Translations under genes and position numbers: made by a program | From: Bacillota bacterium | GTDB lineage: Bacteria; Patescibacteriota; Minisyncoccia; Phycocordibacterales; Phycocordibacteraceae | NCBI GenBank assembly: GCA_050260455.1 | Contig: JBLNCF010000015.1 | Location: 12,269-76,268, forward strand | Direction: 5' to 3' | Length of the DNA stretch: 64,000 nt | Shown here: one piece after another, positions 1 through 64,000 of the stretch | How the letters are laid out: each line of letters starts with the position of its first letter | Position numbering within the stretch: position 1 is the stretch's first letter | The notes under the pieces: model-generated | What the model saw: only the letters and a program-made list of their open reading frames with translations | Database searches by the model: none | Told to the model about the DNA's origin: nothing

Positions 1-646
1 TTTCATACTTACGCCCATCATCGGTAACGGCACCACCCACAATCGTTAGCCGCGCATCAATGCCGCTTCTGACAAGCATGTCGAGGGTATCGATAACCAC
101 ATGAACGCGTTTGATGCGGGAGAGCCGTCCGATCGTAAGGAGTGCAAGCGGTGGATAGGATGGTGGAGGAACTTGCGGGAATGGAATGATGCCGTGACCG
201 ACCACATGCTTCTTGCGGGTAGCGATACGCATACTTTGTGGGGATGCAGTGCACACAGCGTTCGCCCACCACACACCAAGGTAGAGACGCCACGTCACTG
301 CCTTATGCATGTACCACAGCACACTCCGCTTCCCCAGCATTCTCCAGAGTGGCCCGGCAAGCACCAGGTACTCCGGATTCATATGGACGAATACTGTGTC
401 GTAAGAATCGCGCAGGCGCCACACCAGCTTCAGGAACGCCCAGCCATATGACACAGAGCTCCGTGCACCGTGTTCTTTGCCAAGCGAATATACCTGTACA
501 TTCTCCGGGAGATCATGCTCTCCTTCATACAGACAAATAACGGTGAGCGATTCGACGTGTTGAGCAAATTCAATCAGCCAACGATGGAAAAATCCCAGTA
601 CTGGATCCCCTGAATCGACGGCCTGTGTGACGATAAGCAGCTTCAT
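1..646 (-). CDS. Family-4 (GT-B) glycosyltransferase, partial: only the N-terminal part is in the window. The C-terminus lies upstream of position 1.
   Basis: The minus-strand frame is open from the window edge to an ATG at 646..644. Translation begins MKLLIVTQAVDSGDPVLGFFHRWLIEF..., a typical family-4 N-terminal Rossmann domain. The ATG overlaps the TGA stop of the next gene by 4 nt (ATGA). It is absent from the ORF track because it has no in-window stop. Confidence 0.6.
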   Translation of the reverse strand, partial: MKLLIVTQAVDSGDPVLGFFHRWLIEFAQHVESLTVICLYEGEHDLPENVQVYSLGKEHGARSSVSYGWAFLKLVWRLRDSYDTVFVHMNPEYLVLAGPLWRMLGKRSVLWYMHKAVTWRLYLGVWWANAVCTASPQSMRIATRKKHVVGHGIIPFPQVPPPSYPPLALLTIGRLSRIKRVHVVIDTLDMLVRSGIDARLTIVGGAVTDDGRKYE

Positions 647-1512
647 GGCTCTAGACTGTCGCCGTATACCTGTTGCACCAACTCCACATCCTTTCCCGAA
701 GCTACTAGCAATGCGTTGTTCTTGCGTACCACCGTTTTCAAAAGCTCGCTCCCTTCCATATCGCCAACATGATCTGCGTACAACTGACGGAACGCTTCGA
801 GATCTTTAATGAAGCAGTGTCCCCCAGCACCACGGCCCGGGTTCGAAGTGTGACCGGAGGCTTGTACCGGCGATAAATGGGAAGGGCCGATGCGGGAATC
901 CGCACCCATACCCTCCTTCACTTCCTCGTACGGAACGTTAAGAGATGCCGCTAGATCGTAAAGTAGATTGGCATATACCACTTTAAGTGCCAGAAAAACG
1001 TTCCCTCCATATTTAATGAGTTCTGCAGCGCGTGCACTCATTACCGCTCGATATGGAGACTCGGGCAATACCGCAAGAACGCGTGCGGCTGCAGCGTGGT
1101 AGTGTTCAGTATCTTCAGGAATACCGATGATGGTGCGCTCCGGATGCGCAGCGTCATGCGCCGCATGTGCCTCACGAAGGAATTCAGGACTATGAAGAAT
1201 GATGCGGTCTGGAAATTGGCGCTGCAGCGCTTCGGTAGTGCCGGGTACGATAGTAGATTTTATGACCGCGATCTTCCCCTCCCCAACGCATGAGAGTACT
1301 GATGTGACGATGGAGACATCGAATCCTTCAGGGGTCGTCGGAGTAGGTACCGCAATAAAGACAATGTCACACTCCCCCACTGCTTCTTTATTAGCAGCAT
1401 ACGGCTCTTCAAGGGCGTACCGAACCACCTCGTACCCTCGACGTTCGAAATCATCGGCATAGTTCTTGCCGATCCAACCCTGGCCAATAAACCCCACTCG
1501 ATCTGTGGTCAT
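643..1512 (-). CDS. UDP-glucose/GDP-mannose dehydrogenase family protein, short form (NAD-binding and central domains only; C-terminal UDP-binding domain absent).
   Basis: N-terminal GFIGQGWIG Rossmann motif. Catalytic-cysteine motif GGHCFIKD matches the GGxCFxKD of UDP-glucose 6-dehydrogenases. The protein is 289 aa versus about 400 to 450 for full-length enzymes and ends about 45 aa after the cysteine. Confidence 0.65.
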   Translation of the reverse strand: MTTDRVGFIGQGWIGKNYADDFERRGYEVVRYALEEPYAANKEAVGECDIVFIAVPTPTTPEGFDVSIVTSVLSCVGEGKIAVIKSTIVPGTTEALQRQFPDRIILHSPEFLREAHAAHDAAHPERTIIGIPEDTEHYHAAAARVLAVLPESPYRAVMSARAAELIKYGGNVFLALKVVYANLLYDLAASLNVPYEEVKEGMGADSRIGPSHLSPVQASGHTSNPGRGAGGHCFIKDLEAFRQLYADHVGDMEGSELLKTVVRKNNALLVASGKDVELVQQVYGDSLEP

Positions 1513-1518
1513 GAATCG

Positions 1519-2658
1519 TTATCCGTTAGAACCAGGCATGACCCGGGCAAGGTCGCGAGCTATAAGAGCCGGGAGGTCGGCAAATTGAGCAAGATGAGAC
1601 AGGGCCTTCTGTTCAGCACTTCGCACCATAACCTCGCGTGCTGAAGAGTCTTCAAGAAGTGCAACGATATTGACCGCCAGCTGCGCAGGATCGCCTGGTG
1701 GTGCTGCAAGCACATCCTCATATCCTTTAAATACCTCACCGACAATACCCACATCAGTGGTGATTATAGGGACGCGTGCGAGTGCAGCCTCGACCAAAGT
1801 ACGTCCATATCCTTCATATGCGCTTGCCTGGATATAGCCTTGAGCGCTTCGCATTAGACCCCATGCATCTGAACGTGAACCTGCAAATACGACACGATCC
1901 GTAAGCCCATACTGCTTCACTAATTTCTTAAGCGCAGCTTCTTCACTGCCGCCCCCAACGATAACAAGGCCGACTGCGGGGAATCGTTCGCGAAGCCGCG
2001 CGAGAGCATCAAGGATATCTTCGATGCGCTTTTCAGGTTCCAGTCTGCTCACGGTAATGAGTGCGAACGGAAACGAATGATCAGGAAGAGGCACCGCTAC
2101 CGGGACCTCTGTGCCTACCGCAATAGGAACGACTGTTGGTTCGGGTATCCGCGAGCCATACCGAGACAAGAGCGATTGCTTCACGCGTTCAGATACCACC
2201 CGTATACCATCTGCTTTGGGAAGAATCTTATCTGCCAGAGCTTGCCGTGCGCGGTTTTTCACCGGCACAGGAAGCTGTGGTGAACGAGCAATACCTCCAC
2301 GGACAAACCAGGGCGATAGAAAATCTGTGTGCACCTGGATGTGGAGTTTGGCGGATGTCCCCGCAACTGCCTTAAGCGCTATCAGTCCATGCTCAAACGG
2401 ATCCTGCGCAGATACCACCTCAATACCCTCGCTCGCAATGAGTTCACGTGCTCGTGCAGATACCGTTCCGCCCCCCAAAAGTTTGCCTGCGCGGATACCG
2501 TGCACACACAATGGCCCGTCCTGCCGATCGATGCGTTCCTTCGCACGCATGAGAATGTGGAGTGTGCCGATAGCCTCTGCGTACGAACGCATGCGCACAT
2601 AGGTAGGACTTGAGACATCGAAGATGGAGGGGTCCGCTGAAATGAAGAGGACTTTCAT
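1519..2658 (-). CDS. Family-4 glycosyltransferase.
   Basis: 379 aa. C-terminal EGYGRTLVEAALARVPIITTDVG matches the family-4 E-x7-E sugar-donor motif. The start MKVLFISADPS is typical. Confidence 0.8.
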   Translation of the reverse strand: MKVLFISADPSIFDVSSPTYVRMRSYAEAIGTLHILMRAKERIDRQDGPLCVHGIRAGKLLGGGTVSARARELIASEGIEVVSAQDPFEHGLIALKAVAGTSAKLHIQVHTDFLSPWFVRGGIARSPQLPVPVKNRARQALADKILPKADGIRVVSERVKQSLLSRYGSRIPEPTVVPIAVGTEVPVAVPLPDHSFPFALITVSRLEPEKRIEDILDALARLRERFPAVGLVIVGGGSEEAALKKLVKQYGLTDRVVFAGSRSDAWGLMRSAQGYIQASAYEGYGRTLVEAALARVPIITTDVGIVGEVFKGYEDVLAAPPGDPAQLAVNIVALLEDSSAREVMVRSAEQKALSHLAQFADLPALIARDLARVMPGSNG

Positions 2659-3785
2659 ACCACGGAAGAAAGGAATTCGGCTGTACGGTCTAGCATGAGC
2701 GCCGGTTCGTATCGATGCGCCGACTCTCGTGCATGAGCCTCAAGCTGCGCCTTCCCGTTTGGATCGGAAAGAATGGAAATGCAGGCATCGGCGAGCGCCT
2801 CGGGATCTCCCACCGATATGACGAGGCCGTTCTTCCCGTTCTCAATAACCTCGGGATTACCACCAGCCTTTGTGGTGACAATGGCCTTTCCCAGTTCAAG
2901 GGCTTCGAGAAGTATGTGTGAGAGGCCTTCGTATGATGAGTTAAGAACGAATACATCAGCCTCTTTCATCACAGCGAGAGCTTCTGCGTGAGGCAGTGCG
3001 CCAAGAAACGTGAATCCTTCTTTCAATCGAAGTGTTGCATAGCGTTCGAGGGCTTCACGATCCGGTCCATCGCCGATAATGACGAGCTGTGCCCCCGGAA
3101 CCTTTGCTCTGATATGTATCATGGCGGCAATAAGTCCATGCATGCCTTTCCACGGCACCAGACGACCCGAAGAAACGATACGAGGATGCGGAATAGCAGC
3201 AAGCGCCTCCGGCGGCGTACCGGGAACATCGACTGGTTTTGCATTCACGATGACCGTGATGCGATCTTCGGGGATGCCCCACCGTGCAACGATACGCTTC
3301 AGATATTCGGACGGCACGATAATAGCAGTGGCACGCGACGCCACAAATTTCTGTACGAGTCGTAAGCCGAGGACCGGAAGCGGCACATCCGGCGTACGCA
3401 CAAACTCATCGAGTGGAAGCCAGATGTTGAAGCGTTGACGCCCTTGTTCCCAGGCGTAATCGCCCACGATCTTTACCACAAACTTCTTGCGGCGCAGAAG
3501 CGCTGCACACAGAGCAGGTAGACCGACTGAAACGGGATCAAGCGCAAGAACGGCATCCACATCTTTAGCTGCTTGGAATACCCTCCAGAAATACATGACA
3601 TGCCGCACAAATTTAGGTTTGTGACGAACGTCAGAGAATTTTATTACCGCGACCTCAATGTCACGGGACGGCAGCCCTTCCTCGAGGACCTTCGCGTACG
3701 TGCTCGGACCTCCCGGTTCCGGCGGGTATAGGGGCGTGGCTATGACGAGCCGCATGAAGGCCATTGTACCCTGCTCGAAAGCCAT
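2655..3785 (-). CDS. Family-4 glycosyltransferase. The start is ambiguous: Met1, Met8 or Met11 (internal MRLVIATPLYPPEPGG).
   Basis: 376 aa. SSYEGLSHILLEALELGKAIVTTKAGGNPEVIENGKNGLV motif. Its stop overlaps the start of the next family-4 gene by 4 nt. Confidence 0.8.
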   Translation of the reverse strand: MAFEQGTMAFMRLVIATPLYPPEPGGPSTYAKVLEEGLPSRDIEVAVIKFSDVRHKPKFVRHVMYFWRVFQAAKDVDAVLALDPVSVGLPALCAALLRRKKFVVKIVGDYAWEQGRQRFNIWLPLDEFVRTPDVPLPVLGLRLVQKFVASRATAIIVPSEYLKRIVARWGIPEDRITVIVNAKPVDVPGTPPEALAAIPHPRIVSSGRLVPWKGMHGLIAAMIHIRAKVPGAQLVIIGDGPDREALERYATLRLKEGFTFLGALPHAEALAVMKEADVFVLNSSYEGLSHILLEALELGKAIVTTKAGGNPEVIENGKNGLVISVGDPEALADACISILSDPNGKAQLEAHARESAHRYEPALMLDRTAEFLSSVV

Positions 3786-3800
3786 GCAAAGCTACCCTGT

Positions 3801-5006
3801 TTATGACCCCAGAAGGCGTCCCAAGAGGTCCCGCATATCCCTGGCAACCATGTCCCAGTCGTACTTTGAGATAGCCAGGTCATGGGCCGTCGTTATGACC
3901 CTTCCTACCTTCTCTGGGTTTGCAAGAATCTCGCGTACCGCTTCGGCAATCTGTGCCGGCGCATCTTTATCGACTACCCACCCCGTAGTCGGCCGATCAG
4001 GATTCCGTTTCTCGTCGAAAAGGAAATCCGCAATCCCGCCTTCTTGGGTTGCGATAACCGGGAGATTTGCAGCCATCGCTTCGACGAATGAATTGCCCAT
4101 ACCTTCCGAGCGCGACGGTCGAATGAAGATGTCACACGCCGCAAGCATGAGCGGCATATCATCGTGACTGATCTGACCCATAAAGCGCGTTTGATGCTCA
4201 ACCCCAAGTTCTCTTGCCAAGGATGTGAGTTTCTCTTCGTCCGGTCCAATGCCGTAGATGAGGAACGAGACGTACTTGGGAAGAAGAGGAAGTGCACGGA
4301 TGACATCATCCACTGCGTTCTTATGAACCAGTCGTGACGTAGTCACCAAGAACACCTCTCCATCCTTTTTTCCGAGTTTCTGATACATGCCAGCAATCTC
4401 TTCCGTCGAGAATGAACGAGAGAACTTTGCAGTATCCACTGCGTTCGGGATAACGATACCCTCACCCGCAAATCCCATGCGCTTTCCCCATCTAAGCAAG
4501 AACGTAGAGATCGCTTGGAGTTCATCCGCACGTTTAAATCCTTGCACGAAGAGACCCCAGACTGGCTTCATGAGATGCTCTATATACTCCGGAGGATCCC
4601 CCTCTTGGAGCGTGAGGAGATACTTCACCTCTGGATGACGTTTCTTGAAAATTCCTGCAGGGATAGCGCACGAGTGAGCAATCATTGCCCATATCGCATC
4701 AAAATGATGCTTGCGGTGTAGGCGTTCCGCTTCGAAAACCGCAAGGATCTGGTACAGCTTTTTATTGAGATTGAGCGGGCGCTTCTTGAGATCGGCAATT
4801 CCAGGATGCTTGATGCGCAAGCCAATGCGGTGAACGGTAACATTCCCGATCTTCTCTTCTTTTGGCAGCGTGGAATCGTACCAAGGTGCTATGAGGTGAA
4901 ATTCAATATCGGAGGAAGGGATGCGGTCCGTAATCTCCTTAATGGCTACTTCCGCGCCTCCCACGAACGGATAGTAATTCAAGGAAAAGATGAGGACCTG
5001 TTTCAT
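3801..5006 (-). CDS. Family-4 glycosyltransferase.
   Basis: 401 aa. N-terminal MKQVLIFSLNYYPFVGGAEV and C-terminal SRSEGMGNSFVEAMAANLPVIATQEGGIADFL. The upstream gene overlaps it by 4 nt. Confidence 0.8.
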   Translation of the reverse strand: MKQVLIFSLNYYPFVGGAEVAIKEITDRIPSSDIEFHLIAPWYDSTLPKEEKIGNVTVHRIGLRIKHPGIADLKKRPLNLNKKLYQILAVFEAERLHRKHHFDAIWAMIAHSCAIPAGIFKKRHPEVKYLLTLQEGDPPEYIEHLMKPVWGLFVQGFKRADELQAISTFLLRWGKRMGFAGEGIVIPNAVDTAKFSRSFSTEEIAGMYQKLGKKDGEVFLVTTSRLVHKNAVDDVIRALPLLPKYVSFLIYGIGPDEEKLTSLARELGVEHQTRFMGQISHDDMPLMLAACDIFIRPSRSEGMGNSFVEAMAANLPVIATQEGGIADFLFDEKRNPDRPTTGWVVDKDAPAQIAEAVREILANPEKVGRVITTAHDLAISKYDWDMVARDMRDLLGRLLGS

Positions 5007-6457
5007 ACTCGAGCCTTCTGTTCCCTCATGATGCCTGTGAGCACCGAAGCGTACGCAAAGCGAATTTGGTTTGCGAATGCATCGCCTGCTCCCAACGAAC
5101 GTCGATCTTTCATGCGGCGATCGAGCGATGCGATCTTGCGACCCTGTTCAGGTAGAGAGGCATACACCTGGTCGGCACGGCCAATAATGAGACGAAGGAA
5201 CAATTGTTCGTACCAGGAGAGGCGTTGATCTGCCAGCGTCACAAGAAGCGGAAGCGAAGCGGCGCGGCGCACCGAAAGCGCAGCAAGCGTTCCGTAGCTT
5301 GCCATGACCGACCAGGAAAAAAGATATTCGTGTTCCCGCGCAAGCCGGCGTCCCAGAGCGGCTCCCTGGAATGGGATGAGATATTTATCGAATCGCGTTC
5401 CCTTCCCCACATGGTGCACGGTTGCGTTCCCCACCGGACACTGTGCATGTTTAGCTTCGGGCACATGCATTGCGGTCACGATATCGAAATGGATGTCGGG
5501 CATCTTCTCCATGAGCCGACAGAGCGCGCGTTCCGCATCTCCCATGATCGGATGGAACGTGGTCGTGAATACCAGGACTCGATTATCGCGAGCAGGCTTC
5601 GGCGTCGCCGCTGCCTTAAACGTGGCGATGTATTCCTCAAGTGACCGACTTGCTTTCCAACCGAGCGCTTGTGCTTTGGTCGTATCGAGTCCAGAACTCA
5701 AACGATTACCAGCGCGGGCGGGAAGCATGACGATATCGTCCGAGAACAGGTGAGCAACCTCGAGCATGGTGTACGCACGTTCATTACCGAGCCCGTACTC
5801 ATCGCCCTCTCCCTTCTCTCCTACCAGGATGAGGCCATCAACGATGTCATCTACGTGCGTGAAATTACGGCTCTGGGTGCCCGGCGTGGTGACGGTAATA
5901 GGTCGTCCCGAAAGATAGTTCTGCTTGAAGATCTCAATGACCGTACCGTAAGCGCCCGCGCGTTCGCCGGGACCGTACACGTTATAGAAATAGGTTATTG
6001 CGTATGGCACGCCAAACCACGCGCCATAGTTCTTCACCAGTTCGGTATTCGCAGCCTTCGCCCACGCATACGGACTCTGGTCTTTACCGATACCTCCATC
6101 TCCAAACTTCGTCGATGAACCAGCATAGACGATCTTGCATCCGCGGCGACGCACAAACTCAAGCACTGCAAAGGTACCCGTCTTGTTGAGATCCCACAGC
6201 GGTTCGATATCCTCGAAGCTCTTCTCCACACGAGAATATTCCCCCAGGTGGTAGACCAGATCCGGGCTCTCGGGGATGAGCTGCTCGATATCCTTGGTAT
6301 GTCCTTCCCGATACTCAACGCCTGGCACATGACTCTCCCGAGTTCCTGCAAAATAGTTATCAAGCGATATCACCCGGTGTCCGTCTGCCACAAGACGACG
6401 GCATAGATTGGAGCCGACGAATCCGGCACCGCCAGTAACGAGGATAAGTTTGGACAT
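5003..6457 (-). CDS. Fusion protein. N-terminal NAD-dependent sugar-nucleotide epimerase/dehydratase (UDP-glucuronate-decarboxylase/GalE-like); C-terminal domain resembling only the N-terminal half of a family-4 glycosyltransferase.
   Basis: The ORF track extends to 6556, but the conserved start is MSKLILVTGGAGFVGSNL (GxxGxxG) at Met34. YAWAK fits the catalytic YxxxK. The C-terminal roughly 190 aa (RVLVFTTTFHPIMGDAERA..., VGNATVHHVG) align with the N-terminal half of the adjacent gene 3801..5006 (VLIFSLNYYPFVGGAEVA..., IGNVTVHRIG). No EX7E catalytic half is present. Confidence 0.65.
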   Translation of the reverse strand: MSKLILVTGGAGFVGSNLCRRLVADGHRVISLDNYFAGTRESHVPGVEYREGHTKDIEQLIPESPDLVYHLGEYSRVEKSFEDIEPLWDLNKTGTFAVLEFVRRRGCKIVYAGSSTKFGDGGIGKDQSPYAWAKAANTELVKNYGAWFGVPYAITYFYNVYGPGERAGAYGTVIEIFKQNYLSGRPITVTTPGTQSRNFTHVDDIVDGLILVGEKGEGDEYGLGNERAYTMLEVAHLFSDDIVMLPARAGNRLSSGLDTTKAQALGWKASRSLEEYIATFKAAATPKPARDNRVLVFTTTFHPIMGDAERALCRLMEKMPDIHFDIVTAMHVPEAKHAQCPVGNATVHHVGKGTRFDKYLIPFQGAALGRRLAREHEYLFSWSVMASYGTLAALSVRRAASLPLLVTLADQRLSWYEQLFLRLIIGRADQVYASLPEQGRKIASLDRRMKDRRSLGAGDAFANQIRFAYASVLTGIMREQKARV

Positions 6458-6640
6458 GGATAGAGTAACGATACGGGACGGTACCCAAGGACGCAATCCG
6501 TGAGGTTCGGGCAAATGCCCCGCCTCCTCAAGGGCCGCTTGAGGAGGCGGGGCCATTATGCCATCGCCATATGTCTACTGCATTACGCTGATATCTTCAG
6601 GCTCACCTCTTAATACGCTTCCTGAAGGAGAAAAGTTACA

Positions 6641-8377
6641 TCAGAGGTCCCGCTTGAATATCTCGCGCAGCACATCCTCGGGTACTTCGAAAACAGAGGG
6701 ATTGTCCGGACTTGAGCCCGCCGACTTTGCCGGTCGTGCAGATTCTTCCTTCGGTCTTTCTTCGCGAGACGTGTGAGTGCGCTCGGGAACCATATGCGAT
6801 TTGGTGGGCGGTGCAGCAGGTGCTTTGCCAATGACGTCAGCAAGCGCACTCTTGAGATTACCCTGCTTGTGCTCGGTCTTCTTTTCCTTTGCCTTGTCCT
6901 GCTGTGCCATCGTAGCGCGCAGGATGTCTTTCAACTCCGCAGCTGACTTTTGGGGTGGAGCTTCCCGATGCGGATGAGTCTCGCGAGGACGCTCTTCGTA
7001 TGAACGACCATTGCGTTCACGGGGTGCGCCATTCTCTCTGCGCGGGCCCGTGGTCTTCTTGGGCGGCGGCTCGGGAACCGGCTCGTGCGTGAACGCGAGC
7101 TCGTCATAAATCTTCTTCTCCACCGAACCACGCTCGGCACCGAATTGTGCGCGTGAGGCATCAATGACCTCCTGGCGGTAGGTGCGTGCAGGCGGCTCAA
7201 TAGGAGGTATCGTCACCGCCGAGAATGGTCGAGATCCGATACCATCGATCATGAGGGTGAGATAGACCTGTGCGAATCCGAGGTTCACCAGGTCTTCTTT
7301 GGTGAATTCCGGCATAAACACCGTCTCAAGCACTTCCGCGTCGAACGGTCCCACGCGGAAGGTGACTGTAGTACCGACGTTTCCGAACACTGCCGCGCGC
7401 ACCTCTTCCTCCATCTGCTCAATGTACTGATGCGCAATGATGAGATTGAGATGGTACTTACGAGCCTCCGACAGAATCTCGGCGAATGTCTCGTTCGCAA
7501 AGTTCTGGAATTCGTCCACATAGAAGTAGAAGTTCGGGGATTGCTTGAGCTCATGCGCAGGCAAATCGGCGCGACTCATCGCTCCGAGGAAGATACGCGT
7601 CGTGAGCATGGAGCCCAGAAGCTTCATGTTCACATCTCCCACGAGACCTTTCGACAGATTGATAAGAAGGATCTTTCTCTGATCCATGAGCTGTCGGATA
7701 TCAAACGAAGATTCTGGCTGACCAATGATGTTACGGATGAGCGGGTTGCTGGTGAACTGGCCGATCTTGTTTTGAATTGCCGGCGTCGCCTCTTGGGTGT
7801 AGCGATCGGTGTACGTATTAAATTCCTTAATCCAGAAATCCTTCACGACCGGATCCTTCACATTGTCGATAACAGCCTTGCGATACGCCTTGTCGGTGTA
7901 CATGCGATTCACACCGAGCAATGTTGCGCCTGGATATTCGAGAAGAGCCAGAAGCGTGTTTGAGAGGATGTACTCCATGCGAGCCGACCAGGCGTCCACC
8001 CAGATCTTCTTGAAGGTAGCCATGAGGCCCGATACCACGAGATGACGCTTGTCATAGCCCACATCCTCCATGACGTTGAAGGCGATGGGTCGGTCGAGAT
8101 CGAACGGTGCAAAGTACACCACATCGTTTACTCGATTGGCAGGAATGTAATTGAGGAGGGTCTCGACAGCGCTGCCGTGCGGATCAATGAAGCACATCCC
8201 TTCCCCATTGCGGATGTCCTGGATGGCCATGTTCTCGAGCAGTGTGGACTTACCCATGCCGGTCTTACCGATCACGTACATGTGACGTTCACGGTCTCGT
8301 GCCTTGATGCCGAACGGCTGTTTCTTTCCTCGAGCGTCCGTCGCAGCGAAGTATGTTACGCGGTCGGGATTATACAT
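6641..8377 (-). CDS. Type-IV-secretion coupling-protein-like ATPase (VirD4/TraD/TraG/TrwB family), soluble with no N-terminal membrane anchor, plus a roughly 170-aa low-complexity C-terminal tail.
   Basis: 578 aa. Walker A YVIGKTGMGKST; FIDPHG motif; Walker B FYFYVDEFQNF; LIIAHQYIEQM glutamine motif as in coupling proteins. The tail is rich in P, E, K and R (PEPPPKKTTGPRRENGAPRERNGRSYEERPRE...). Confidence 0.5.
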   Translation of the reverse strand: MYNPDRVTYFAATDARGKKQPFGIKARDRERHMYVIGKTGMGKSTLLENMAIQDIRNGEGMCFIDPHGSAVETLLNYIPANRVNDVVYFAPFDLDRPIAFNVMEDVGYDKRHLVVSGLMATFKKIWVDAWSARMEYILSNTLLALLEYPGATLLGVNRMYTDKAYRKAVIDNVKDPVVKDFWIKEFNTYTDRYTQEATPAIQNKIGQFTSNPLIRNIIGQPESSFDIRQLMDQRKILLINLSKGLVGDVNMKLLGSMLTTRIFLGAMSRADLPAHELKQSPNFYFYVDEFQNFANETFAEILSEARKYHLNLIIAHQYIEQMEEEVRAAVFGNVGTTVTFRVGPFDAEVLETVFMPEFTKEDLVNLGFAQVYLTLMIDGIGSRPFSAVTIPPIEPPARTYRQEVIDASRAQFGAERGSVEKKIYDELAFTHEPVPEPPPKKTTGPRRENGAPRERNGRSYEERPRETHPHREAPPQKSAAELKDILRATMAQQDKAKEKKTEHKQGNLKSALADVIGKAPAAPPTKSHMVPERTHTSREERPKEESARPAKSAGSSPDNPSVFEVPEDVLREIFKRDL

Positions 8378-8439
8378 AAGTAACAGTATACCCGTACGGT
8401 GGCCGTACGGGTATAAAGTTCTTGAGCAGCGCCGCCATC

Positions 8440-8679
8440 TTACACTCGATGCTGAACCATTCCGGTTCTTTCGTCTCGAATCCCTTCGGCGATCTCGCCG
8501 CGCAGGACTCCTAGACGCTCGTACGCCAGGTAAGCCGCATCTAACCCCGGATCTGCTGTTCGTTCTTCTGGCGAAGGATTACCTTGCGCCTTTTCACGAA
8601 GATCGGGCCGATGTCGGCAGATAACGTCGATGCGCTCCTCCACCTCGCGTGGAGTGTACAGTTGGGCGATGTCTTTCAT
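8440..8679 (-). CDS. Small hypothetical protein, 79 aa.
   Basis: Complete ORF. A GGGAGG Shine-Dalgarno-like motif lies 6 to 11 nt upstream of the ATG. It sits 61 nt upstream of the coupling-protein-like ATPase on the same strand. No recognisable domain. Confidence 0.3.
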   Translation of the reverse strand: MKDIAQLYTPREVEERIDVICRHRPDLREKAQGNPSPEERTADPGLDAAYLAYERLGVLRGEIAEGIRDERTGMVQHRV

Positions 8680-8723
8680 CTGCGCCTCCCTTTCCTGACG
8701 GCACTATATGCCGTTGAAGCGTA

Positions 8724-8912
8724 TTATGCCACCCCTTCCACAATCCTCGACTCTGGTAGCAATTCTTTTGAAGCTCGATAGCTGTACCCCACCCCAGCAA
8801 CGATGAGACCGAAGACGGGGAGAACAAACTCAAGCCAGGAAATAGGAAGTCCCGAAAACGGTGCGAGGAGAGTAAGAATTCCGATAAGGATGAGAATGTG
8901 GGACCGAGTCAT
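8724..8912 (-). CDS. Small membrane protein of about 62 aa with two predicted transmembrane helices, starting at internal Met38 of the 99-aa ORF.
   Basis: MTRSHILILIGILTLLAPFSGLPISWLEFVLPVFGLIVAGVGYSYRA. The longer ORF would overlap the rsmI 3' end. Confidence 0.3.
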   Translation of the reverse strand: MTRSHILILIGILTLLAPFSGLPISWLEFVLPVFGLIVAGVGYSYRASKELLPESRIVEGVA

Positions 8913-8955
8913 ACCTATATGGTACGGCAAAGGTATGTACCTGCCGTGTGGAAAA

Positions 8956-9636
8956 CTATGCTGCGACGCACACCACGAACTCGCCGCGCACTTCTCCTGG
9001 ATGAGCAGTGAAGTATGCAGCAACCTCCTCCGCAGTTCCTTCCACCACTGACTCGTGTATCTTTGTCAGCTCGCGTAGGACTATCACGCGGCGCTTTTCG
9101 TCAAGCACCTCTGCTAAGGACGCGAGTGCTTTCTCAATGCGATGCGGAGATTCGTAGAACACCATCGTGCGATTGCTCTCAGCTATCTGTTGAAACAGGG
9201 TCTGCCGTCCTTTCTTGTGTGGCAGGAAGCCTACAAACGTAAACTCGTGCGTCGGGATGCCTGCAATGGAGAGCGCAGCCGTGAGTGCCGAGGGTCCAGG
9301 AATCGCTTCAATCCGCACCTCATTTCCAAGACGCTCTTTCACCTGTGCCACCAGCTCACTCCCGGGGTCGCTGATGCCTGGCGTCCCCGCGTCAGTAACG
9401 AGCGCAATTCTCTTCCCTTCCGCGAGCTGCGTGAGAATACGATCGGCGGCGAGCTTGCCGCTTTGCGCGTGATAGATGAGGAGCGGTTTTTGAATATCGA
9501 GTCGGGCCAACAGTTTCGCGGTCACCCGGGTGTCTTCACAGGCGATCGCATCCGCATCACGCAGGGTCTCGATAGCACGCAAGGTGATGTCACCCAGGTT
9601 TCCTATCGGTGTGGCGACAACGGAAAGCGTTCCCAT
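8956..9636 (-). CDS. rsmI: 16S rRNA (cytidine1402-2'-O)-methyltransferase RsmI.
   Basis: 226 aa. MGTLSVVATPIGNLGDITLRAIETLRDADAIACEDTRVT is the tetrapyrrole-methylase-fold RsmI signature. Confidence 0.85.
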   Translation of the reverse strand: MGTLSVVATPIGNLGDITLRAIETLRDADAIACEDTRVTAKLLARLDIQKPLLIYHAQSGKLAADRILTQLAEGKRIALVTDAGTPGISDPGSELVAQVKERLGNEVRIEAIPGPSALTAALSIAGIPTHEFTFVGFLPHKKGRQTLFQQIAESNRTMVFYESPHRIEKALASLAEVLDEKRRVIVLRELTKIHESVVEGTAEEVAAYFTAHPGEVRGEFVVCVAA

Positions 9637-9638
9637 AC

Positions 9639-10919
9639 TTAGGCGACGATGCCGTCCGCTACTTTGTAAATATCGCCGGCACCCATGGTAACGATCATAT
9701 CCCCTTCTTTTGGATAGGTCAGAAATGCCTGACGTATCTCATCGAACGAGAGTGCCTCGGTCGGTGTACCCTGCTCACTCACGAGAGCTGCAAGCTTCGC
9801 GCTCGAAACGGTGCCGTCATCCATTTCCCGTGCTGCATAGATAGGTGCAATGAATACCCCGTCCGCATCATTGAATGCGCCTGCAAAATCCGCGAGCAGG
9901 TCACGGGTACGGCTGTAGAGATGCGGATGGAAAGCAACAAACAACTTCCCTCGCGTACGCTTCTTAAGTTCGGCGAGCGTTTTCTTGATGGCGGTCGGAT
10001 GGTGCGCATAGTCGTCGTATACCTCCGCGCCCGCTTTCGTGCGTCCCTTGTATTCAAACCGTCGCCACGTACCCCGGAATGACGAGAGTGCTCCCCGTAT
10101 ATCGTTCATAGATGCAGTCGGCATCAGGAAACATGCAGCGGCAACCGCCGCTCGAGCATTATCCTGATTGAAATCGCCTGGCAAGACGAGTTCGTACGTC
10201 TCATCGCCCGCACGGTAATCGATGATGCGTGCAGAGAGTCCGGCGAGCACCGGCACAATGTTCGGATGCGTTGCGTCTGCAATGATTGCGCCATCTGCCG
10301 GCACCTTCTCTGCCAGTTCGCGGAATGCGCTCTGCACATCCGCAAGATCGCGATAATAGTCCGTGTGGTCCCATTCAATGTTCGTAATGACGAGGACATT
10401 CGGCGAAAGCGTAAGAAAGTCACGCTTGTATTCACAGGCTTCGACCACGAACAAATCGGAATCCCCCTGTACGTAATTACTACCGAAATCTTTCAACAGA
10501 CTTCCTACGACAGCGGTCGGACGAAGTCCCAGATGTAGGAGGATGGAAGCGGTCATCCCCGTCGTGGTGGTCTTCCCGTGGGTACCTGCCACTGCAATGG
10601 TCTTCTTTCCCTGTGAGACCTCTCCGAGCGCAGCGAAATAGGATAGCTCCTTGATACCCAGGTCTTTTGCTCGCACGCGCTCGGGATTGTCCGGCCACAC
10701 TGCCTCGCTATACACAACGAGGTCGGCATCCTCGGGAACGTTCTCCGCTCGCTGTCCGAACGCGATGGCAATACCCTCCTTTTCAAGAAGCTCGGTCACC
10801 GGGCTCTCCTCGCGATCGGAACCGGATACCTGCACGCCTTGGTCAGCCATGAGCTGGGCAAGCGCAGACATCCCAATGCCTCCGATACCGATGAAGTACG
10901 CTTTCTTAACCCCGTCCAT
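9639..10919 (-). CDS. murC: UDP-N-acetylmuramate--L-alanine ligase.
   Basis: 426 aa. N-terminal YFIGIGGIGMSALAQLM, P-loop GTHGKTTTT, and the Mur ligase middle and C-terminal domains. Confidence 0.9.
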   Translation of the reverse strand: MDGVKKAYFIGIGGIGMSALAQLMADQGVQVSGSDREESPVTELLEKEGIAIAFGQRAENVPEDADLVVYSEAVWPDNPERVRAKDLGIKELSYFAALGEVSQGKKTIAVAGTHGKTTTTGMTASILLHLGLRPTAVVGSLLKDFGSNYVQGDSDLFVVEACEYKRDFLTLSPNVLVITNIEWDHTDYYRDLADVQSAFRELAEKVPADGAIIADATHPNIVPVLAGLSARIIDYRAGDETYELVLPGDFNQDNARAAVAAACFLMPTASMNDIRGALSSFRGTWRRFEYKGRTKAGAEVYDDYAHHPTAIKKTLAELKKRTRGKLFVAFHPHLYSRTRDLLADFAGAFNDADGVFIAPIYAAREMDDGTVSSAKLAALVSEQGTPTEALSFDEIRQAFLTYPKEGDMIVTMGAGDIYKVADGIVA

Positions 10920-11412
10920 ACCGTATATATGCCTCTATGATCCTCGATTCGTCCAGGTCGGGCCGGATAGCACCACCCTGTCCCACCATCCGCTCACGCA
11001 GGAACTCGGCAGGATGCCACTCGAGCACACTGAATGATTCATTATCCTCCTCGCGTGGACCCACCTCTTGTACGTCGGTAACGAGGAAATACGGCGTAGT
11101 CTTTTCCATAGGACCTGTTCGGGACGGTACGGTCGCCTGAACGGCACCCAGGTATTTCCCCACCGTACCAGTGCATCCGAACTCCTCTCGCACACCCCGG
11201 AGCACGCACTCGACGATTGTTTCCTCTTCTTCAAGTGATTCACGCATAAGGATATAGACCTCGTCCCGGTCGATGAAATTATCTCCGAACTGTTCGGGGG
11301 CGCGTGCTCGCTCTCGCTTGTGGACGAGTATCTCCCCATCCCCATTCACGACCACCGCTCCAATAGAAATATGAAAGGGCTGCCCCTCTTGATGCTGGTA
11401 TCTGCTTTTCAT
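10906..11412 (-). CDS. NUDIX hydrolase.
   Basis: 168 aa. Nudix box around RESLEEEETIVECVLRGVREEFGCTG (REx2EExG). It overlaps murC and murD by a few nt, so it is in the mur operon. Confidence 0.7.
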   Translation of the reverse strand: MKSRYQHQEGQPFHISIGAVVVNGDGEILVHKRERARAPEQFGDNFIDRDEVYILMRESLEEEETIVECVLRGVREEFGCTGTVGKYLGAVQATVPSRTGPMEKTTPYFLVTDVQEVGPREEDNESFSVLEWHPAEFLRERMVGQGGAIRPDLDESRIIEAYIRYGRG

Positions 11413-12728
11413 AATGCGCGAACAAGTGCGTTGAACTGATCACCACGGTCGTATTCATTCTTGAACATGCCGAAGGATGCAAATCCCGGCGACAACAACA
11501 CTATGTCTCCAGCACTTGAACTACGAACTGCCTCATCGAATGCTGATTTAAGATCATCGTATATGGAAACGTTCTCCAGCTGGTGACTTATGCGCGATGT
11601 GCCGCTGCCAGCAAGCATGATGACGCGCTTAGTACGAAGCGAGAGCTCCGTACTAAGACCGGTCATATCAAGACCCTTGTCCGCCCCGCCCATAATGAGA
11701 GTGACCTTGTGCTCTTCCTTCGGATCAAGTGCTCGAAGCGCAGCGATAGTGGCGTCGGGTGTCGTTGCCGTGGTGTCGTTATACATCTTCACTCCGTTCA
11801 CCTCTCGTACAAACTCGAGCCTGCCAGGCACCCCCTTAAAATCGGCGAGTGCAGCTTTGATATCTTCATCATCCACCGAAAGCGCACGAGCAGCTTCGAC
11901 CGCAAGCGCAGCATCGTAGCGATTGTGCTCACCTGGAAGCTGAAGCTCCCAGTCAGCGCGAAAATCAAGATCGCTCGCAGTGACTACCGAAGCCTGAATG
12001 CGATCCCCATACTTCTCTTCTATCAGCTCTGCGCACTGTGCACCAAGCACGAGCGTATCGGTCGCTTCCTGATACAGGAATATATTTGCTTTATCCGCGA
12101 GATACGCATCCAGATCATGGTAGTAATTGAGGTGGTCTGGGTAGAAGGTACTGAACACCGCTATATGCGGACTCATCTTCGCCTCGCCCCATCCCTGACA
12201 CTGCCACGAGTCGAGCTCCAGTACCGCAATGTGATCAGCCGTGACGTCCGGAAGAAGCGCGAGTGTGGACACACCCCGCACGTTACCTCCGAGAAGGGTC
12301 GCGTGTCCTGCTCGCTCCAAAATGGCATGAATCATGTGCGTCGTGGTCGATTTCCCTCGAGTGCCAGTTATGCCGACACAGGTCACCCCGGAAAGCTCCG
12401 CAAACCATGACGCGCTCATTTTGATGGGCGTTCCCTCGGCACGAGCTGCATCAAGATACGGCGACGGATCGGGAACACCTGCCGCTTTCAGTATGAAATC
12501 TCGTCCTTGGAAATCCTCGGTGCGGTGCTCACCGAGGGTGTAGCGGATATTCGGAAAGTCACCGAGCTGTGCGAGCGAGGGAGCGAGCTCTTCTTCGCTC
12601 TTCAGATCCGTCACAATGAGATCCGCTCCCTGTTCGGCAAGAAAACGGGCATCCCCCACCCCTCTGCCAAGGAGACCAAGGCCGAGTACGGTTATTTTCT
12701 TCCCGGCAAAATAGGCGTGAGCATCCAT
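11409..12728 (-). CDS. murD: UDP-N-acetylmuramoylalanine--D-glutamate ligase.
   Basis: 439 aa. KKITVLGLGLLGRGVG N-terminal Rossmann; GITGTRGKSTTTHMI P-loop. Confidence 0.9.
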   Translation of the reverse strand: MDAHAYFAGKKITVLGLGLLGRGVGDARFLAEQGADLIVTDLKSEEELAPSLAQLGDFPNIRYTLGEHRTEDFQGRDFILKAAGVPDPSPYLDAARAEGTPIKMSASWFAELSGVTCVGITGTRGKSTTTHMIHAILERAGHATLLGGNVRGVSTLALLPDVTADHIAVLELDSWQCQGWGEAKMSPHIAVFSTFYPDHLNYYHDLDAYLADKANIFLYQEATDTLVLGAQCAELIEEKYGDRIQASVVTASDLDFRADWELQLPGEHNRYDAALAVEAARALSVDDEDIKAALADFKGVPGRLEFVREVNGVKMYNDTTATTPDATIAALRALDPKEEHKVTLIMGGADKGLDMTGLSTELSLRTKRVIMLAGSGTSRISHQLENVSIYDDLKSAFDEAVRSSSAGDIVLLSPGFASFGMFKNEYDRGDQFNALVRAL

Positions 12729-12766
12729 GAACGCATCCTAGCTTCGATACCCATTCCTGGCTAGCA

Positions 12767-13297
12767 CTAGCTATTACAGTCCTTCTTGGTACGGACGTCA
12801 GTATGGGAGAGCGCCTGTGCGTCGGAGAACGGAACTACCACAAGCTGGTACGGACTGGTGATTTCTTCAATAACCGTGCATTCGGCTCCGGGCTCACCAA
12901 TGACTACCGAGACCGAGCGCGTATTGCCCGTATCTATGATCTTGTCTACAGAAATAGTGTACCCGCCAGTCGGTTCAGTGCCGGCAAAGACCGCGATGAC
13001 GTAATTCTTCGAGAAGTCCACAGTGGGAACTGGAGCCCCATCATCGCCATGTACTTTCTTCCAGAAATCAGCGAGCTCGCTCGCATCATAGATCGCGTAA
13101 TTCTTGCGGGAGGTTATCTCCTTGGCATTCATACCCTGGTCGAGCACCTTGAATTTCACTTCCCTACTCTCGCTCGCCTGTGGAGTGTCGACACCAGGCG
13201 GCACTAAGAGTCGCGTAGCGGGATGCGTGAGGAAAAGCCATGCACCTATAATCACAGCCAGAACGCACACACCTCCGACAATGAGTACATTTCTCAT
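12767..13297 (-). CDS. Membrane-anchored hypothetical protein with a beta-rich C-terminal domain; start taken at Met45 of the 220-aa ORF.
   Basis: MRNVLIVGGVCVLAVIIGAWLFLTHP is a signal-anchor. The remainder, YVIAVFAGTEPTGGYTISVDKIIDTGNTRSVSVVIGEPGAECTVIEEITSPYQLVVVP, has no confident family assignment. Confidence 0.45.
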   Translation of the reverse strand: MRNVLIVGGVCVLAVIIGAWLFLTHPATRLLVPPGVDTPQASESREVKFKVLDQGMNAKEITSRKNYAIYDASELADFWKKVHGDDGAPVPTVDFSKNYVIAVFAGTEPTGGYTISVDKIIDTGNTRSVSVVIGEPGAECTVIEEITSPYQLVVVPFSDAQALSHTDVRTKKDCNS

Positions 13298-13377
13298 GTA
13301 AGTAGTATACCGCGCATAGAGAGCGCATATAAAAGTGACGCGTACCGTTTGTAGATACGCGCCAGTCCCGTCGAAGC

Positions 13378-13716
13378 CTAGACCGATTTGCTCGGTACTG
13401 GCTTCGGTGGAATGGAAATGTTCGCCCATTGAGCAAGCTTCAGCCTCCCCCAGCGGAGCGTCCAGGACAGCCCTGTCAATGCGTCGATTCGGTAGAAGGA
13501 AGTGCCGAGATCCCGATACACTTGTCTGCGCTGATCGACGTCCCGTATGTACGGCGCCCGAGCGGCAGCTTCATCGAGAAGAGAAGCGTATCGCGAGCTC
13601 ATGGTGCCCAGTTCAGCAGCAAGACGGATGAGCGCAAGCGCTCGTGCGTACTCGCCAAGAGCTTCCTTAGTAGTCAGTCGTAGGTCTCGCTCCGCGTCAT
13701 TCTTCTTATACTCCAC
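13378..13716 (-). CDS. Hypothetical protein, 112 aa.
   Basis: Complete ORF downstream of tRNA-Ile on the same strand. No recognisable domain. Confidence 0.3.
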   Translation of the reverse strand: MEYKKNDAERDLRLTTKEALGEYARALALIRLAAELGTMSSRYASLLDEAAARAPYIRDVDQRRQVYRDLGTSFYRIDALTGLSWTLRWGRLKLAQWANISIPPKPVPSKSV

Positions 13717-13838
13717 GTCCGCGTCTCCTCATTCCTCCGTGTTGCGACGATATTTCTATGTGATTTATACCATGAAAATCGACTCATCGCAAAAAGCAGC
13801 ACATCTTAGTCCTAGAAGAAATGGTAAAAGGCCCTCTG

Positions 13839-13911
13839 TGCACGCTCTAGGATTCGAACCTAGGACCGCTCGAGTATCAGTCGAGTGCTCTACCAACTGA
13901 GCTAAGCGTGC
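13839..13911 (-). tRNA. tRNA-Ile (anticodon GAU).
   Basis: Reverse complement is GCACGCT TA GCTC AGTTGGTA GAGC A CTCGA CTGATAC TCGAG CGGTC CTAGG TTCGAAT CCTAG AGCGTGC A. It folds as a perfect cloverleaf with a GGTTCGAAT T-loop. CCA is not encoded. Confidence 0.8.
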
Positions 13912-14261
13912 ACACAAGGCCTTACCAATACCACCGGATACTACCAGAAATCCCCAGGGCTTTCCAGCGTCTTCATCTGATCCCGCTATACTTATAGTGT
14001 CGATGAGATACCCACTTATCAATCATCAGACAACGGGCGAGAAAGCGGCTTTCGGCCGCTCTTTTCTTTTCTACTCATGAGAAATCCAACTATCGGAGCA
14101 CACCGCGGCTCCACTCGAGAAGCTAAGAAGATCTATTCGCATCGCATTTCAACCATCGAGGACAAACTTAAACGACATCGACGAAAAGCGCGCATTTGGC
14201 GTCGTGCCGTACGACGTCTCGCCACAGATGTGATGCTCGCTGCTTCTGAACCGTCAATCGC

Positions 14262-14325
14262 ATAACGTAAAAGCGCCGCGTGGTGAGTGCTTCCGAAGAA
14301 GTACTCACCACGCGACGCTCTTTTT
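14262..14325. terminator. Bidirectional intrinsic terminator: 12-bp stem CGCGTGGTGAGT/ACTCACCACGCG with a U/T run on each side.
   Basis: On the plus strand the stem is followed by TCTTTTTC. On the minus strand, downstream of the 16S region, it is followed by GCGCUUUUAC. Confidence 0.5.
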
Positions 14326-14332
14326 CAATCAA

Positions 14333-16030
<1,698 letters not shown>

Positions 16031-16622
16031 AGAATAGGCGGAACACAAGAAATGATTTTCTTATTGTACCTACCTTTTGATTGTTGAATTACCTCGAAGG
16101 GTTTCGAGATAATTCTGCTCGTATTCAGTTTTCAAGGGTCGGGCTGTCCCACGACAGCGCAAAAACTAGCCCGCCCCCATACGAGGGCGATAGGCACATA
16201 CTATAGGAAGCCGTATAGGGAGTCAAGCGGCGCAGCAGGCCCGTAACATGGCCATATTTGACGCCACTACATTCTTATGTCATCATCACGCCAGCCGACA
16301 CAGGAGATACTGCCGATGCCGTTTAAACGACGGGGTGCTCGTCCTTCGCACCTGACCCTGGTCCAAAGCACATCAGCGACCAGTACCCCAGAGCCTGCAC
16401 GGAAGTCATTGTATACCTTCCTCTGCGAGGAAGATTCGTTCCTACTCCCGCCCAACTTGGGGAGCATTGCCCCACCCGCCGAGTTTGATGAACTTGATTT
16501 CTTGGGGTTTGAGACCTGAACATTCCTGCAGCCGATCGAAGGAGCGCGAGCAACCCTCGCGCTTTTTCTTTGAATACACTTTCTTATTTCCACAAGTTGC
16601 CTCCCCGGGACAGAGGCGTAGA

Positions 16623-17354
16623 ATGGGTATAGCCGTCAAGCTTTGCAATAGAGATTTCATGCTGCGCATTAAGCGAGAATACGTCGTCGTGTCCGTCGGA
16701 GGGTCTTTGATCGTTCCCGACCAGATAGATACCGCATTTCTGAAATCCTTCCGCGAGCTTCTCCTCCACAAGGTAGACGAGGGCACCTCCTTTTTCATCA
16801 TCACAGGCGGCGGTAAGACCGCACGTCGTTATCAGCAGGCCGCCGAGGAAACCCGTGGAGACCTTCCACGTGATGATCTCGATTGGCTGGGCATACATTC
16901 CACACGTTTAAACGCGCATTTGATGCGTACACTTTTCTTAGAAGAAGCGCAGGCGCGTATCGTGAAGAATCCAACCCGCGGCGTACGTCCCACCCAGCCC
17001 ATCATCATTGGTGCTGGTTGGAAACCCGGTTGGTCCACTGACTACTGTGCCGTTATGGCCGCAAAGAAGCTGGGAGCACACAAGCTCGTGAATCTTTCCA
17101 ATATTGATTACGTATACGATTCGGACCCGAGGAAGAATCCAGACGCAAAGAAGATAGAAAAGATCGCGTGGTCGGAGTTCAGGAAGCTCATTCCTTCTGA
17201 ATGGGATCCCGGTCTCTCCTCCCCCTTTGATCCAGTCGCCGCTCGCGAAGCAGAAGAGGCAGGACTTGAAGTCGCTATTATGAACGGAGCGAATCTCTCC
17301 GAATTCGAAAAGTATCTTAACGACGAACCGTTCGCTGGGACTATTATCTCTTAG
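16623..17354 (+). CDS. pyrH: Uridylate (UMP) kinase.
   Basis: Amino-acid-kinase fold: YVVVSVGGSLIVPDQ, FIITGGGKTAR, IIIGAGWKPGWSTD. Start taken at Met53 of the ORF, which is preceded by GAGG. Confidence 0.8.
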   Translation: MGIAVKLCNRDFMLRIKREYVVVSVGGSLIVPDQIDTAFLKSFRELLLHKVDEGTSFFIITGGGKTARRYQQAAEETRGDLPRDDLDWLGIHSTRLNAHLMRTLFLEEAQARIVKNPTRGVRPTQPIIIGAGWKPGWSTDYCAVMAAKKLGAHKLVNLSNIDYVYDSDPRKNPDAKKIEKIAWSEFRKLIPSEWDPGLSSPFDPVAAREAEEAGLEVAIMNGANLSEFEKYLNDEPFAGTIIS

Positions 17355-17356
17355 CT

Positions 17357-17689
17357 TTAGGAATAGAGCTTATTCCTAATAGCGATAAGTTTCTCGATAA
17401 TAGCCGGGTCTTCAATACGAGTGAACCGCGGCTTAGTTTCTCCATCTATTTCTACAGTTTCCAGAGCCATCTCAAGTGGCCGGAGATCAAATAACTTTCC
17501 CAGCTGGTATACATAAGCGTCTTCATAGAGTGGACGATATACCATCATGAAAGCATCTTCCGGACGACAGTCTTCTTCTGTATGATGCCCTGCACCGAAG
17601 ATTTCATACGCATAATTATTCACTGGCCCGCTCGGATCATGTTTGTAGTGGTAGTAGAAACCGGCTGCTGGAATTATAGGAGTCTCCAT
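17357..17689 (-). CDS. DUF1653-family protein.
   Basis: 110 aa. YYHYKHDPSGPVNNYAYEIFGAGHHTEE...YRPLYEDAYVY...RPLEMA fits the DUF1653 pattern. Confidence 0.55.
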   Translation of the reverse strand: METPIIPAAGFYYHYKHDPSGPVNNYAYEIFGAGHHTEEDCRPEDAFMMVYRPLYEDAYVYQLGKLFDLRPLEMALETVEIDGETKPRFTRIEDPAIIEKLIAIRNKLYS

Positions 17690-17700
17690 AGGTATATATG

Positions 17701-17964
17701 TTAGTTCTCTTTACTAGGGGTAGTTTTTCGTTCCACCTCTCGCACTCGCTGATACGCGAGCGTTGCCCATTGAATTCCCACAATGGCCTGTGAGACTGCG
17801 GCCAGCCATAGATGCAGACTAAAAAATACTACCGAGGAGAGGAATAATGAGAGTGCGGTAGGAATACTCGATGCAAGTGGTGGTTTCTCTCTCGCAAATA
17901 GCATAGGAATGAGCGTAAGACAAAAGAATACTTGCACAACGGTGAGGAGGTAATCCTGCCACAT
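17701..17964 (-). CDS. Small membrane protein, 87 aa, two predicted transmembrane helices.
   Basis: Hydrophobic segments VVQVFFCLTLIPMLFA and LSLFLSSVVFFSLHLWLAAV. Confidence 0.35.
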   Translation of the reverse strand: MWQDYLLTVVQVFFCLTLIPMLFAREKPPLASSIPTALSLFLSSVVFFSLHLWLAAVSQAIVGIQWATLAYQRVREVERKTTPSKEN

Positions 17965-18054
17965 ATTTTATGATGCTAGCTTTCCCTCTATTCTCGCACG
18001 TACGCATTCGTACACCTCTTCGGCAGTTTGCTCGTCTCTCGATATGACAGATGA

Positions 18055-18621
18055 TTATCGTGCAGCAAGCTCTGTGAGCATGCCTTCTATCTTCTCCGCG
18101 AGCCCATTAAATGAGCCATCATTAACAATGGTGTAATCAGCATCCGTCATTACCTGCTTCACATTCATCTGCGCAGGATCGTTCGGATCTTTGGGAGTCA
18201 TTTCACGATCCTCCTCGAAACAGAACTGTTCAAAGGACACGTTATCCGTGCCCGAGCCGCGTCCCACAATCCGTTCGTATCGGAGCTCACGAGGGGCATC
18301 CACGGCAATCACGAATCCTCCTCGTTCCTTGATACTCTTTGCTTCATCGAGGGAGCGGATAGATTCGATAATGATATCGTGTTGTCCCGCAGCATCGGCA
18401 CTCTTCGTAAATAGATCAGTAAAATATCCTCCTCCATATGTCTGGCGAAGATCGGTACCGACAATACCTGTATTCGTGCGATTTACCTCAAGACCACGCC
18501 GCTCAATCTCCTCAATGATTGCTTGACGGACCGAATAGTGAGCAAACCCTTTCTTCTCGACGAGATAGTCCACCACGGCACCCTTCCCTGCCCCGTTCGT
18601 TCCTGTGATGCCAAGAATCAT
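18055..18621 (-). CDS. P-loop nucleotide kinase, T4-phage gp1-like deoxynucleoside-monophosphate-kinase family (tandem paralog 2).
   Basis: N-terminal ILGITGTNGAGKGAVVDYLV resembles T4 dNMP kinase LIFLSGVKRSGKDTTADFIM. C-terminal DADYTIVNDGSFNGLAEKIEGMLTEL resembles T4 DGDLVITNDGSLEELFSKIKNTLKVL. Confidence 0.45.
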   Translation of the reverse strand: MILGITGTNGAGKGAVVDYLVEKKGFAHYSVRQAIIEEIERRGLEVNRTNTGIVGTDLRQTYGGGYFTDLFTKSADAAGQHDIIIESIRSLDEAKSIKERGGFVIAVDAPRELRYERIVGRGSGTDNVSFEQFCFEEDREMTPKDPNDPAQMNVKQVMTDADYTIVNDGSFNGLAEKIEGMLTELAAR

Positions 18622-19169
18622 GTTTGTTTAAATGACGCGATCGCCTCATCAACTTTGGCACGCAACTCCTCGACCGTTCCATTGTTCTCAATGCGTGCAT
18701 CCGAGAGTTGCATGACACCGAAAACATTCATATCCCACGGTTCGGAAGAGGCCATCTCTCGATCTTCCATCTCTGTAAACTGCTCCACCGTGAGCGGAAC
18801 TGCATCATGCGACATGCTCACCACGCGTTCGTAGCGGGTCTGCTTATCCGCATCCACGGCGATAAGAAAGGCACCCTTCTCTTTCAGGAATTCCGCTTCA
18901 GCGACAGTACGTACTGACTCGAGAACGGCATGGGTATCGTCTTTCGTCAATTCATAGAGGCGCTCCATGATGTACGCAGGACCGTGCTCTTTCCGAAGCT
19001 CATTACCCACATCGCGCATGGTCGTGCGATTCGGTGTAAGACCTCTCGCTTCAATAGCCTCAAGTATGACCATACGGCCCGCGTAACGCGAGAATCCTTT
19101 GTTGGCCACCAAGTACTCCACTACCGCTCCCTTACCTGCCCCGTTTGTGCCGGTAATGCCGATGAGCAT
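18618..19169 (-). CDS. P-loop nucleotide kinase, T4-phage gp1-like dNMP-kinase family (tandem paralog 1).
   Basis: MLIGITGTNGAGKGAVVEYLV and RIENNGTVEELRAKVDEAIASF. It is paralogous to 18055..18621 (about 40% identity by eye) and overlaps it by 4 nt. Confidence 0.45.
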   Translation of the reverse strand: MLIGITGTNGAGKGAVVEYLVANKGFSRYAGRMVILEAIEARGLTPNRTTMRDVGNELRKEHGPAYIMERLYELTKDDTHAVLESVRTVAEAEFLKEKGAFLIAVDADKQTRYERVVSMSHDAVPLTVEQFTEMEDREMASSEPWDMNVFGVMQLSDARIENNGTVEELRAKVDEAIASFKQT

Positions 19170-19174
19170 AGGGG

Positions 19175-20083
19175 CTAGGAATGCTTTGCGAGAACCTTCG
19201 CAAGCGGTACGAGAAGCGGAGCCGCAAGCAGGATTGATGAGTAGGTACCGGCAACCACACCCGCAAGAAGCACCAGAGAGAAGTTGAGCGTAACCGGGCT
19301 GCCGAAGAACGCGAGTGCAACCAGGGCGAGCACCACAGTAAGCGAGGTGTTGATAGAACGACCCAGTGTCTCGGTAATGGAGCGGCCCACCACCTCATCG
19401 AACTCCTGCTTGGTGCCGGTCTTCTCGTTGTGTGCGAGATGTTCGCGGACGCGATCGAAGATCACGATCGTATCATTCACCGAATAACCAAGGATCGCGA
19501 GGAGCGCGACCACGAAGAGCGTGTCGGCCTGTGCACCCGTGAAGTGCGCATAGATAGCGTAGAAGCCAGCAGGGATGAGGATATCGTGCACAAGAATCGC
19601 GACCACCGTTAGACCGTACACCCACGAGGAAACCGGACGCGAAACCTTGCGGAATGCCCAGGCAATGTAGAGCACGATGGCGAGAATGACCGAGAGAATA
19701 GCGTAGAGAGCCTTCGTAGAGAGTTCATTGCCGAGTGACGGACCGATGGAGGTCGAGCGACCCACTGTGAGAGGTGCCTGGCCATTCTCCGAGAGTGCGC
19801 CCACGAGCGCGTCATGCTCGTCGGGGGTAAGCGTACGCGTGCGGACCGAGATACCCTTCTCTCCACTCTCACGCAAAGAAGCTTCAGAGAACCCTGCATT
19901 CGAGAGTGAGGCGTGTAGCGTATCGATGGTCGGACGTGCATCTGTGTACTCCACTTCCACTAAGGACCCACCGGTGAAGTCGATGGAAAGCTGGGGCGGC
20001 CAGAAGACGATGGCAGCAATTGCCACCACCGTCAGGAGACCGGTGAAGAGGAAGAAGAAGAGACGGTGCTTTACGATGAACAT
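19175..20083 (-). CDS. secF: Protein-export membrane protein SecF.
   Basis: Start taken at Met57 (MFIVKHRLFFFLFTGLL...IDFTGGSLVEVEY), with an ATG 1 nt after the secD stop. Conserved SecF periplasmic and transmembrane regions follow. Confidence 0.85.
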   Translation of the reverse strand: MFIVKHRLFFFLFTGLLTVVAIAAIVFWPPQLSIDFTGGSLVEVEYTDARPTIDTLHASLSNAGFSEASLRESGEKGISVRTRTLTPDEHDALVGALSENGQAPLTVGRSTSIGPSLGNELSTKALYAILSVILAIVLYIAWAFRKVSRPVSSWVYGLTVVAILVHDILIPAGFYAIYAHFTGAQADTLFVVALLAILGYSVNDTIVIFDRVREHLAHNEKTGTKQEFDEVVGRSITETLGRSINTSLTVVLALVALAFFGSPVTLNFSLVLLAGVVAGTYSSILLAAPLLVPLAKVLAKHS

Positions 20084-20084
20084 A

Positions 20085-21416
20085 CTAGGCAGTGTGATTG
20101 GTAGTAGCTTTGGTATGGAATCCGCTTGAAAGCAGGAAGTTCCAAAGTCCTCCCTCCGCCTTCTCGGGCACGATAGCGAGCAGGAAGACACGAGATACGA
20201 AGACGGCCGAGATGAGGGAGGCAATGACACCGAATCCGAATACGAGTGCAAAACCCTGCACGATGGAGGTGCCGAGCCAGAAGAGGATGATGCTTGAGAT
20301 AATCATGGTGAGGTGACCGTCGCGAATGGCCGGCCATGCGCGTGCGAAACCTATCTTCACTGCATCATGCGCATCCTTCCCTAAGCGAAGCTCTTCCTTC
20401 ATGCGTTCAAAGATGAGCACATTCGCATCCACCGCAAGGCCGATGGATAGGATGAAGCCCGCAATGCCAGAGGCAGTAAGCGTAATGGGCACCACCTTGA
20501 TGACAAGAATAGTGAGCAGCACGTAAATGACGAGCGCCACCGATGCCACGATACCAGCGAGGCGGTACCAGAAGATCATAAAGAGCGACACAAGCACAAA
20601 GCCGATGAGGGCTGCAAAGAGTCCAGCATGGAAGGCTACACCCCCCAAGGTCGGTCCTACCGTATTGCTCGACGAAAGCTCGATAGGTACCGGAAGTGCG
20701 CCGAAGTTAAGGTTACGTACGAGATCACGCGCTTCGGTCGGTGTGAAGTGGCCGGTGATAGTTGCCGTACCACCCGTGATTGCTTCCTGAATGACCGGCT
20801 CGGAAATGGGTTCGCCATCAAGGAAAATGGCGAGCTGATTGCCGACATGCTGCGAGGTGATATCACCGAAAAGCTTGGTGCCCTCATCATTGAAGTGAAG
20901 GACCACTACCGGGTCACCCGCAGCGGCGCTGCCCTGCCCGTTTGAGAACTGAAGCTCTGCACTCTTGAGGTAGCGACCGGTGAGACCGGTCGGGACGTAC
21001 ACCGCAGGAGACGAACTTGCGACTGCTCCGGTCGGAACGCCCACCAATTTGAATTCAAGCGTCGGAGTCTTGCCGATAGCGTCCACCGCGGCCTTCACAT
21101 CAGTAACACCCGGAAGCTCAACCAGAAGACGGTCCTCCTGCTCATTTGCCACCGCACTCGAATGCTCGAGCTGAACGAGCGGTTCAGCAACGCCGAAGAG
21201 GTTCACGCGACGCTCGATAACGTCCCGAAGCGAATTCAAAGCCTGCTGCTTGTCACCTACGACAGCGCTTGTATCGGCCTTGTAAATGAGTTCGGTACCC
21301 CCCGCGAGGTCGAGACCGAGCTTCACACCATAATGGGTGCTGGAGCTAGTGCTAATAACAAACCATCCGAGAAGACCGGCGAGCACGAGCACGCCGAGAG
21401 CAGGTATAAATCGCAT
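20085..21416 (-). CDS. secD: Protein-export membrane protein SecD.
   Basis: 443 aa. LGLDLAGGTELIYKAD first periplasmic domain and a C-terminal six-helix bundle. Confidence 0.85.
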   Translation of the reverse strand: MRFIPALGVLVLAGLLGWFVISTSSSTHYGVKLGLDLAGGTELIYKADTSAVVGDKQQALNSLRDVIERRVNLFGVAEPLVQLEHSSAVANEQEDRLLVELPGVTDVKAAVDAIGKTPTLEFKLVGVPTGAVASSSPAVYVPTGLTGRYLKSAELQFSNGQGSAAAGDPVVVLHFNDEGTKLFGDITSQHVGNQLAIFLDGEPISEPVIQEAITGGTATITGHFTPTEARDLVRNLNFGALPVPIELSSSNTVGPTLGGVAFHAGLFAALIGFVLVSLFMIFWYRLAGIVASVALVIYVLLTILVIKVVPITLTASGIAGFILSIGLAVDANVLIFERMKEELRLGKDAHDAVKIGFARAWPAIRDGHLTMIISSIILFWLGTSIVQGFALVFGFGVIASLISAVFVSRVFLLAIVPEKAEGGLWNFLLSSGFHTKATTNHTA

Positions 21417-21454
21417 AATGGCCTTACTATACGGTCTTTTAGCGGGGCTGCAAA

Positions 21455-21736
21455 CTATCTAACATAGGTCTCCTCAATGCCGGTTTGCTGGACTGAAGAT
21501 GCGCCAGAAAGCACATGTGACGCCGCCCAGATTGCCATAATTGCGGCCAAAATCATGACCGGAATAGCGATTGTCCAAAATCCACGTTTTCGGAGGGTTT
21601 TGCGTGCGTCAGGGTCGGTCGAAGCTAATGATCGGGCTAGAATTATTACCCCGATAAAGACAACTATTCCCGCTACGGGAAGACCTAGGCTAAAGGTGAG
21701 TGGAACAAATACCGTGTCCAGGAAGGTGACGAGCAT
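21455..21736 (-). CDS. Small membrane protein, 93 aa, two transmembrane helices, directly upstream of secD (the position where yajC usually sits, though it does not look like YajC).
   Basis: Hydrophobic segments LGLPVAGIVVFIGVIILA and IAIPVMILAAIMAIWAA. Confidence 0.4.
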   Translation of the reverse strand: MLVTFLDTVFVPLTFSLGLPVAGIVVFIGVIILARSLASTDPDARKTLRKRGFWTIAIPVMILAAIMAIWAASHVLSGASSVQQTGIEETYVR

Positions 21737-21747
21737 ATATGAATACC

Positions 21748-22563
21748 TTAGCGCCTGCTCCCTTGCCCCACAAGGAGGGCAACGTTCTTAAAAAGACAGG
21801 CGACCGCCATTGGCCCCACCCCACCCGGAACGGGTGTGAAGACCGAGGCCTTTTCCGCACATGCCGGATCGGCATCCCCCACGATGGCTCCATCCGATTC
21901 CGAAGTTCCTGCATCGATAAGTACGACACCTTCTTTCAGGTGTTCGGGCTTCACAAGACCAGGGGAACCCGCGCCCAAAACTACGATGTCCGCTTCTTTG
22001 AGCAGACCCAGATCGAGGTTATGGCGGGTCATGGTTGTCACCTCCGCGCCAATCTGGCGAAACCATACGGAAGCTGGCTCACCCACGAGCCATCCTTGCC
22101 CAATAATCACTACGCGCTTCCCCTCTGGATCGGTATTCGTGCGTGCAAGGATCTCCGCAATGGCACCAACTACCGGCGGAAGGAGTGCACCTACGTCACC
22201 GCGTTCAAACCCTGTGCGTGCTGCAGTCGACAGCATGTCCGCATCAAACTCGACCGGGATAGCATCAAGAACACTCGTGGTATCAATAGCGGCAGAAAGC
22301 GGAAGCTGCACGATAACCGCATCAGCACCCGGTAATGCAACGGCATGCATCACTTCTTCAGTGGTGCCGTCGTCCAGTCGCACGAGTTCAAGATGCATAC
22401 CCGCGTCACCCGCTGCACGCTCCTTAATACGCAAATACGATTCGGTTGCCGCCGAGGGCGCGACCACAATGGCACGCACCACGGGTGTTCGCCCGAGGGC
22501 ATCAACCTCCTCACGCACCTGCGCAAGGAGGTCCTTTGCTATCGCTTTTCCATCAACGATCAT
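21748..22563 (-). CDS. folD: Bifunctional methylenetetrahydrofolate dehydrogenase/cyclohydrolase.
   Basis: Start taken at Met24 (MIVDGKAIAKDL...). YLRIKERAAGDAG and PGGVGPMAVACLFKN motifs. Confidence 0.85.
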   Translation of the reverse strand: MIVDGKAIAKDLLAQVREEVDALGRTPVVRAIVVAPSAATESYLRIKERAAGDAGMHLELVRLDDGTTEEVMHAVALPGADAVIVQLPLSAAIDTTSVLDAIPVEFDADMLSTAARTGFERGDVGALLPPVVGAIAEILARTNTDPEGKRVVIIGQGWLVGEPASVWFRQIGAEVTTMTRHNLDLGLLKEADIVVLGAGSPGLVKPEHLKEGVVLIDAGTSESDGAIVGDADPACAEKASVFTPVPGGVGPMAVACLFKNVALLVGQGSRR

Positions 22564-23638
22564 GTGACTTGTTGCGGCGGAGCTGTGGAGGGACCGCATA
22601 CTCGTACTTACCGTCCGTGTAATAGAAGGCATCGAATCCTTCGTGCTGATACATGTATCCGAGTTTCTTTGTTACCTTCGAGCCATCCACAGCAATGGGA
22701 TAGGAATACCCCTTCCAACTACCGCGCGCCGTCGGAATCTTGCCGCGCGTGAGATGCCAAAAAAAGAAGAATGGGATGCGTACCATCCAAGGCGAGACCG
22801 GGAGCATACGCTTCCCTACCGCCTTCGCCATATCCGGACCACGCACGACATCGCCGGGCGGGCAGATGTTGAACACTTCGTAACTTCCAGCAGGCTCGCC
22901 GAATGCGAGACGTTCGACAATTCCCACCACATCATCCTCATGGATGAACTGGCGGAGCCATTTAGGGGTGACTGGCACGAATGACGTCATCGCGGAGACG
23001 AGACGGTACACGAACGAGTCCTTCAACTGACCGGAGAGTGCAGCCTGAAGTCCAAAACGGATGCGCATAAAGCGACCGCGCGGACCGGTAATAGCTGCAG
23101 GGCGTAGAATCGCAACCGAGATGTCAGGTCGTTCGGCCACGGCAAGCTGATATTTCTGGTAGAGGTGTTCTTCCGTAATGCGCTTCTCTTCGGCGTAGAG
23201 ATAGTCGGTCTGTCGGAACGGTTCGTTTTCTGTGTAGCGATGGTCCACCGAGTTGTCCGGGAAGGAACCATAGGACGCGACGGTTGAGAAATGAATGAGG
23301 CGCTTCACGAACGGGTGCTCGAACGCAAAATCGAATACCTTGTCCGAGCCGTCGATATTCCACTTCCAGGTAAGTTCGCGGTCACCATACACCTCGCGAA
23401 TCTGCCACGCGGTATGAATGAGTATGTCCGGTGAGAATCGCTCTGCTTCCGCTTCCCACGCTTCGGCCGTATTGATCTGGAGGTACTGAAGCTTATCGAT
23501 TCCCTCGATGAACTCCGGCATCGGCTCCTTATCGATACCAATGATGCGTTCAACATCGTCGCGCTCGGCAAACTGCCGGACGAGCATGCCGCCCACATAG
23601 CCCGCAGCGCCCGTGATAAGAAGAGTGTGCTTATTCAT
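22553..23638 (-). CDS. NAD-dependent epimerase/dehydratase (extended short-chain dehydrogenase/reductase family).
   Basis: 361 aa. LLITGAAGYVGGMLV glycine motif at the N-terminus. Confidence 0.7.
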   Translation of the reverse strand: MNKHTLLITGAAGYVGGMLVRQFAERDDVERIIGIDKEPMPEFIEGIDKLQYLQINTAEAWEAEAERFSPDILIHTAWQIREVYGDRELTWKWNIDGSDKVFDFAFEHPFVKRLIHFSTVASYGSFPDNSVDHRYTENEPFRQTDYLYAEEKRITEEHLYQKYQLAVAERPDISVAILRPAAITGPRGRFMRIRFGLQAALSGQLKDSFVYRLVSAMTSFVPVTPKWLRQFIHEDDVVGIVERLAFGEPAGSYEVFNICPPGDVVRGPDMAKAVGKRMLPVSPWMVRIPFFFFWHLTRGKIPTARGSWKGYSYPIAVDGSKVTKKLGYMYQHEGFDAFYYTDGKYEYAVPPQLRRNKSHDR

Positions 23639-23647
23639 AGATAGAGA

Positions 23648-25021
23648 CTACCAGCTCGATACTCGGAAGAACATGCGCTTCACCGTCTTAAGCGCAATGA
23701 CCACATCAAGACCCAGCGAGCGATGCTTCAAATAATAGAAATCATACGCGAGACGCATTTTAGTTTCCTCAATCGACTGCGGACTGATATTACCCTGCTC
23801 GTACTGCTGATTGATTTGAGCCCACCCGGTAATGCCGGGAGTAATGCGGTAGCGGAGGTTGTAATACGGGATTTCTTCAGCAAGGCGCTTCCCAAGACCC
23901 TCAATATCATTCCGCGGACCAATGAGGGAGAGCTCGCCACGCAAGATATTCACGAACTGTGGAAATTCATCGAGTGAGGTACGGCGAAGAATATTCCCCA
24001 CTTTCGTGACCGGATTGTCATTCTTCTCTTCAGTGATCCATTCACTCGATGCCGACTTGTTTACGCGCATGCTGCGGAATTTGTACACATGGATACGCGT
24101 ACCATCCTTACCGATGCGATCCTGATCAATGAGAAGCGGGCCAGGACCCTCGAACCCTTGTGCAATCCACACGAACGGTGCGGCTATGATCGTAACGAGC
24201 CCCATCGCTACACCACCTGCAATATCGATAATTCGCTTGAGGAGAACGTACAGGACTGGATCAGACTGCGGCACATTCTCAATGAACCAGTTGGTGGAGA
24301 GCTGCGAAAGAGGAATGCGATCGAATACTTCTTCGTACGCATCTTCAAACGAAACAAACTGTGCGGGCGCGTGAAAGCTTGAGAGCTCATAGAGCTTAGG
24401 CATGAGTTCATGTACGCGCCCGTCCGTCATGTCTGCAATAACAATGGTCGCACCACTCTCACGTATACGAGCCGCAAATGCTCCCGGGTCCTTGAGGGCA
24501 TCTTCAGGTGAGCATACGACCGGGAATGAGAGATGGTAGCGCTCGTTGCCGTTCACCTCATCCTCGAGCTCCTTGGCCTCTTCCCCTTCGGCGAGTAGTA
24601 CTGCGGGGTAGCGGGTGCGCGGAATGGAGAGCTTCGGGAAAATGGCCAGCCGCCACACGAAGATGAGCAGAAGTGAGATGACGAGGTAGATAACAAGATT
24701 CGTTTTTGGAGCAAGGCCTATACCCGGGAGGAAAAAGAAGAACAGTGCGGCAAGCACAATATTAAATGACTGGGTCTTGATGATGGCGTCCGGCAGTGAG
24801 CTCTTGAACAGGAGCACGCGCTTGCCATAGAGCCCGGACATATAGAAAACAAGTGCCCAGATGGCGAACAGTATCGAGAATGGCCCGATATGGGCAGCGA
24901 ATGCGGACGTGTCGAAAATACGCCCGTATCGAATGACAAGCGTGAGCCAGAGGGAGAGTACAAACACAAGGATATCTCCCAGGAAAAGGAGAAGCGCTGG
25001 GCGCTTGCCACCGTGGATCAT
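23648..25021 (-). CDS. Polyprenyl-phosphate glycosyl-phosphotransferase (bacterial sugar transferase, WbaP/CpsE-like), the initiating enzyme for polysaccharide synthesis.
   Basis: 457 aa. N-terminal transmembrane helices. C-terminal KFRSM, DEFPQFVNILRGELSLIGPR and GITGWAQ motifs. Confidence 0.8.
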   Translation of the reverse strand: MIHGGKRPALLLFLGDILVFVLSLWLTLVIRYGRIFDTSAFAAHIGPFSILFAIWALVFYMSGLYGKRVLLFKSSLPDAIIKTQSFNIVLAALFFFFLPGIGLAPKTNLVIYLVISLLLIFVWRLAIFPKLSIPRTRYPAVLLAEGEEAKELEDEVNGNERYHLSFPVVCSPEDALKDPGAFAARIRESGATIVIADMTDGRVHELMPKLYELSSFHAPAQFVSFEDAYEEVFDRIPLSQLSTNWFIENVPQSDPVLYVLLKRIIDIAGGVAMGLVTIIAAPFVWIAQGFEGPGPLLIDQDRIGKDGTRIHVYKFRSMRVNKSASSEWITEEKNDNPVTKVGNILRRTSLDEFPQFVNILRGELSLIGPRNDIEGLGKRLAEEIPYYNLRYRITPGITGWAQINQQYEQGNISPQSIEETKMRLAYDFYYLKHRSLGLDVVIALKTVKRMFFRVSSW

Positions 25022-25057
25022 GGTATGAAGGTTATACTATACAACTGTGAAAACTTC

Positions 25058-26194
25058 ATGGAGGTAGCTCAACCCGCCAAATCGAAGCGTATTCTCTACG
25101 TTATCACGAAGTCTAATTGGGGTGGTGCCCAACGCTATGTCTTCGATGTTGCAACCGCGGCCAAGGCACAGGGCTTCACCGTAGCAGTCGCCTCGGGCCG
25201 CGAGGGAGAGCTTACAGACCGGCTTCGCGAAGCGGGCGTCTCCATCCTCCCCATCCCCTCCATGCAGCGGGACGTGAAGCTCACCTCGGACTTCGCAGTC
25301 CTTATTGAGCTCATGCGCATTATCAAAGAGTTCCGACCTGATATCGTCCACGGGAATTCCTCGAAGGCGGGCGCATTGGTATCCCTTGCCGCTCGACTGA
25401 AGGGTGTACCGCGCATCATTTTCACCGCGCACGCCTGGGCATTCAATGAGCGTCGACCGGTATGGCAGAAGATGATCATCGGCATCGTGCACTATCTCAC
25501 GGTACTGCTTTCCCATGAGACGATTTGTAATTCCGAAGCAACGAGACGAGATGCGCGCTGGATGCCGTTCGTGCAAAGGCGACTTACGGTCATTCACCAC
25601 GGCATCCGCCCGTTCGCCATGCGCTCGCGACAAGAAGCCCGCGAGGCACTCGTGCCGGGGTGCGGTGCACACACGTGGATCGGCGTAGTAGCGGAACTCC
25701 ATCCAAACAAGGGTCTTGATACTCTCCTGCTTGCTGTCGAGCACACGCTGCCGGACTATCCCGAAGCGCTTCTGGTCATCATTGGCGAAGGAGAGGAGCG
25801 CGGCTATCTCGAACATCTTATAAAGGTCGAGGGTCTCACAGGGCGGGTGTTTCTCGTAGGCCATGTGAAAGATGCACCGTCATACCTTTCCGCATTCGAT
25901 CTTTTCATTCTTCCCTCTCGTACCGAATCTCTCGGGTACGTACTCCTTGAGGCCGGTATGGCTGGTCTTCCTGCCATCGGAGCAGGTGCAGGTGGAATCC
26001 CCGAGATCATCGAAAACGAAAAGACCGGCCTTCTCTTCCCTCCTGGCGATGCACCCGCACTCACTACTGCTGTTGAACGGGTGCTCGGAGACACAGCACT
26101 TCGTGCACAACTCGGCAGCGCACTTCATGCACGGGTGCTTGATACCTTCTCCGCCGAACGAATGCTCGACGCTACGTTCGCTCTCTACCGCTAG
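25058..26194 (+). CDS. Family-4 glycosyltransferase. Start ambiguous (25025 or 25058).
   Basis: ILYVITKSNWGGAQRYV N-terminus. C-terminal SRTESLGYVLLEAGMAGLPAIGAGAGGIPEIIENEKTGLLF (E-x7-E). Divergent from the sugar transferase across a gap of only about 37 nt. Confidence 0.75.
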   Translation: MEVAQPAKSKRILYVITKSNWGGAQRYVFDVATAAKAQGFTVAVASGREGELTDRLREAGVSILPIPSMQRDVKLTSDFAVLIELMRIIKEFRPDIVHGNSSKAGALVSLAARLKGVPRIIFTAHAWAFNERRPVWQKMIIGIVHYLTVLLSHETICNSEATRRDARWMPFVQRRLTVIHHGIRPFAMRSRQEAREALVPGCGAHTWIGVVAELHPNKGLDTLLLAVEHTLPDYPEALLVIIGEGEERGYLEHLIKVEGLTGRVFLVGHVKDAPSYLSAFDLFILPSRTESLGYVLLEAGMAGLPAIGAGAGGIPEIIENEKTGLLFPPGDAPALTTAVERVLGDTALRAQLGSALHARVLDTFSAERMLDATFALYR

Positions 26195-27327
26195 CTGAAG
26201 AATTCTTGTCCCGCGCGAGAGCGCGGGACACTCCGACCCTCCCGTGCGAGTGATGCAACGACACCGAGCGCAATGTACTCCATGAGGAGATGCGAGCCGC
26301 CATAGCTCATGAACGGTATAGTGGTGCCGGTCACCGGAAGCATGCCGAGATTAATGCCTGCATGGATGAACACATGCGCCGTGATGAGGATAGCCACACC
26401 TATGGTAAACAATGCATCGAAGTTCGTAGACGAACGATGAGCGATGGTAAGAAGACGGGACAGCAAGAGACCGTAGAGCACGAGCACGAGAATCACACCA
26501 ACAAACCCCCACTCTTCGGCAAACGCGGCGAAGATAAAGTCAGTCTCATATTCCGGAAGGAAGCGGAGTTTGGATTGCGTACCATATCCAATACCCTTCC
26601 CCAGCACCTGTCCTGAACCTGCGGCAACGGTCGCCTGATAGGCGTTATACCCTGTGCCGTGAATGTCAGCTGCGGGATTAATGAACGTCATGATGCGAGC
26701 ACGCTGGTAGTCATGAAGCCCGCCGAACCATAGACCAGTCGCCACGATAAGGCCGCAGGCAAAAACGATAGCAAGGTGTTTCTTCGAGATGCCGGATACC
26801 AAAATCATGCCAAACCAGATGGCACCAAAGATAGCTGCCGTACCGAGGTCCGGTTCAAGAAGAATGAGGAGAATGGGCGCTGCTGCATACGCTCCCGAGA
26901 CGAGAATGTGTCGGAAATCACCGATTTCCATGTGTCGCCGCGAGAAGTATTTTGCAATGAGGGCTATGAATATGATCTTCCCTGGATCGGCAGGTTGGAA
27001 CGAAAACCCGCCAAAGGTGAACCAGGACTTAGCACCCATGACCGCATGAACGGCCACGAGGAGCACCGCAAGAAGCGTAAGCAAGATGACGTATCCAGAA
27101 ATAATGACCGGGGTGCGTCTGATAAATCGCATGTCGACGAGCGCAACCGTAAAGTATCCGACGAGAGAGATGCCGAGCCACAGGAGCTGCTTGGGAGCAA
27201 GCGAGGCACCTTGGCCAAAGGGATGCATGGTAAGAACGCCAAGCAGCGTGAGCGCTATGGGAATGACAAAAAGTGGCCACTCGGCGAGCAACGCCTGTAT
27301 CGGATTCTGCGCGACCTGCTCGCTCAT
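26191..27327 (-). CDS. FtsW/RodA/SpoVE (SEDS) family peptidoglycan glycosyltransferase.
   Basis: 378 aa, about 10 transmembrane helices. C-terminal MSYGGSHLLMEYIALGVVASLA is a SEDS signature. Confidence 0.8.
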   Translation of the reverse strand: MSEQVAQNPIQALLAEWPLFVIPIALTLLGVLTMHPFGQGASLAPKQLLWLGISLVGYFTVALVDMRFIRRTPVIISGYVILLTLLAVLLVAVHAVMGAKSWFTFGGFSFQPADPGKIIFIALIAKYFSRRHMEIGDFRHILVSGAYAAAPILLILLEPDLGTAAIFGAIWFGMILVSGISKKHLAIVFACGLIVATGLWFGGLHDYQRARIMTFINPAADIHGTGYNAYQATVAAGSGQVLGKGIGYGTQSKLRFLPEYETDFIFAAFAEEWGFVGVILVLVLYGLLLSRLLTIAHRSSTNFDALFTIGVAILITAHVFIHAGINLGMLPVTGTTIPFMSYGGSHLLMEYIALGVVASLAREGRSVPRSRAGQEFFS

Positions 27328-28100
27328 ATTGTTGGCGGTGCGGGCGGAAGCGGAATAACCGGCTTTATGTCGACACGAGAGACCGCACCCGTGAATGGAG
27401 TGGACCAGGTAAAGACGAGCGGTGCAGAGCCGTGAGCAGGAATGGAAGGAGCGATTGTTCGAGAGGCAGCTATCGCGTTTCCTGCTGCATCGAAGATAGT
27501 GATGACGAACGGCACGTTTGTAATCTTTGCTGCCGAGTTATTCACGGCAACTGCAGTAACACGCGGCGTCTCACTAGTGTCGATACGCACATCGGCGATC
27601 TCGGGAATGGGACGTGTCTCGCGGTAGCGATACCAAAGATGCGACGGTGTGTCGAAGGTAATAAAGGCACGTGCAACTTCCTGCGAGCCCGTATAGATAT
27701 TCGGCACATAGACGGGCACGGTAGACGCAGGCGGCAAATCTACACGTCCCTCTTTCTTTGCAATGACCGTGTTGGTTGGACTGTAAAGCTCGATGGTGAA
27801 ATTGAGATTGCTCGCCGCAACATCACCGTTTGAGTTGTCGATATACGCAATAAGATCAGTACGACCGGACGCAGGTGATACCGGCCGAGCGAAGCGGACC
27901 GACGGAGCTGCCTCTGATGCGGTGCACTGATACGCGCACGTGCCGCCACAATCGATTCCTTCTTCATCTTGGTTCTGTTTGTTGTCAAAACAGGTTGGTG
28001 CGCGATGGAACGTCACATATGCGAACGCTCCCAAGATACCAAGAGCACCCACCACCATGATGGAAATGATGATGAACCGGCGACGGGAGGCCCAGGACAT
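27324..28100 (-). CDS. Membrane-anchored hypothetical protein with a cysteine-rich stretch; start taken at Met18.
   Basis: MSWASRRRFIIISIMVVGALGILGAFAYV is a signal-anchor, followed by CFDNKQNQDEEGIDCGGTCAYQC. It overlaps the SEDS gene by 4 nt and is the first gene downstream of 5S. Confidence 0.45.
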   Translation of the reverse strand: MSWASRRRFIIISIMVVGALGILGAFAYVTFHRAPTCFDNKQNQDEEGIDCGGTCAYQCTASEAAPSVRFARPVSPASGRTDLIAYIDNSNGDVAASNLNFTIELYSPTNTVIAKKEGRVDLPPASTVPVYVPNIYTGSQEVARAFITFDTPSHLWYRYRETRPIPEIADVRIDTSETPRVTAVAVNNSAAKITNVPFVITIFDAAGNAIAASRTIAPSIPAHGSAPLVFTWSTPFTGAVSRVDIKPVIPLPPAPPTI

Positions 28101-28140
28101 GGTGACAGTATATAGGAAAACCGCTCCGTCTGAACACGGA

Positions 28141-28170
28141 CCTAAAAGCAAAATCCGCCCTTTCGGGCGG
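28141..28170 (-). terminator. Intrinsic terminator downstream of 5S rRNA.
   Basis: Minus-strand RNA CCGCCCGAAAGGGCGG followed by AUUUUGCUUUUAGG. Confidence 0.5.
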
Positions 28171-28198
28171 TTCTGCGTTGTGAAATTCTGAGACGTGC

Positions 28199-28317
28199 CC
28201 AGAAAGCTGGCGACAACCTACTCTCCCCTTACGAGTACCATTGGCTCAAGAGGGCTTGACTGCCGTGTTCGGAATGAGAACGGGTATGGCCCCTCCGATA
28301 AATCACCAGCTTCCTGG
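28199..28317 (-). rRNA. 5S rRNA.
   Basis: The reverse complement matches the bacterial 5S consensus (CCAGGAAGCUGGUGAUU...CCGAACACGGCAGUCAAGC...GAGAGUAGG...GUCGCCAGCUUUCUGG). Helix I closes with a 12-bp stem. Confidence 0.8.
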
Positions 28318-28399
28318 GCGCGTCGTATCGATCGCGTCCACATGAATACGCAAATAGGTGCACTCACTTAACTTGTTTGTGACGCACAGAGTTCCGCAC

Positions 28400-31875
<3,476 letters not shown>

Positions 31876-32222
31876 CACTAACAAGTTTTGTGATTTGTGC
31901 AATTCAAACCGCATCTCTGCGCAGCATGATGGAATCTGATTGCTCAAATTCCATCATGCTGCGCATGATGACGGTGTTGATTACCTATTTGCGTATTCGT
32001 GTGTCAACGAACCCGTGACTCTTTCAAGAAAAAACGCCCTCTCGGGGCGGTCGCGTTTCCACGCTTGGCCTCTCGGCCTTACCCGCTCCGGACTAGGTGA
32101 GTAATTTCTTAGTGGTAATCACGTAGGAGGAGTATACGCGGAGCGTATTTCCCTGTCAAATCGGGGCTATAAACGCGAACCGCCCCGGCATCCCGGGGCG
32201 GTTCTTTTGAGAGAAAACGATA

Positions 32223-32903
32223 TTAACCCGTGATCTCGTCACGGATTCGCTCGATGTAGCGAGCAGCTGCCTGCTGGCCGCCGAGGCCAAAGGCAAGACC
32301 GAACGCGAGAGCAAGCGCGACCACGACACCCGTGAAGAGCGTCTGGACCAGCGGCGAAATGCCGAGGCGGTCGAGGGCTGCGAGCACTGCGAAGACCCAG
32401 ATGGACCAGCGTGCGAGCGTGCCAAGAAGGCCAGCGGCCTTAAGACCTGCCGCACGAGCCGCACCTGAAACAACGCGGTCTGCTGCGTCAGCAAGGACAG
32501 CAGCGACCAGAAGGATGAGCACCGCCACGATAACCTGTGGGATGTAGGTAAGCACTACACCCTGGAGGAATGCGGTCACATCAGTGAGACCAAGAACGTC
32601 GAGAGACGCAACAAGGAAGACAATGATGAAGAACCACTTCACGAGGAAGCCGAGGAACGCGCCCGAATTGAGCGTGAAGCCTGCGCGCTCGACTACCTTC
32701 TCGACACCGGCTGCGCGAAGCGCCTGATCAACCTTGATGGAAGCAATGACCTGCGCCACGAGGCGACCAAGACCAGCGCCGATCAACCATCCAATGATGA
32801 AGATGATGATCGCGACAAGTAGATTCGGGAGGAACTGCACCAAACCCCAGAAGAGGCTCTGGAGCGACTGGTTCAGCACATCCGCCCAAGTAGTGAGAAA
32901 CAT
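32223..32903 (-). CDS. Small membrane protein carrying repeats of the conserved TM-helix motif found at the N-terminus of MscS-like channels.
   Basis: 226 aa. LPNLLVAIIIFIIGWLIGAGLGRLVAQVIASIKVDQALRAAGV and IPQVIVAVLILLVAAVLADAADRVVSGAARAAGLKAAGL are related repeats. Terminator-like hairpins lie downstream at about 32178-32205 and about 32030-32060. Confidence 0.45.
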   Translation of the reverse strand: MFLTTWADVLNQSLQSLFWGLVQFLPNLLVAIIIFIIGWLIGAGLGRLVAQVIASIKVDQALRAAGVEKVVERAGFTLNSGAFLGFLVKWFFIIVFLVASLDVLGLTDVTAFLQGVVLTYIPQVIVAVLILLVAAVLADAADRVVSGAARAAGLKAAGLLGTLARWSIWVFAVLAALDRLGISPLVQTLFTGVVVALALAFGLAFGLGGQQAAARYIERIRDEITG

Positions 32904-33026
32904 AGGGATATAGATCCGCGATTAACTGGTTAATAGCTGCCCCTACGGGGCGTTCGCCCAGTAAGGACCTGCCTAGCTAAAGTGTAGCAATCGTGGCGTA
33001 TTCCGGCGGAGGCACTGTGGATACGC

Positions 33027-33602
33027 TTAGGAGGCCAGGTTGATGCGGTCGAGGATGGTGCGATGCGGGTAGTCAAACACATCACGTACGAGACGGTCGT
33101 ATACGCTCACCCGGTATTTGAAGTCTTCTGTAGAAAAGCATGCGTAGCGCAGCTCACGACCAAGTTCCGCCTCAAGTGAATGAATAGCATGGGCGAGCGG
33201 ACGTTCCTCCAGACGATCCCCCACCACAAGAATATCCACCTTTGATTCCAGAGCTCCCGAGAAAAGACCGGAGAGTGTGACCACGCGAAGCGTACCGGCA
33301 CGGCGAAGTGTGGTGAGAATGTCGACATCACGCACGTCAGTGGTATCGCGCACAAATACCTTGAGCGCATCGTAATGCGCGAACTTCTTGTTGGTGGAGT
33401 ACCCGCTCCCTTGAGCGGTTTTCTTTTTCTTCAAGATACCCGCAGCAGTGAGTGCGTTCACTTCTTTGCGCGCTGCATCTTTTGAGATCTTGGTGCGCGT
33501 CGCTGCATCAGCAATGGAGATGACGGCATCGTCATTGAAGAGGAAGAGGCGTAGCAGCTTCAGGCGAGCGGGAGTTCCGAAGAGGCGGGAAAGCGGGTCC
33601 AT
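33027..33602 (-). CDS. Hypothetical protein, possibly with an N-terminal winged-helix DNA-binding fold; start taken at Met19.
   Basis: MDPLSRLFGTPARLKLLRLFLFNDDAVISIADAATRTKISKDAARKEVNALTAAGIL. No confident family. Confidence 0.35.
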   Translation of the reverse strand: MDPLSRLFGTPARLKLLRLFLFNDDAVISIADAATRTKISKDAARKEVNALTAAGILKKKKTAQGSGYSTNKKFAHYDALKVFVRDTTDVRDVDILTTLRRAGTLRVVTLSGLFSGALESKVDILVVGDRLEERPLAHAIHSLEAELGRELRYACFSTEDFKYRVSVYDRLVRDVFDYPHRTILDRINLAS

Positions 33603-33661
33603 GGATGTGTTCCCGGCATTGTACCTACCTCCTCCCCTGCCCTGCAACCCTTGCACCAGAC

Positions 33662-33689
33662 AACGAAAAACACCCGCTGTCGCGGGCGC
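33662..33689 (-). terminator. Intrinsic terminator after rplL.
   Basis: Minus-strand RNA CGCCCGCGACAGCGGGUG followed by UUUUUCGUUG. Confidence 0.45.
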
Positions 33690-33713
33690 TTTCGTCTACT
33701 GAAGCGTGGAAGA

Positions 33714-34181
33714 TTACTTGAAGGTAACCTTGCCGCCTGCCTCTTCGATCTTCTTCTTGAGGTCCTCTGCGTCCTCCTTCGATGCGTTCTCCTTGAGCAT
33801 GTTCGGAGCACCATCGACGAGGTCCTTTGCCTCCTTGAGGCCGAGGCCGAGAGCCTCCTTCACCACCTTGATCACCTGGATCTTAGCGGCGCCGCCATCG
33901 GTGAGCTCAACGTTGACGGTGGACTTGCCCTCGTCAGCACCAGCACCACCAGCGGCAGGACCTGCAACTGCGACTGCTGCTGCGGAAACGCCGAACTTCT
34001 TCTCGAAGACCTTCACGAGCTCGGAGAGTTCGAGGACAGACATTGCCTCGATCTCCTCAACGAACTTCTTGAACTTAGCCGGAACCTCGACTGCCTCTTC
34101 GGCAGCAGCCGGAGCTGCGGTCTCTTCTGCCGGAGCAGCAGTCTCCTCGACTACTGCCTCCTGAGTTGTTTCATCTGCCAT
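33714..34181 (-). CDS. rplL: 50S ribosomal protein L7/L12.
   Basis: 155 aa. [20 protein letters not shown] and the C-terminal [27 protein letters not shown]...[20 protein letters not shown]. It carries an Ala/Glu-rich N-terminal extension. Confidence 0.9.
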
Positions 34182-34209
34182 AGTAATTGGATTGATTCGA
34201 TAAGGTAGA

Positions 34210-34707
34210 TTAGGCTGCTGCCTTCTTGTCGCGGATCTGTCCGAGTGCGATCGCCATGCCCTGGATCGGGCTGTTGATCACGTTTACGAACATGCCACGA
34301 AGCACCGGGATCGGCGGAATGGTTGCGATCGCATTCATTGCTGCCGCATCCGCAAACGCGTTGTCCCAGACACCACCCACGATCGTGAGCGCATCTTTGT
34401 GCTTCTTGCCGATCTCGTAAATGTCGCGAGCTGGGGCGGTAGCATCCGCAGAGCTCCAGACGAGAGCGATCTCGCCCGGCATGTCCGGAATGTTTCCTGT
34501 GTATCCCTGCTCAGAAAGAACGCGCTTGATGAGCGTCTTTTTTGCAACGTAGTAACCGACACCATTCTCGCGAAGCGTCTTGCGCATCGCAGACGTGTCA
34601 GCAACCGAGAGACCCTTGAAGTGCACGAAGGCAACCGACACCGCATCCTTGAGCGCGTCGGCAATCTTCGCCGTAATCTCCTGTTTCTTTTGCTTGGTAA
34701 TTGCCAT
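34210..34707 (-). CDS. rplJ: 50S ribosomal protein L10.
   Basis: 165 aa. [59 protein letters not shown]. Confidence 0.9.
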
Positions 34708-34985
34708 AACGGGTTTATTGTTCGTACGAAACGGGCGAAGGTCCCTTGCGGGACCTTGAGGAGACAGTCGACCGAGAAGTCTTGCGACTTCCCTTTCGTC
34801 CCTCGGCAGGTCTTCTTCCCTACTGGGATGCCTGCTGTCTTCGGTCCGTACGGGGAGACTATACCCCGCGAACGAGTATCCGGCAACCTATGTCACCGGC
34901 GCGCCAACGAAATGAATAGCGAGGAGAGCGGCCGTGATAAGTATCACGAAGCCCGAGAGGAATCCGAGGAATTCGATCAGGTACT
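34708..34985 (-). promoter_or_regulatory. About 280-nt 5' leader of rplJ, a candidate L10(L12)4 autoregulatory leader.
   Basis: Long structured untranslated region with several GC-rich hairpins between the upstream TPR gene and rplJ. L10 leaders are the known autoregulatory element of rplJL operons. No motif-level match was made. Confidence 0.3.
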
Positions 34986-35462
34986 TCATGGGTGCTCTGC
35001 GAGGAATGCTTGGAGTGCGGATTGGTAGATCGGATTATCAGGCTCCACTTTCGCTGCTTCAGTATACGCCTTTCGCGCGGTCTCGAATGCGCCAAGTTCG
35101 GCCATTAAATGCCCCATGTTGAGGTATGCAATTCCCCGCTTCTTATCTTTCGCTATTGCCTTGGAGAGATAGCGATATGAATTCTTTCCATCCCCTAGAA
35201 GTTCATATTCTGAAGCGATACCTACATAGAGGTCATACGTATCCTGACCGTTTTCCCCTATTTGGTTCTGCATGTCTCGTATTGTTTGCTCGACATTTGC
35301 GCGCTGATCTTGATACGCGCCCTGCCACTCCCAAGAAGAAATGTGATCGGTCTTATCGAGCGGATACGCAGGGTCGATCACCCGCGGAAGAACAAAGAAT
35401 GCCGCGGCCCCGAGGAGGATAACGCCAAGTGCGATGAGCATAGAGGGACGCTTCCAGTTCAT
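34986..35462 (-). CDS. TPR-repeat protein with an N-terminal membrane anchor.
   Basis: 158 aa. MNWKRPSMLIALGVILLGAAAFFVL anchor. YRYLSKAIAKDKKRGIAYLNMGHLMAELGAFETARKAYTEAAKVEP is TPR-like. Confidence 0.5.
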   Translation of the reverse strand: MNWKRPSMLIALGVILLGAAAFFVLPRVIDPAYPLDKTDHISSWEWQGAYQDQRANVEQTIRDMQNQIGENGQDTYDLYVGIASEYELLGDGKNSYRYLSKAIAKDKKRGIAYLNMGHLMAELGAFETARKAYTEAAKVEPDNPIYQSALQAFLAEHP

Positions 35463-35537
35463 GGATTGAGGATAACATGCATACGAAAACAGCCGCTCGT
35501 AGGCGGCTGTTTTCTAACGAACGTATCTAGTTTTGTT

Positions 35538-37472
35538 TTAGATAGTCGTCATGAGCACATCATTGGTCTTGAACGTATCGAGGCCAGATGTGAAGTAGAG
35601 CGTACTGTCGTTGGTGTTGCTGTCGGTGTCGTAGTTGATACCGGTAAGCACCACTCCCGTGTAGCCCGTACCCGTAGCAGTGAGGGTGACGTTCAAGGTG
35701 AACGTGCGGCTCGTACCTGCTGCGACACGGTAGGACGTGGCGGTGTCACCAGAGTCCGTACCGCTTGCCGTGACATTGGACGTACCCTGATCGGTTACGC
35801 CCGATGTGGAGCTGGTAGTGGTTGCCCATGCAACACCTGCGCCGGCTGCGCTCGGGCTTGAGGTGTTCTGGACACTACGATCGATGTAGATGTCATCGTC
35901 GCCAGCAGTAACCGTGAAGTTAATCGCGTACTGCGTGTAGTCCGCACCTGGAGAGACCGTTGCTGCAGTCTTAGTGGCAGTTGCCGAGCTCTTAGCCACC
36001 GTCACACCCGTAGTCTGGAAGGTGATGGTGCCACCCGTTGCACTACCATTGATGTCAGCAGTGTCGATCTGCTCGCCATTCTGGTCTTCGGCATCCCAAC
36101 CAGAGAGACTGCCCGTGGTCGATGCCGTGAGCGTGTCACCTGCACCGAACGTGCCGCCGGTCTCCTTGATGTTCGCCACGACCGTGAAGTCAGTGGTGTC
36201 ATCGGCATTGAGATCGCGATCGATGTTGTCGAAGACGATCGTTGCGGACGTGCTTGATGCCGAGACGGTCTTGGTGCGGAGCGTCTTGCTACCCTGCATG
36301 AGGGATACCGACTGGACCATCTGGTTTAGGTTCGTACCCGTGGATACGAGCTGGACCGGAAGATCAAAGACGGTTGCGTCCTGCTGCTTCGGACGAAGAC
36401 CGAAGCCAAGGAGAGTCACGTCATCGGTAGTATTGGTGTCGTCCACCTTCACCTGCGAGTCATCCGGGTTATCGGACGTGGTGGTGATGGTGAGCGTGCC
36501 AGCAGCCTGCTGATCTACCGTGAAGGTATTCTCGTACGCGTCATTGAAGTAGGTGTCGGAGATACCTGCTGCATCAATGGCGCGGATACCGTTCTCAGGA
36601 ATGCGAGCGATAATGTCCTGATTCTGTTCGTCAGCACCGATGGTGTTCACTGCGTTGACCGTCACGTAGAGGTCTGCCGTGTCGTTCTCGCGGACGATAC
36701 CGTTAAGGCCGCTGAAGCGGAGTGTGGAGACATCGCCATCACGATCCGCATCAGATGCGTCAGCGGTGGCGAGCTTCTTGCCATCGAGGTAGAGGCTCAC
36801 ACTGTCAACATACTTGTCGAGACGGGTGCTGCCCGAGCTGCCAGACATGTCGAATTCGACATCGACACGCTGAACCGCAAGGTCCGCATCCTGGGCCTCA
36901 AACTCAACACCAACAACCTTCTGGTTGCTGTCGCCCTCATCAATGGTCGATTCAACATCGCCATATTCCGAGTCGTTAGTAAGGAGACCTTCCCCACCCT
37001 GGAGTGCTCCGGTACCCGTGGTACCACCTCCCGTGGTGCCACCAGTGGCAGCCATTTCAGAGGCAACGCGTGCACGAGTAATGGGACCGAAGTATCCCAC
37101 CGCTGGCACAATGCCGCGAGAGGCCTGGTACGCCGCTACTGCTGCGCGGGTCTGGGTCCAGAAGTAACCGGTCGGTCCTGCTGGAATAGAGAAGCCCTTG
37201 CTAATAAGCCAGCTCTGGAGCGCTGTAACATCAGTACCCCGCGAACCCATGGTGAGGTCACGTGTGAATGTGATTGATACTGTAGCACCGCCCGAAAGCT
37301 GCGCCTGAAGAGCAGCAATCTGGGCTTGGAGGGCAGCAATCTGGGCTTGGAGCTGCGCGGCCGTCATCGTGGTCTGCGCACGCGCAGGCACGACAGAGAA
37401 CGACATTGCCGCGATACCGAAAGCCGCAATCAATGCTGCGATCTTAACGATTGAAGTATTCGTAGTAGTCAT
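35538..37472 (-). CDS. Secreted cell-surface protein, paralog B: signal peptide, LQAQIAAL coiled repeats, a peptidoglycan-binding domain (PG_binding_1-like), and a long Thr/Ser/Asp/Gly-rich beta domain.
   Basis: 644 aa. Signal peptide ...SVVPARA|QT. RGTDVTALQSWLISKGFSIPAGPTGYFWTQTRAAVAAYQASRGIVPAVGYFGPITRARV fits the PG_binding_1 pattern. The C-terminal roughly 130 aa are near-identical in architecture to paralog A. Confidence 0.6.
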   Translation of the reverse strand: MTTTNTSIVKIAALIAAFGIAAMSFSVVPARAQTTMTAAQLQAQIAALQAQIAALQAQLSGGATVSITFTRDLTMGSRGTDVTALQSWLISKGFSIPAGPTGYFWTQTRAAVAAYQASRGIVPAVGYFGPITRARVASEMAATGGTTGGGTTGTGALQGGEGLLTNDSEYGDVESTIDEGDSNQKVVGVEFEAQDADLAVQRVDVEFDMSGSSGSTRLDKYVDSVSLYLDGKKLATADASDADRDGDVSTLRFSGLNGIVRENDTADLYVTVNAVNTIGADEQNQDIIARIPENGIRAIDAAGISDTYFNDAYENTFTVDQQAAGTLTITTTSDNPDDSQVKVDDTNTTDDVTLLGFGLRPKQQDATVFDLPVQLVSTGTNLNQMVQSVSLMQGSKTLRTKTVSASSTSATIVFDNIDRDLNADDTTDFTVVANIKETGGTFGAGDTLTASTTGSLSGWDAEDQNGEQIDTADINGSATGGTITFQTTGVTVAKSSATATKTAATVSPGADYTQYAINFTVTAGDDDIYIDRSVQNTSSPSAAGAGVAWATTTSSTSGVTDQGTSNVTASGTDSGDTATSYRVAAGTSRTFTLNVTLTATGTGYTGVVLTGINYDTDSNTNDSTLYFTSGLDTFKTNDVLMTTI

Positions 37473-37761
37473 AAACCTATAATTCTTTCGTTAATGCTCT
37501 GTTGCGACGATAGCCGCAACCGAGCGCGCTTAATAAGTTTCTGTCCCACTATCTATCGAGGCCACTCAAGTCGACCTTGCGGTCCCAATAGTTAGCTATC
37601 GGGGGTGTGGTTCGTTCCGAATTGCTACTCTCATCTGTCGTAGCTTTCGTCCTGCACTACAGTAGAAAGACGAACCGGTGCAAGGTCTCTTACTCCTGTC
37701 CGCCTTTCTCTAATGCGAGTGATACGCGGTTGTACGTGTAGCTTTAATGAAGATAGAAACA

Positions 37762-37800
37762 AAAGAAAAACCACCTCCGTAGAGGTGGTTTTTCTTTTTC
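37762..37800. terminator. Bidirectional intrinsic terminator between the two surface-protein paralogs.
   Basis: AAAAA CCACCTC CGTA GAGGTGG TTTTTCTTTTTC. This makes the two paralogs separate transcription units. Confidence 0.55.
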
Positions 37801-37845
37801 AGCTAATTAGTTCCCGTGGGAGCTAGGTCACTGAGTTCTGACTTC

Positions 37846-39843
37846 CTACTGGACGTAGGTCATCAAGACATCAGAGGTCTTGATGGTGTCGAGACCAGCC
37901 GTGTAGTAGTCATCCGGCGTGGTGTCGGTCGAGTCAGTGGTGTAGTTAACACCCGTGAGCACGATACCGGTGTAGCCAGTCTGGCCGTAGGTCTCCGTGA
38001 GGGTCACGTTGAGCGTGAACTCGCGGCTGGTACCTGCGTCAACCTTGTACACGTTGGTGGTGTCACCCGAATTGGTACCCTCAGCCGTGAGGTTTGCGGT
38101 ACCCATGTCGGTCTTACCCGAGCTCGAGCTGGTGGTGGTTGCCCATGCAACACCGGCACCTGCGGTCGACGGAGAGCTGGTGCGCTGCGTCGAGCGGTCG
38201 ATGTAGAGGTCATCATCACCTGCGGTCACCTTGAAGGTAACAGCGTACTGAGTGTAATCGGTCGAAGATGCGGTCGAGCCGGCGGTCTTCGAAGCCGTAG
38301 TCGTAACCTTGGTTACAGTCACACCAGTGTCAGAGAAGGTAACGGTGCCACCGACGGCGCTGCCGGTCGGATCAACCGAATCACCATTCTGATCCTCGAT
38401 GTCCCAAGCGAGGTTCGAGGTCGTCGAAGCGACGAGCTCATCACCTGCGCCGAAGCCACCATCGAGCTTGCGGACGTCTGCGACGACCGAGAACTCTGCG
38501 GTGTCATCCTTGCTGACATCAACGTTGACGTCAGAGAAGACAACGTTCTGAACAGCAGTGGTCGAAGAAGCAATGGACTTGCTCTTGAGAACCTTCGAGC
38601 CCTTCATGAGCTTGAGGGTCTGCACGATTTCACCTGCACCGGCGCTGGTACCAGCAATCTGGACCGGAACGTCGTTGATGGTGATGTCCTGGTTCGTAGC
38701 CTTAACCTTGAAGGCAAGGAGGCTCACGCCAGTGGTCGTGTCAGTGTCATCGGCCTGGACCTGGGAATCATCCGGGTTGTCCGAGCCGGTGCTGATAGCA
38801 GCGTCGCCACCAGTCTGCGTGCTCACCGTGAAGGTGTTAGCTGCAGTGTCGGCGTCGGTCGGGTAGGTGTCGGAGATGCCAGCTGCGTCCACAGCACGGA
38901 CCGAGTCCGCACCGAGGGTTACGTAGACATCATCGCCATCCTCATCAGAACCAATGGTGTTGACCGCATCAACCGTCACGTAGAGGTCTGCAGTGTCGCC
39001 CTCGCGGACGATACCCTTAAGACCCGAGAAACGGATGGTCGAAGTAGCACCATCGCGGTCTGCGTCAGAAGCGTCAGCAGTTGCAAGCTTCTTACCATCG
39101 AGGTAGAGGCTTACGCTGTCGACGTACTTGTTGAGGCGCGTGCTGCCATTGCCGTTGATAGCAAAGTCAACATCGACGCGCTGGATAGCAAGGTCAGAGT
39201 CCTTAGCCTCGAATTCGAGACCAACAACCTTCTGGTTGCTGTCACCTTCTTCAAGAGAGGTCTCAACATCGCCGTAGTCGCTGAAGTTGTCGAGGGAACC
39301 CTCGCCACCCTTGAGCTCGCCTACGCCCACGGTGCCCTGGCCGGAGCCATTGCCTGCGGATGCGTTAGCAGCTGCGCGGGACTTCGGACCGAAGTAGCCA
39401 GCAGCCGGGGTAATGCCTGCCGATGCCTGCCATGCTGCAACAGCTGCCTTCGTCTGTGCGCCGAAGTAGCCAGTTGCGCCGGCCGGAATCGAGAAGCCTT
39501 TACCGATGAGCCAGGTCTGAAGAGCGGAAACCTCAGCACCCTTGGAACCGATCGTGAGGTCGGTCGTGAAGGTTGCGGAAGCAGAAGCGGAGGCACCTGC
39601 CGAAAGAGCGGCAAGCTGTGCCTGAAGCGCTGCGATCTGGGCCTGGAGATCAGACGTCGTATCAGCCTTCGCCGGAACGGCGGAGACGAACGACATAGCG
39701 ACGAGGCCAAGGCCTGCGACGACTGCCGCGATCTTTGCGATCACATTTGTCTGTGCAATAGACATAAACTTTTGTTTTTTAATTAATTTCTGAGGCGTAC
39801 AGGGCTGCGGTTTATAAAGAGGTGCTTCCCCATACGCTCCCAT
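37846..39843 (-). CDS. Secreted cell-surface protein, paralog A: signal peptide, coiled repeats, peptidoglycan-binding domain, Thr/Ser/Asp-rich beta domain.
   Basis: 665 aa. Signal peptide ...AVPAKA|DT. KGAEVSALQTWLIGKGFSIPAGATGYFGAQTKAAVAAWQASAGITPAAGYFGPKSRA. C-terminal DYTQYAVTFKVTAGDDDLYIDRSTQRTSSPSTAGAGVAWATTTSSSSG...VLMTYVQ aligns with paralog B. Confidence 0.6.
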   Translation of the reverse strand: MGAYGEAPLYKPQPCTPQKLIKKQKFMSIAQTNVIAKIAAVVAGLGLVAMSFVSAVPAKADTTSDLQAQIAALQAQLAALSAGASASASATFTTDLTIGSKGAEVSALQTWLIGKGFSIPAGATGYFGAQTKAAVAAWQASAGITPAAGYFGPKSRAAANASAGNGSGQGTVGVGELKGGEGSLDNFSDYGDVETSLEEGDSNQKVVGLEFEAKDSDLAIQRVDVDFAINGNGSTRLNKYVDSVSLYLDGKKLATADASDADRDGATSTIRFSGLKGIVREGDTADLYVTVDAVNTIGSDEDGDDVYVTLGADSVRAVDAAGISDTYPTDADTAANTFTVSTQTGGDAAISTGSDNPDDSQVQADDTDTTTGVSLLAFKVKATNQDITINDVPVQIAGTSAGAGEIVQTLKLMKGSKVLKSKSIASSTTAVQNVVFSDVNVDVSKDDTAEFSVVADVRKLDGGFGAGDELVASTTSNLAWDIEDQNGDSVDPTGSAVGGTVTFSDTGVTVTKVTTTASKTAGSTASSTDYTQYAVTFKVTAGDDDLYIDRSTQRTSSPSTAGAGVAWATTTSSSSGKTDMGTANLTAEGTNSGDTTNVYKVDAGTSREFTLNVTLTETYGQTGYTGIVLTGVNYTTDSTDTTPDDYYTAGLDTIKTSDVLMTYVQ

Positions 39844-40345
39844 TCAAGATTTGGTAATCACGTTTAGGTGCTGCCCGTAGGCAGCACGTTCGCGTGCGTG
39901 CGCACTTTCCTTTCACACTACCCGACAGGGCGCATTATCGACTCGCGTCCCATCGGCTAGTTGGCAAATTTAGGCATTCATTCTGCATTCACCCGTAGTC
40001 AGTATCATCCAATCATGCCGACCCGAACTCGCACGTGATGTGGGAGACGGGACTGTACGCGCGTTCTTACGCGCGTCAGATTTTTACAACCCTATTTGGT
40101 TGTCAATGATCGGTCGTTCGGTGAATCGCACCCAGTCGTAACAGCTATAAAAGCCAGTATACGAGAGCTGGTGCAGAAACCCTTGTAAAACCTGTGTGGA
40201 TAACCGGTTCCCCAGAAACGCGAAAGAGGCCGTCGCCGGCCTTTTTTAGAGCGTTCTGACTCCCGCGGTCATCACGAGACCACTATAGCCTAAGCGGGAC
40301 CATTGTCAATGAAGGCTTCAGGTGGCTCTCCCCCTACCGGATGTC

Positions 40346-41125
40346 CTATACCAACGTATATGTGGTCCATCGACGTTCGCCCGATTTGCGGACCAATCCT
40401 TCAGCAATGAGTAAAGAAAGTTCGCGCTGGATAGTCTTTTCACTCACCCCGCGAACTACTGTAGATATGTCCTTTATATAGGACGGTCCCTTGGATCGCA
40501 GTACTTCCAGAATTGCCTCTCGGCGATCACTATTCTTTATGTCTTTTATGTGTCCTTTATTGTCCTTTATAGCTTCTTCTCTCTCTACGGAAGCGGAGGA
40601 CTCTGCAGCTGGTTTGGATACTGCAGTCGCACGCGGAGTCGCACGTGAGGTTGTTACCCCCTTAAAGAGTGATGCGAGCGTCGGGGCCTCTTCAAGAAAA
40701 AGACGCGGCTCCTCATAGGAGGCTATTTCTTCAAGTAGTACATGGGCTTCTCGAGCAATTAGATCCGCATTCATAGGGGAAAGAAGTCCCCCTGTTCGCG
40801 CAATGGACAACACACTTGAGAGTGCGAGCAGCTCACGCGATAACGCCTGACGAGCGGCTGCAGGCGGCAGCGTTGCCGCATCCACGAGACCGACTGCAAT
40901 TGCATCGACACGGTTCCGAAGTGCCGGTGAATGAGTGAAGGCAGGACCTATCAAATGAATCGCTTTCGCCAAACGCTCGGCCTTCTTATAGATATATACC
41001 CTACGTATGTCCTTCTCGAATATATTCGAGAATATACCTTTATCTAGGACGAAATTATCTAGACTCCCCGCGTTATCACGAGGCCTGAGCGAGTTATTGT
41101 CCTTTTTGTGTCCGTTATCGCTCAT
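40346..41125 (-). CDS. Hypothetical protein with a C-terminal winged-helix DNA-binding-like domain and an N-terminal low-complexity Lys/Asp region; start taken at Met9 (Met1 would be a non-ATG codon).
   Basis: C-terminus REAILEVLRSKGPSYIKDISTVVRGVSEKTIQRELSLLIAEGLVRKSGERRWTTYTL. KD(I/N)K repeats near both ends. Divergent from ftsK. Confidence 0.4.
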   Translation of the reverse strand: MSDNGHKKDNNSLRPRDNAGSLDNFVLDKGIFSNIFEKDIRRVYIYKKAERLAKAIHLIGPAFTHSPALRNRVDAIAVGLVDAATLPPAAARQALSRELLALSSVLSIARTGGLLSPMNADLIAREAHVLLEEIASYEEPRLFLEEAPTLASLFKGVTTSRATPRATAVSKPAAESSASVEREEAIKDNKGHIKDIKNSDRREAILEVLRSKGPSYIKDISTVVRGVSEKTIQRELSLLIAEGLVRKSGERRWTTYTLV

Positions 41126-41246
41126 GTGTATGTCCTTTGTGGCAGGCAAAGTATATGTCCATTAGTCCACGGCTGCAAACCAGGAGATGCCGCCTCACCA
41201 TATTCTGGGGAATGCTGCGCATGTGGATGATAAAATAGGTATATCC

Positions 41247-43421
41247 ATGGCGAGAAAAAAGAAGAAACGCGATGCGGAAAATACTAAGGCGGCCGTACGA
41301 TGGACCGCCGCTATACTTTGCATTGCCTTTGGTCTTATCCTTGCGCTCGCCGCTTTCAATCTGGCTGGTTACGCCGGTGGAGCGATCTTCGGCTTCGCCT
41401 ATGCAGAAGTAGGAGTGGCTGCCTTCCTCCTCCCGGTCATACTCATAACTGGCGGAGTAGGACTCGCCCTTGAGCGTTCTTTTCTTTCACCCCTGACCTT
41501 AATTGGAATTACGCTCATCGTGCTCACGACTCTCACCTTTCTGGGAATCGTCTCCGCTGCTCTAGGAGGTGCAGCAGGAGTATTCGCGGGACAGGCGGCA
41601 ACTCAACTCTTTGGCCTGTGGGGTGCCGTCATTCTCCTCTTCGCTGTCGCAGCTATCGGTCTTATAATCGCCGCGGATATCGTCGTGATAGCTCGAGCTC
41701 TCTCCACCATCGCCAAGGGCACGGGTGAGGCACTCGGATCCGTGAAGCTCCCTTCCCTTCCGAAACGGGAAGTCGCAGAAGAAATCGATGAAGAGAACGA
41801 AGAGGGAGACGAGGAAGCTGCGCACGAAGAACCAGAAGTAGAGACGGTACGTCCAGAACGCGAGCCAGTGGTGACCATGTTTGATCAACGGCCCCAGACA
41901 AGCGGAGAAGCTGCCGCCATTCCGAATTTCGATGCAGAGTACAACGCCCCTCCCCTTTCGCTTCTTGGCGAGGACAAGGGCAAGCCAGGCGTCGGAGATA
42001 TCAAGGCAAACGCTAACATTATTAAGCGCACCTTCCAGAACTTCGGCATCTCCGTGGAGATGGACGAGGTCTCGGTAGGCCCTACCGTTACTCGCTACGC
42101 CATTAAGCCGGCAGAAGGCGTCCGCCTTAATAAGATCGTCTCCTTGGTAACCAACCTGGAGCTGGCACTCGCTGCTCACCCGGTACGCATTGAGGCTCCG
42201 ATTCCTGGTAAGTCACTCGTGGGTATTGAGGTCCCGAACGCAGCAAAGGCCATGGTAGGTCTCGGTGGTGTCCTCTCTGCCCCCGAGTGGGGCTCTTCGA
42301 AGAAGCCGCTCCTTGCTGCTGTAGGTCGTGATATTGCGGGTGTTCCGCATTATGTGAACGTAGCTAAGATGCCTCACGGCCTTATTGCTGGTGCTACCGG
42401 CTCTGGTAAGTCGGTTGCCATCCATGCCGTTATCGCTTCCCTTCTCTACCGCAATGGCCCTAACCAGATGCGCTTTATCATGGTCGATCCCAAGCGTGTC
42501 GAGCTTACGCTATATAACGGTATCCCCCACCTTCTTACCCCGGTCATCACCGACCCCAAGAAGACCATCATGGCTCTTAAATGGGCGGCCAAAGAAATGG
42601 ATCGACGCTACAACATCCTTGAAGGAGAGCGCGTACGCGACATCGAGTCATATCACAATTCGGTATTTGAGCCGGCAAAGAAGCGCGGCAAAGCTGAAAT
42701 GCCCGAGGCCATGCCGTATATCGTCATTGTCATCGACGAGCTCGCCGACATCATGCAGACCTACCCGCGCGAGCTTGAGGCAGCCATCGTCCGCCTCGCC
42801 CAGATGTCTCGCGCCGTGGGTATCCATCTCATCCTCTCCACTCAGCGTCCGTCAGTGAACGTCATTACCGGCCTCATCAAGGCAAACGTGCCAACCCGTA
42901 TGGCGCTTCAGGTGGCAAGCCAGATTGACTCGCGCACCATTCTCGACGGTCCAGGCGCAGAATCCCTCCTTGGTGCCGGTGACATGCTCTACCTCTCTGC
43001 TGATATGCAGAAGCCGGTTCGTCTCCAGACTGCCTACATTTCCGAGAACGAAGTGAAGAAGGTCGTGGACTACATCAAGAAACACAACGCGGGCTCTCTG
43101 GACGCCCTCGATCTGGGCGCCGGCGCTTCCGGTACGGGTCATGAGCCGAACGACGCCATGAGCATGAGTTTCGATGGCGGCGATGATGACAGCGACGACG
43201 ACATGTACGAAGAAGCCAAGGCAGCCGTTGAAGAAGCTGGTCGCGCATCAACCTCCTATCTCCAGCGCAAGCTTCGCATCGGCTATTCCCGCGCTGCCCG
43301 GCTCATGGACATCCTTGAACAGAAGGGTGTGATTGGGCCTGCTGATGGTTCTCGCCCACGCGAAGTGCTTAGTGGTCGGGGTGCAGCTTCGGAGGAATCG
43401 GCTGAAGCAGACGTGTTTTAG
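41247..43421 (+). CDS. ftsK: DNA translocase FtsK/SpoIIIE.
   Basis: Start taken at Met21 (MARKKKKRD...). Four N-terminal transmembrane helices, an acidic linker, a motor domain with Walker A HGLIAGATGSGKSV, and a C-terminal winged-helix gamma domain TSYLQRKLRIGYSRAARLMDILEQKGVIGP. Confidence 0.85.
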   Translation: MARKKKKRDAENTKAAVRWTAAILCIAFGLILALAAFNLAGYAGGAIFGFAYAEVGVAAFLLPVILITGGVGLALERSFLSPLTLIGITLIVLTTLTFLGIVSAALGGAAGVFAGQAATQLFGLWGAVILLFAVAAIGLIIAADIVVIARALSTIAKGTGEALGSVKLPSLPKREVAEEIDEENEEGDEEAAHEEPEVETVRPEREPVVTMFDQRPQTSGEAAAIPNFDAEYNAPPLSLLGEDKGKPGVGDIKANANIIKRTFQNFGISVEMDEVSVGPTVTRYAIKPAEGVRLNKIVSLVTNLELALAAHPVRIEAPIPGKSLVGIEVPNAAKAMVGLGGVLSAPEWGSSKKPLLAAVGRDIAGVPHYVNVAKMPHGLIAGATGSGKSVAIHAVIASLLYRNGPNQMRFIMVDPKRVELTLYNGIPHLLTPVITDPKKTIMALKWAAKEMDRRYNILEGERVRDIESYHNSVFEPAKKRGKAEMPEAMPYIVIVIDELADIMQTYPRELEAAIVRLAQMSRAVGIHLILSTQRPSVNVITGLIKANVPTRMALQVASQIDSRTILDGPGAESLLGAGDMLYLSADMQKPVRLQTAYISENEVKKVVDYIKKHNAGSLDALDLGAGASGTGHEPNDAMSMSFDGGDDDSDDDMYEEAKAAVEEAGRASTSYLQRKLRIGYSRAARLMDILEQKGVIGPADGSRPREVLSGRGAASEESAEADVF

Positions 43422-43423
43422 TC

Positions 43424-43747
43424 ATGGTGCGCGCCATTACCATTGCCGCGCTCGTCATTCTTCTCGGATACGGCTTCGTGGAGGGTATTCCCCTTCTTGC
43501 CGGTCCCCACATCTCCCTTACCTCTCCAGGAGATGGCCAGAGCTTCTCCGATGGGTTCGTTCGTATTACCGGTACTGCCGCACACACAGAAAACCTTACC
43601 TTAGACGGTGCACCGCTACTTATCGATTCATCAGGACACTTTGATACCACGCTCGTACTTCCCCACGGGGGAGCTATACTATCCCTAACCGCCACCGATC
43701 GCTTCGGAAAGTCACAAAGCGTCCGGCGCACTATATTCGTACCCTAA
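43424..43747 (+). CDS. Small membrane-anchored hypothetical protein, 107 aa, co-transcribed between ftsK and recA.
   Basis: MVRAITIAALVILLGYGFVEGIPLLAG anchor followed by a beta-rich segment. It starts 3 nt after the ftsK stop. Confidence 0.4.
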   Translation: MVRAITIAALVILLGYGFVEGIPLLAGPHISLTSPGDGQSFSDGFVRITGTAAHTENLTLDGAPLLIDSSGHFDTTLVLPHGGAILSLTATDRFGKSQSVRRTIFVP

Positions 43748-43756
43748 TCATTACGT

Positions 43757-44812
43757 ATGCCCGCAAAGAAAGCCGCTAAGAAGACCGTAAAGACCGCCGC
43801 AGAGCCAGCGGCAGAGACTTCGGGTACGGACTCAAAAGCCCGCTCCATCGAACTCGCACTCAAAGAGATTAAGACCAAGTTTGGCGACGAGGCCATCATG
43901 ACCTATGGCGCCGGAAAACCGTCCGCCATCCCTTCCATTCCGACCGGTTCCATCGGTCTCGATGCGGCGCTTGGTATTGGAGGCCTTCCCCGCGGTCGCA
44001 TCATTGAGATATTCGGCCCAGAATCTTCCGGTAAGACGACACTCGCTCTCCATGTCATCGCCGAGGCACAGAAGAAAGGAGGCGTCTGCGCATTCGTAGA
44101 TGCTGAACATGCGCTCGATCCCAACTACGCCAAGAATATTGGTGTGAAACTTTCTGAACTTCTCATCTCTCAACCGGACACCGGCGAGCAAGCACTCGAA
44201 ATCGTGGAGTCCCTTGTGCGCGCTAATTCCATCGATGTGATCGTTGTGGACTCGGTTGCTGCGCTGACTCCTAAGGATGAAATCGAAGGTGACATGGGTC
44301 AGGCTCAGATGGGTAAGCAGGCACGTCTCATGAGTCAGGCGCTCCGCAAACTCACTGCCATCACGGCCAAATCAAACACCATCATCATCTTTATTAATCA
44401 GATCCGCATGCAGCTGGGTGTCATGTTCGGCAACCCAGAGACCACGCCAGGAGGTAAGGCACTTAAATTCTATACTTCGGTGCGTCTCGACATTCGCCGC
44501 ATTGCACAGATAAAGAAGGGCGAAGAGATTGTGGGAGGCCGTGTCCGAGTGAAAGTGGTGAAGAACAAGGTGGCCGCACCTTTCAAGACTACAGAATTCG
44601 ATCTTCTGTATAACGAGGGCATAAGCCGTGAAGGTGAAATTATCGCGCTTGGAGAGAAGTACGACATTCTTGAGAAGTCTGGCTCTTCATACAAGTATGG
44701 CGACACGAGCCTGGGCCGCGGATACGACGCCACCCGCACCTTCCTTCGCGAGAATAAGCCCATCGCCAACGAGATTCTGAAGAAGATCCGCGAAAAGCTT
44801 TCAGAGGAATAA
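43757..44812 (+). CDS. recA: Recombinase RecA.
   Basis: 351 aa. [20 protein letters not shown] Walker A, the [32 protein letters not shown]2 region, and the full RecA core. Confidence 0.95.
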
Positions 44813-44820
44813 AGTAAACA

Positions 44821-44858
44821 GAAAACCGCGGTGGATAGCCACCGCGGTTTTTCTTTTG
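44821..44858 (+). terminator. Intrinsic terminator after recA.
   Basis: AAACCGCGGTGG ATAG CCACCGCGGTTT followed by TTCTTTTG. Confidence 0.6.
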
Positions 44859-44864
44859 TTGGCG

Positions 44865-45200
44865 TTACGCGTACTTCTGTCCGACAAAAACAGTCGAAAG
44901 GTTGCGGAAAAAATCTCGGACAACCAACACCGAGGCGAACGCGGCAAGTACGAGTAGCACCTGCACCGCTACGCGTGTGTTGAGGAATGCTGCAGCAAAG
45001 AAACGTGTCACGGCGGCGAGATCAGCTACGCTTGGCATGTTCTCGAAGACACGCGCAACCCACACTTCCCTGCCAATGCCCCAGAGTGCGAGCACGAGCA
45101 CAATGACTCCCAACGCAGTCGTGGACAGGAGCGGTCGGACCGCATGGATGACACGGACACGACGCATTACGTTCTTTGAGATGGATGCGGAATTCTGCAT
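44865..45200 (-). CDS. Putative anti-sigma factor (small membrane protein immediately downstream of the ECF sigma factor).
   Basis: 111 aa with two transmembrane segments, translationally coupled to the ECF sigma gene across a 3-nt gap. The call rests on gene context only. Confidence 0.35.
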   Translation of the reverse strand: MQNSASISKNVMRRVRVIHAVRPLLSTTALGVIVLVLALWGIGREVWVARVFENMPSVADLAAVTRFFAAAFLNTRVAVQVLLVLAAFASVLVVRDFFRNLSTVFVGQKYA

Positions 45201-45203
45201 AGG

Positions 45204-45791
45204 CTACGTGGAGGTTTCGTCGAGGGCTTGCTTGAATAATTTCTTGGCGCGATGCACGCGAGTCTTTACGGCTGGTATGGTAGATCCTTCTGCGGCCGCA
45301 ATCTCCTCTTGGGTTTTCCCCTCGAGAAACTGCAGCGTAAGCACGCGGGCAGCCGATTCAGGAATCTTCGAGAGCGCTACCAGCACTTCATCTTTAACCG
45401 TCAATTCGTCACGAAAGTCACTCGTATCGGGCAACCGCTCGAGCGTCTCCATTTCCAAGGGCGCGGTGGTACGGCGTTCCTTGGAGAGTTTGTTGTAGCG
45501 GGTGTACGCAAGACGCACGAGAATAGCGTATGCCCAGGATGAGAAGCTCGCTCCCTCTTGGGGGCGGTACCGGTCGGCATACAGATAGATACGCGTAAAC
45601 GCGTCCTGCACGACCTCTTCTGCATCTTCCTTAGAGAAGATGATGGAACGGACCTTCCGGAGGAAGGCGTCCTCGTACCGGGCGACCAGTTCTGCAAATG
45701 CAGCAGGGTCCTTCTGGGATGCACGAAGCACCTCCTCGTCGGAATAGGCGGCGAGCGTTTCGCTTGAAAACCGCATGATGTCTTGTATCAT
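45204..45791 (-). CDS. RNA polymerase sigma factor, ECF (sigma-70 regions 2 and 4).
   Basis: 195 aa. Region 2 EEVVQDAFTRIYLYADRY. Region 4 AARVLTLQFLEGKTQEEIAAAEGSTIPAVKTRVHRAKKLF. Confidence 0.8.
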   Translation of the reverse strand: MIQDIMRFSSETLAAYSDEEVLRASQKDPAAFAELVARYEDAFLRKVRSIIFSKEDAEEVVQDAFTRIYLYADRYRPQEGASFSSWAYAILVRLAYTRYNKLSKERRTTAPLEMETLERLPDTSDFRDELTVKDEVLVALSKIPESAARVLTLQFLEGKTQEEIAAAEGSTIPAVKTRVHRAKKLFKQALDETST

Positions 45792-45873
45792 ACCGATACC
45801 CAGCCCCTTTGTCGTGCTCGGGCTTTTTTATAACTATTCTGGCGGCCCTAGGGTCGCCAGCATCAAGCAGCGT

Positions 45874-46449
45874 ATGGCCATCCTGTCCTACAACGAGATC
45901 ACCCAGAAGAAAGTCATTGTCTACAACGGCGAGCCGTACGAAGTGCTCTCGTCCCACGTCTTCCGCATGCAGCAGCGTAAGCCGGTGAACCAGACCAAAC
46001 TCCGCCACCTCGTCTCCGGAAAGGTGCTCGAGATTTCCTTCCACCAGAGCGAGAACGCTGAAGAGGCTGACATCTCGCGCATGCAGGGTACCTACCTCTA
46101 CACCAACCGTGGCGAGAGCTGGTTCTGTGAGGCTGCCAATCCGAAGAATCGCTTCTCCTTTCCTGAAGAGGCGGTGCACGACAAGATCCAGTGGCTCACT
46201 GGAAACGCTCCAGTCGAAGTGATGCTCTACAACGATAATCCGATGACTATTCAGATTCCCATCAAGGTGGAACTCAAGGTCACCGAAGCACCGCCTGCAG
46301 TGAAAGGTGACACAGCGACCGGCGGCAACAAGCAGGTCGTCCTTGAGAGTGGTGCGACCGTTCTCACTCCCCTCTTCATCAATCCGGGTGACATCCTCCG
46401 CATCAACACGGAGACTGGTGAATACGTTGAGCGCGTCGAAAAGGCGTAA
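45874..46449 (+). CDS. efp: Elongation factor P.
   Basis: Start taken at Met34 of the ORF (MAILSYNEITQKKVIVYNGEPYEV...). Three OB/KOW-like domains. GGNKQVVLESGATVLTPLFINPGDILRINTETGEYVERV is a C-terminal EF-P signature. Confidence 0.85.
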   Translation: MAILSYNEITQKKVIVYNGEPYEVLSSHVFRMQQRKPVNQTKLRHLVSGKVLEISFHQSENAEEADISRMQGTYLYTNRGESWFCEAANPKNRFSFPEEAVHDKIQWLTGNAPVEVMLYNDNPMTIQIPIKVELKVTEAPPAVKGDTATGGNKQVVLESGATVLTPLFINPGDILRINTETGEYVERVEKA

Positions 46450-46519
46450 GGAAGTAGGATCAGGAAGGGCCGCTCCGATAGGAAGCGGCCCTTGTTCGTG
46501 CCCGGCTCTGCCGAAACGG

Positions 46520-46795
46520 TCAGCGGGTCACCGCCGACGAATGCGCGAACGCAGGCGACAGCTCGGGTCTGAAGTCGTCCGGCACCGCAGCAGCATCGGG
46601 CGGCAGGCAGCAGGCAGGAAGTGTGGCCGTGGCGCTCGTCCGGGTCGGCATGGCGGGCGTCGCAACGGCTGGATTGGCGGCCGGAAAATGCCCGCTCTTG
46701 CTGTAACGAGCGACTAAGGCGGTGGCGACCACCGCCGCGATAGCGCCGATCAACAAGAGGCACATCGAGCCTTCCGAACGTTCTTTCTGAGCCAT
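46520..46795 (-). CDS. Small hypothetical membrane-anchored protein, 91 aa, in an anomalously GC-rich (about 68%) 300-bp patch.
   Basis: A GGGGGAG Shine-Dalgarno-like motif lies upstream of the ATG. MCLLLIGAIAAVVATALVA is a transmembrane segment, followed by an Ala/Pro/Thr-rich tail. Confidence 0.3.
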   Translation of the reverse strand: MAQKERSEGSMCLLLIGAIAAVVATALVARYSKSGHFPAANPAVATPAMPTRTSATATLPACCLPPDAAAVPDDFRPELSPAFAHSSAVTR

Positions 46796-46918
46796 TTCTG
46801 GACTCCCCCTTTTGTACAGGAAACGGACACTGTGTCCGCTTCTACGGAAGCACTAAACCACGCGTATACGACAAAGACAAGACCCCGCCGGTGGCGGGGT
46901 CTTGTCTTTGTGCGGGAT

Positions 46919-47125
46919 TTACGCCGAGAGGTACGGCATGAGCGCCATGTAGCGAGCGCGCTTGATAGCAAGTGCGATCTCGCGCTGCTTGTCTGCACTC
47001 ATACCGGTACGCTTCTTGCCGAGAATCTTCGCATGAGGATTCGTGAACTGGCGGAGGTATGCAACATCCTTGTAGTCCACAAACTTCTTGTGCTCGATCT
47101 CCTGGCGTTCTGATTGATAGGCCAT
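46919..47125 (-). CDS. rpsR: 30S ribosomal protein S18.
   Basis: 68 aa. FVDYKDVAYLRQFTNPHAKILGKKRTGMSADKQREIALAIKRARYMALMPY. Confidence 0.9.
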   Translation of the reverse strand: MAYQSERQEIEHKKFVDYKDVAYLRQFTNPHAKILGKKRTGMSADKQREIALAIKRARYMALMPYLSA

Positions 47126-47138
47126 GGTAATTCTTGGG

Positions 47139-47591
47139 TTAGAACGGAATATCTTCCGGGTTTATCTCTTCATCGGGGTACTGGATCTCATCGCCTCCAC
47201 CCATACCAGCATCCATTCCTTCGGATGCTGCCGGTGCGCGACCTGCTCCTTCGCCTGCTCCGCGTCCTTCGGCGCCGAACTGGAAGTTCTCAACGATGAT
47301 CTCCGTGCGGTACTGCTTCTTGCCTTCCTTGTCGTCCCAGGTACGAGTCTGGAGCCTACCTTCCACATAGATCGGGCGTCCTTTCTTCAGGTACTGGCCG
47401 ATTACTTCGGCCGTACGTCCAAAGGCGACAACGTTATGGAACTCGGTCTGCTCCTGGCGCACGCCGTTCTTGTCTTTATAGGAACGGTTAGTTGCAACAC
47501 CAAAATTAGCTACCTGCTGACCCGAAGGAAGCGCCTTCACTTCAGGATCGCGGGTAAGATTCCCGTACAACTGGACTTTATTGAGGTACAT
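47139..47591 (-). CDS. ssb: Single-stranded DNA-binding protein.
   Basis: 150 aa. OB fold MYLNKVQLYGNLTRDPEVKALPSGQQVANFGVATNRSYKDKNG...TEFHNVVAFGRTAEV. A Gly-rich linker and the acidic tail DIPF at the C-terminus. Confidence 0.9.
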   Translation of the reverse strand: MYLNKVQLYGNLTRDPEVKALPSGQQVANFGVATNRSYKDKNGVRQEQTEFHNVVAFGRTAEVIGQYLKKGRPIYVEGRLQTRTWDDKEGKKQYRTEIIVENFQFGAEGRGAGEGAGRAPAASEGMDAGMGGGDEIQYPDEEINPEDIPF

Positions 47592-47611
47592 GAGAGCAGT
47601 ATAGCAGGCGC

Positions 47612-48139
47612 TTATGCTGCGCCAGCCTCCTTAAGGGCGGCGTCGAGCTCGACGTCCGACACCTCTTCTTCCTGGATCATCGCGTCATTAGGCTCTGCTG
47701 CTGCCTTGGCATAGACCTCTGCGAGCTCTGCCGAGTGCTTAGCAGCCTCAACCGTGGTGCGAATGTCGAGGAAACGAATAACACGCTTCTCGGCCTTCAC
47801 GGCCTCAAGGATAGCCTGGTGGCCCTCCCCTGCGGTCTCGTATGCGATCCAGCAGAAAAACGCGGTGTTGAAATCGCGACGGCCGGTCTGTTCACTGCGC
47901 GAGATGGTGTAGGCAAGCTGCACCTTGGTCGGCTCGCCTTCGGCAATAACCGTACCCGCCTTGGCGACGACATCGCGGAGCGACTGGTAAGTTTTCTTCA
48001 CTTCTTCGCTCGGAAGCTCAGAATCGAGGTGGAAGCCCAGCTCGTACACACGGGACTCGTTATATCCCTGTTCGAGCTCGAGCTCGGTGCCCTCTGCACC
48101 GTTGTCGAATTCTTTATTCATACGGGCGCACTGTACCAC
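47612..48139 (-). CDS. rpsF: 30S ribosomal protein S6, with N- and C-terminal extensions.
   Basis: Core RVYELGFHLDSELPSEEVKKTYQSLRDVVAKAGTVIAEGEPTKVQLAYTISR...AFFCWIAYETAGEGHQAILEAVKAEKRVIRFLDIRTT fits the S6 fold. The rpsF-ssb-rpsR order is conserved. Confidence 0.7.
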   Translation of the reverse strand: MVQCARMNKEFDNGAEGTELELEQGYNESRVYELGFHLDSELPSEEVKKTYQSLRDVVAKAGTVIAEGEPTKVQLAYTISRSEQTGRRDFNTAFFCWIAYETAGEGHQAILEAVKAEKRVIRFLDIRTTVEAAKHSAELAEVYAKAAAEPNDAMIQEEEVSDVELDAALKEAGAA

Positions 48140-48159
48140 GCAGCCCTACCTTGGGCAAT

Positions 48160-48960
48160 TTAGCCCTGATCCGCTACCTGAAAGAGGGTCCGAGCGTTCT
48201 CAAGAATTGCCTGACGGACCGCTTCCTCGTCTTCTTCCCGTATCTGGGCGATGGCCCGGACCACATCCCGCACCGCAAACGGGTCGTTACGCTCCCCTCT
48301 TCGAGAGGCCGGAGCCACGAATGGCGCATCTGTTTCCGAAAGCAGGTGTGTGAGCGGGACGTATCGAACGACATCATCGTAATCATGCGTAAAGGTGAGG
48401 ACCGCCGTAAAGGACATGGTGAAATCAAGTTCAAGAATACGTTTGGCGATAGTGGTATCTCCTACGAAAAAATGAAAATCACCTCGAAGGCCCGGGTGCT
48501 CACGCTTGGCTTCTTCAAGCATACCTAGCGCATCCTCGTACGCATCCATCGTTCCCTTGGATGGACGCGCATGTATCATGAGCGGCTTGTTCATCTGAAC
48601 CGCGAGCTCAATATGCTGCCAAAAGACTTCTTGCTGTTTTTGCTTTGCCTGCTCGAGATTCTCTGGACGGAAGTAATCGAGTCCACACTCCCCTATCGCC
48701 ACTACGCGCGGATGTGCTGCACAGACGCGCATGAATGCCTCATCAAAAACCTCGTGCAAAGTATCGTTCGGATGGAGACCCACACTTGCATATATATGTT
48801 CGTGAGCCTCTGCAATCGAGAGTGCTCCATCTATTGAAGCGCGATCAACACCCACGACTATGCCACCCACCCCTTCATCGCGCATACGAGCGATGAGCGA
48901 GTCCCGATCAGCGTCATATCCCTCAAACTGGAGATGACAGTGTGCGTCGAAATACTTCAT
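48160..48960 (-). CDS. tatD: TatD-family metal-dependent hydrolase (DNase).
   Basis: Start taken at Met14 (MKYFDAHCHLQFEGYDAD...). HxH metal site, internal GLHPND and the C-terminal region. Confidence 0.8.
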   Translation of the reverse strand: MKYFDAHCHLQFEGYDADRDSLIARMRDEGVGGIVVGVDRASIDGALSIAEAHEHIYASVGLHPNDTLHEVFDEAFMRVCAAHPRVVAIGECGLDYFRPENLEQAKQKQQEVFWQHIELAVQMNKPLMIHARPSKGTMDAYEDALGMLEEAKREHPGLRGDFHFFVGDTTIAKRILELDFTMSFTAVLTFTHDYDDVVRYVPLTHLLSETDAPFVAPASRRGERNDPFAVRDVVRAIAQIREEDEEAVRQAILENARTLFQVADQG

Positions 48961-49020
48961 TCCGTGCACAGTACCATATATAGCGACAGGGGCCCGCACG
49001 CGGCGGACCCCCTTCGGAAG

Positions 49021-49497
49021 TTATTCGTCTTCCTCCTCGGACACATACCCCTGACGGATGCTCCTGGCTTCGCGCATCACCTCCCGATGCGTCCGACCGG
49101 CAGTATGCACCGTGCATATGCTGCCACTCGGATGCCGCACGCCAATGGGGGCGGAGTTGGGCGGATTCTGCACACCAGCAGCGACCCAGTACTCGAGCGC
49201 AAAGAACGCAATGGTGTAGACCAAGGCCCCCACCATCCCCAGCACCGGGTGCTCCACCGCAGCGAGTCCCCCCAAAAAGGGGACGCACGCAAACAGAAGA
49301 CACACCAGTCCGTCGATGAGTTTCCCTGCCCCCATCCAGCCGAGCAGGGTCACCCCCGCGCTAAGCATCAAAAGGTTCAGGGTCCAGGTATGGATCTGTA
49401 CGTCGGGCCACCCGTTTGCACGCGCAGCGATGTGAAGGATGAGCACCATGAACATGGCGCCGGTTACGAAATAGCTAATGACGATCTTCACGTCCAA
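49021..49497 (-). CDS. Hypothetical integral membrane protein, 158 aa, about four transmembrane helices.
   Basis: Hydrophobic helices throughout and a C-terminal acidic tail EEEDE. No family assignment. Confidence 0.4.
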   Translation of the reverse strand: MDVKIVISYFVTGAMFMVLILHIAARANGWPDVQIHTWTLNLLMLSAGVTLLGWMGAGKLIDGLVCLLFACVPFLGGLAAVEHPVLGMVGALVYTIAFFALEYWVAAGVQNPPNSAPIGVRHPSGSICTVHTAGRTHREVMREARSIRQGYVSEEEDE

Positions 49498-49544
49498 CCC
49501 CCTGTGGTTACATTTCCTGCGCGCAGGATGTACCGAGACTGGCG

Positions 49545-50975
49545 CTATGTCAAACGTGGGAAAAGATTCTCGGGCTTCTTGTTCTGCTTTACTGCTTCAA
49601 GAATTGCTTCGCTTGTTGCAGGCATGACGGGGGCGAGGTGCCCAGCAACCTTAGCCAGGTGCCGGACTAACTTCTCTATATCTGCACGAGCTTCATCTTT
49701 CGTTGCTTCATTCTTAATCTTCTTATACGGCTCCCGAGACGTCATAAATTCGTCGCCCTTACCGATATGTTCCCAGATGATATCCATGGCCTCATTAAAA
49801 CGGAATCCGTCCAATGTTTCTGCGAATGACCGTTCAATCGTAGCGTCGACACCATCGATAGGACCCGGCAAATGCTCTTCCGCGAGCTTCATCACACGAG
49901 CCACTAGGTTACCAAGACCATTTACGAGATTTGCGGTGTACCACTCATCAAGTCGCTCCCAGGTCATGTCGGAGTCCTCGGTCGGGTGCACATGACGGAG
50001 CAAGATATAGCGAGTCGCGTCCGTACCGTACTTCTTTACGAGATCATAGGGACTGATGACATTGCCAAGTGACTTACTCATCTTTTGTCCCCCTGACGTA
50101 ATGAAGCCGTGGATAAAGATGCGGTCGGAATTCTTAATACCGGACGACAGGAGCATGGCCTGCCACATCAGCGCCTGGAACCGCACCTGGTCCTTCCCTG
50201 CCATCTGGAGAGTGGCACCGTGCTCCCAGAACTTTTCGAACTTTCCGGTGGCATCCTCGGGCCAACCGAGAGTAGAAATATAATCAGTGAGTGCATCGAA
50301 CCACACATACATCACCTGGGATTCGTCATCGGGAACCGGCACACCCCACGATAGACGGCTCGCTTCGCGCGAGATACTGAAATCCTCGACGCCCTGCTTC
50401 GCAAACTCAAGTGCTTCCTCACGACGCGATTCGGGGAATACGACACCCGGACGATTCAGATATTCGATGAGAGCGTCCTGGTATTTACTGAATCGGAAGA
50501 AATAATTCTCTTCTTCCACAGTCTGGAGTGGGAGGTACGGGTGGACGATGCAGTGGTTACCCTCAAGCTCGCGCTCTGTCTTGAAGGCTTCACAGCCCAC
50601 GCAATAAAGGCCCGTGTACTTCTTCTTATAGATATCGCCTGCAGCGGCACAGCGGCGCCACATCTCCTGGGCCGCTCGTTTATGACTCTCATCCGTCGTA
50701 CGAATGAACGCATCATTACTCAACGCGAGCGCTCCGTGCAGTTTCTTGAACTCTTCGGCGTAATGATCCACATACTCCTTTACGTCCTGTCCTTTCTTGA
50801 GCGCTGCCTCCCAAATCTTCTGGCCATGTTCATCGGTACCGGTATTGAAAAAAACCTCTTCCCCAGCAAGACGCCAGAGACGTGCGAGCGCATCCGATTG
50901 CACGAACTCGAGCGCATGTCCCACATGCGGATCGGAGTTTACATACGGGAGCGTGGTGGTGATGTACCGAGACAT
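49545..50975 (-). CDS. metG: Methionyl-tRNA synthetase (short form, no C-terminal dimerisation/tRNA-binding appendix).
   Basis: 476 aa. YITTTLPYVNSDPHVGHALE (HIGH-class motif) and KMSKSLGNVISP (KMSKS). Confidence 0.9.
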   Translation of the reverse strand: MSRYITTTLPYVNSDPHVGHALEFVQSDALARLWRLAGEEVFFNTGTDEHGQKIWEAALKKGQDVKEYVDHYAEEFKKLHGALALSNDAFIRTTDESHKRAAQEMWRRCAAAGDIYKKKYTGLYCVGCEAFKTERELEGNHCIVHPYLPLQTVEEENYFFRFSKYQDALIEYLNRPGVVFPESRREEALEFAKQGVEDFSISREASRLSWGVPVPDDESQVMYVWFDALTDYISTLGWPEDATGKFEKFWEHGATLQMAGKDQVRFQALMWQAMLLSSGIKNSDRIFIHGFITSGGQKMSKSLGNVISPYDLVKKYGTDATRYILLRHVHPTEDSDMTWERLDEWYTANLVNGLGNLVARVMKLAEEHLPGPIDGVDATIERSFAETLDGFRFNEAMDIIWEHIGKGDEFMTSREPYKKIKNEATKDEARADIEKLVRHLAKVAGHLAPVMPATSEAILEAVKQNKKPENLFPRLT

Positions 50976-52018
50976 TACGCTGACTGTGCCTTGGCACGTT
51001 TGTCACGCGCCAGGTCGGAGAGGAGCTCGCGGAGTGCGGCAGCAACCGGGATGGCGAGCACGACACCCAGGAATCCTGCGAGATCGCCGCCCACAATGAG
51101 GGCGAGAATAACCAGGAGCGGCGGGATACCCACCACCTTATTCACGACGAGGGGATGGATGAGGTGCGCCTCAAACTGGTTAATGATGAGGTACAGGCCC
51201 GCCACGATAAGGGCGAGCGTAATATTCCCGGTCGTGAATGCGACCGCCACCGCAGGAGCAGCAGAGATAAACGAACCGAAAATAGGTACGAGCATCGCGA
51301 GTGCCGTGAAGGCAGCTAGAAGAAGTGCGTACGGAATGCCTAAAATGAGAAGTCCGAGGTAGGCAATGATGCCGCCGATGAGTGATGACAGAAGCTGACC
51401 CTGCATCCAGAGACCTATCTTGCGCTGTGCGCGATGCCAGAGGCCAACCACATACTTCTCTTGCTTGGCAGGGGTAACGAGCTTCAAGAATTCCTCTACA
51501 CCCGTGTCCTGCACAGCGAAATAGAACGAGAGCACGACCACGAGAATAAAAGAGAAAATGCCGCCGAAGAATGTGGACACGAGTTTAATGGCACCAGCGG
51601 ATGGATCGACGAATGCGGTACGCACGGTGAGAAGACCATCTACAATCGAATTAATCTGTGAGGAGTTTGCTGCGAGGTGCGGCACTCCGGCGCCTGGGAT
51701 GCTGAAGTCACCTAGATACTGGGAAACGACCGTAATGAAATTCCCGGCGTCATCGAGGATGGGCGGAAAGAAGAAATAGATGACAGAGAAGAGCGTCCCG
51801 AACACGAGGAAATACATGAGGAGGACGGCTGCCACCCGATGAAATTTACGACGAGTGAAGAAGGTCACGCCCGGCTCAATAGCCGATGCAATGACAATGG
51901 CCGTCAGTACGAGGAGTGCCAGGTCGCGCAACGTCCAGAGCGCAAAAGCCACTGCCCCGATAACGAGTGTCATGAGGACGGTTCCAGACGAAATGGAGAC
52001 CTGGATGTTCTTATCCAT
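50975..52018 (-). CDS. AI-2E family transporter (PerM/YhhT, UPF0118).
   Basis: 347 aa, about eight transmembrane helices, typical AI-2E topology and length. Confidence 0.7.
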   Translation of the reverse strand: MDKNIQVSISSGTVLMTLVIGAVAFALWTLRDLALLVLTAIVIASAIEPGVTFFTRRKFHRVAAVLLMYFLVFGTLFSVIYFFFPPILDDAGNFITVVSQYLGDFSIPGAGVPHLAANSSQINSIVDGLLTVRTAFVDPSAGAIKLVSTFFGGIFSFILVVVLSFYFAVQDTGVEEFLKLVTPAKQEKYVVGLWHRAQRKIGLWMQGQLLSSLIGGIIAYLGLLILGIPYALLLAAFTALAMLVPIFGSFISAAPAVAVAFTTGNITLALIVAGLYLIINQFEAHLIHPLVVNKVVGIPPLLVILALIVGGDLAGFLGVVLAIPVAAALRELLSDLARDKRAKAQSA

Positions 52019-52077
52019 ACGCGCATACTAGCATGAAACGCGTCAGGGGCAGTCGCACACGCGACTGCCCCAATGAG

Positions 52078-52440
52078 CTACTTAGTTCTTCCTGGTGGAT
52101 GGCACACCCGTTCCCGCTCTTTCAGGATCGGGGGCGGTGGGCCATACCTTCCGTCTGCCTTCTCTACCAGACTGCAGACCTCGACAATGACGTCTGACGC
52201 CGAAAGTTCGCGAACCCGTTCGTCCACCTGATCCTCTTCAACGATAAACGGGTCGACAATCCTGAACGGCTGGTCGGCACCCGCATACAGCGTCGCGTAG
52301 TAGACCGCGATACTCCGCTTCGTTTCCGGATGGTCACTTGCGGCAACCTCGGTAACGGGCGGAGTCGTTTGTCCTTCCGCTTCTGTATGGAATGCATAGA
52401 TGACCGCACAGGTGGCCATCACGACTCGTACGATGCGCAT
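52078..52440 (-). CDS. Hypothetical secreted protein, 120 aa.
   Basis: N-terminal signal-like MRIVRVVMATCAVIYAFHTEAEG. No domain match. Confidence 0.35.
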   Translation of the reverse strand: MRIVRVVMATCAVIYAFHTEAEGQTTPPVTEVAASDHPETKRSIAVYYATLYAGADQPFRIVDPFIVEEDQVDERVRELSASDVIVEVCSLVEKADGRYGPPPPILKERERVCHPPGRTK

Positions 52441-52508
52441 GGGCCACCTCCTCCCTATTTCTCGGCACCACGCCGAGCTGTAGGTAGAAATAGCACGTGG
52501 ACCAGGTT

Positions 52509-53837
52509 TTAGGAAATCGCAGCGCGAATGCGTGCTCCCGCTTCCACGACAGAAAGTCGTTCCTGCTCGCCCGTATCGCGATGGCGGAGCGTGACCGTAT
52601 CTTTCAATTCCGGGGTCTCCCCCAACGTATCGAAGTCGATGGTGATGCAGAACGGTGTACCGATCTCATCCTGGCGACGGTATCGCTTTCCGATGTTACC
52701 GTTGTCATCCCATGCAATGGCAGGATGGATTTTGCGGAGTTCTTCACGCACCTGTTTAGCCTTCTCGACGAGTTCCGGCTTATTCTTCAGCAGCGGAGAT
52801 ACCATCGCCTTTACCGGTGCAACCTTCGGGGAAAGGGCAAGGTATACCCGCGACTCTCCACCGAGCTCATCCTCTCGGTACGCGGACGCAAGTACTGCGA
52901 GCAGGGTACGTCCCACACCAAACGAAGGCTCAATGACGTGCGGTACGAGTTTTTCCTTGCTTTCCTCATCCAGGTATGCGAGCGACTGACCCGACGCTCC
53001 CTGGTGCGCGGAAAGATCAAAATCGGTGCGGTATGCGAGACCCCACAATTCCTTGCGACCGAACGGGAAATCAAATTCAAAATCTATGGTGCGCTTGGAG
53101 TAGTGCGCTCGGTCTTCAGGGGCCACCTCAAGTTCGTGGACGGCCTCACCAGGAAGACCTATAGCCTGTCCGAAGGCGTGCATGCCTTCACGCCACTCCT
53201 CAAATGCACGTTCCCAGTCCGAAGGACGAACGAAATATTCGATCTCCATTTGCTCAAGTTCGCGTACGCGGAAGATGAAATCGCGTGGCGCTATCTCGTT
53301 ACGAAACGCCTTGCCGATCTGGGCGAGACCAAACGGCAACTTAGGGTGAAACGAATCGACAACGTTCTTGAAGTTCACAAACATGCCGCCGGCTGTTTCG
53401 GGCCGGAGGTAGACCGTGGAAGATTCATCTTCGGCAGCTCCTGCCTGTGTCTTGAACATCATATTGAACTGTCGTGCTTCTCCGAGCGTTCCCCGCTTAT
53501 CGCAGGCAGGACACACCTTCGGGTCCTCAAGGTGGTCGGCACGGAAACGCTTCTTACAGTTGGCGCATTCAACGAGCGGATCAGAGAAACCGGATACATG
53601 TCCGGACGCTTCCCAGGCCTTGGGATTCATGAGGATGGCCGCATCGATGCCGTACATATCGTCCCGACTCTCCACAAACATGCGCCACCACAGGTCTTCG
53701 ATGTTCTTCTTGAGGCGCACGCCAAGTGGACCGTAATCGAAGGTGCCGGCCAGGCCGCCATAGATCTCGGAACCCGGATAAATAAAACCGCGGCGCTTGG
53801 CGAGCGAAACAATGGTGTCGAGACTGGGCTTATCCAT
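52509..53837 (-). CDS. glyQS: Glycyl-tRNA synthetase, class II alpha2 type.
   Basis: 442 aa. RRGFIYPGSEIYGGLAGTFDYGPLGVRLKKNIEDLWW, a Zn-ribbon-like CANCKKRFRADHLEDPKVCPACD, and a C-terminal anticodon-binding domain. Confidence 0.9.
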   Translation of the reverse strand: MDKPSLDTIVSLAKRRGFIYPGSEIYGGLAGTFDYGPLGVRLKKNIEDLWWRMFVESRDDMYGIDAAILMNPKAWEASGHVSGFSDPLVECANCKKRFRADHLEDPKVCPACDKRGTLGEARQFNMMFKTQAGAAEDESSTVYLRPETAGGMFVNFKNVVDSFHPKLPFGLAQIGKAFRNEIAPRDFIFRVRELEQMEIEYFVRPSDWERAFEEWREGMHAFGQAIGLPGEAVHELEVAPEDRAHYSKRTIDFEFDFPFGRKELWGLAYRTDFDLSAHQGASGQSLAYLDEESKEKLVPHVIEPSFGVGRTLLAVLASAYREDELGGESRVYLALSPKVAPVKAMVSPLLKNKPELVEKAKQVREELRKIHPAIAWDDNGNIGKRYRRQDEIGTPFCITIDFDTLGETPELKDTVTLRHRDTGEQERLSVVEAGARIRAAIS

Positions 53838-53844
53838 AGCCTCT

Positions 53845-55716
53845 TTATTTCACATTCCCGTCCTCTGCGCTATAGGCCGGATCGCTCGAAGTCTGGGTGG
53901 TGAGTTCGCGCACACTGCCCGAAATGGTCCGCTGCGTGAATCGATCCACGGCAGTCACCTGTTGGGCAGAAAGGAGTACTGGGCTCGTTCCCTGCTGCGA
54001 GACGCTCGGGATGAAAGATATCTGGAACGCAGCCGACTTGTTCGAACCCGAGGAAACATCCCCGGCACTCCAGGTGACAGTACGAGTTGCTTCGTTATAG
54101 CTAACGGAGCCAGTACCGCTCGTAGCACCGGTGAATGTTACATACGGGGGGAGCGCCGCGGAGACGGTCGCCGCTGCAACATCGTTGCCGGAATTATTCA
54201 GTGTGTACACCACCGTGTACGTCGTCGGCTGGTTAACTTCCGGCGGCCATGGTCCGGTATTTGCGAACGGCCCCGTCGTATGCACGATACGCGAATTAAG
54301 CGTGAGACTCGTACCCACCTTAACGGTGCGCGTAAGTGTCGAAGAAATGGTTTCCGGAACATTAGCTTCACTCAAGCGCTGTCCGGCGACCGACACTCGC
54401 ATGACCACAGTAGGAGCACCGAGAGAAAGCGCGCTTCGTTTTGCCGTAAAGGTGAAGGTTCCCTGCCCGGTATCGCCTGGCTGAAGATTGGCAAGCGCAG
54501 GATTAGTGCTGGGATCAAAGATAACCGTCCGGTCGCTTGAGCTGTAGAAGCCGTTTCCGGCGACAACTGCTGACGGATCGAGTGCATTGCCTGACAGCGC
54601 TACAGTAACCCGCGCATTGGATACCGGCGCAGCAAGAGTGTTCGTCCAGGAGACGGTTACCTGCACCGGCACACCCGCATCCACAACGGGTGCATCCGAG
54701 GTGTCGTGATTCACCGAGATTGAGGTAGCCAGGAATGGCTTCGTGAGTTTTATGGTCGCGTCCTTGCTGGTATACGTTGCGGCAAACGTATTTGATGCAG
54801 GATCAGTTAATGTTCCAGCACTGAATTTAAATACACGCTCGTCGTTATTTTCTCCTGACACCACACCGATCAACGTGATGTGTCGCTGTTCACCAGGATT
54901 AAGCGTGCCAAAGGAGAAGACAGAACCGGTAGATGGCTGGGGATTCGCCGAAGTCAGGGTGAAACCGAATGGGTACTCTGCCGAAACCGCTACCGCGTTC
55001 AGGGGCGTTGTGGCGTTGCTGCGTACCGTTACATCAACAGTGACGCTCTGTCCTGAAGATACCTGGGATACGGACGAGACATCGAGTGAAAGCGGCGACG
55101 TCGTAATGGTGAAGTCATATTGCTTATGCTTCACAAAGACCGAGTTGCTGTTCCCGGTCTTGTATTCAAGCTTCACTGGAAGCGCTATGTGCTGTCCTTC
55201 GCTCCCGAAGATAACTGCTCGGACCGTACGCTGCTCTTTGCCGCCAGAATCTATAGTCCCCAAATCCTCCCGGTAAGTGGAATATGGTTGCGACACGTCA
55301 TCGGCAGACTTGGTGCCTTCAGGGAAATCGATGGTCAACGTCGCGTGCTGGATGGCGACGGGATTACGATTCTCGATCGTAATAAGGAGAGGCACCGAAT
55401 CGCCACTCGCAATAGTGGTCGGACCCTGTACGGCAATGTTCACGTTATTGGTGGAAACAATGCGACCGCCATAGAGGAGGTAGAAGGTAGCGCCCCCTGC
55501 CGTAAGTAGGAAGAATCCGAGCGCGACAATGAAAAAGCGTGCGGGGCCCGAAATATGCTCGGCTTCCTTCTGCAGGACTTTCACTCGCTCCCAGCCGCGC
55601 GCACGCTCGACCGGTCGTTCAGAAAGCGCTGGTTCACGAAAAGGTGCCGCCGCGTTCGGGTCATAGAGCCGCTCGCGCACCTTCTCAAGAGAACTAAGTT
55701 CCTCGTTCTCATCCAT
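53845..55716 (-). CDS. Large membrane-anchored surface protein with repeated Ig-like/DUF11-like beta-sandwich domains; start taken at Met3.
   Basis: Short cytoplasmic N-terminus, a transmembrane helix FFIVALGFFLLTAGGATFYLLY, then about 540 aa of Thr/Ser/Val-rich repeated beta segments. It sits between recO and glyQS on the same strand. Confidence 0.5.
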   Translation of the reverse strand: MDENEELSSLEKVRERLYDPNAAAPFREPALSERPVERARGWERVKVLQKEAEHISGPARFFIVALGFFLLTAGGATFYLLYGGRIVSTNNVNIAVQGPTTIASGDSVPLLITIENRNPVAIQHATLTIDFPEGTKSADDVSQPYSTYREDLGTIDSGGKEQRTVRAVIFGSEGQHIALPVKLEYKTGNSNSVFVKHKQYDFTITTSPLSLDVSSVSQVSSGQSVTVDVTVRSNATTPLNAVAVSAEYPFGFTLTSANPQPSTGSVFSFGTLNPGEQRHITLIGVVSGENNDERVFKFSAGTLTDPASNTFAATYTSKDATIKLTKPFLATSISVNHDTSDAPVVDAGVPVQVTVSWTNTLAAPVSNARVTVALSGNALDPSAVVAGNGFYSSSDRTVIFDPSTNPALANLQPGDTGQGTFTFTAKRSALSLGAPTVVMRVSVAGQRLSEANVPETISSTLTRTVKVGTSLTLNSRIVHTTGPFANTGPWPPEVNQPTTYTVVYTLNNSGNDVAAATVSAALPPYVTFTGATSGTGSVSYNEATRTVTWSAGDVSSGSNKSAAFQISFIPSVSQQGTSPVLLSAQQVTAVDRFTQRTISGSVRELTTQTSSDPAYSAEDGNVK

Positions 55717-55738
55717 GGGCACCAGTATACCGTACGTC

Positions 55739-56299
55739 CTACAGACTCGAAGCCGCGATACCGCGATTAATACGAGAAATAATATGAGCGCGCCGTTCGG
55801 TCACATACACACGCGCATCTGGGCCATACCCCGGGGGCGGCAGTTCTCCGGCGTCGAGACCAAGGGCAGAAAGGAGTCGCAACACCACCAGAGACTCAAC
55901 AGCCTCCCCTTCTTCTGACGGAGCCTCTCCGAGTGCGAGTAGAAACTCGGTGAACGAAGTGTGGAGTGATGGATCATCGGATTCTCCATGTACAAGTCGG
56001 AGTAGCAGTCCCGAAACCCGTGCGATACGAGCCCGTGCTTCCTGACCCAGCCCCACAAAACGATCTTCGGCGAGCACCGCACCCGTAACACGCCACCCCT
56101 CTTTGCCTCGCACGAGCATGATGTCGGATTCGTTGAGCGCCTGGAGTGCGTGCGCAAGCTTCGCACCCGAGCGGCGCACACCTTCCGCCCTTGCACGGAT
56201 AAGTCCCAATTCTGGAGTAAGCAGTGTCACAAGCATGCCCGCTTCCGCGATTGGCACGCGGGCAAGGACGAGCGCGGGCGTGGCGTATTTATGACGCAT
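55739..56299 (-). CDS. recO: DNA repair protein RecO; start taken at Met29, which overlaps the ileS stop by about 11 nt.
   Basis: ATPALVLARVPIAEAGMLVTLLTPELGLIRARAEGVRRSGAKLAHALQ is an N-terminal OB-fold RecO signature. Length is about 186 aa. Confidence 0.65.
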   Translation of the reverse strand: MRHKYATPALVLARVPIAEAGMLVTLLTPELGLIRARAEGVRRSGAKLAHALQALNESDIMLVRGKEGWRVTGAVLAEDRFVGLGQEARARIARVSGLLLRLVHGESDDPSLHTSFTEFLLALGEAPSEEGEAVESLVVLRLLSALGLDAGELPPPGYGPDARVYVTERRAHIISRINRGIAASSL

Positions 56300-59200
56300 C
56301 GACTCGGATGGAGAATCCGATCGGACCGCTTGAGAGTTCCGCGCGGTACTGATCAGCATCAGCGAACGATATAGAAGAGACACCTGTGAGGTTTATACCA
56401 GAGAGAACCTCCTCCCCAGCTGGGCTCACCATGAGGGTCACTGTGTCGCGAGGTGAGAGCCCCAGATCTTTGCGGGCATCAGCAAGCGCGCGCGCAAACT
56501 CTCGCACATCTCCCTCACGTATAAGCTCAGGAGTGAGAGTGGTGTCGAGGGTAAGCGCCTCTGCGTTCATAATGATCTCCTTCACATTTACCTCGTCGGC
56601 AAGCAGCTGCGCGAGCTCCTTAGGAAGTGCCGCGGGTATGGAAAGCGAAGAAAGCGGCTGACGCACCTTCACTCCTGCCTGCTGACGAGCGCGAAGTGCC
56701 TCGGAGGCAAGCTCGCGTACCTGACCCATACCCACCACAAGCTCATTGTCTACGGTTCCTGGCTCATACCAGTCCGCAAGATGCACACTTTCAGGATCGG
56801 TGTCTTCTCGGACCGCTTGATAGGTCCACTCGGCAATAAAGGGGGCGAGCGGTGCCATAAGTACGGCAATCGCCTGGAGTGTGTCACGCAGTGTTGTTAT
56901 GGCAGCAACGTCGCCGTCGCGCACACGGTCGCGCACACGTCGCACATACCATTGCGAAAGATCTTCGATGAGACCGGCAACGGTACGTGCAGCAGTGTAG
57001 AGATCGTAGGCGTCGAGTGCAGCGGTCGCCTGTCCTATGGACTCCGACGTGCGCACTCTCATCCAGGTGTCGATCACTTCTTCTGTACCCTTTCCTTCTG
57101 CACCAGCAAAGAGCTGGTAGAACTTGACGCTGTTCTCGAGCCAGGAAATAACGCGTGCAGCTTCCTTCACCGTTTTCTCGTCGAAGTTCTTGCTGTCGCC
57201 CGGTTGGTTCACGCTGTACATCCAGAACCGAAGCGTGTCGGCGCCATATCGGTCGACCGCCTTCAAAGGCTCGATGACGTTGCCTTTCGATTTACTCATC
57301 TTCTGTCCTTTCTCATCCAGCAAGTGGCCGAGACAAATCACATTTTTGTACGCACGGTCCTTCCCCATAAGGACACCTACCGCAAGCAGGGTGTAGAACC
57401 AGCCGCGAGTTTGGTCGATAGCTTCAGAGATGAAATCGGCTGGAAAACCCTTCTCATCGATCCATTCCTTGTTTTCGAACGGATAGTGGTCCTGCGCAAA
57501 CGGCATGGCGCCCGAGTCAAACCACACGTCCATCACTTCCTTTACGCGGCGAAGTTCATTCCCCGAATCCGCAACAAGTACTACGTCATCAATGTACGGA
57601 CGATGGAGATCGAGTTCGTAATCATCGTTGTGTGGAAGCGGAGTGAACTCGAGCTCAACGGGTTCGCCACATTCAGGATTACATGCACAGCCCATATCCA
57701 TAGAGGCGATCTTATCTGCTCCGACAGCGACAGCTGGGAGCGTCTCAAGCATGATGCCGTGGCTCACGACAAGAATGTTTTCATTTGCGTGCTCACGTTC
57801 GAGGCGGTAGAGGAAGGAACCGAAGCGGGTCTTCGCGTCCTGGTAGCTCTCACCGCCGGGGATTTTATCGTCATACGCCATCGCGTCGCGTCGTTTGATG
57901 AACTCATCGCGTGATGATCCATCGAGGTCTCCGAAGTCGAGCTCACGCAACTGATCATCGAAGATGATGCGAGACCGATCAATGCCGAGCGTGTCAGCAA
58001 CAATTTCTGCAGTTTCCTTCGTTCGCTCGAACGGGGATGCGTAGATGGCAGTGATATCCGTATCCTTAAGTTGCGCAGCCCCCTTCTCTACTTGTGCTCG
58101 CCCCGTCGCAGTGAGCGGCCATTTCTTTGAGTTGGACGCATCAAGCGTATCTCTCGTATTGTTCTCTGCTTCTCCATGACGCATGAGGAAGTAGCGGTTA
58201 CCACTTCGCTTCGTGCGTTCCTTCAATTCATCGACAGAGCCGATAACGAGACGTTCGTTTCCGTCCTCGCTTTCCCATACCGGAAGCGGAGTTCCCCAGT
58301 ACCGTTCGCGAGAGATGGCCCATTCTTTCGCATTAGCGAGCCATTCGCCCATACGGCCGTCACGGATATACGAAGGCTCCCAGTTCACCTGGCCATTCTG
58401 TTCAAGCATCGTCTCGCGCAAGTCCTGCATACGAATGAACCATGAATCGCGTGCGTAGTAGATGAGGCGGTTCTTGCTGCGCCAGCAGTGCGGATAGGAG
58501 TGCTGATAATTCTCCTTTGAGAAAAAGAGTTCGCGTTCCTGCAGGTCCTTGAGAACAGCAATATTCGTTTCCGGTTCGATTACAGATGCACCTTCGAGGA
58601 ATCCTGTGCCAGCGATGAACTTCCCATCCGGAGCAACCAGATGCACCTTCGGCAAACCAAGTGCCTGACCAAGCTCGAAGTCGTCCTGTCCATACATGAC
58701 TGCGGTGTGCACGATGCCCGTACCGTCCTCGGTCGTAACGAAGTCTGCAGGATATACCTGGAAGGCCTTCTCGAATTTCGGTTTCTCACTCTCGGGAGCA
58801 AGCTTCTCGGCAAACGGGTAGAGAGGCTCGTATTCAAGACCCACTAATTCCCTTCCCTTTAGTTCCCTGTCGATGATGAGCGCATTAGGATTAGCGCCTG
58901 CGTGTACGATTGCATTTCTTGCCTTAGCAACAATGACGAGTTTGTTCTCTCCGTCTCGGCAAATCTGATAATCAATATCGGATCCCACGGCGAGAGCAAT
59001 ATTGCCCGGCAGCGTCCAGGGAGTGGTAGTCCATGCGAGTAGGTATACGTCTTCAGAGATACCCAACTTTTCGGAATTCTTAACTTTGAATTTCACCGTG
59101 AGGGAGAGATCTTTCACGTCTTCGTATCCCTGCGCAAGTTCGTGCGAAGAAAGTGCCGTGCCACAAACCGGACACCACGGGAGCACTTTGTAATCCTTAT

Positions 59201-59726
59201 ACAAACGTCCGTCGTCGTGAACCTTCTTCACGATCGAGAAGAGAGATTCCATATACGGGGGATCGAACGTGAAGTACGCATTATCCATATCGACCCAATA
59301 GCCGATGCGTTCGGTGAAACGCTCCCACTCATTGATGTACGTAAAGACGCTTTCCTTGCACTTCTTATTGAATGCGGCGACGCCGTACTCCTCAATATCC
59401 TTCTTGCCGGAGAATCCGAGCTGCTTCTCGACTTCAAGCTCCACCGGGAGACCATGCGTGTCCCAGCCCGCACGGCGCGGCACGCGAAAGCCACGCATAG
59501 TTTTATAGCGAGGTATCGCGTCCTTGAAGGCCCGTGCTTCGAGGTGATGCACGCCGGGCCGGCCATTAGCCGTCGGAGGGCCGTCGTAGAAGATAAACGT
59601 GTTCTTCTCTGATCCCCGCTCAAGGGACTTCTCGAAAATATGATTTTCCTTCCAGAACGCCAGGACTTCCTCCTCCCGCTTGGCGGCTTCGGACTTCTCT
59701 ACCGCATCAGTATCAATATCGGGCAT
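56289..59726 (-). CDS. ileS: Isoleucyl-tRNA synthetase with a roughly 155-aa histidine-phosphatase (phosphoglycerate-mutase-like) domain inserted between the catalytic core and the zinc-knuckle/KMSKS region.
   Basis: 1145 aa. FYDGPPTANGRPGVHH (HIGH-class), the editing domain (WTTTPWTLPGN), and KMSKSKGNVIEP. The inserted segment, residues about 510-665 (nt about 57732-58199), contains RYFLMRHGEAENN (RHG catalytic motif), ASPFERTKETAEIV and ILVVSHGIM (second catalytic His). It is flanked by IleRS-conserved YWGTPLPVW and DLHRPYIDDV...DVWFDSG. Confidence 0.9.
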   Translation of the reverse strand: MPDIDTDAVEKSEAAKREEEVLAFWKENHIFEKSLERGSEKNTFIFYDGPPTANGRPGVHHLEARAFKDAIPRYKTMRGFRVPRRAGWDTHGLPVELEVEKQLGFSGKKDIEEYGVAAFNKKCKESVFTYINEWERFTERIGYWVDMDNAYFTFDPPYMESLFSIVKKVHDDGRLYKDYKVLPWCPVCGTALSSHELAQGYEDVKDLSLTVKFKVKNSEKLGISEDVYLLAWTTTPWTLPGNIALAVGSDIDYQICRDGENKLVIVAKARNAIVHAGANPNALIIDRELKGRELVGLEYEPLYPFAEKLAPESEKPKFEKAFQVYPADFVTTEDGTGIVHTAVMYGQDDFELGQALGLPKVHLVAPDGKFIAGTGFLEGASVIEPETNIAVLKDLQERELFFSKENYQHSYPHCWRSKNRLIYYARDSWFIRMQDLRETMLEQNGQVNWEPSYIRDGRMGEWLANAKEWAISRERYWGTPLPVWESEDGNERLVIGSVDELKERTKRSGNRYFLMRHGEAENNTRDTLDASNSKKWPLTATGRAQVEKGAAQLKDTDITAIYASPFERTKETAEIVADTLGIDRSRIIFDDQLRELDFGDLDGSSRDEFIKRRDAMAYDDKIPGGESYQDAKTRFGSFLYRLEREHANENILVVSHGIMLETLPAVAVGADKIASMDMGCACNPECGEPVELEFTPLPHNDDYELDLHRPYIDDVVLVADSGNELRRVKEVMDVWFDSGAMPFAQDHYPFENKEWIDEKGFPADFISEAIDQTRGWFYTLLAVGVLMGKDRAYKNVICLGHLLDEKGQKMSKSKGNVIEPLKAVDRYGADTLRFWMYSVNQPGDSKNFDEKTVKEAARVISWLENSVKFYQLFAGAEGKGTEEVIDTWMRVRTSESIGQATAALDAYDLYTAARTVAGLIEDLSQWYVRRVRDRVRDGDVAAITTLRDTLQAIAVLMAPLAPFIAEWTYQAVREDTDPESVHLADWYEPGTVDNELVVGMGQVRELASEALRARQQAGVKVRQPLSSLSIPAALPKELAQLLADEVNVKEIIMNAEALTLDTTLTPELIREGDVREFARALADARKDLGLSPRDTVTLMVSPAGEEVLSGINLTGVSSISFADADQYRAELSSGPIGFSIRVDAS

Positions 59727-59813
59727 GATTTCCCTATCCTAGCTTCTCCCTCATGAAAATGGAACGGCCCGGCGCGCGATGCGCCGAGCCTGTGAATGTC
59801 CCTCCTGATCGAG

Positions 59814-60152
59814 TTAGTGTCGCTGGATTTTGGAGCGTTTGCGTTCCATCCGCCTTCGTTCCCGTCTGGACAAACGGTTTGGAGAATCCTGCTCCTCCTC
59901 CCCGGCGTGCTTTCGGGTCTTCCCTTCCATCACCGCCCGTTCGAACGGGATGATGAAGAATGGTTTGTGCTCCTTCCCTTCGACGATCGAAGCCTGGTAG
60001 GCAACGATTTGAGCATTCGCAGTCAGTTCGTCCACGTGCTGATGCTCCGCCTCACGTCGGAGAAACTCAATATCGTTGGCGCAGTCGGCCATCCGAGCGA
60101 GTTCTTGAACACGGGTGCGGGGCGCATCGGCCGAAGTCTCACAAGCGATCAC
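59814..60152 (-). CDS. Hypothetical small protein, 112 aa, with a strongly basic C-terminal tail, between argS and ileS.
   Basis: C-terminus RLSRRERRRMERKRSKIQRH. No domain match. Confidence 0.3.
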   Translation of the reverse strand: MIACETSADAPRTRVQELARMADCANDIEFLRREAEHQHVDELTANAQIVAYQASIVEGKEHKPFFIIPFERAVMEGKTRKHAGEEEQDSPNRLSRRERRRMERKRSKIQRH

Positions 60153-60231
60153 TCGTTCTCTCCCCTATCACACTGCACGGCATGTGCAGCCTGTGGGCTA
60201 CCCTATCGCACCCAGACGCACCCGGCAAGCG

Positions 60232-61911
60232 CTACATTCGCTCGGGTGTGGGTATCGCAAGGAGACGGAGGCCGTTCTCCATGGTCATAGCGAATGCGCG
60301 CGCAAGGGCCAGCTTATATCCTTCGTATTCTCCGCCGATGATACGTTCTTTGGCGTAGAAGGAGTTCCATTCTCCCGCGAGCTGCGTGAGGTATTGCGCA
60401 ACCTTGTGCGGCGCTTCTTCGGCGCATGCGAGCGCAGCCACTTCTGGGAACCGGATTATCACGCGTTCCAGGTCGTACACTTCTTCTGGTGCTCCCGTGT
60501 CCCGTTCTCCTTCTCCAGCCTGCGCAAGCACGGAACGAGCCCGGACGAGTGCGTACTGGAGATAGGGACCCGAGTCACCCTCGAGGGAGAGCGATTTTAC
60601 CGGATCGAAGATGATGTTTGCACCAGGCGCGCTTCGCAAGATCATATATTTAATTGCACCAATCGCCACCGCTTCCGCTATAAGCGGATCTGGATTTTTC
60701 TCGCTTGCGCGGCCAATAACATCCGTAATGAGTTCGGAGGCAGTGATGATATTCCCTTTGCGCGAGGCCATTTTGCCGGTCGTAAGCGTAAGGAAACCGG
60801 TCGCAATGTGACGGGTTTTCTCCGCGATGCGCGGAGCAATCTCCTCGAGAGCAGCCAGCACGGTACGGAACCTTCCCGTCTGCTCGTTACCCGTGACGAT
60901 GATGACCGTGTCATTCGGTATCTTCTCTTCGCGCAAGAAAGCCAGACCAATGTCCTTAGCCTCGTACGTAGGAGTGCCGCGGCTCGTGATGAAGACCATC
61001 GTGTGGACACCTTTTTCTTCGCCATCGTAAATGACCGCTCCGTCACTCTCTTTGAACACGCCTTTTCCTAAACCGTCACGGACAATACGGATTCCTGAAT
61101 CCCCCGTATCGCTATCAAAGAATTCATAGTCGAAATGCGTGTCCACCGTCTTCCATATCCGACGGAACTCTTCCATCGACACTTCGCGTCCCTTGCGCCA
61201 AAGCGCAAGAAGCATGCGCTCCTCGTCAGTGAGTTCCTCGTCCTGTCGAGCTACCACGTCATAGATGCGGGTATTCAAGGCATCGATTTCTGCTTTCGCA
61301 GCTTCGCTCTCTTCGTATGCATTTGCACCCTGGATGTATGCGGCGCCGATTTCTGCAGCGCTCGCCACATCTGTCACACCTTTATTCTGAAGCGCCCACA
61401 AACATTTCGCGACGTTGGGTCCAATATCCCCGCCAAACGTGTCGCGAATGACTGTTGCACCGGAATTCTCAATCAATCTCGATACTGACTCACCGACAAT
61501 GGATCCCATGAGATGGCCAATGTGCATTTCTTTGAATGCATTGGGGTTTGAATATTCTATTGAAACGCGTTTCCCTTCCGCAGCACTACCGCGACCCCAG
61601 CCGCTCCCGAGTTCAGCGACCTCTTTCACTATCCCGGATATGACCGGACGCGCGAGCGTGAAGTTAATGAATCCAGGACCTGCAACCTCGATCGAGGAAA
61701 CCTGATGCGTAAGCGTAGTGCGCAGTGCGAGAACAAGCTCATCGGCGAGCTCGCGTGGATTCTTTCCAAGTGCTTTGGCTGCCGCCATTGCAGCGTTCGT
61801 AGCGTAGTCGCCATGAGCGAGAGTAGCCGGCCACTCCACGACAAATGCAGTGTCTGGCGCTCCCGCAGCGGCAAGCGCTTCGGCAATAGCCTTTCGCAGC
61901 GTTTCTTCCAT
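60232..61911 (-). CDS. argS: Arginyl-tRNA synthetase.
   Basis: 559 aa. HIGHLMGSIVGESV (HIGH) and MASRKGN (KMSK variant). N-terminal Add-1 and C-terminal DALR anticodon-binding regions. Confidence 0.9.
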   Translation of the reverse strand: MEETLRKAIAEALAAAGAPDTAFVVEWPATLAHGDYATNAAMAAAKALGKNPRELADELVLALRTTLTHQVSSIEVAGPGFINFTLARPVISGIVKEVAELGSGWGRGSAAEGKRVSIEYSNPNAFKEMHIGHLMGSIVGESVSRLIENSGATVIRDTFGGDIGPNVAKCLWALQNKGVTDVASAAEIGAAYIQGANAYEESEAAKAEIDALNTRIYDVVARQDEELTDEERMLLALWRKGREVSMEEFRRIWKTVDTHFDYEFFDSDTGDSGIRIVRDGLGKGVFKESDGAVIYDGEEKGVHTMVFITSRGTPTYEAKDIGLAFLREEKIPNDTVIIVTGNEQTGRFRTVLAALEEIAPRIAEKTRHIATGFLTLTTGKMASRKGNIITASELITDVIGRASEKNPDPLIAEAVAIGAIKYMILRSAPGANIIFDPVKSLSLEGDSGPYLQYALVRARSVLAQAGEGERDTGAPEEVYDLERVIIRFPEVAALACAEEAPHKVAQYLTQLAGEWNSFYAKERIIGGEYEGYKLALARAFAMTMENGLRLLAIPTPERM

Positions 61912-61928
61912 ACGCCGACTATAGCAGC

Positions 61929-63224
61929 TTAGAAGGATTCTGGAATCGGGTGCGCTTCGGCCAGTTCCTTGATACGCTTCCCGGCCTTCTCGACCGTCGC
62001 ATCATCGCGATTCTTAAGAATCTCGAGCATGAGCTCGGCCACTTCACGTGATTCGGTCTCTTTGAAACCGCGGGTGGTCATGGCAGGCGTACCGAACCGG
62101 ATACCAGACGGGTCGAACGGTTTACGTTCATCGTTCGCAATACTGTTCTTATTGAGCGTGATGCCAGCACGATCGAGAAGCGTCTCTGCTTCCCCGCCCG
62201 AGATACCCAGCGAACTCCATACGTCGGCAAGGATGAGGTGGTTGTCTGTACCGCCTGTAATGAGTCGTACGCCACCTTCGTTGAAGACGTCTGCCATTGT
62301 TTTCGCGTTTGCGACCACCTGCTCTGCATACACTTTGAACGACGGTTCGCTTGCCTCCCGAAGCGCGACTGCTTTTGCAGCAATTTGATGCATATGCGGA
62401 CCACCCTGAAAGCCGGGAAAAACACTGCGATCAATAAGTGTTGGCAGGTTCTCCATAGTCTTTTCGGGAGCCTTGAGTGGGTTACCCACGACACCCTTTG
62501 AGAGGATCATTGCGCCACGCGGACCACGAAGCGTCTTGTGCGTTGTGGTGGTCATGATGTTGAAACCGTAGTCGAGTGGATTCTTCGCAACACCCCCGGC
62601 GATAAGACCCGCGATATGCGCCACATCTGCCATGGCGACCGCATCCACTTCCCGGGCAATAGCAGCGATGCGCTCCCAATCGAGCTCACGCGGATATCCG
62701 GAGAACCCGGCGAGCACGATCTTCGGACGCTCGCGCTTGGCGGTTTCAAACATCTGATCGTAATCAATCTCGCCCGTGTCCGGGTCTTTCATGCCGTATC
62801 GCACGAAATTGAACAGCTTGGTCATGTAGGTGACCGGAGATCCATGCGTCAGGTGGCCGCCATGAGCCAGATCCATACCGAGCACGGTGTCACCTGGTTC
62901 AAGCCAGGCAAAGTACGCGGCGATGTTTGCCGCTGCTCCTCCGAGCGGCTGCACGTTTGCATGATCTGCACGAAAGAGAGTTTTGGCACGTTCGATTGCG
63001 AGAGTCTCTATCTGATCGGTAAACTCCTGACCGCCGTAGTAACGCTTGCCGGGGTAGCCTTCGGAATACTTGTTCGTGAGCGCAGACGACATCGCCTCGC
63101 GTACGGCCTGCGATACGTAGTTCTCGGAAGGAATGAGTTCGAGTCCCTCGGCCTGGCGCGTCTCTTCGCCCTCAAGGAGTGCGTTGAGTTCAGGATCTTC
63201 AGAATGGATATGGGGGTACGGCAT
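61929..63224 (-). CDS. glyA: Serine hydroxymethyltransferase.
   Basis: 431 aa. LELIPSENYVSQAVREAMSSALTNKYSEGYPGKRYYGG and the PLP-lysine motif TTTTHKTLRGPRG. Confidence 0.95.
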   Translation of the reverse strand: MPYPHIHSEDPELNALLEGEETRQAEGLELIPSENYVSQAVREAMSSALTNKYSEGYPGKRYYGGQEFTDQIETLAIERAKTLFRADHANVQPLGGAAANIAAYFAWLEPGDTVLGMDLAHGGHLTHGSPVTYMTKLFNFVRYGMKDPDTGEIDYDQMFETAKRERPKIVLAGFSGYPRELDWERIAAIAREVDAVAMADVAHIAGLIAGGVAKNPLDYGFNIMTTTTHKTLRGPRGAMILSKGVVGNPLKAPEKTMENLPTLIDRSVFPGFQGGPHMHQIAAKAVALREASEPSFKVYAEQVVANAKTMADVFNEGGVRLITGGTDNHLILADVWSSLGISGGEAETLLDRAGITLNKNSIANDERKPFDPSGIRFGTPAMTTRGFKETESREVAELMLEILKNRDDATVEKAGKRIKELAEAHPIPESF

Positions 63225-63362
63225 GGTGAAAGTAATTAGCGGATAGTGAGCGGAATCCGTGCGCGTTACACCATAAGCCTCGGGTTGATGTCTCCATGGT
63301 ACCTCCCTCCTCCGTTCACTCCAACCCCATCTTCATATTGGAGAATGCAGTATCCTCCAAGT

Positions 63363-64000
63363 ATGTCCGACCATCCGCTTCCCCCTCGACCCATACGGAG
63401 TTTCGGGCCGCTCTTCGATTCGAGCCGGTTCAAGGACACGAAAGACCCCTGTATCTGCTTTGACGGAAAACTCTGGCACATCTATGGCTCCGGTGGCGAC
63501 ACTATTCCCGAGGACTGGATGGTCCTCCACGCGACGGCACCTGACATCGAGGGACCGTGGACGGAAGTGGAGCCACTCACACTGATTGGTCTTTCTGGAC
63601 CCCACATGGCTGCACCGAGCGTGATCTACGAGAACACGGACGAGCTATATCACATGGCGGTGCAACGCGACTTCATGGATATCGGCGGAGGTATCGAGTA
63701 CTTCACCTCCACCGACGGGCAAACATTCACCTGGGAGGAGACGCTTATTGAGCCAGAGGGACTGGCAGAGTCAGGTCTGTATGATCCACACTACGCAGAG
63801 ATCGGTGGCGAACGATATCTCATCTACTCGGGAATTCCCGGGTCCATTCCGACCGATATGCCCTTCACGCCCCAGCCAGACCTTTATCTCGCACGCAGTA
63901 TGTCAGGACTCTGGAACGGTCCGTACCAACGCATGGGCTGCGTACTCGATCATGACCGTATCGCCTGGCATCACAATCGACTCGGTCACCCCGATTACGA
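63363..64000 (+). CDS. Partial CDS (continues beyond the window end). Putative beta-propeller glycosidase-like protein (GH43/GH32/GH130 superfamily-like). In-frame ATGs at 63288, 63345 and 63363; start undecided.
   Basis: The frame is open for more than 210 codons to the window end. Translation from 63363: MSDHPLPPRPIRSFGPLFDSSRFKDTKDPCICFDGKLWHIYGSGGDTIPEDWMVLHATAPDIEGPWTEVEPL... The DP-x-I-x-FDG-x-W-H-I-Y pattern resembles the first blade of five-bladed propeller glycosidases. Confidence 0.35.
   Translation, partial: MSDHPLPPRPIRSFGPLFDSSRFKDTKDPCICFDGKLWHIYGSGGDTIPEDWMVLHATAPDIEGPWTEVEPLTLIGLSGPHMAAPSVIYENTDELYHMAVQRDFMDIGGGIEYFTSTDGQTFTWEETLIEPEGLAESGLYDPHYAEIGGERYLIYSGIPGSIPTDMPFTPQPDLYLARSMSGLWNGPYQRMGCVLDHDRIAWHHNRLGHPDY

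Follow-up and report, generated by a model that had tools for sequence, protein, structure and literature searches.

An apparently active histidine phosphatase nested in the catalytic domain of type-2 isoleucyl-tRNA synthetases of candidate-phyla-radiation bacteria

Aminoacyl-tRNA synthetases (aaRSs) are among the most conserved and best-studied enzymes, and their extra domains are mostly terminal RNA-binding, editing, or protein-interaction modules. Type-2 isoleucyl-tRNA synthetases (IleRS2s), such as those of Priestia megaterium (PmIleRS2; 8C8U, 8C8V, and 8C8W) and Thermus thermophilus (1ILE), consist of HUP/Rossmann, editing, anticodon-binding, and type-2 C-terminal domains, a scaffold that they share with the protein described here. 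A curated precedent for an IleRS with an extra enzyme domain is NF040702 (i.e., [quoted passage not shown]); its extra domain is a GNAT, whereas that of the present protein is a phosphatase.

The ileS gene lies at positions 56289..59726 of the 64,000-nucleotide stretch of DNA that we analyzed (the window), on the minus strand, as do all of its features listed below. The open reading frame encodes 1145 aa, the length given in an earlier note on this DNA. The product exceeded the cutoff of the TIGR00392 ileS model (848.4 versus 621.4 bits), in two stretches owing to the insert. Its top sequence match in the PDB was 8C8W (E = 2.5e-226), and a Foldseek comparison of its model with the same structure gave an E value of 6e-69. 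The N-terminal part (aa 1-504; 58215..59726), which pairs with 8C8W residues 9-477, comprises the first half of the Rossmann/HUP fold, the CP1/editing domain, the helical CP region, the WGTPLP strand, and the first arm of a hairpin. The C-terminal part (aa 699-1145; 56292..57632), which pairs with 8C8W residues 480-847 and beyond, provides the second hairpin arm (DLHRP), the WFDSG strand, the KMSKS loop, and the anticodon-binding and type-2 C-terminal domains. Pfam tRNA-synt_1 spans aa 21-508 and is interrupted by His_Phos_1, while Anticodon_1 and DUF5915 cover aa 886-1026 and 1058-1102, respectively. The presence of DUF5915 agrees with the type-2 C-terminal organization as opposed to the Zn-binding domain of type 1, and the best matches were IleRS2 and MupA/MupB-type enzymes, not IleRS1.

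The synthetic and editing motifs were compared across 43 relatives with 63 to 71% overall identity. The HIGH signature takes the noncanonical form GVHH (aa 58-61; 59544..59555; consensus RPGVHH, with H61 invariant), the same variant as in wild-type PmIleRS2. The threonine-rich editing motif TTTPWT (aa 233-238; 59013..59030), GTGIVH (the GTGxVH editing motif; aa 335-340), and the KMSKS signature (aa 809-813; 57288..57302) are all invariant; aa 200-413 are matched by 1WK8, the editing domain from T. thermophilus. In the whole-protein model, pLDDT values fell below 50 near the HIGH and KMSKS regions. Judged by its sequence, the ileS product is a genuine type-2 IleRS that has kept its synthetic and editing motifs; this retention, along with the match of the remainder to 8C8W, suggests that the IleRS part is intact. 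The [A/G]XHH variant in IleRS2 has been reported to confer mupirocin hyper-resistance (preprint 10.64898/2026.02.03.703510).

Alignment with 8C8W (query 13-504 with chain residues 9-477 and query 699-1051 with 480-847) leaves a gap that defines the insert, a branch-1 histidine phosphatase domain (His_Phos_1) at aa 505-698 (57633..58214). In 8C8W, two residues stand where these approximately 194 residues are found, at the end of a small hairpin that lies on the surface of the catalytic domain and separates its WGTPLP strand from its DVWFDSG strand. This hairpin is a Zn knuckle in other IleRS2s; the knuckle cysteines of 8C8W (WECEGC/CPVCS) are missing from the window protein (ESEDG/VADSG) and are retained in some other insert-bearing relatives. 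The earlier note had recognized one contiguous block at residues 510-665 here. The block is indeed a contiguous insert, but its extent was underestimated, with the final helices and final beta-strand of the phosphatase fold lying beyond residue 665. The motifs that the note quoted are all in place: YWGTPLPVW at 476-484, VIGSVDELKE at 494-503, YFLMRHGEAENN at 512-523, ILVVSHG at 651-657, CACNPEC at 680-686, LDLHRPYIDD at 705-714, and DVWFDSG at 733-739. The junctions KKSGN (before the insert) and PLPHN..YELDLHRP (after it) are highly conserved and nearly gap-free in the 43 relatives, suggesting that the attachment is fixed rather than floppy.

Two other features of the insert were considered and set aside. 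The cysteine cluster CACNPEC (57669..57689), which the note had placed after the phosphatase block, lies inside the domain and is particular to the window sequence; its three Cys columns vary in 42 relatives, which rules out a Zn site there as a family feature. An intein-like element, for which the "HN" at the C-terminal junction might be taken, was ruled out by the histidine phosphatase fold and by the residue after "HN", which is Asp and not Cys, Ser, or Thr.

Pfam PF00300 matched aa 513-671 of the whole protein (E = 2.3e-35; 122.5 bits; cutoff, 21.7), and the score was 126.8 bits for the insert alone (threshold, 21.7). Modeled on its own, the insert adopted a full histidine phosphatase fold (pLDDT, 92.9; pTM, 0.90), with pLDDT values of 88 to 97 in the whole-protein model. 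Both outcomes are in line with the earlier note, which had proposed this domain from its sequence motifs. The best structural match in the PDB was PspA (4IJ6; TM scores, 0.83/0.80; rmsd, 2.0 Å; 194 aligned columns), followed by PhoE, CobC, and TIGAR. The insert superposed over its full length on PspA, PhoE, HFP, and CobC (TM scores, 0.73 to 0.83). The RHG motif, substrate-binding arginine region, and second histidine that the note had pointed out correspond to R516 and the nucleophile H517 (58173..58181), R568 of the SPxxR motif (the second phosphate-binding arginine; 58023..58025), and H656 of the SHG/THG motif (the second catalytic histidine; 57759..57761), all invariant in the 43 relatives. 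Two further residues are conserved in 42 of the 43, i.e., the phosphate-pocket asparagine N523 (58158..58160) and the predicted general acid/base E595 (57942..57944; Asp in the remaining relative). Of approximately 170 domain copies taken from representatives of 50%-identity clusters, 135 carried the six-residue RH-N-R-E-H signature, and the exceptions were mostly truncated fragments. These models and conserved residues suggest that the insert is a complete, apparently active branch-1 histidine phosphatase.

Substrate specificity could not be transferred from described families, since the insert scored below every NCBIfam equivalog cutoff, including those of CobC (81 to 85 bits; cutoff, 162.9), PspA (61 to 65 bits; cutoff, 350), and SixA (39 bits; cutoff, 74.5). 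Scores were similarly below the cutoffs for the dPGM equivalogs (i.e., dPGM_arch, 78 to 80 versus 225 bits; GpmB, 71 to 75 versus 261 bits; pgm_1, 25 versus 82 bits), so that the insert is "phosphoglycerate-mutase-like" by fold only. With a net charge of -10 and a pI of 4.9, the insert is acidic, and inserted and stand-alone domains did not differ in charge, which does not favor direct RNA binding. None of the families in the anti-phage models of PADLOC-DB matched the whole protein or the insert.

Independent assemblies (NCBI, JGI, ENA, and Logan) contributed >240 distinct clusters at 90% identity with the same in-frame architecture, mostly under the names Paceibacteria/Parcubacteria. This recurrence excludes a chimeric assembly of ileS and a phosphatase gene, a concern raised in the earlier note; nothing but the unusual protein length spoke for it. 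The exact window protein is also present in NCBI on a 79-kb contig, the junctions are conserved, and the composition of the insert is unremarkable and without a break (G+C content, 0.52 to 0.55). We therefore regard an assembly or annotation artefact as having a negligible chance of being correct. PF00300 was detected in all of the 120 closest clusters and in all of the 120 clusters around a 45%-identical relative. Among the best 150 50%-identity representatives, 105 had an IleRS context, with insert identities down to approximately 33%. GTDB species genomes with the insert were labeled Paceibacteria, Minisyncoccia, Yanofskybacteria, Spechtbacterales, and Peregrinibacteria/Peribacteria, while the insert was absent from the IleRS2s of Bacteroidota and Bacillota in this genome set. 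The "Saccharibacteria" labels of four GTDB loci are doubtful, since the nearest relatives to carry a name belong to Paceibacterota and Taylorbacteria. On the evidence of these sequences, the phosphatase-IleRS architecture is common to hundreds of candidate-phyla-radiation (CPR) bacteria, and its recurrence and conservation across clusters indicate that the insertion took place long ago and is under selection. Precomputed PF00300 annotations already accompany the abundant database relatives, one of which bears the JGI name [quoted passage not shown].

The hairpin tip is one of several sites at which such domains occur. In the Gracilibacteria/Peregrinibacteria/Peribacteria branch, one to four His_Phos copies are located at no fewer than four (i.e., >=4) different IleRS sites, which are concentrated in two regions, the latter half of the catalytic domain and the beginning of the anticodon-binding domain. 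Every tandem copy keeps the catalytic residues; copies inside one protein are 27 to 36% identical, and across proteins they group by position. No other aaRS served as host among the 150 closest cluster representatives. Further domains, of the GNAT, P-loop kinase, α/β-hydrolase, or DUF559 type, accompany His_Phos in some IleRSs; a P-loop kinase occurs together with a His_Phos domain in two of the relatives, P0459 and P0474. One protein cluster, known from one contig (P0458), carries two HAD-family phosphatases in tandem, their DxDG motifs intact, at a site that holds His_Phos in relatives 58 to 69% identical in the core. The occurrence of an unrelated phosphatase fold at the same site argues that phosphatase activity is the selected trait. 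Other inserted domains in relatives resemble selfish elements (i.e., a DUF559 nuclease and an IS200-like Y1 transposase), so the IleRSs of these lineages may simply tolerate insertions. Differing sites and tandem copies in an apparently bead-like arrangement speak against a single precise geometry with respect to the IleRS active site and would suit a passenger enzyme equally well.

The window contains no second His_Phos copy, and in none of 59 IleRS2 loci that lack the insert did a stand-alone His_Phos gene lie within 6 kb of ileS; the gene neighborhood thus lends a functional link no support of its own. The neighbors of a stand-alone tandem relative (P0228) are unrelated housekeeping genes and thus uninformative. 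Upstream of ileS, no leader RNA was matched in Rfam even at E <= 1, and the best interpretation of a hairpin at 59766-59790 is a terminator that belongs to a 112-aa open reading frame.

Taken together, these data make it probable that the protein is a working type-2 IleRS into which a catalytically competent PhoE/PspA/CobC-like branch-1 phosphatase was inserted long ago at a surface hairpin. We infer that the insert is enzymatically active and that it works in cis on something tied to the IleRS reaction rather than as an unrelated passenger; a cis-tethered phosphomonoesterase with an IleRS-linked role is the reading that we favor. The synthetase part would activate isoleucine, charge tRNA-Ile, and edit as usual, while the inserted domain would hydrolyze a phosphomonoester by the standard mechanism of its family. 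In this predicted mechanism, R516, R568, and N523 would hold the phosphate, H517 would attack it to form a phospho-histidine intermediate, and E595 and H656 would help to release the leaving group and to hydrolyze the intermediate. Our foremost candidate substrate is a phosphorylated tRNA end (i.e., a 3'-phosphate, 2',3'-cyclic phosphate, or 3'-pyrophosphate), followed in order by a small metabolite or nucleotide that bears a phosphate, an inhibitor or amino-acid analogue in phosphorylated form, and phosphorylated IleRS itself. The speculative roles named in the earlier note were hydrolysis of Ap4A or of a phosphorylated tRNA end, resistance, and moonlighting.

The main competitor to an IleRS-linked role, which we consider a serious possibility although somewhat short of an even chance, is that the domain is a small-molecule housekeeping or metabolite-repair phosphatase that resides, as a passenger or moonlighting enzyme, in a permissive surface loop of IleRS, an essential and constitutively expressed protein, without any link to isoleucylation, being kept for its own usefulness (e.g., co-expression in genomes with few regulators). 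The closest characterized structures are all cap-bearing small-molecule phosphatases (i.e., PspA, PhoE, the riboflavin-pathway HFP, CobC, TIGAR, and Rv2419c), and the nearest stand-alone relatives are single- and tandem-domain proteins in unremarkable gene contexts. The acidity of the insert, the several insertion sites with one to four tandem copies, and the unrelated domains in the IleRSs of related lineages, nuclease- and transposase-like ones included, point in the same direction. A simple passenger, however, would not readily account for the constancy of IleRS as host among the 150 nearest cluster representatives, for the two unrelated phosphatase folds at the same site in close relatives, or for the almost gap-free conservation of the junctions in the 43 relatives. 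A catalytically inert module, providing bulk or an RNA or protein contact, or binding a phosphometabolite for allosteric regulation of IleRS, is highly improbable. Domain insertions in aaRSs often do have binding roles, and the conserved junctions would suit such a module, but pseudo-enzymes usually lose their catalytic residues, whereas the six catalytic and phosphate-pocket residues are retained here in hundreds of sequences and in every tandem copy despite identities of 27 to 36%.

More specific proposals define what the phosphatase would act on. It is conceivable, if unlikely, that the domain is a built-in tRNA end repair activity that removes a 3'-phosphate, a 2',3'-cyclic phosphate, or a toxin-added 3'-pyrophosphate from bound tRNA-Ile and thereby makes the CCA end chargeable again. 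This proposal would fit the specific choice of IleRS as host, the clustering of insertion sites in the second catalytic half and at the start of the anticodon-binding domain, and the pairing of phosphatase and P-loop kinase in P0459 and P0474, which is the domain pair of the polynucleotide kinase-phosphatases that heal RNA ends. We know of no toxin specific for tRNA-Ile, and this absence, the lack of an RNA-end phosphatase among the branch-1 structural neighbors, the acidic insert, and the negative PADLOC search all weigh against end repair; one would, moreover, more readily expect a general repair enzyme to stand alone or to be joined to the CCA-adding enzyme. In its favor, toxic alarmone synthetases pyrophosphorylate tRNAs at their 3'-CCA end and block charging, and they can be tRNA specific (10.1101/2021.04.30.441581; PMC11559606). 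Detoxification or self-protection tethered to the target, directed at an IleRS inhibitor, a toxic isoleucine analogue, or a phosphate placed on IleRS by a kinase toxin, appears rather improbable to us, its evidence being circumstantial. Acetyltransferase, P-loop kinase, serine hydrolase, and phosphatase domains, all found in the IleRSs of related lineages, belong to the classic classes of small-molecule-modifying resistance enzymes, and HipA-type kinases phosphorylate other aaRSs close to the KMSKS region. The GVHH signature, in view of its reported association with mupirocin hyper-resistance, makes pressure from IleRS inhibitors on the lineage plausible. On the other side, to our knowledge there is neither a natural IleRS inhibitor that is a phosphomonoester nor a kinase that targets IleRS.

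As a broader speculation, to which we attach a low probability, the IleRSs of CPR bacteria may serve as a platform for cis-acting accessory enzymes, with the nested phosphatase being the first activity for tRNA repair or against toxins to be integrated in an aaRS. The phosphatase would then strip a 3'-phosphate, cyclic phosphate, or toxin-added pyrophosphate from tRNA-Ile during charging or, alternatively, an inhibitory phosphate from IleRS itself. The GNAT, kinase, hydrolase, and HAD domains of sister lineages would represent alternative tools in the same conflict.

Full-text literature searches found no report of a phosphatase fused to IleRS. In a 2026 preprint that surveyed 96,219 IleRS sequences, neither a phosphatase nor CPR is mentioned, and IleRS does not appear in two papers on the aaRS oddities of CPR bacteria. 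The earlier note's impression that no such IleRS was known thus holds for the searchable literature, but not for the databases, in which such sequences are abundant and already annotated with PF00300. The finding concerns a second enzyme, unrelated to its essential host synthetase and apparently active, that lies within the host's catalytic domain and has been retained throughout a very large radiation of uncultured bacteria. Phosphatases recur with IleRS always as the host, varying in position, in copy number, and between two folds that are unrelated, which suggests a selected and undescribed second chemistry attached to isoleucine charging. A link of this chemistry to tRNA or inhibitors would point to a new level of quality control in translation, or of conflict, in CPR bacteria; without such a link, the family would be a clear natural example of the tolerance of an essential enzyme to nested domain insertion. 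There is also a practical warning for annotation, as many of these proteins are merely labeled "class I tRNA ligase family protein" in NCBI.

Several described systems share individual features with this architecture. The stand-alone branch-1 phosphatases PhoE (1H2E/1EBB), PspA (phosphoserine phosphatase; 4IJ5/4IJ6), CobC (alpha-ribazole phosphatase; 6NRU/6E4B), and TIGAR have the fold (TM scores, 0.7 to 0.83) and catalytic residues of the insert and, at approximately 200 aa including the cap, also its size; the insert differs in being nested inside another enzyme. Although NF040702 offers a precedent for an enzyme domain within IleRS, the window protein (324 bits) and the GNAT-bearing CPR relatives (245 to 303 bits) scored far below its cutoff of 1999, indicating that they belong to a different lineage. 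The kinase-phosphatase pairing of P0459 and P0474 is reminiscent of 6-phosphofructo-2-kinase/fructose-2,6-bisphosphatase, the bisphosphatase of which (PFKFB) is among the structural matches of the insert. The domain order and host of these pairs differ from those of the IleRS relatives, however, and the window protein has no kinase domain. In T4 polynucleotide kinase-phosphatase (Pnkp), the phosphatase is of the HAD type and not a histidine phosphatase. His_Phos_1 is likewise fused to a nucleic-acid enzyme in the bifunctional RNase H/acid phosphatases (Rv2228c type; PRK07238), and PRK07238 was the best NCBIfam match of the insert (88 to 92 bits, far below the cutoff of 326). Those proteins are end-to-end fusions with a different partner, whereas the phosphatase described here is nested within its host.

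The ileS ORF (56289..59726, minus strand) encodes a 1145-aa protein in which Pfam detects tRNA-synt_1 (two stretches), Anticodon_1, and the type-2 C-terminal domain DUF5915. The two tRNA-synt_1 stretches are separated by a His_Phos_1 domain (PF00300; aa 513 to 671; E = 2.3e-35). The protein scores 848 bits against TIGR00392, the NCBIfam isoleucine--tRNA ligase equivalog (cutoff, 621). In the alignment with the nearest solved structure, Priestia megaterium IleRS2, residues 13 to 504 match chain positions 9 to 477 and residues 699 to 1051 match positions 480 to 847; thus, approximately 194 residues take the place of two in the solved enzyme. The insert (aa 505 to 698; 57633-58214, minus strand) shows no break in GC composition. 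An earlier note had recognized the insert, and the motifs it quoted were all found at the residues it assigned to them, but its span (aa 510 to 665) was too short, omitting the final helices and the last strand.

The insert is modeled as a complete histidine phosphatase fold with the full catalytic set. Its pLDDT is 88 to 97 in the whole-protein model, and when modeled alone with 17 relatives it reached a pLDDT of 92.9 and a pTM of 0.90. The model can be superposed along its entire length on Hydrogenobacter PspA (4IJ6; TM = 0.83/0.80; rmsd, 2.0 A) and also on PhoE, a riboflavin-pathway histidine-family phosphatase, CobC, TIGAR, and Rv2419c; the top PDB sequence match is PhoE (E = 6e-14). In an alignment of 43 relatives (63 to 71% identity), R516, H517, R568, and H656 are invariant, while N523 and E595 are each kept in 42. 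The Pfam match, the full-fold model, and the retained catalytic residues thus bear out the histidine phosphatase proposed earlier. The CACNPEC cluster noted alongside it is not a family feature, since it lies within the phosphatase domain and is unconserved among relatives. The insert falls below the NCBIfam curated cutoffs of dPGM, GpmB, CobC, PspA, SixA, and the RNase H/acid-phosphatase family; therefore, superfamily membership can be claimed, while a substrate cannot.

The synthetase part appears intact and functional, judging from its motifs. Invariant across the family are GVHH (the form of the HIGH signature; aa 58 to 61; 59544-59555, minus strand; family consensus, RPGVHH), KMSKS (aa 809 to 813), the editing motifs TTTPWT and GTGIVH, and the WGTPLP and DVWFDSG strands. 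Among solved structures, IleRS2 enzymes match the model of the whole protein (8C8W, the P. megaterium enzyme; E = 6e-69). This model is weak near the HIGH and KMSKS regions, for which we hold a shallow alignment of close relatives responsible rather than disorder. The window protein has ESEDG/VADSG in place of the Zn-knuckle cysteines found on either side of the junction in 8C8W, and some other insert-bearing relatives retain these cysteines; this places the insertion at the tip of a small hairpin subdomain. An [A/G]XHH variant was reported to confer mupirocin hyper-resistance on IleRS2 (2026 preprint, 10.64898/2026.02.03.703510); given the GVHH consensus, this IleRS family of candidate-phyla-radiation (CPR) bacteria would be predicted to be hyper-resistant.

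The nested phosphatase is a trait of the lineage rather than an artefact. An identical protein is recorded at NCBI on a 79-kb contig, and PF00300 occurs in all of the best 120 clusters listed. Searching instead from a relative just 45% identical in the junction region listed a further 120 clusters; PF00300 is present in every one, and those with names were Paceibacterota, Taylorbacteria, or Parcubacteria. When the insert with short flanks was searched against 1.84 billion 50%-identity representatives, 48 matched at E <= 1e-30. The best 150 comprised 105 in IleRS context and approximately 39 phosphatases that stand alone with one or two domains; no other synthetase was a host. Among the GTDB species-genome loci listed, at least 21 have the long junction (labeled Patescibacteria, Paceibacteria, Minisyncoccia, Yanofskybacteria, Spechtbacterales, and Peregrinibacteria/Peribacteria, although labels of metagenome-assembled genomes are unreliable), whereas IleRS2 of Bacteroidota, Bacillota, and others have a short one. 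For four GTDB loci labeled "Candidatus Saccharibacteria," the named relatives are Paceibacterota or Taylorbacteria. Recurrence across independent clusters and the unbroken composition remove the doubt about mis-assembly raised in the earlier note.

The identical NCBI protein (P0001) is labeled "MAG: Bacillota bacterium." This label is probably wrong, since the named relatives are all Parcubacteria, Paceibacterota, or Patescibacteria; together with the rRNA features of the window, they point to Paceibacteria (CPR). These CPR hallmarks are unlinked 16S (14573-16032, minus strand) and 23S (28394-31861, minus strand; 3468 nt versus a 2925-nt model) rRNA genes and a group I intron (28796-29049; 88.9 bits) inside the 3.5-kb 23S gene. 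Approximately 12 kb of protein-coding genes separate the two, and tRNA-Ile(GAT) lies directly downstream of the 16S gene. A 96-nt "tRNA-Glu(TTC)" called by ARAGORN and Rfam within the 23S span (30453-30548, minus strand) is probably a tRNA-resembling rRNA insertion or a false call. metG (a short 476-aa form; 49545-50975), ileS, argS (60232-61911), and glyA (61929-63224) lie on the minus strand within 14 kb, and a recO-like ORF (55739-56383) overlaps the ileS end by approximately 95 nt, provided that the GTG start assigned to it is genuine. The 505-bp argS-ileS gap (59727-60231) contains a 112-aa ORF (59814-60152, minus strand). After this ORF comes a strong, GC-rich hairpin carrying a T-run (59790-59766, minus strand), approximately 40 nt ahead of the ileS start. 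Rfam finds neither a leader nor a T-box in this gap, even at E <= 1.

Phosphatase domains occupy at least four positions relative to IleRS landmarks: site A (that of the window protein; IGSxxELK to DLHRP), site B (DLHR to WFxSG), site C (WFxSG to DQTRGWF), and site D (C-terminal to KMSKS, where the anticodon-binding domain begins). Each protein carries one to four copies, with the six-residue signature in every complete copy; multicopy forms with two to four domains keep their catalytic residues across the four sites (proteins P0160, P0164, P0199, P0210, P0247, P0126, and P0153; loci L017-L020). Copies within a protein share just 27 to 36% identity, and across proteins they group by site (A with A, B with B); this indicates that the architectures are old and have been inherited stably. 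Four Peribacteria/Peregrinibacteria species genomes have the A+B form, and six assemblies have the C+D form (P0164), on contigs reaching 1.06 Mb. Relatives of P0164, named Gracilibacteria, Peregrinibacteria, or Peribacteria, carry further domains, some within the editing region: GNAT acetyltransferases, P-loop kinases (AAA_33/AAA_18/Zeta_toxin), an alpha/beta serine hydrolase, and DUF559 nuclease-like and IS200-like (Y1 transposase) domains (P0397, P0409, P0448, P0459, P0474, P0410, P0480, and P0185). In P0458 (1504 aa; known from one cluster on one contig), whose core is 58 to 69% identical to P0164 and which lacks His_Phos_1, site C is filled by two tandem HAD-family phosphatase domains (aa 566 to 975; DxDG intact at aa 570 and 772), a non-homologous phosphatase in the His_Phos position. 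Tandem His_Phos_1 proteins of approximately 410 to 450 aa are among the nearest stand-alone relatives of the insert (P0208, P0218, P0224, P0226, P0228, P0232, P0244, P0246, P0250, P0251, P0261, P0262, and P0264; locus L081); one of them comes from an apparently non-CPR genome, where its neighbors are unrelated housekeeping genes.

The catalytic residues of the nested phosphatase have been under purifying selection over deep divergence, and the insert is very probably competent, in which case it would hydrolyze a phosphomonoester via a phospho-H517 intermediate. Given competence, we consider a role coupled to isoleucylation and a passenger role roughly equally probable. Coupling is favored by IleRS being the sole host among the best 150 representatives, by the repeated placement of phosphatases in this enzyme, including the unrelated fold at the equivalent site in P0458, and by conserved, gap-free junctions; a P-loop kinase sometimes accompanies the phosphatase. 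However, sites and copy number vary and some co-inserted domains resemble selfish elements, as might befit a passenger, while the structural neighbors are all small-molecule enzymes, the insert surface is acidic, and gene neighborhoods lend no support. Among coupled roles, we rank first the healing of tRNA ends, including removal of toxin-added 3'-pyrophosphate, which blocks charging and is at times tRNA specific (10.1101/2021.04.30.441581; PMC11559606), followed by nucleotide/metabolite hydrolysis, inhibitor detoxification, and self-dephosphorylation, in that order.

The author of the earlier note was not aware of such an IleRS, and we likewise found no description of one with a nested phosphatase in the literature searched. 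The architecture is not categorically new, because extra domains are familiar in aminoacyl-tRNA synthetases and the sequences were already public with precomputed domain matches. Its scope extends well beyond what that note envisaged: the clusters number in the hundreds, insertions occupy four sites with as many as four copies per protein, and in one relative HAD domains stand in for the histidine phosphatase. The GNAT-bearing CPR enzymes fall outside NCBIfam NF040702 (ileS_w_GNAT) in an HMM test.
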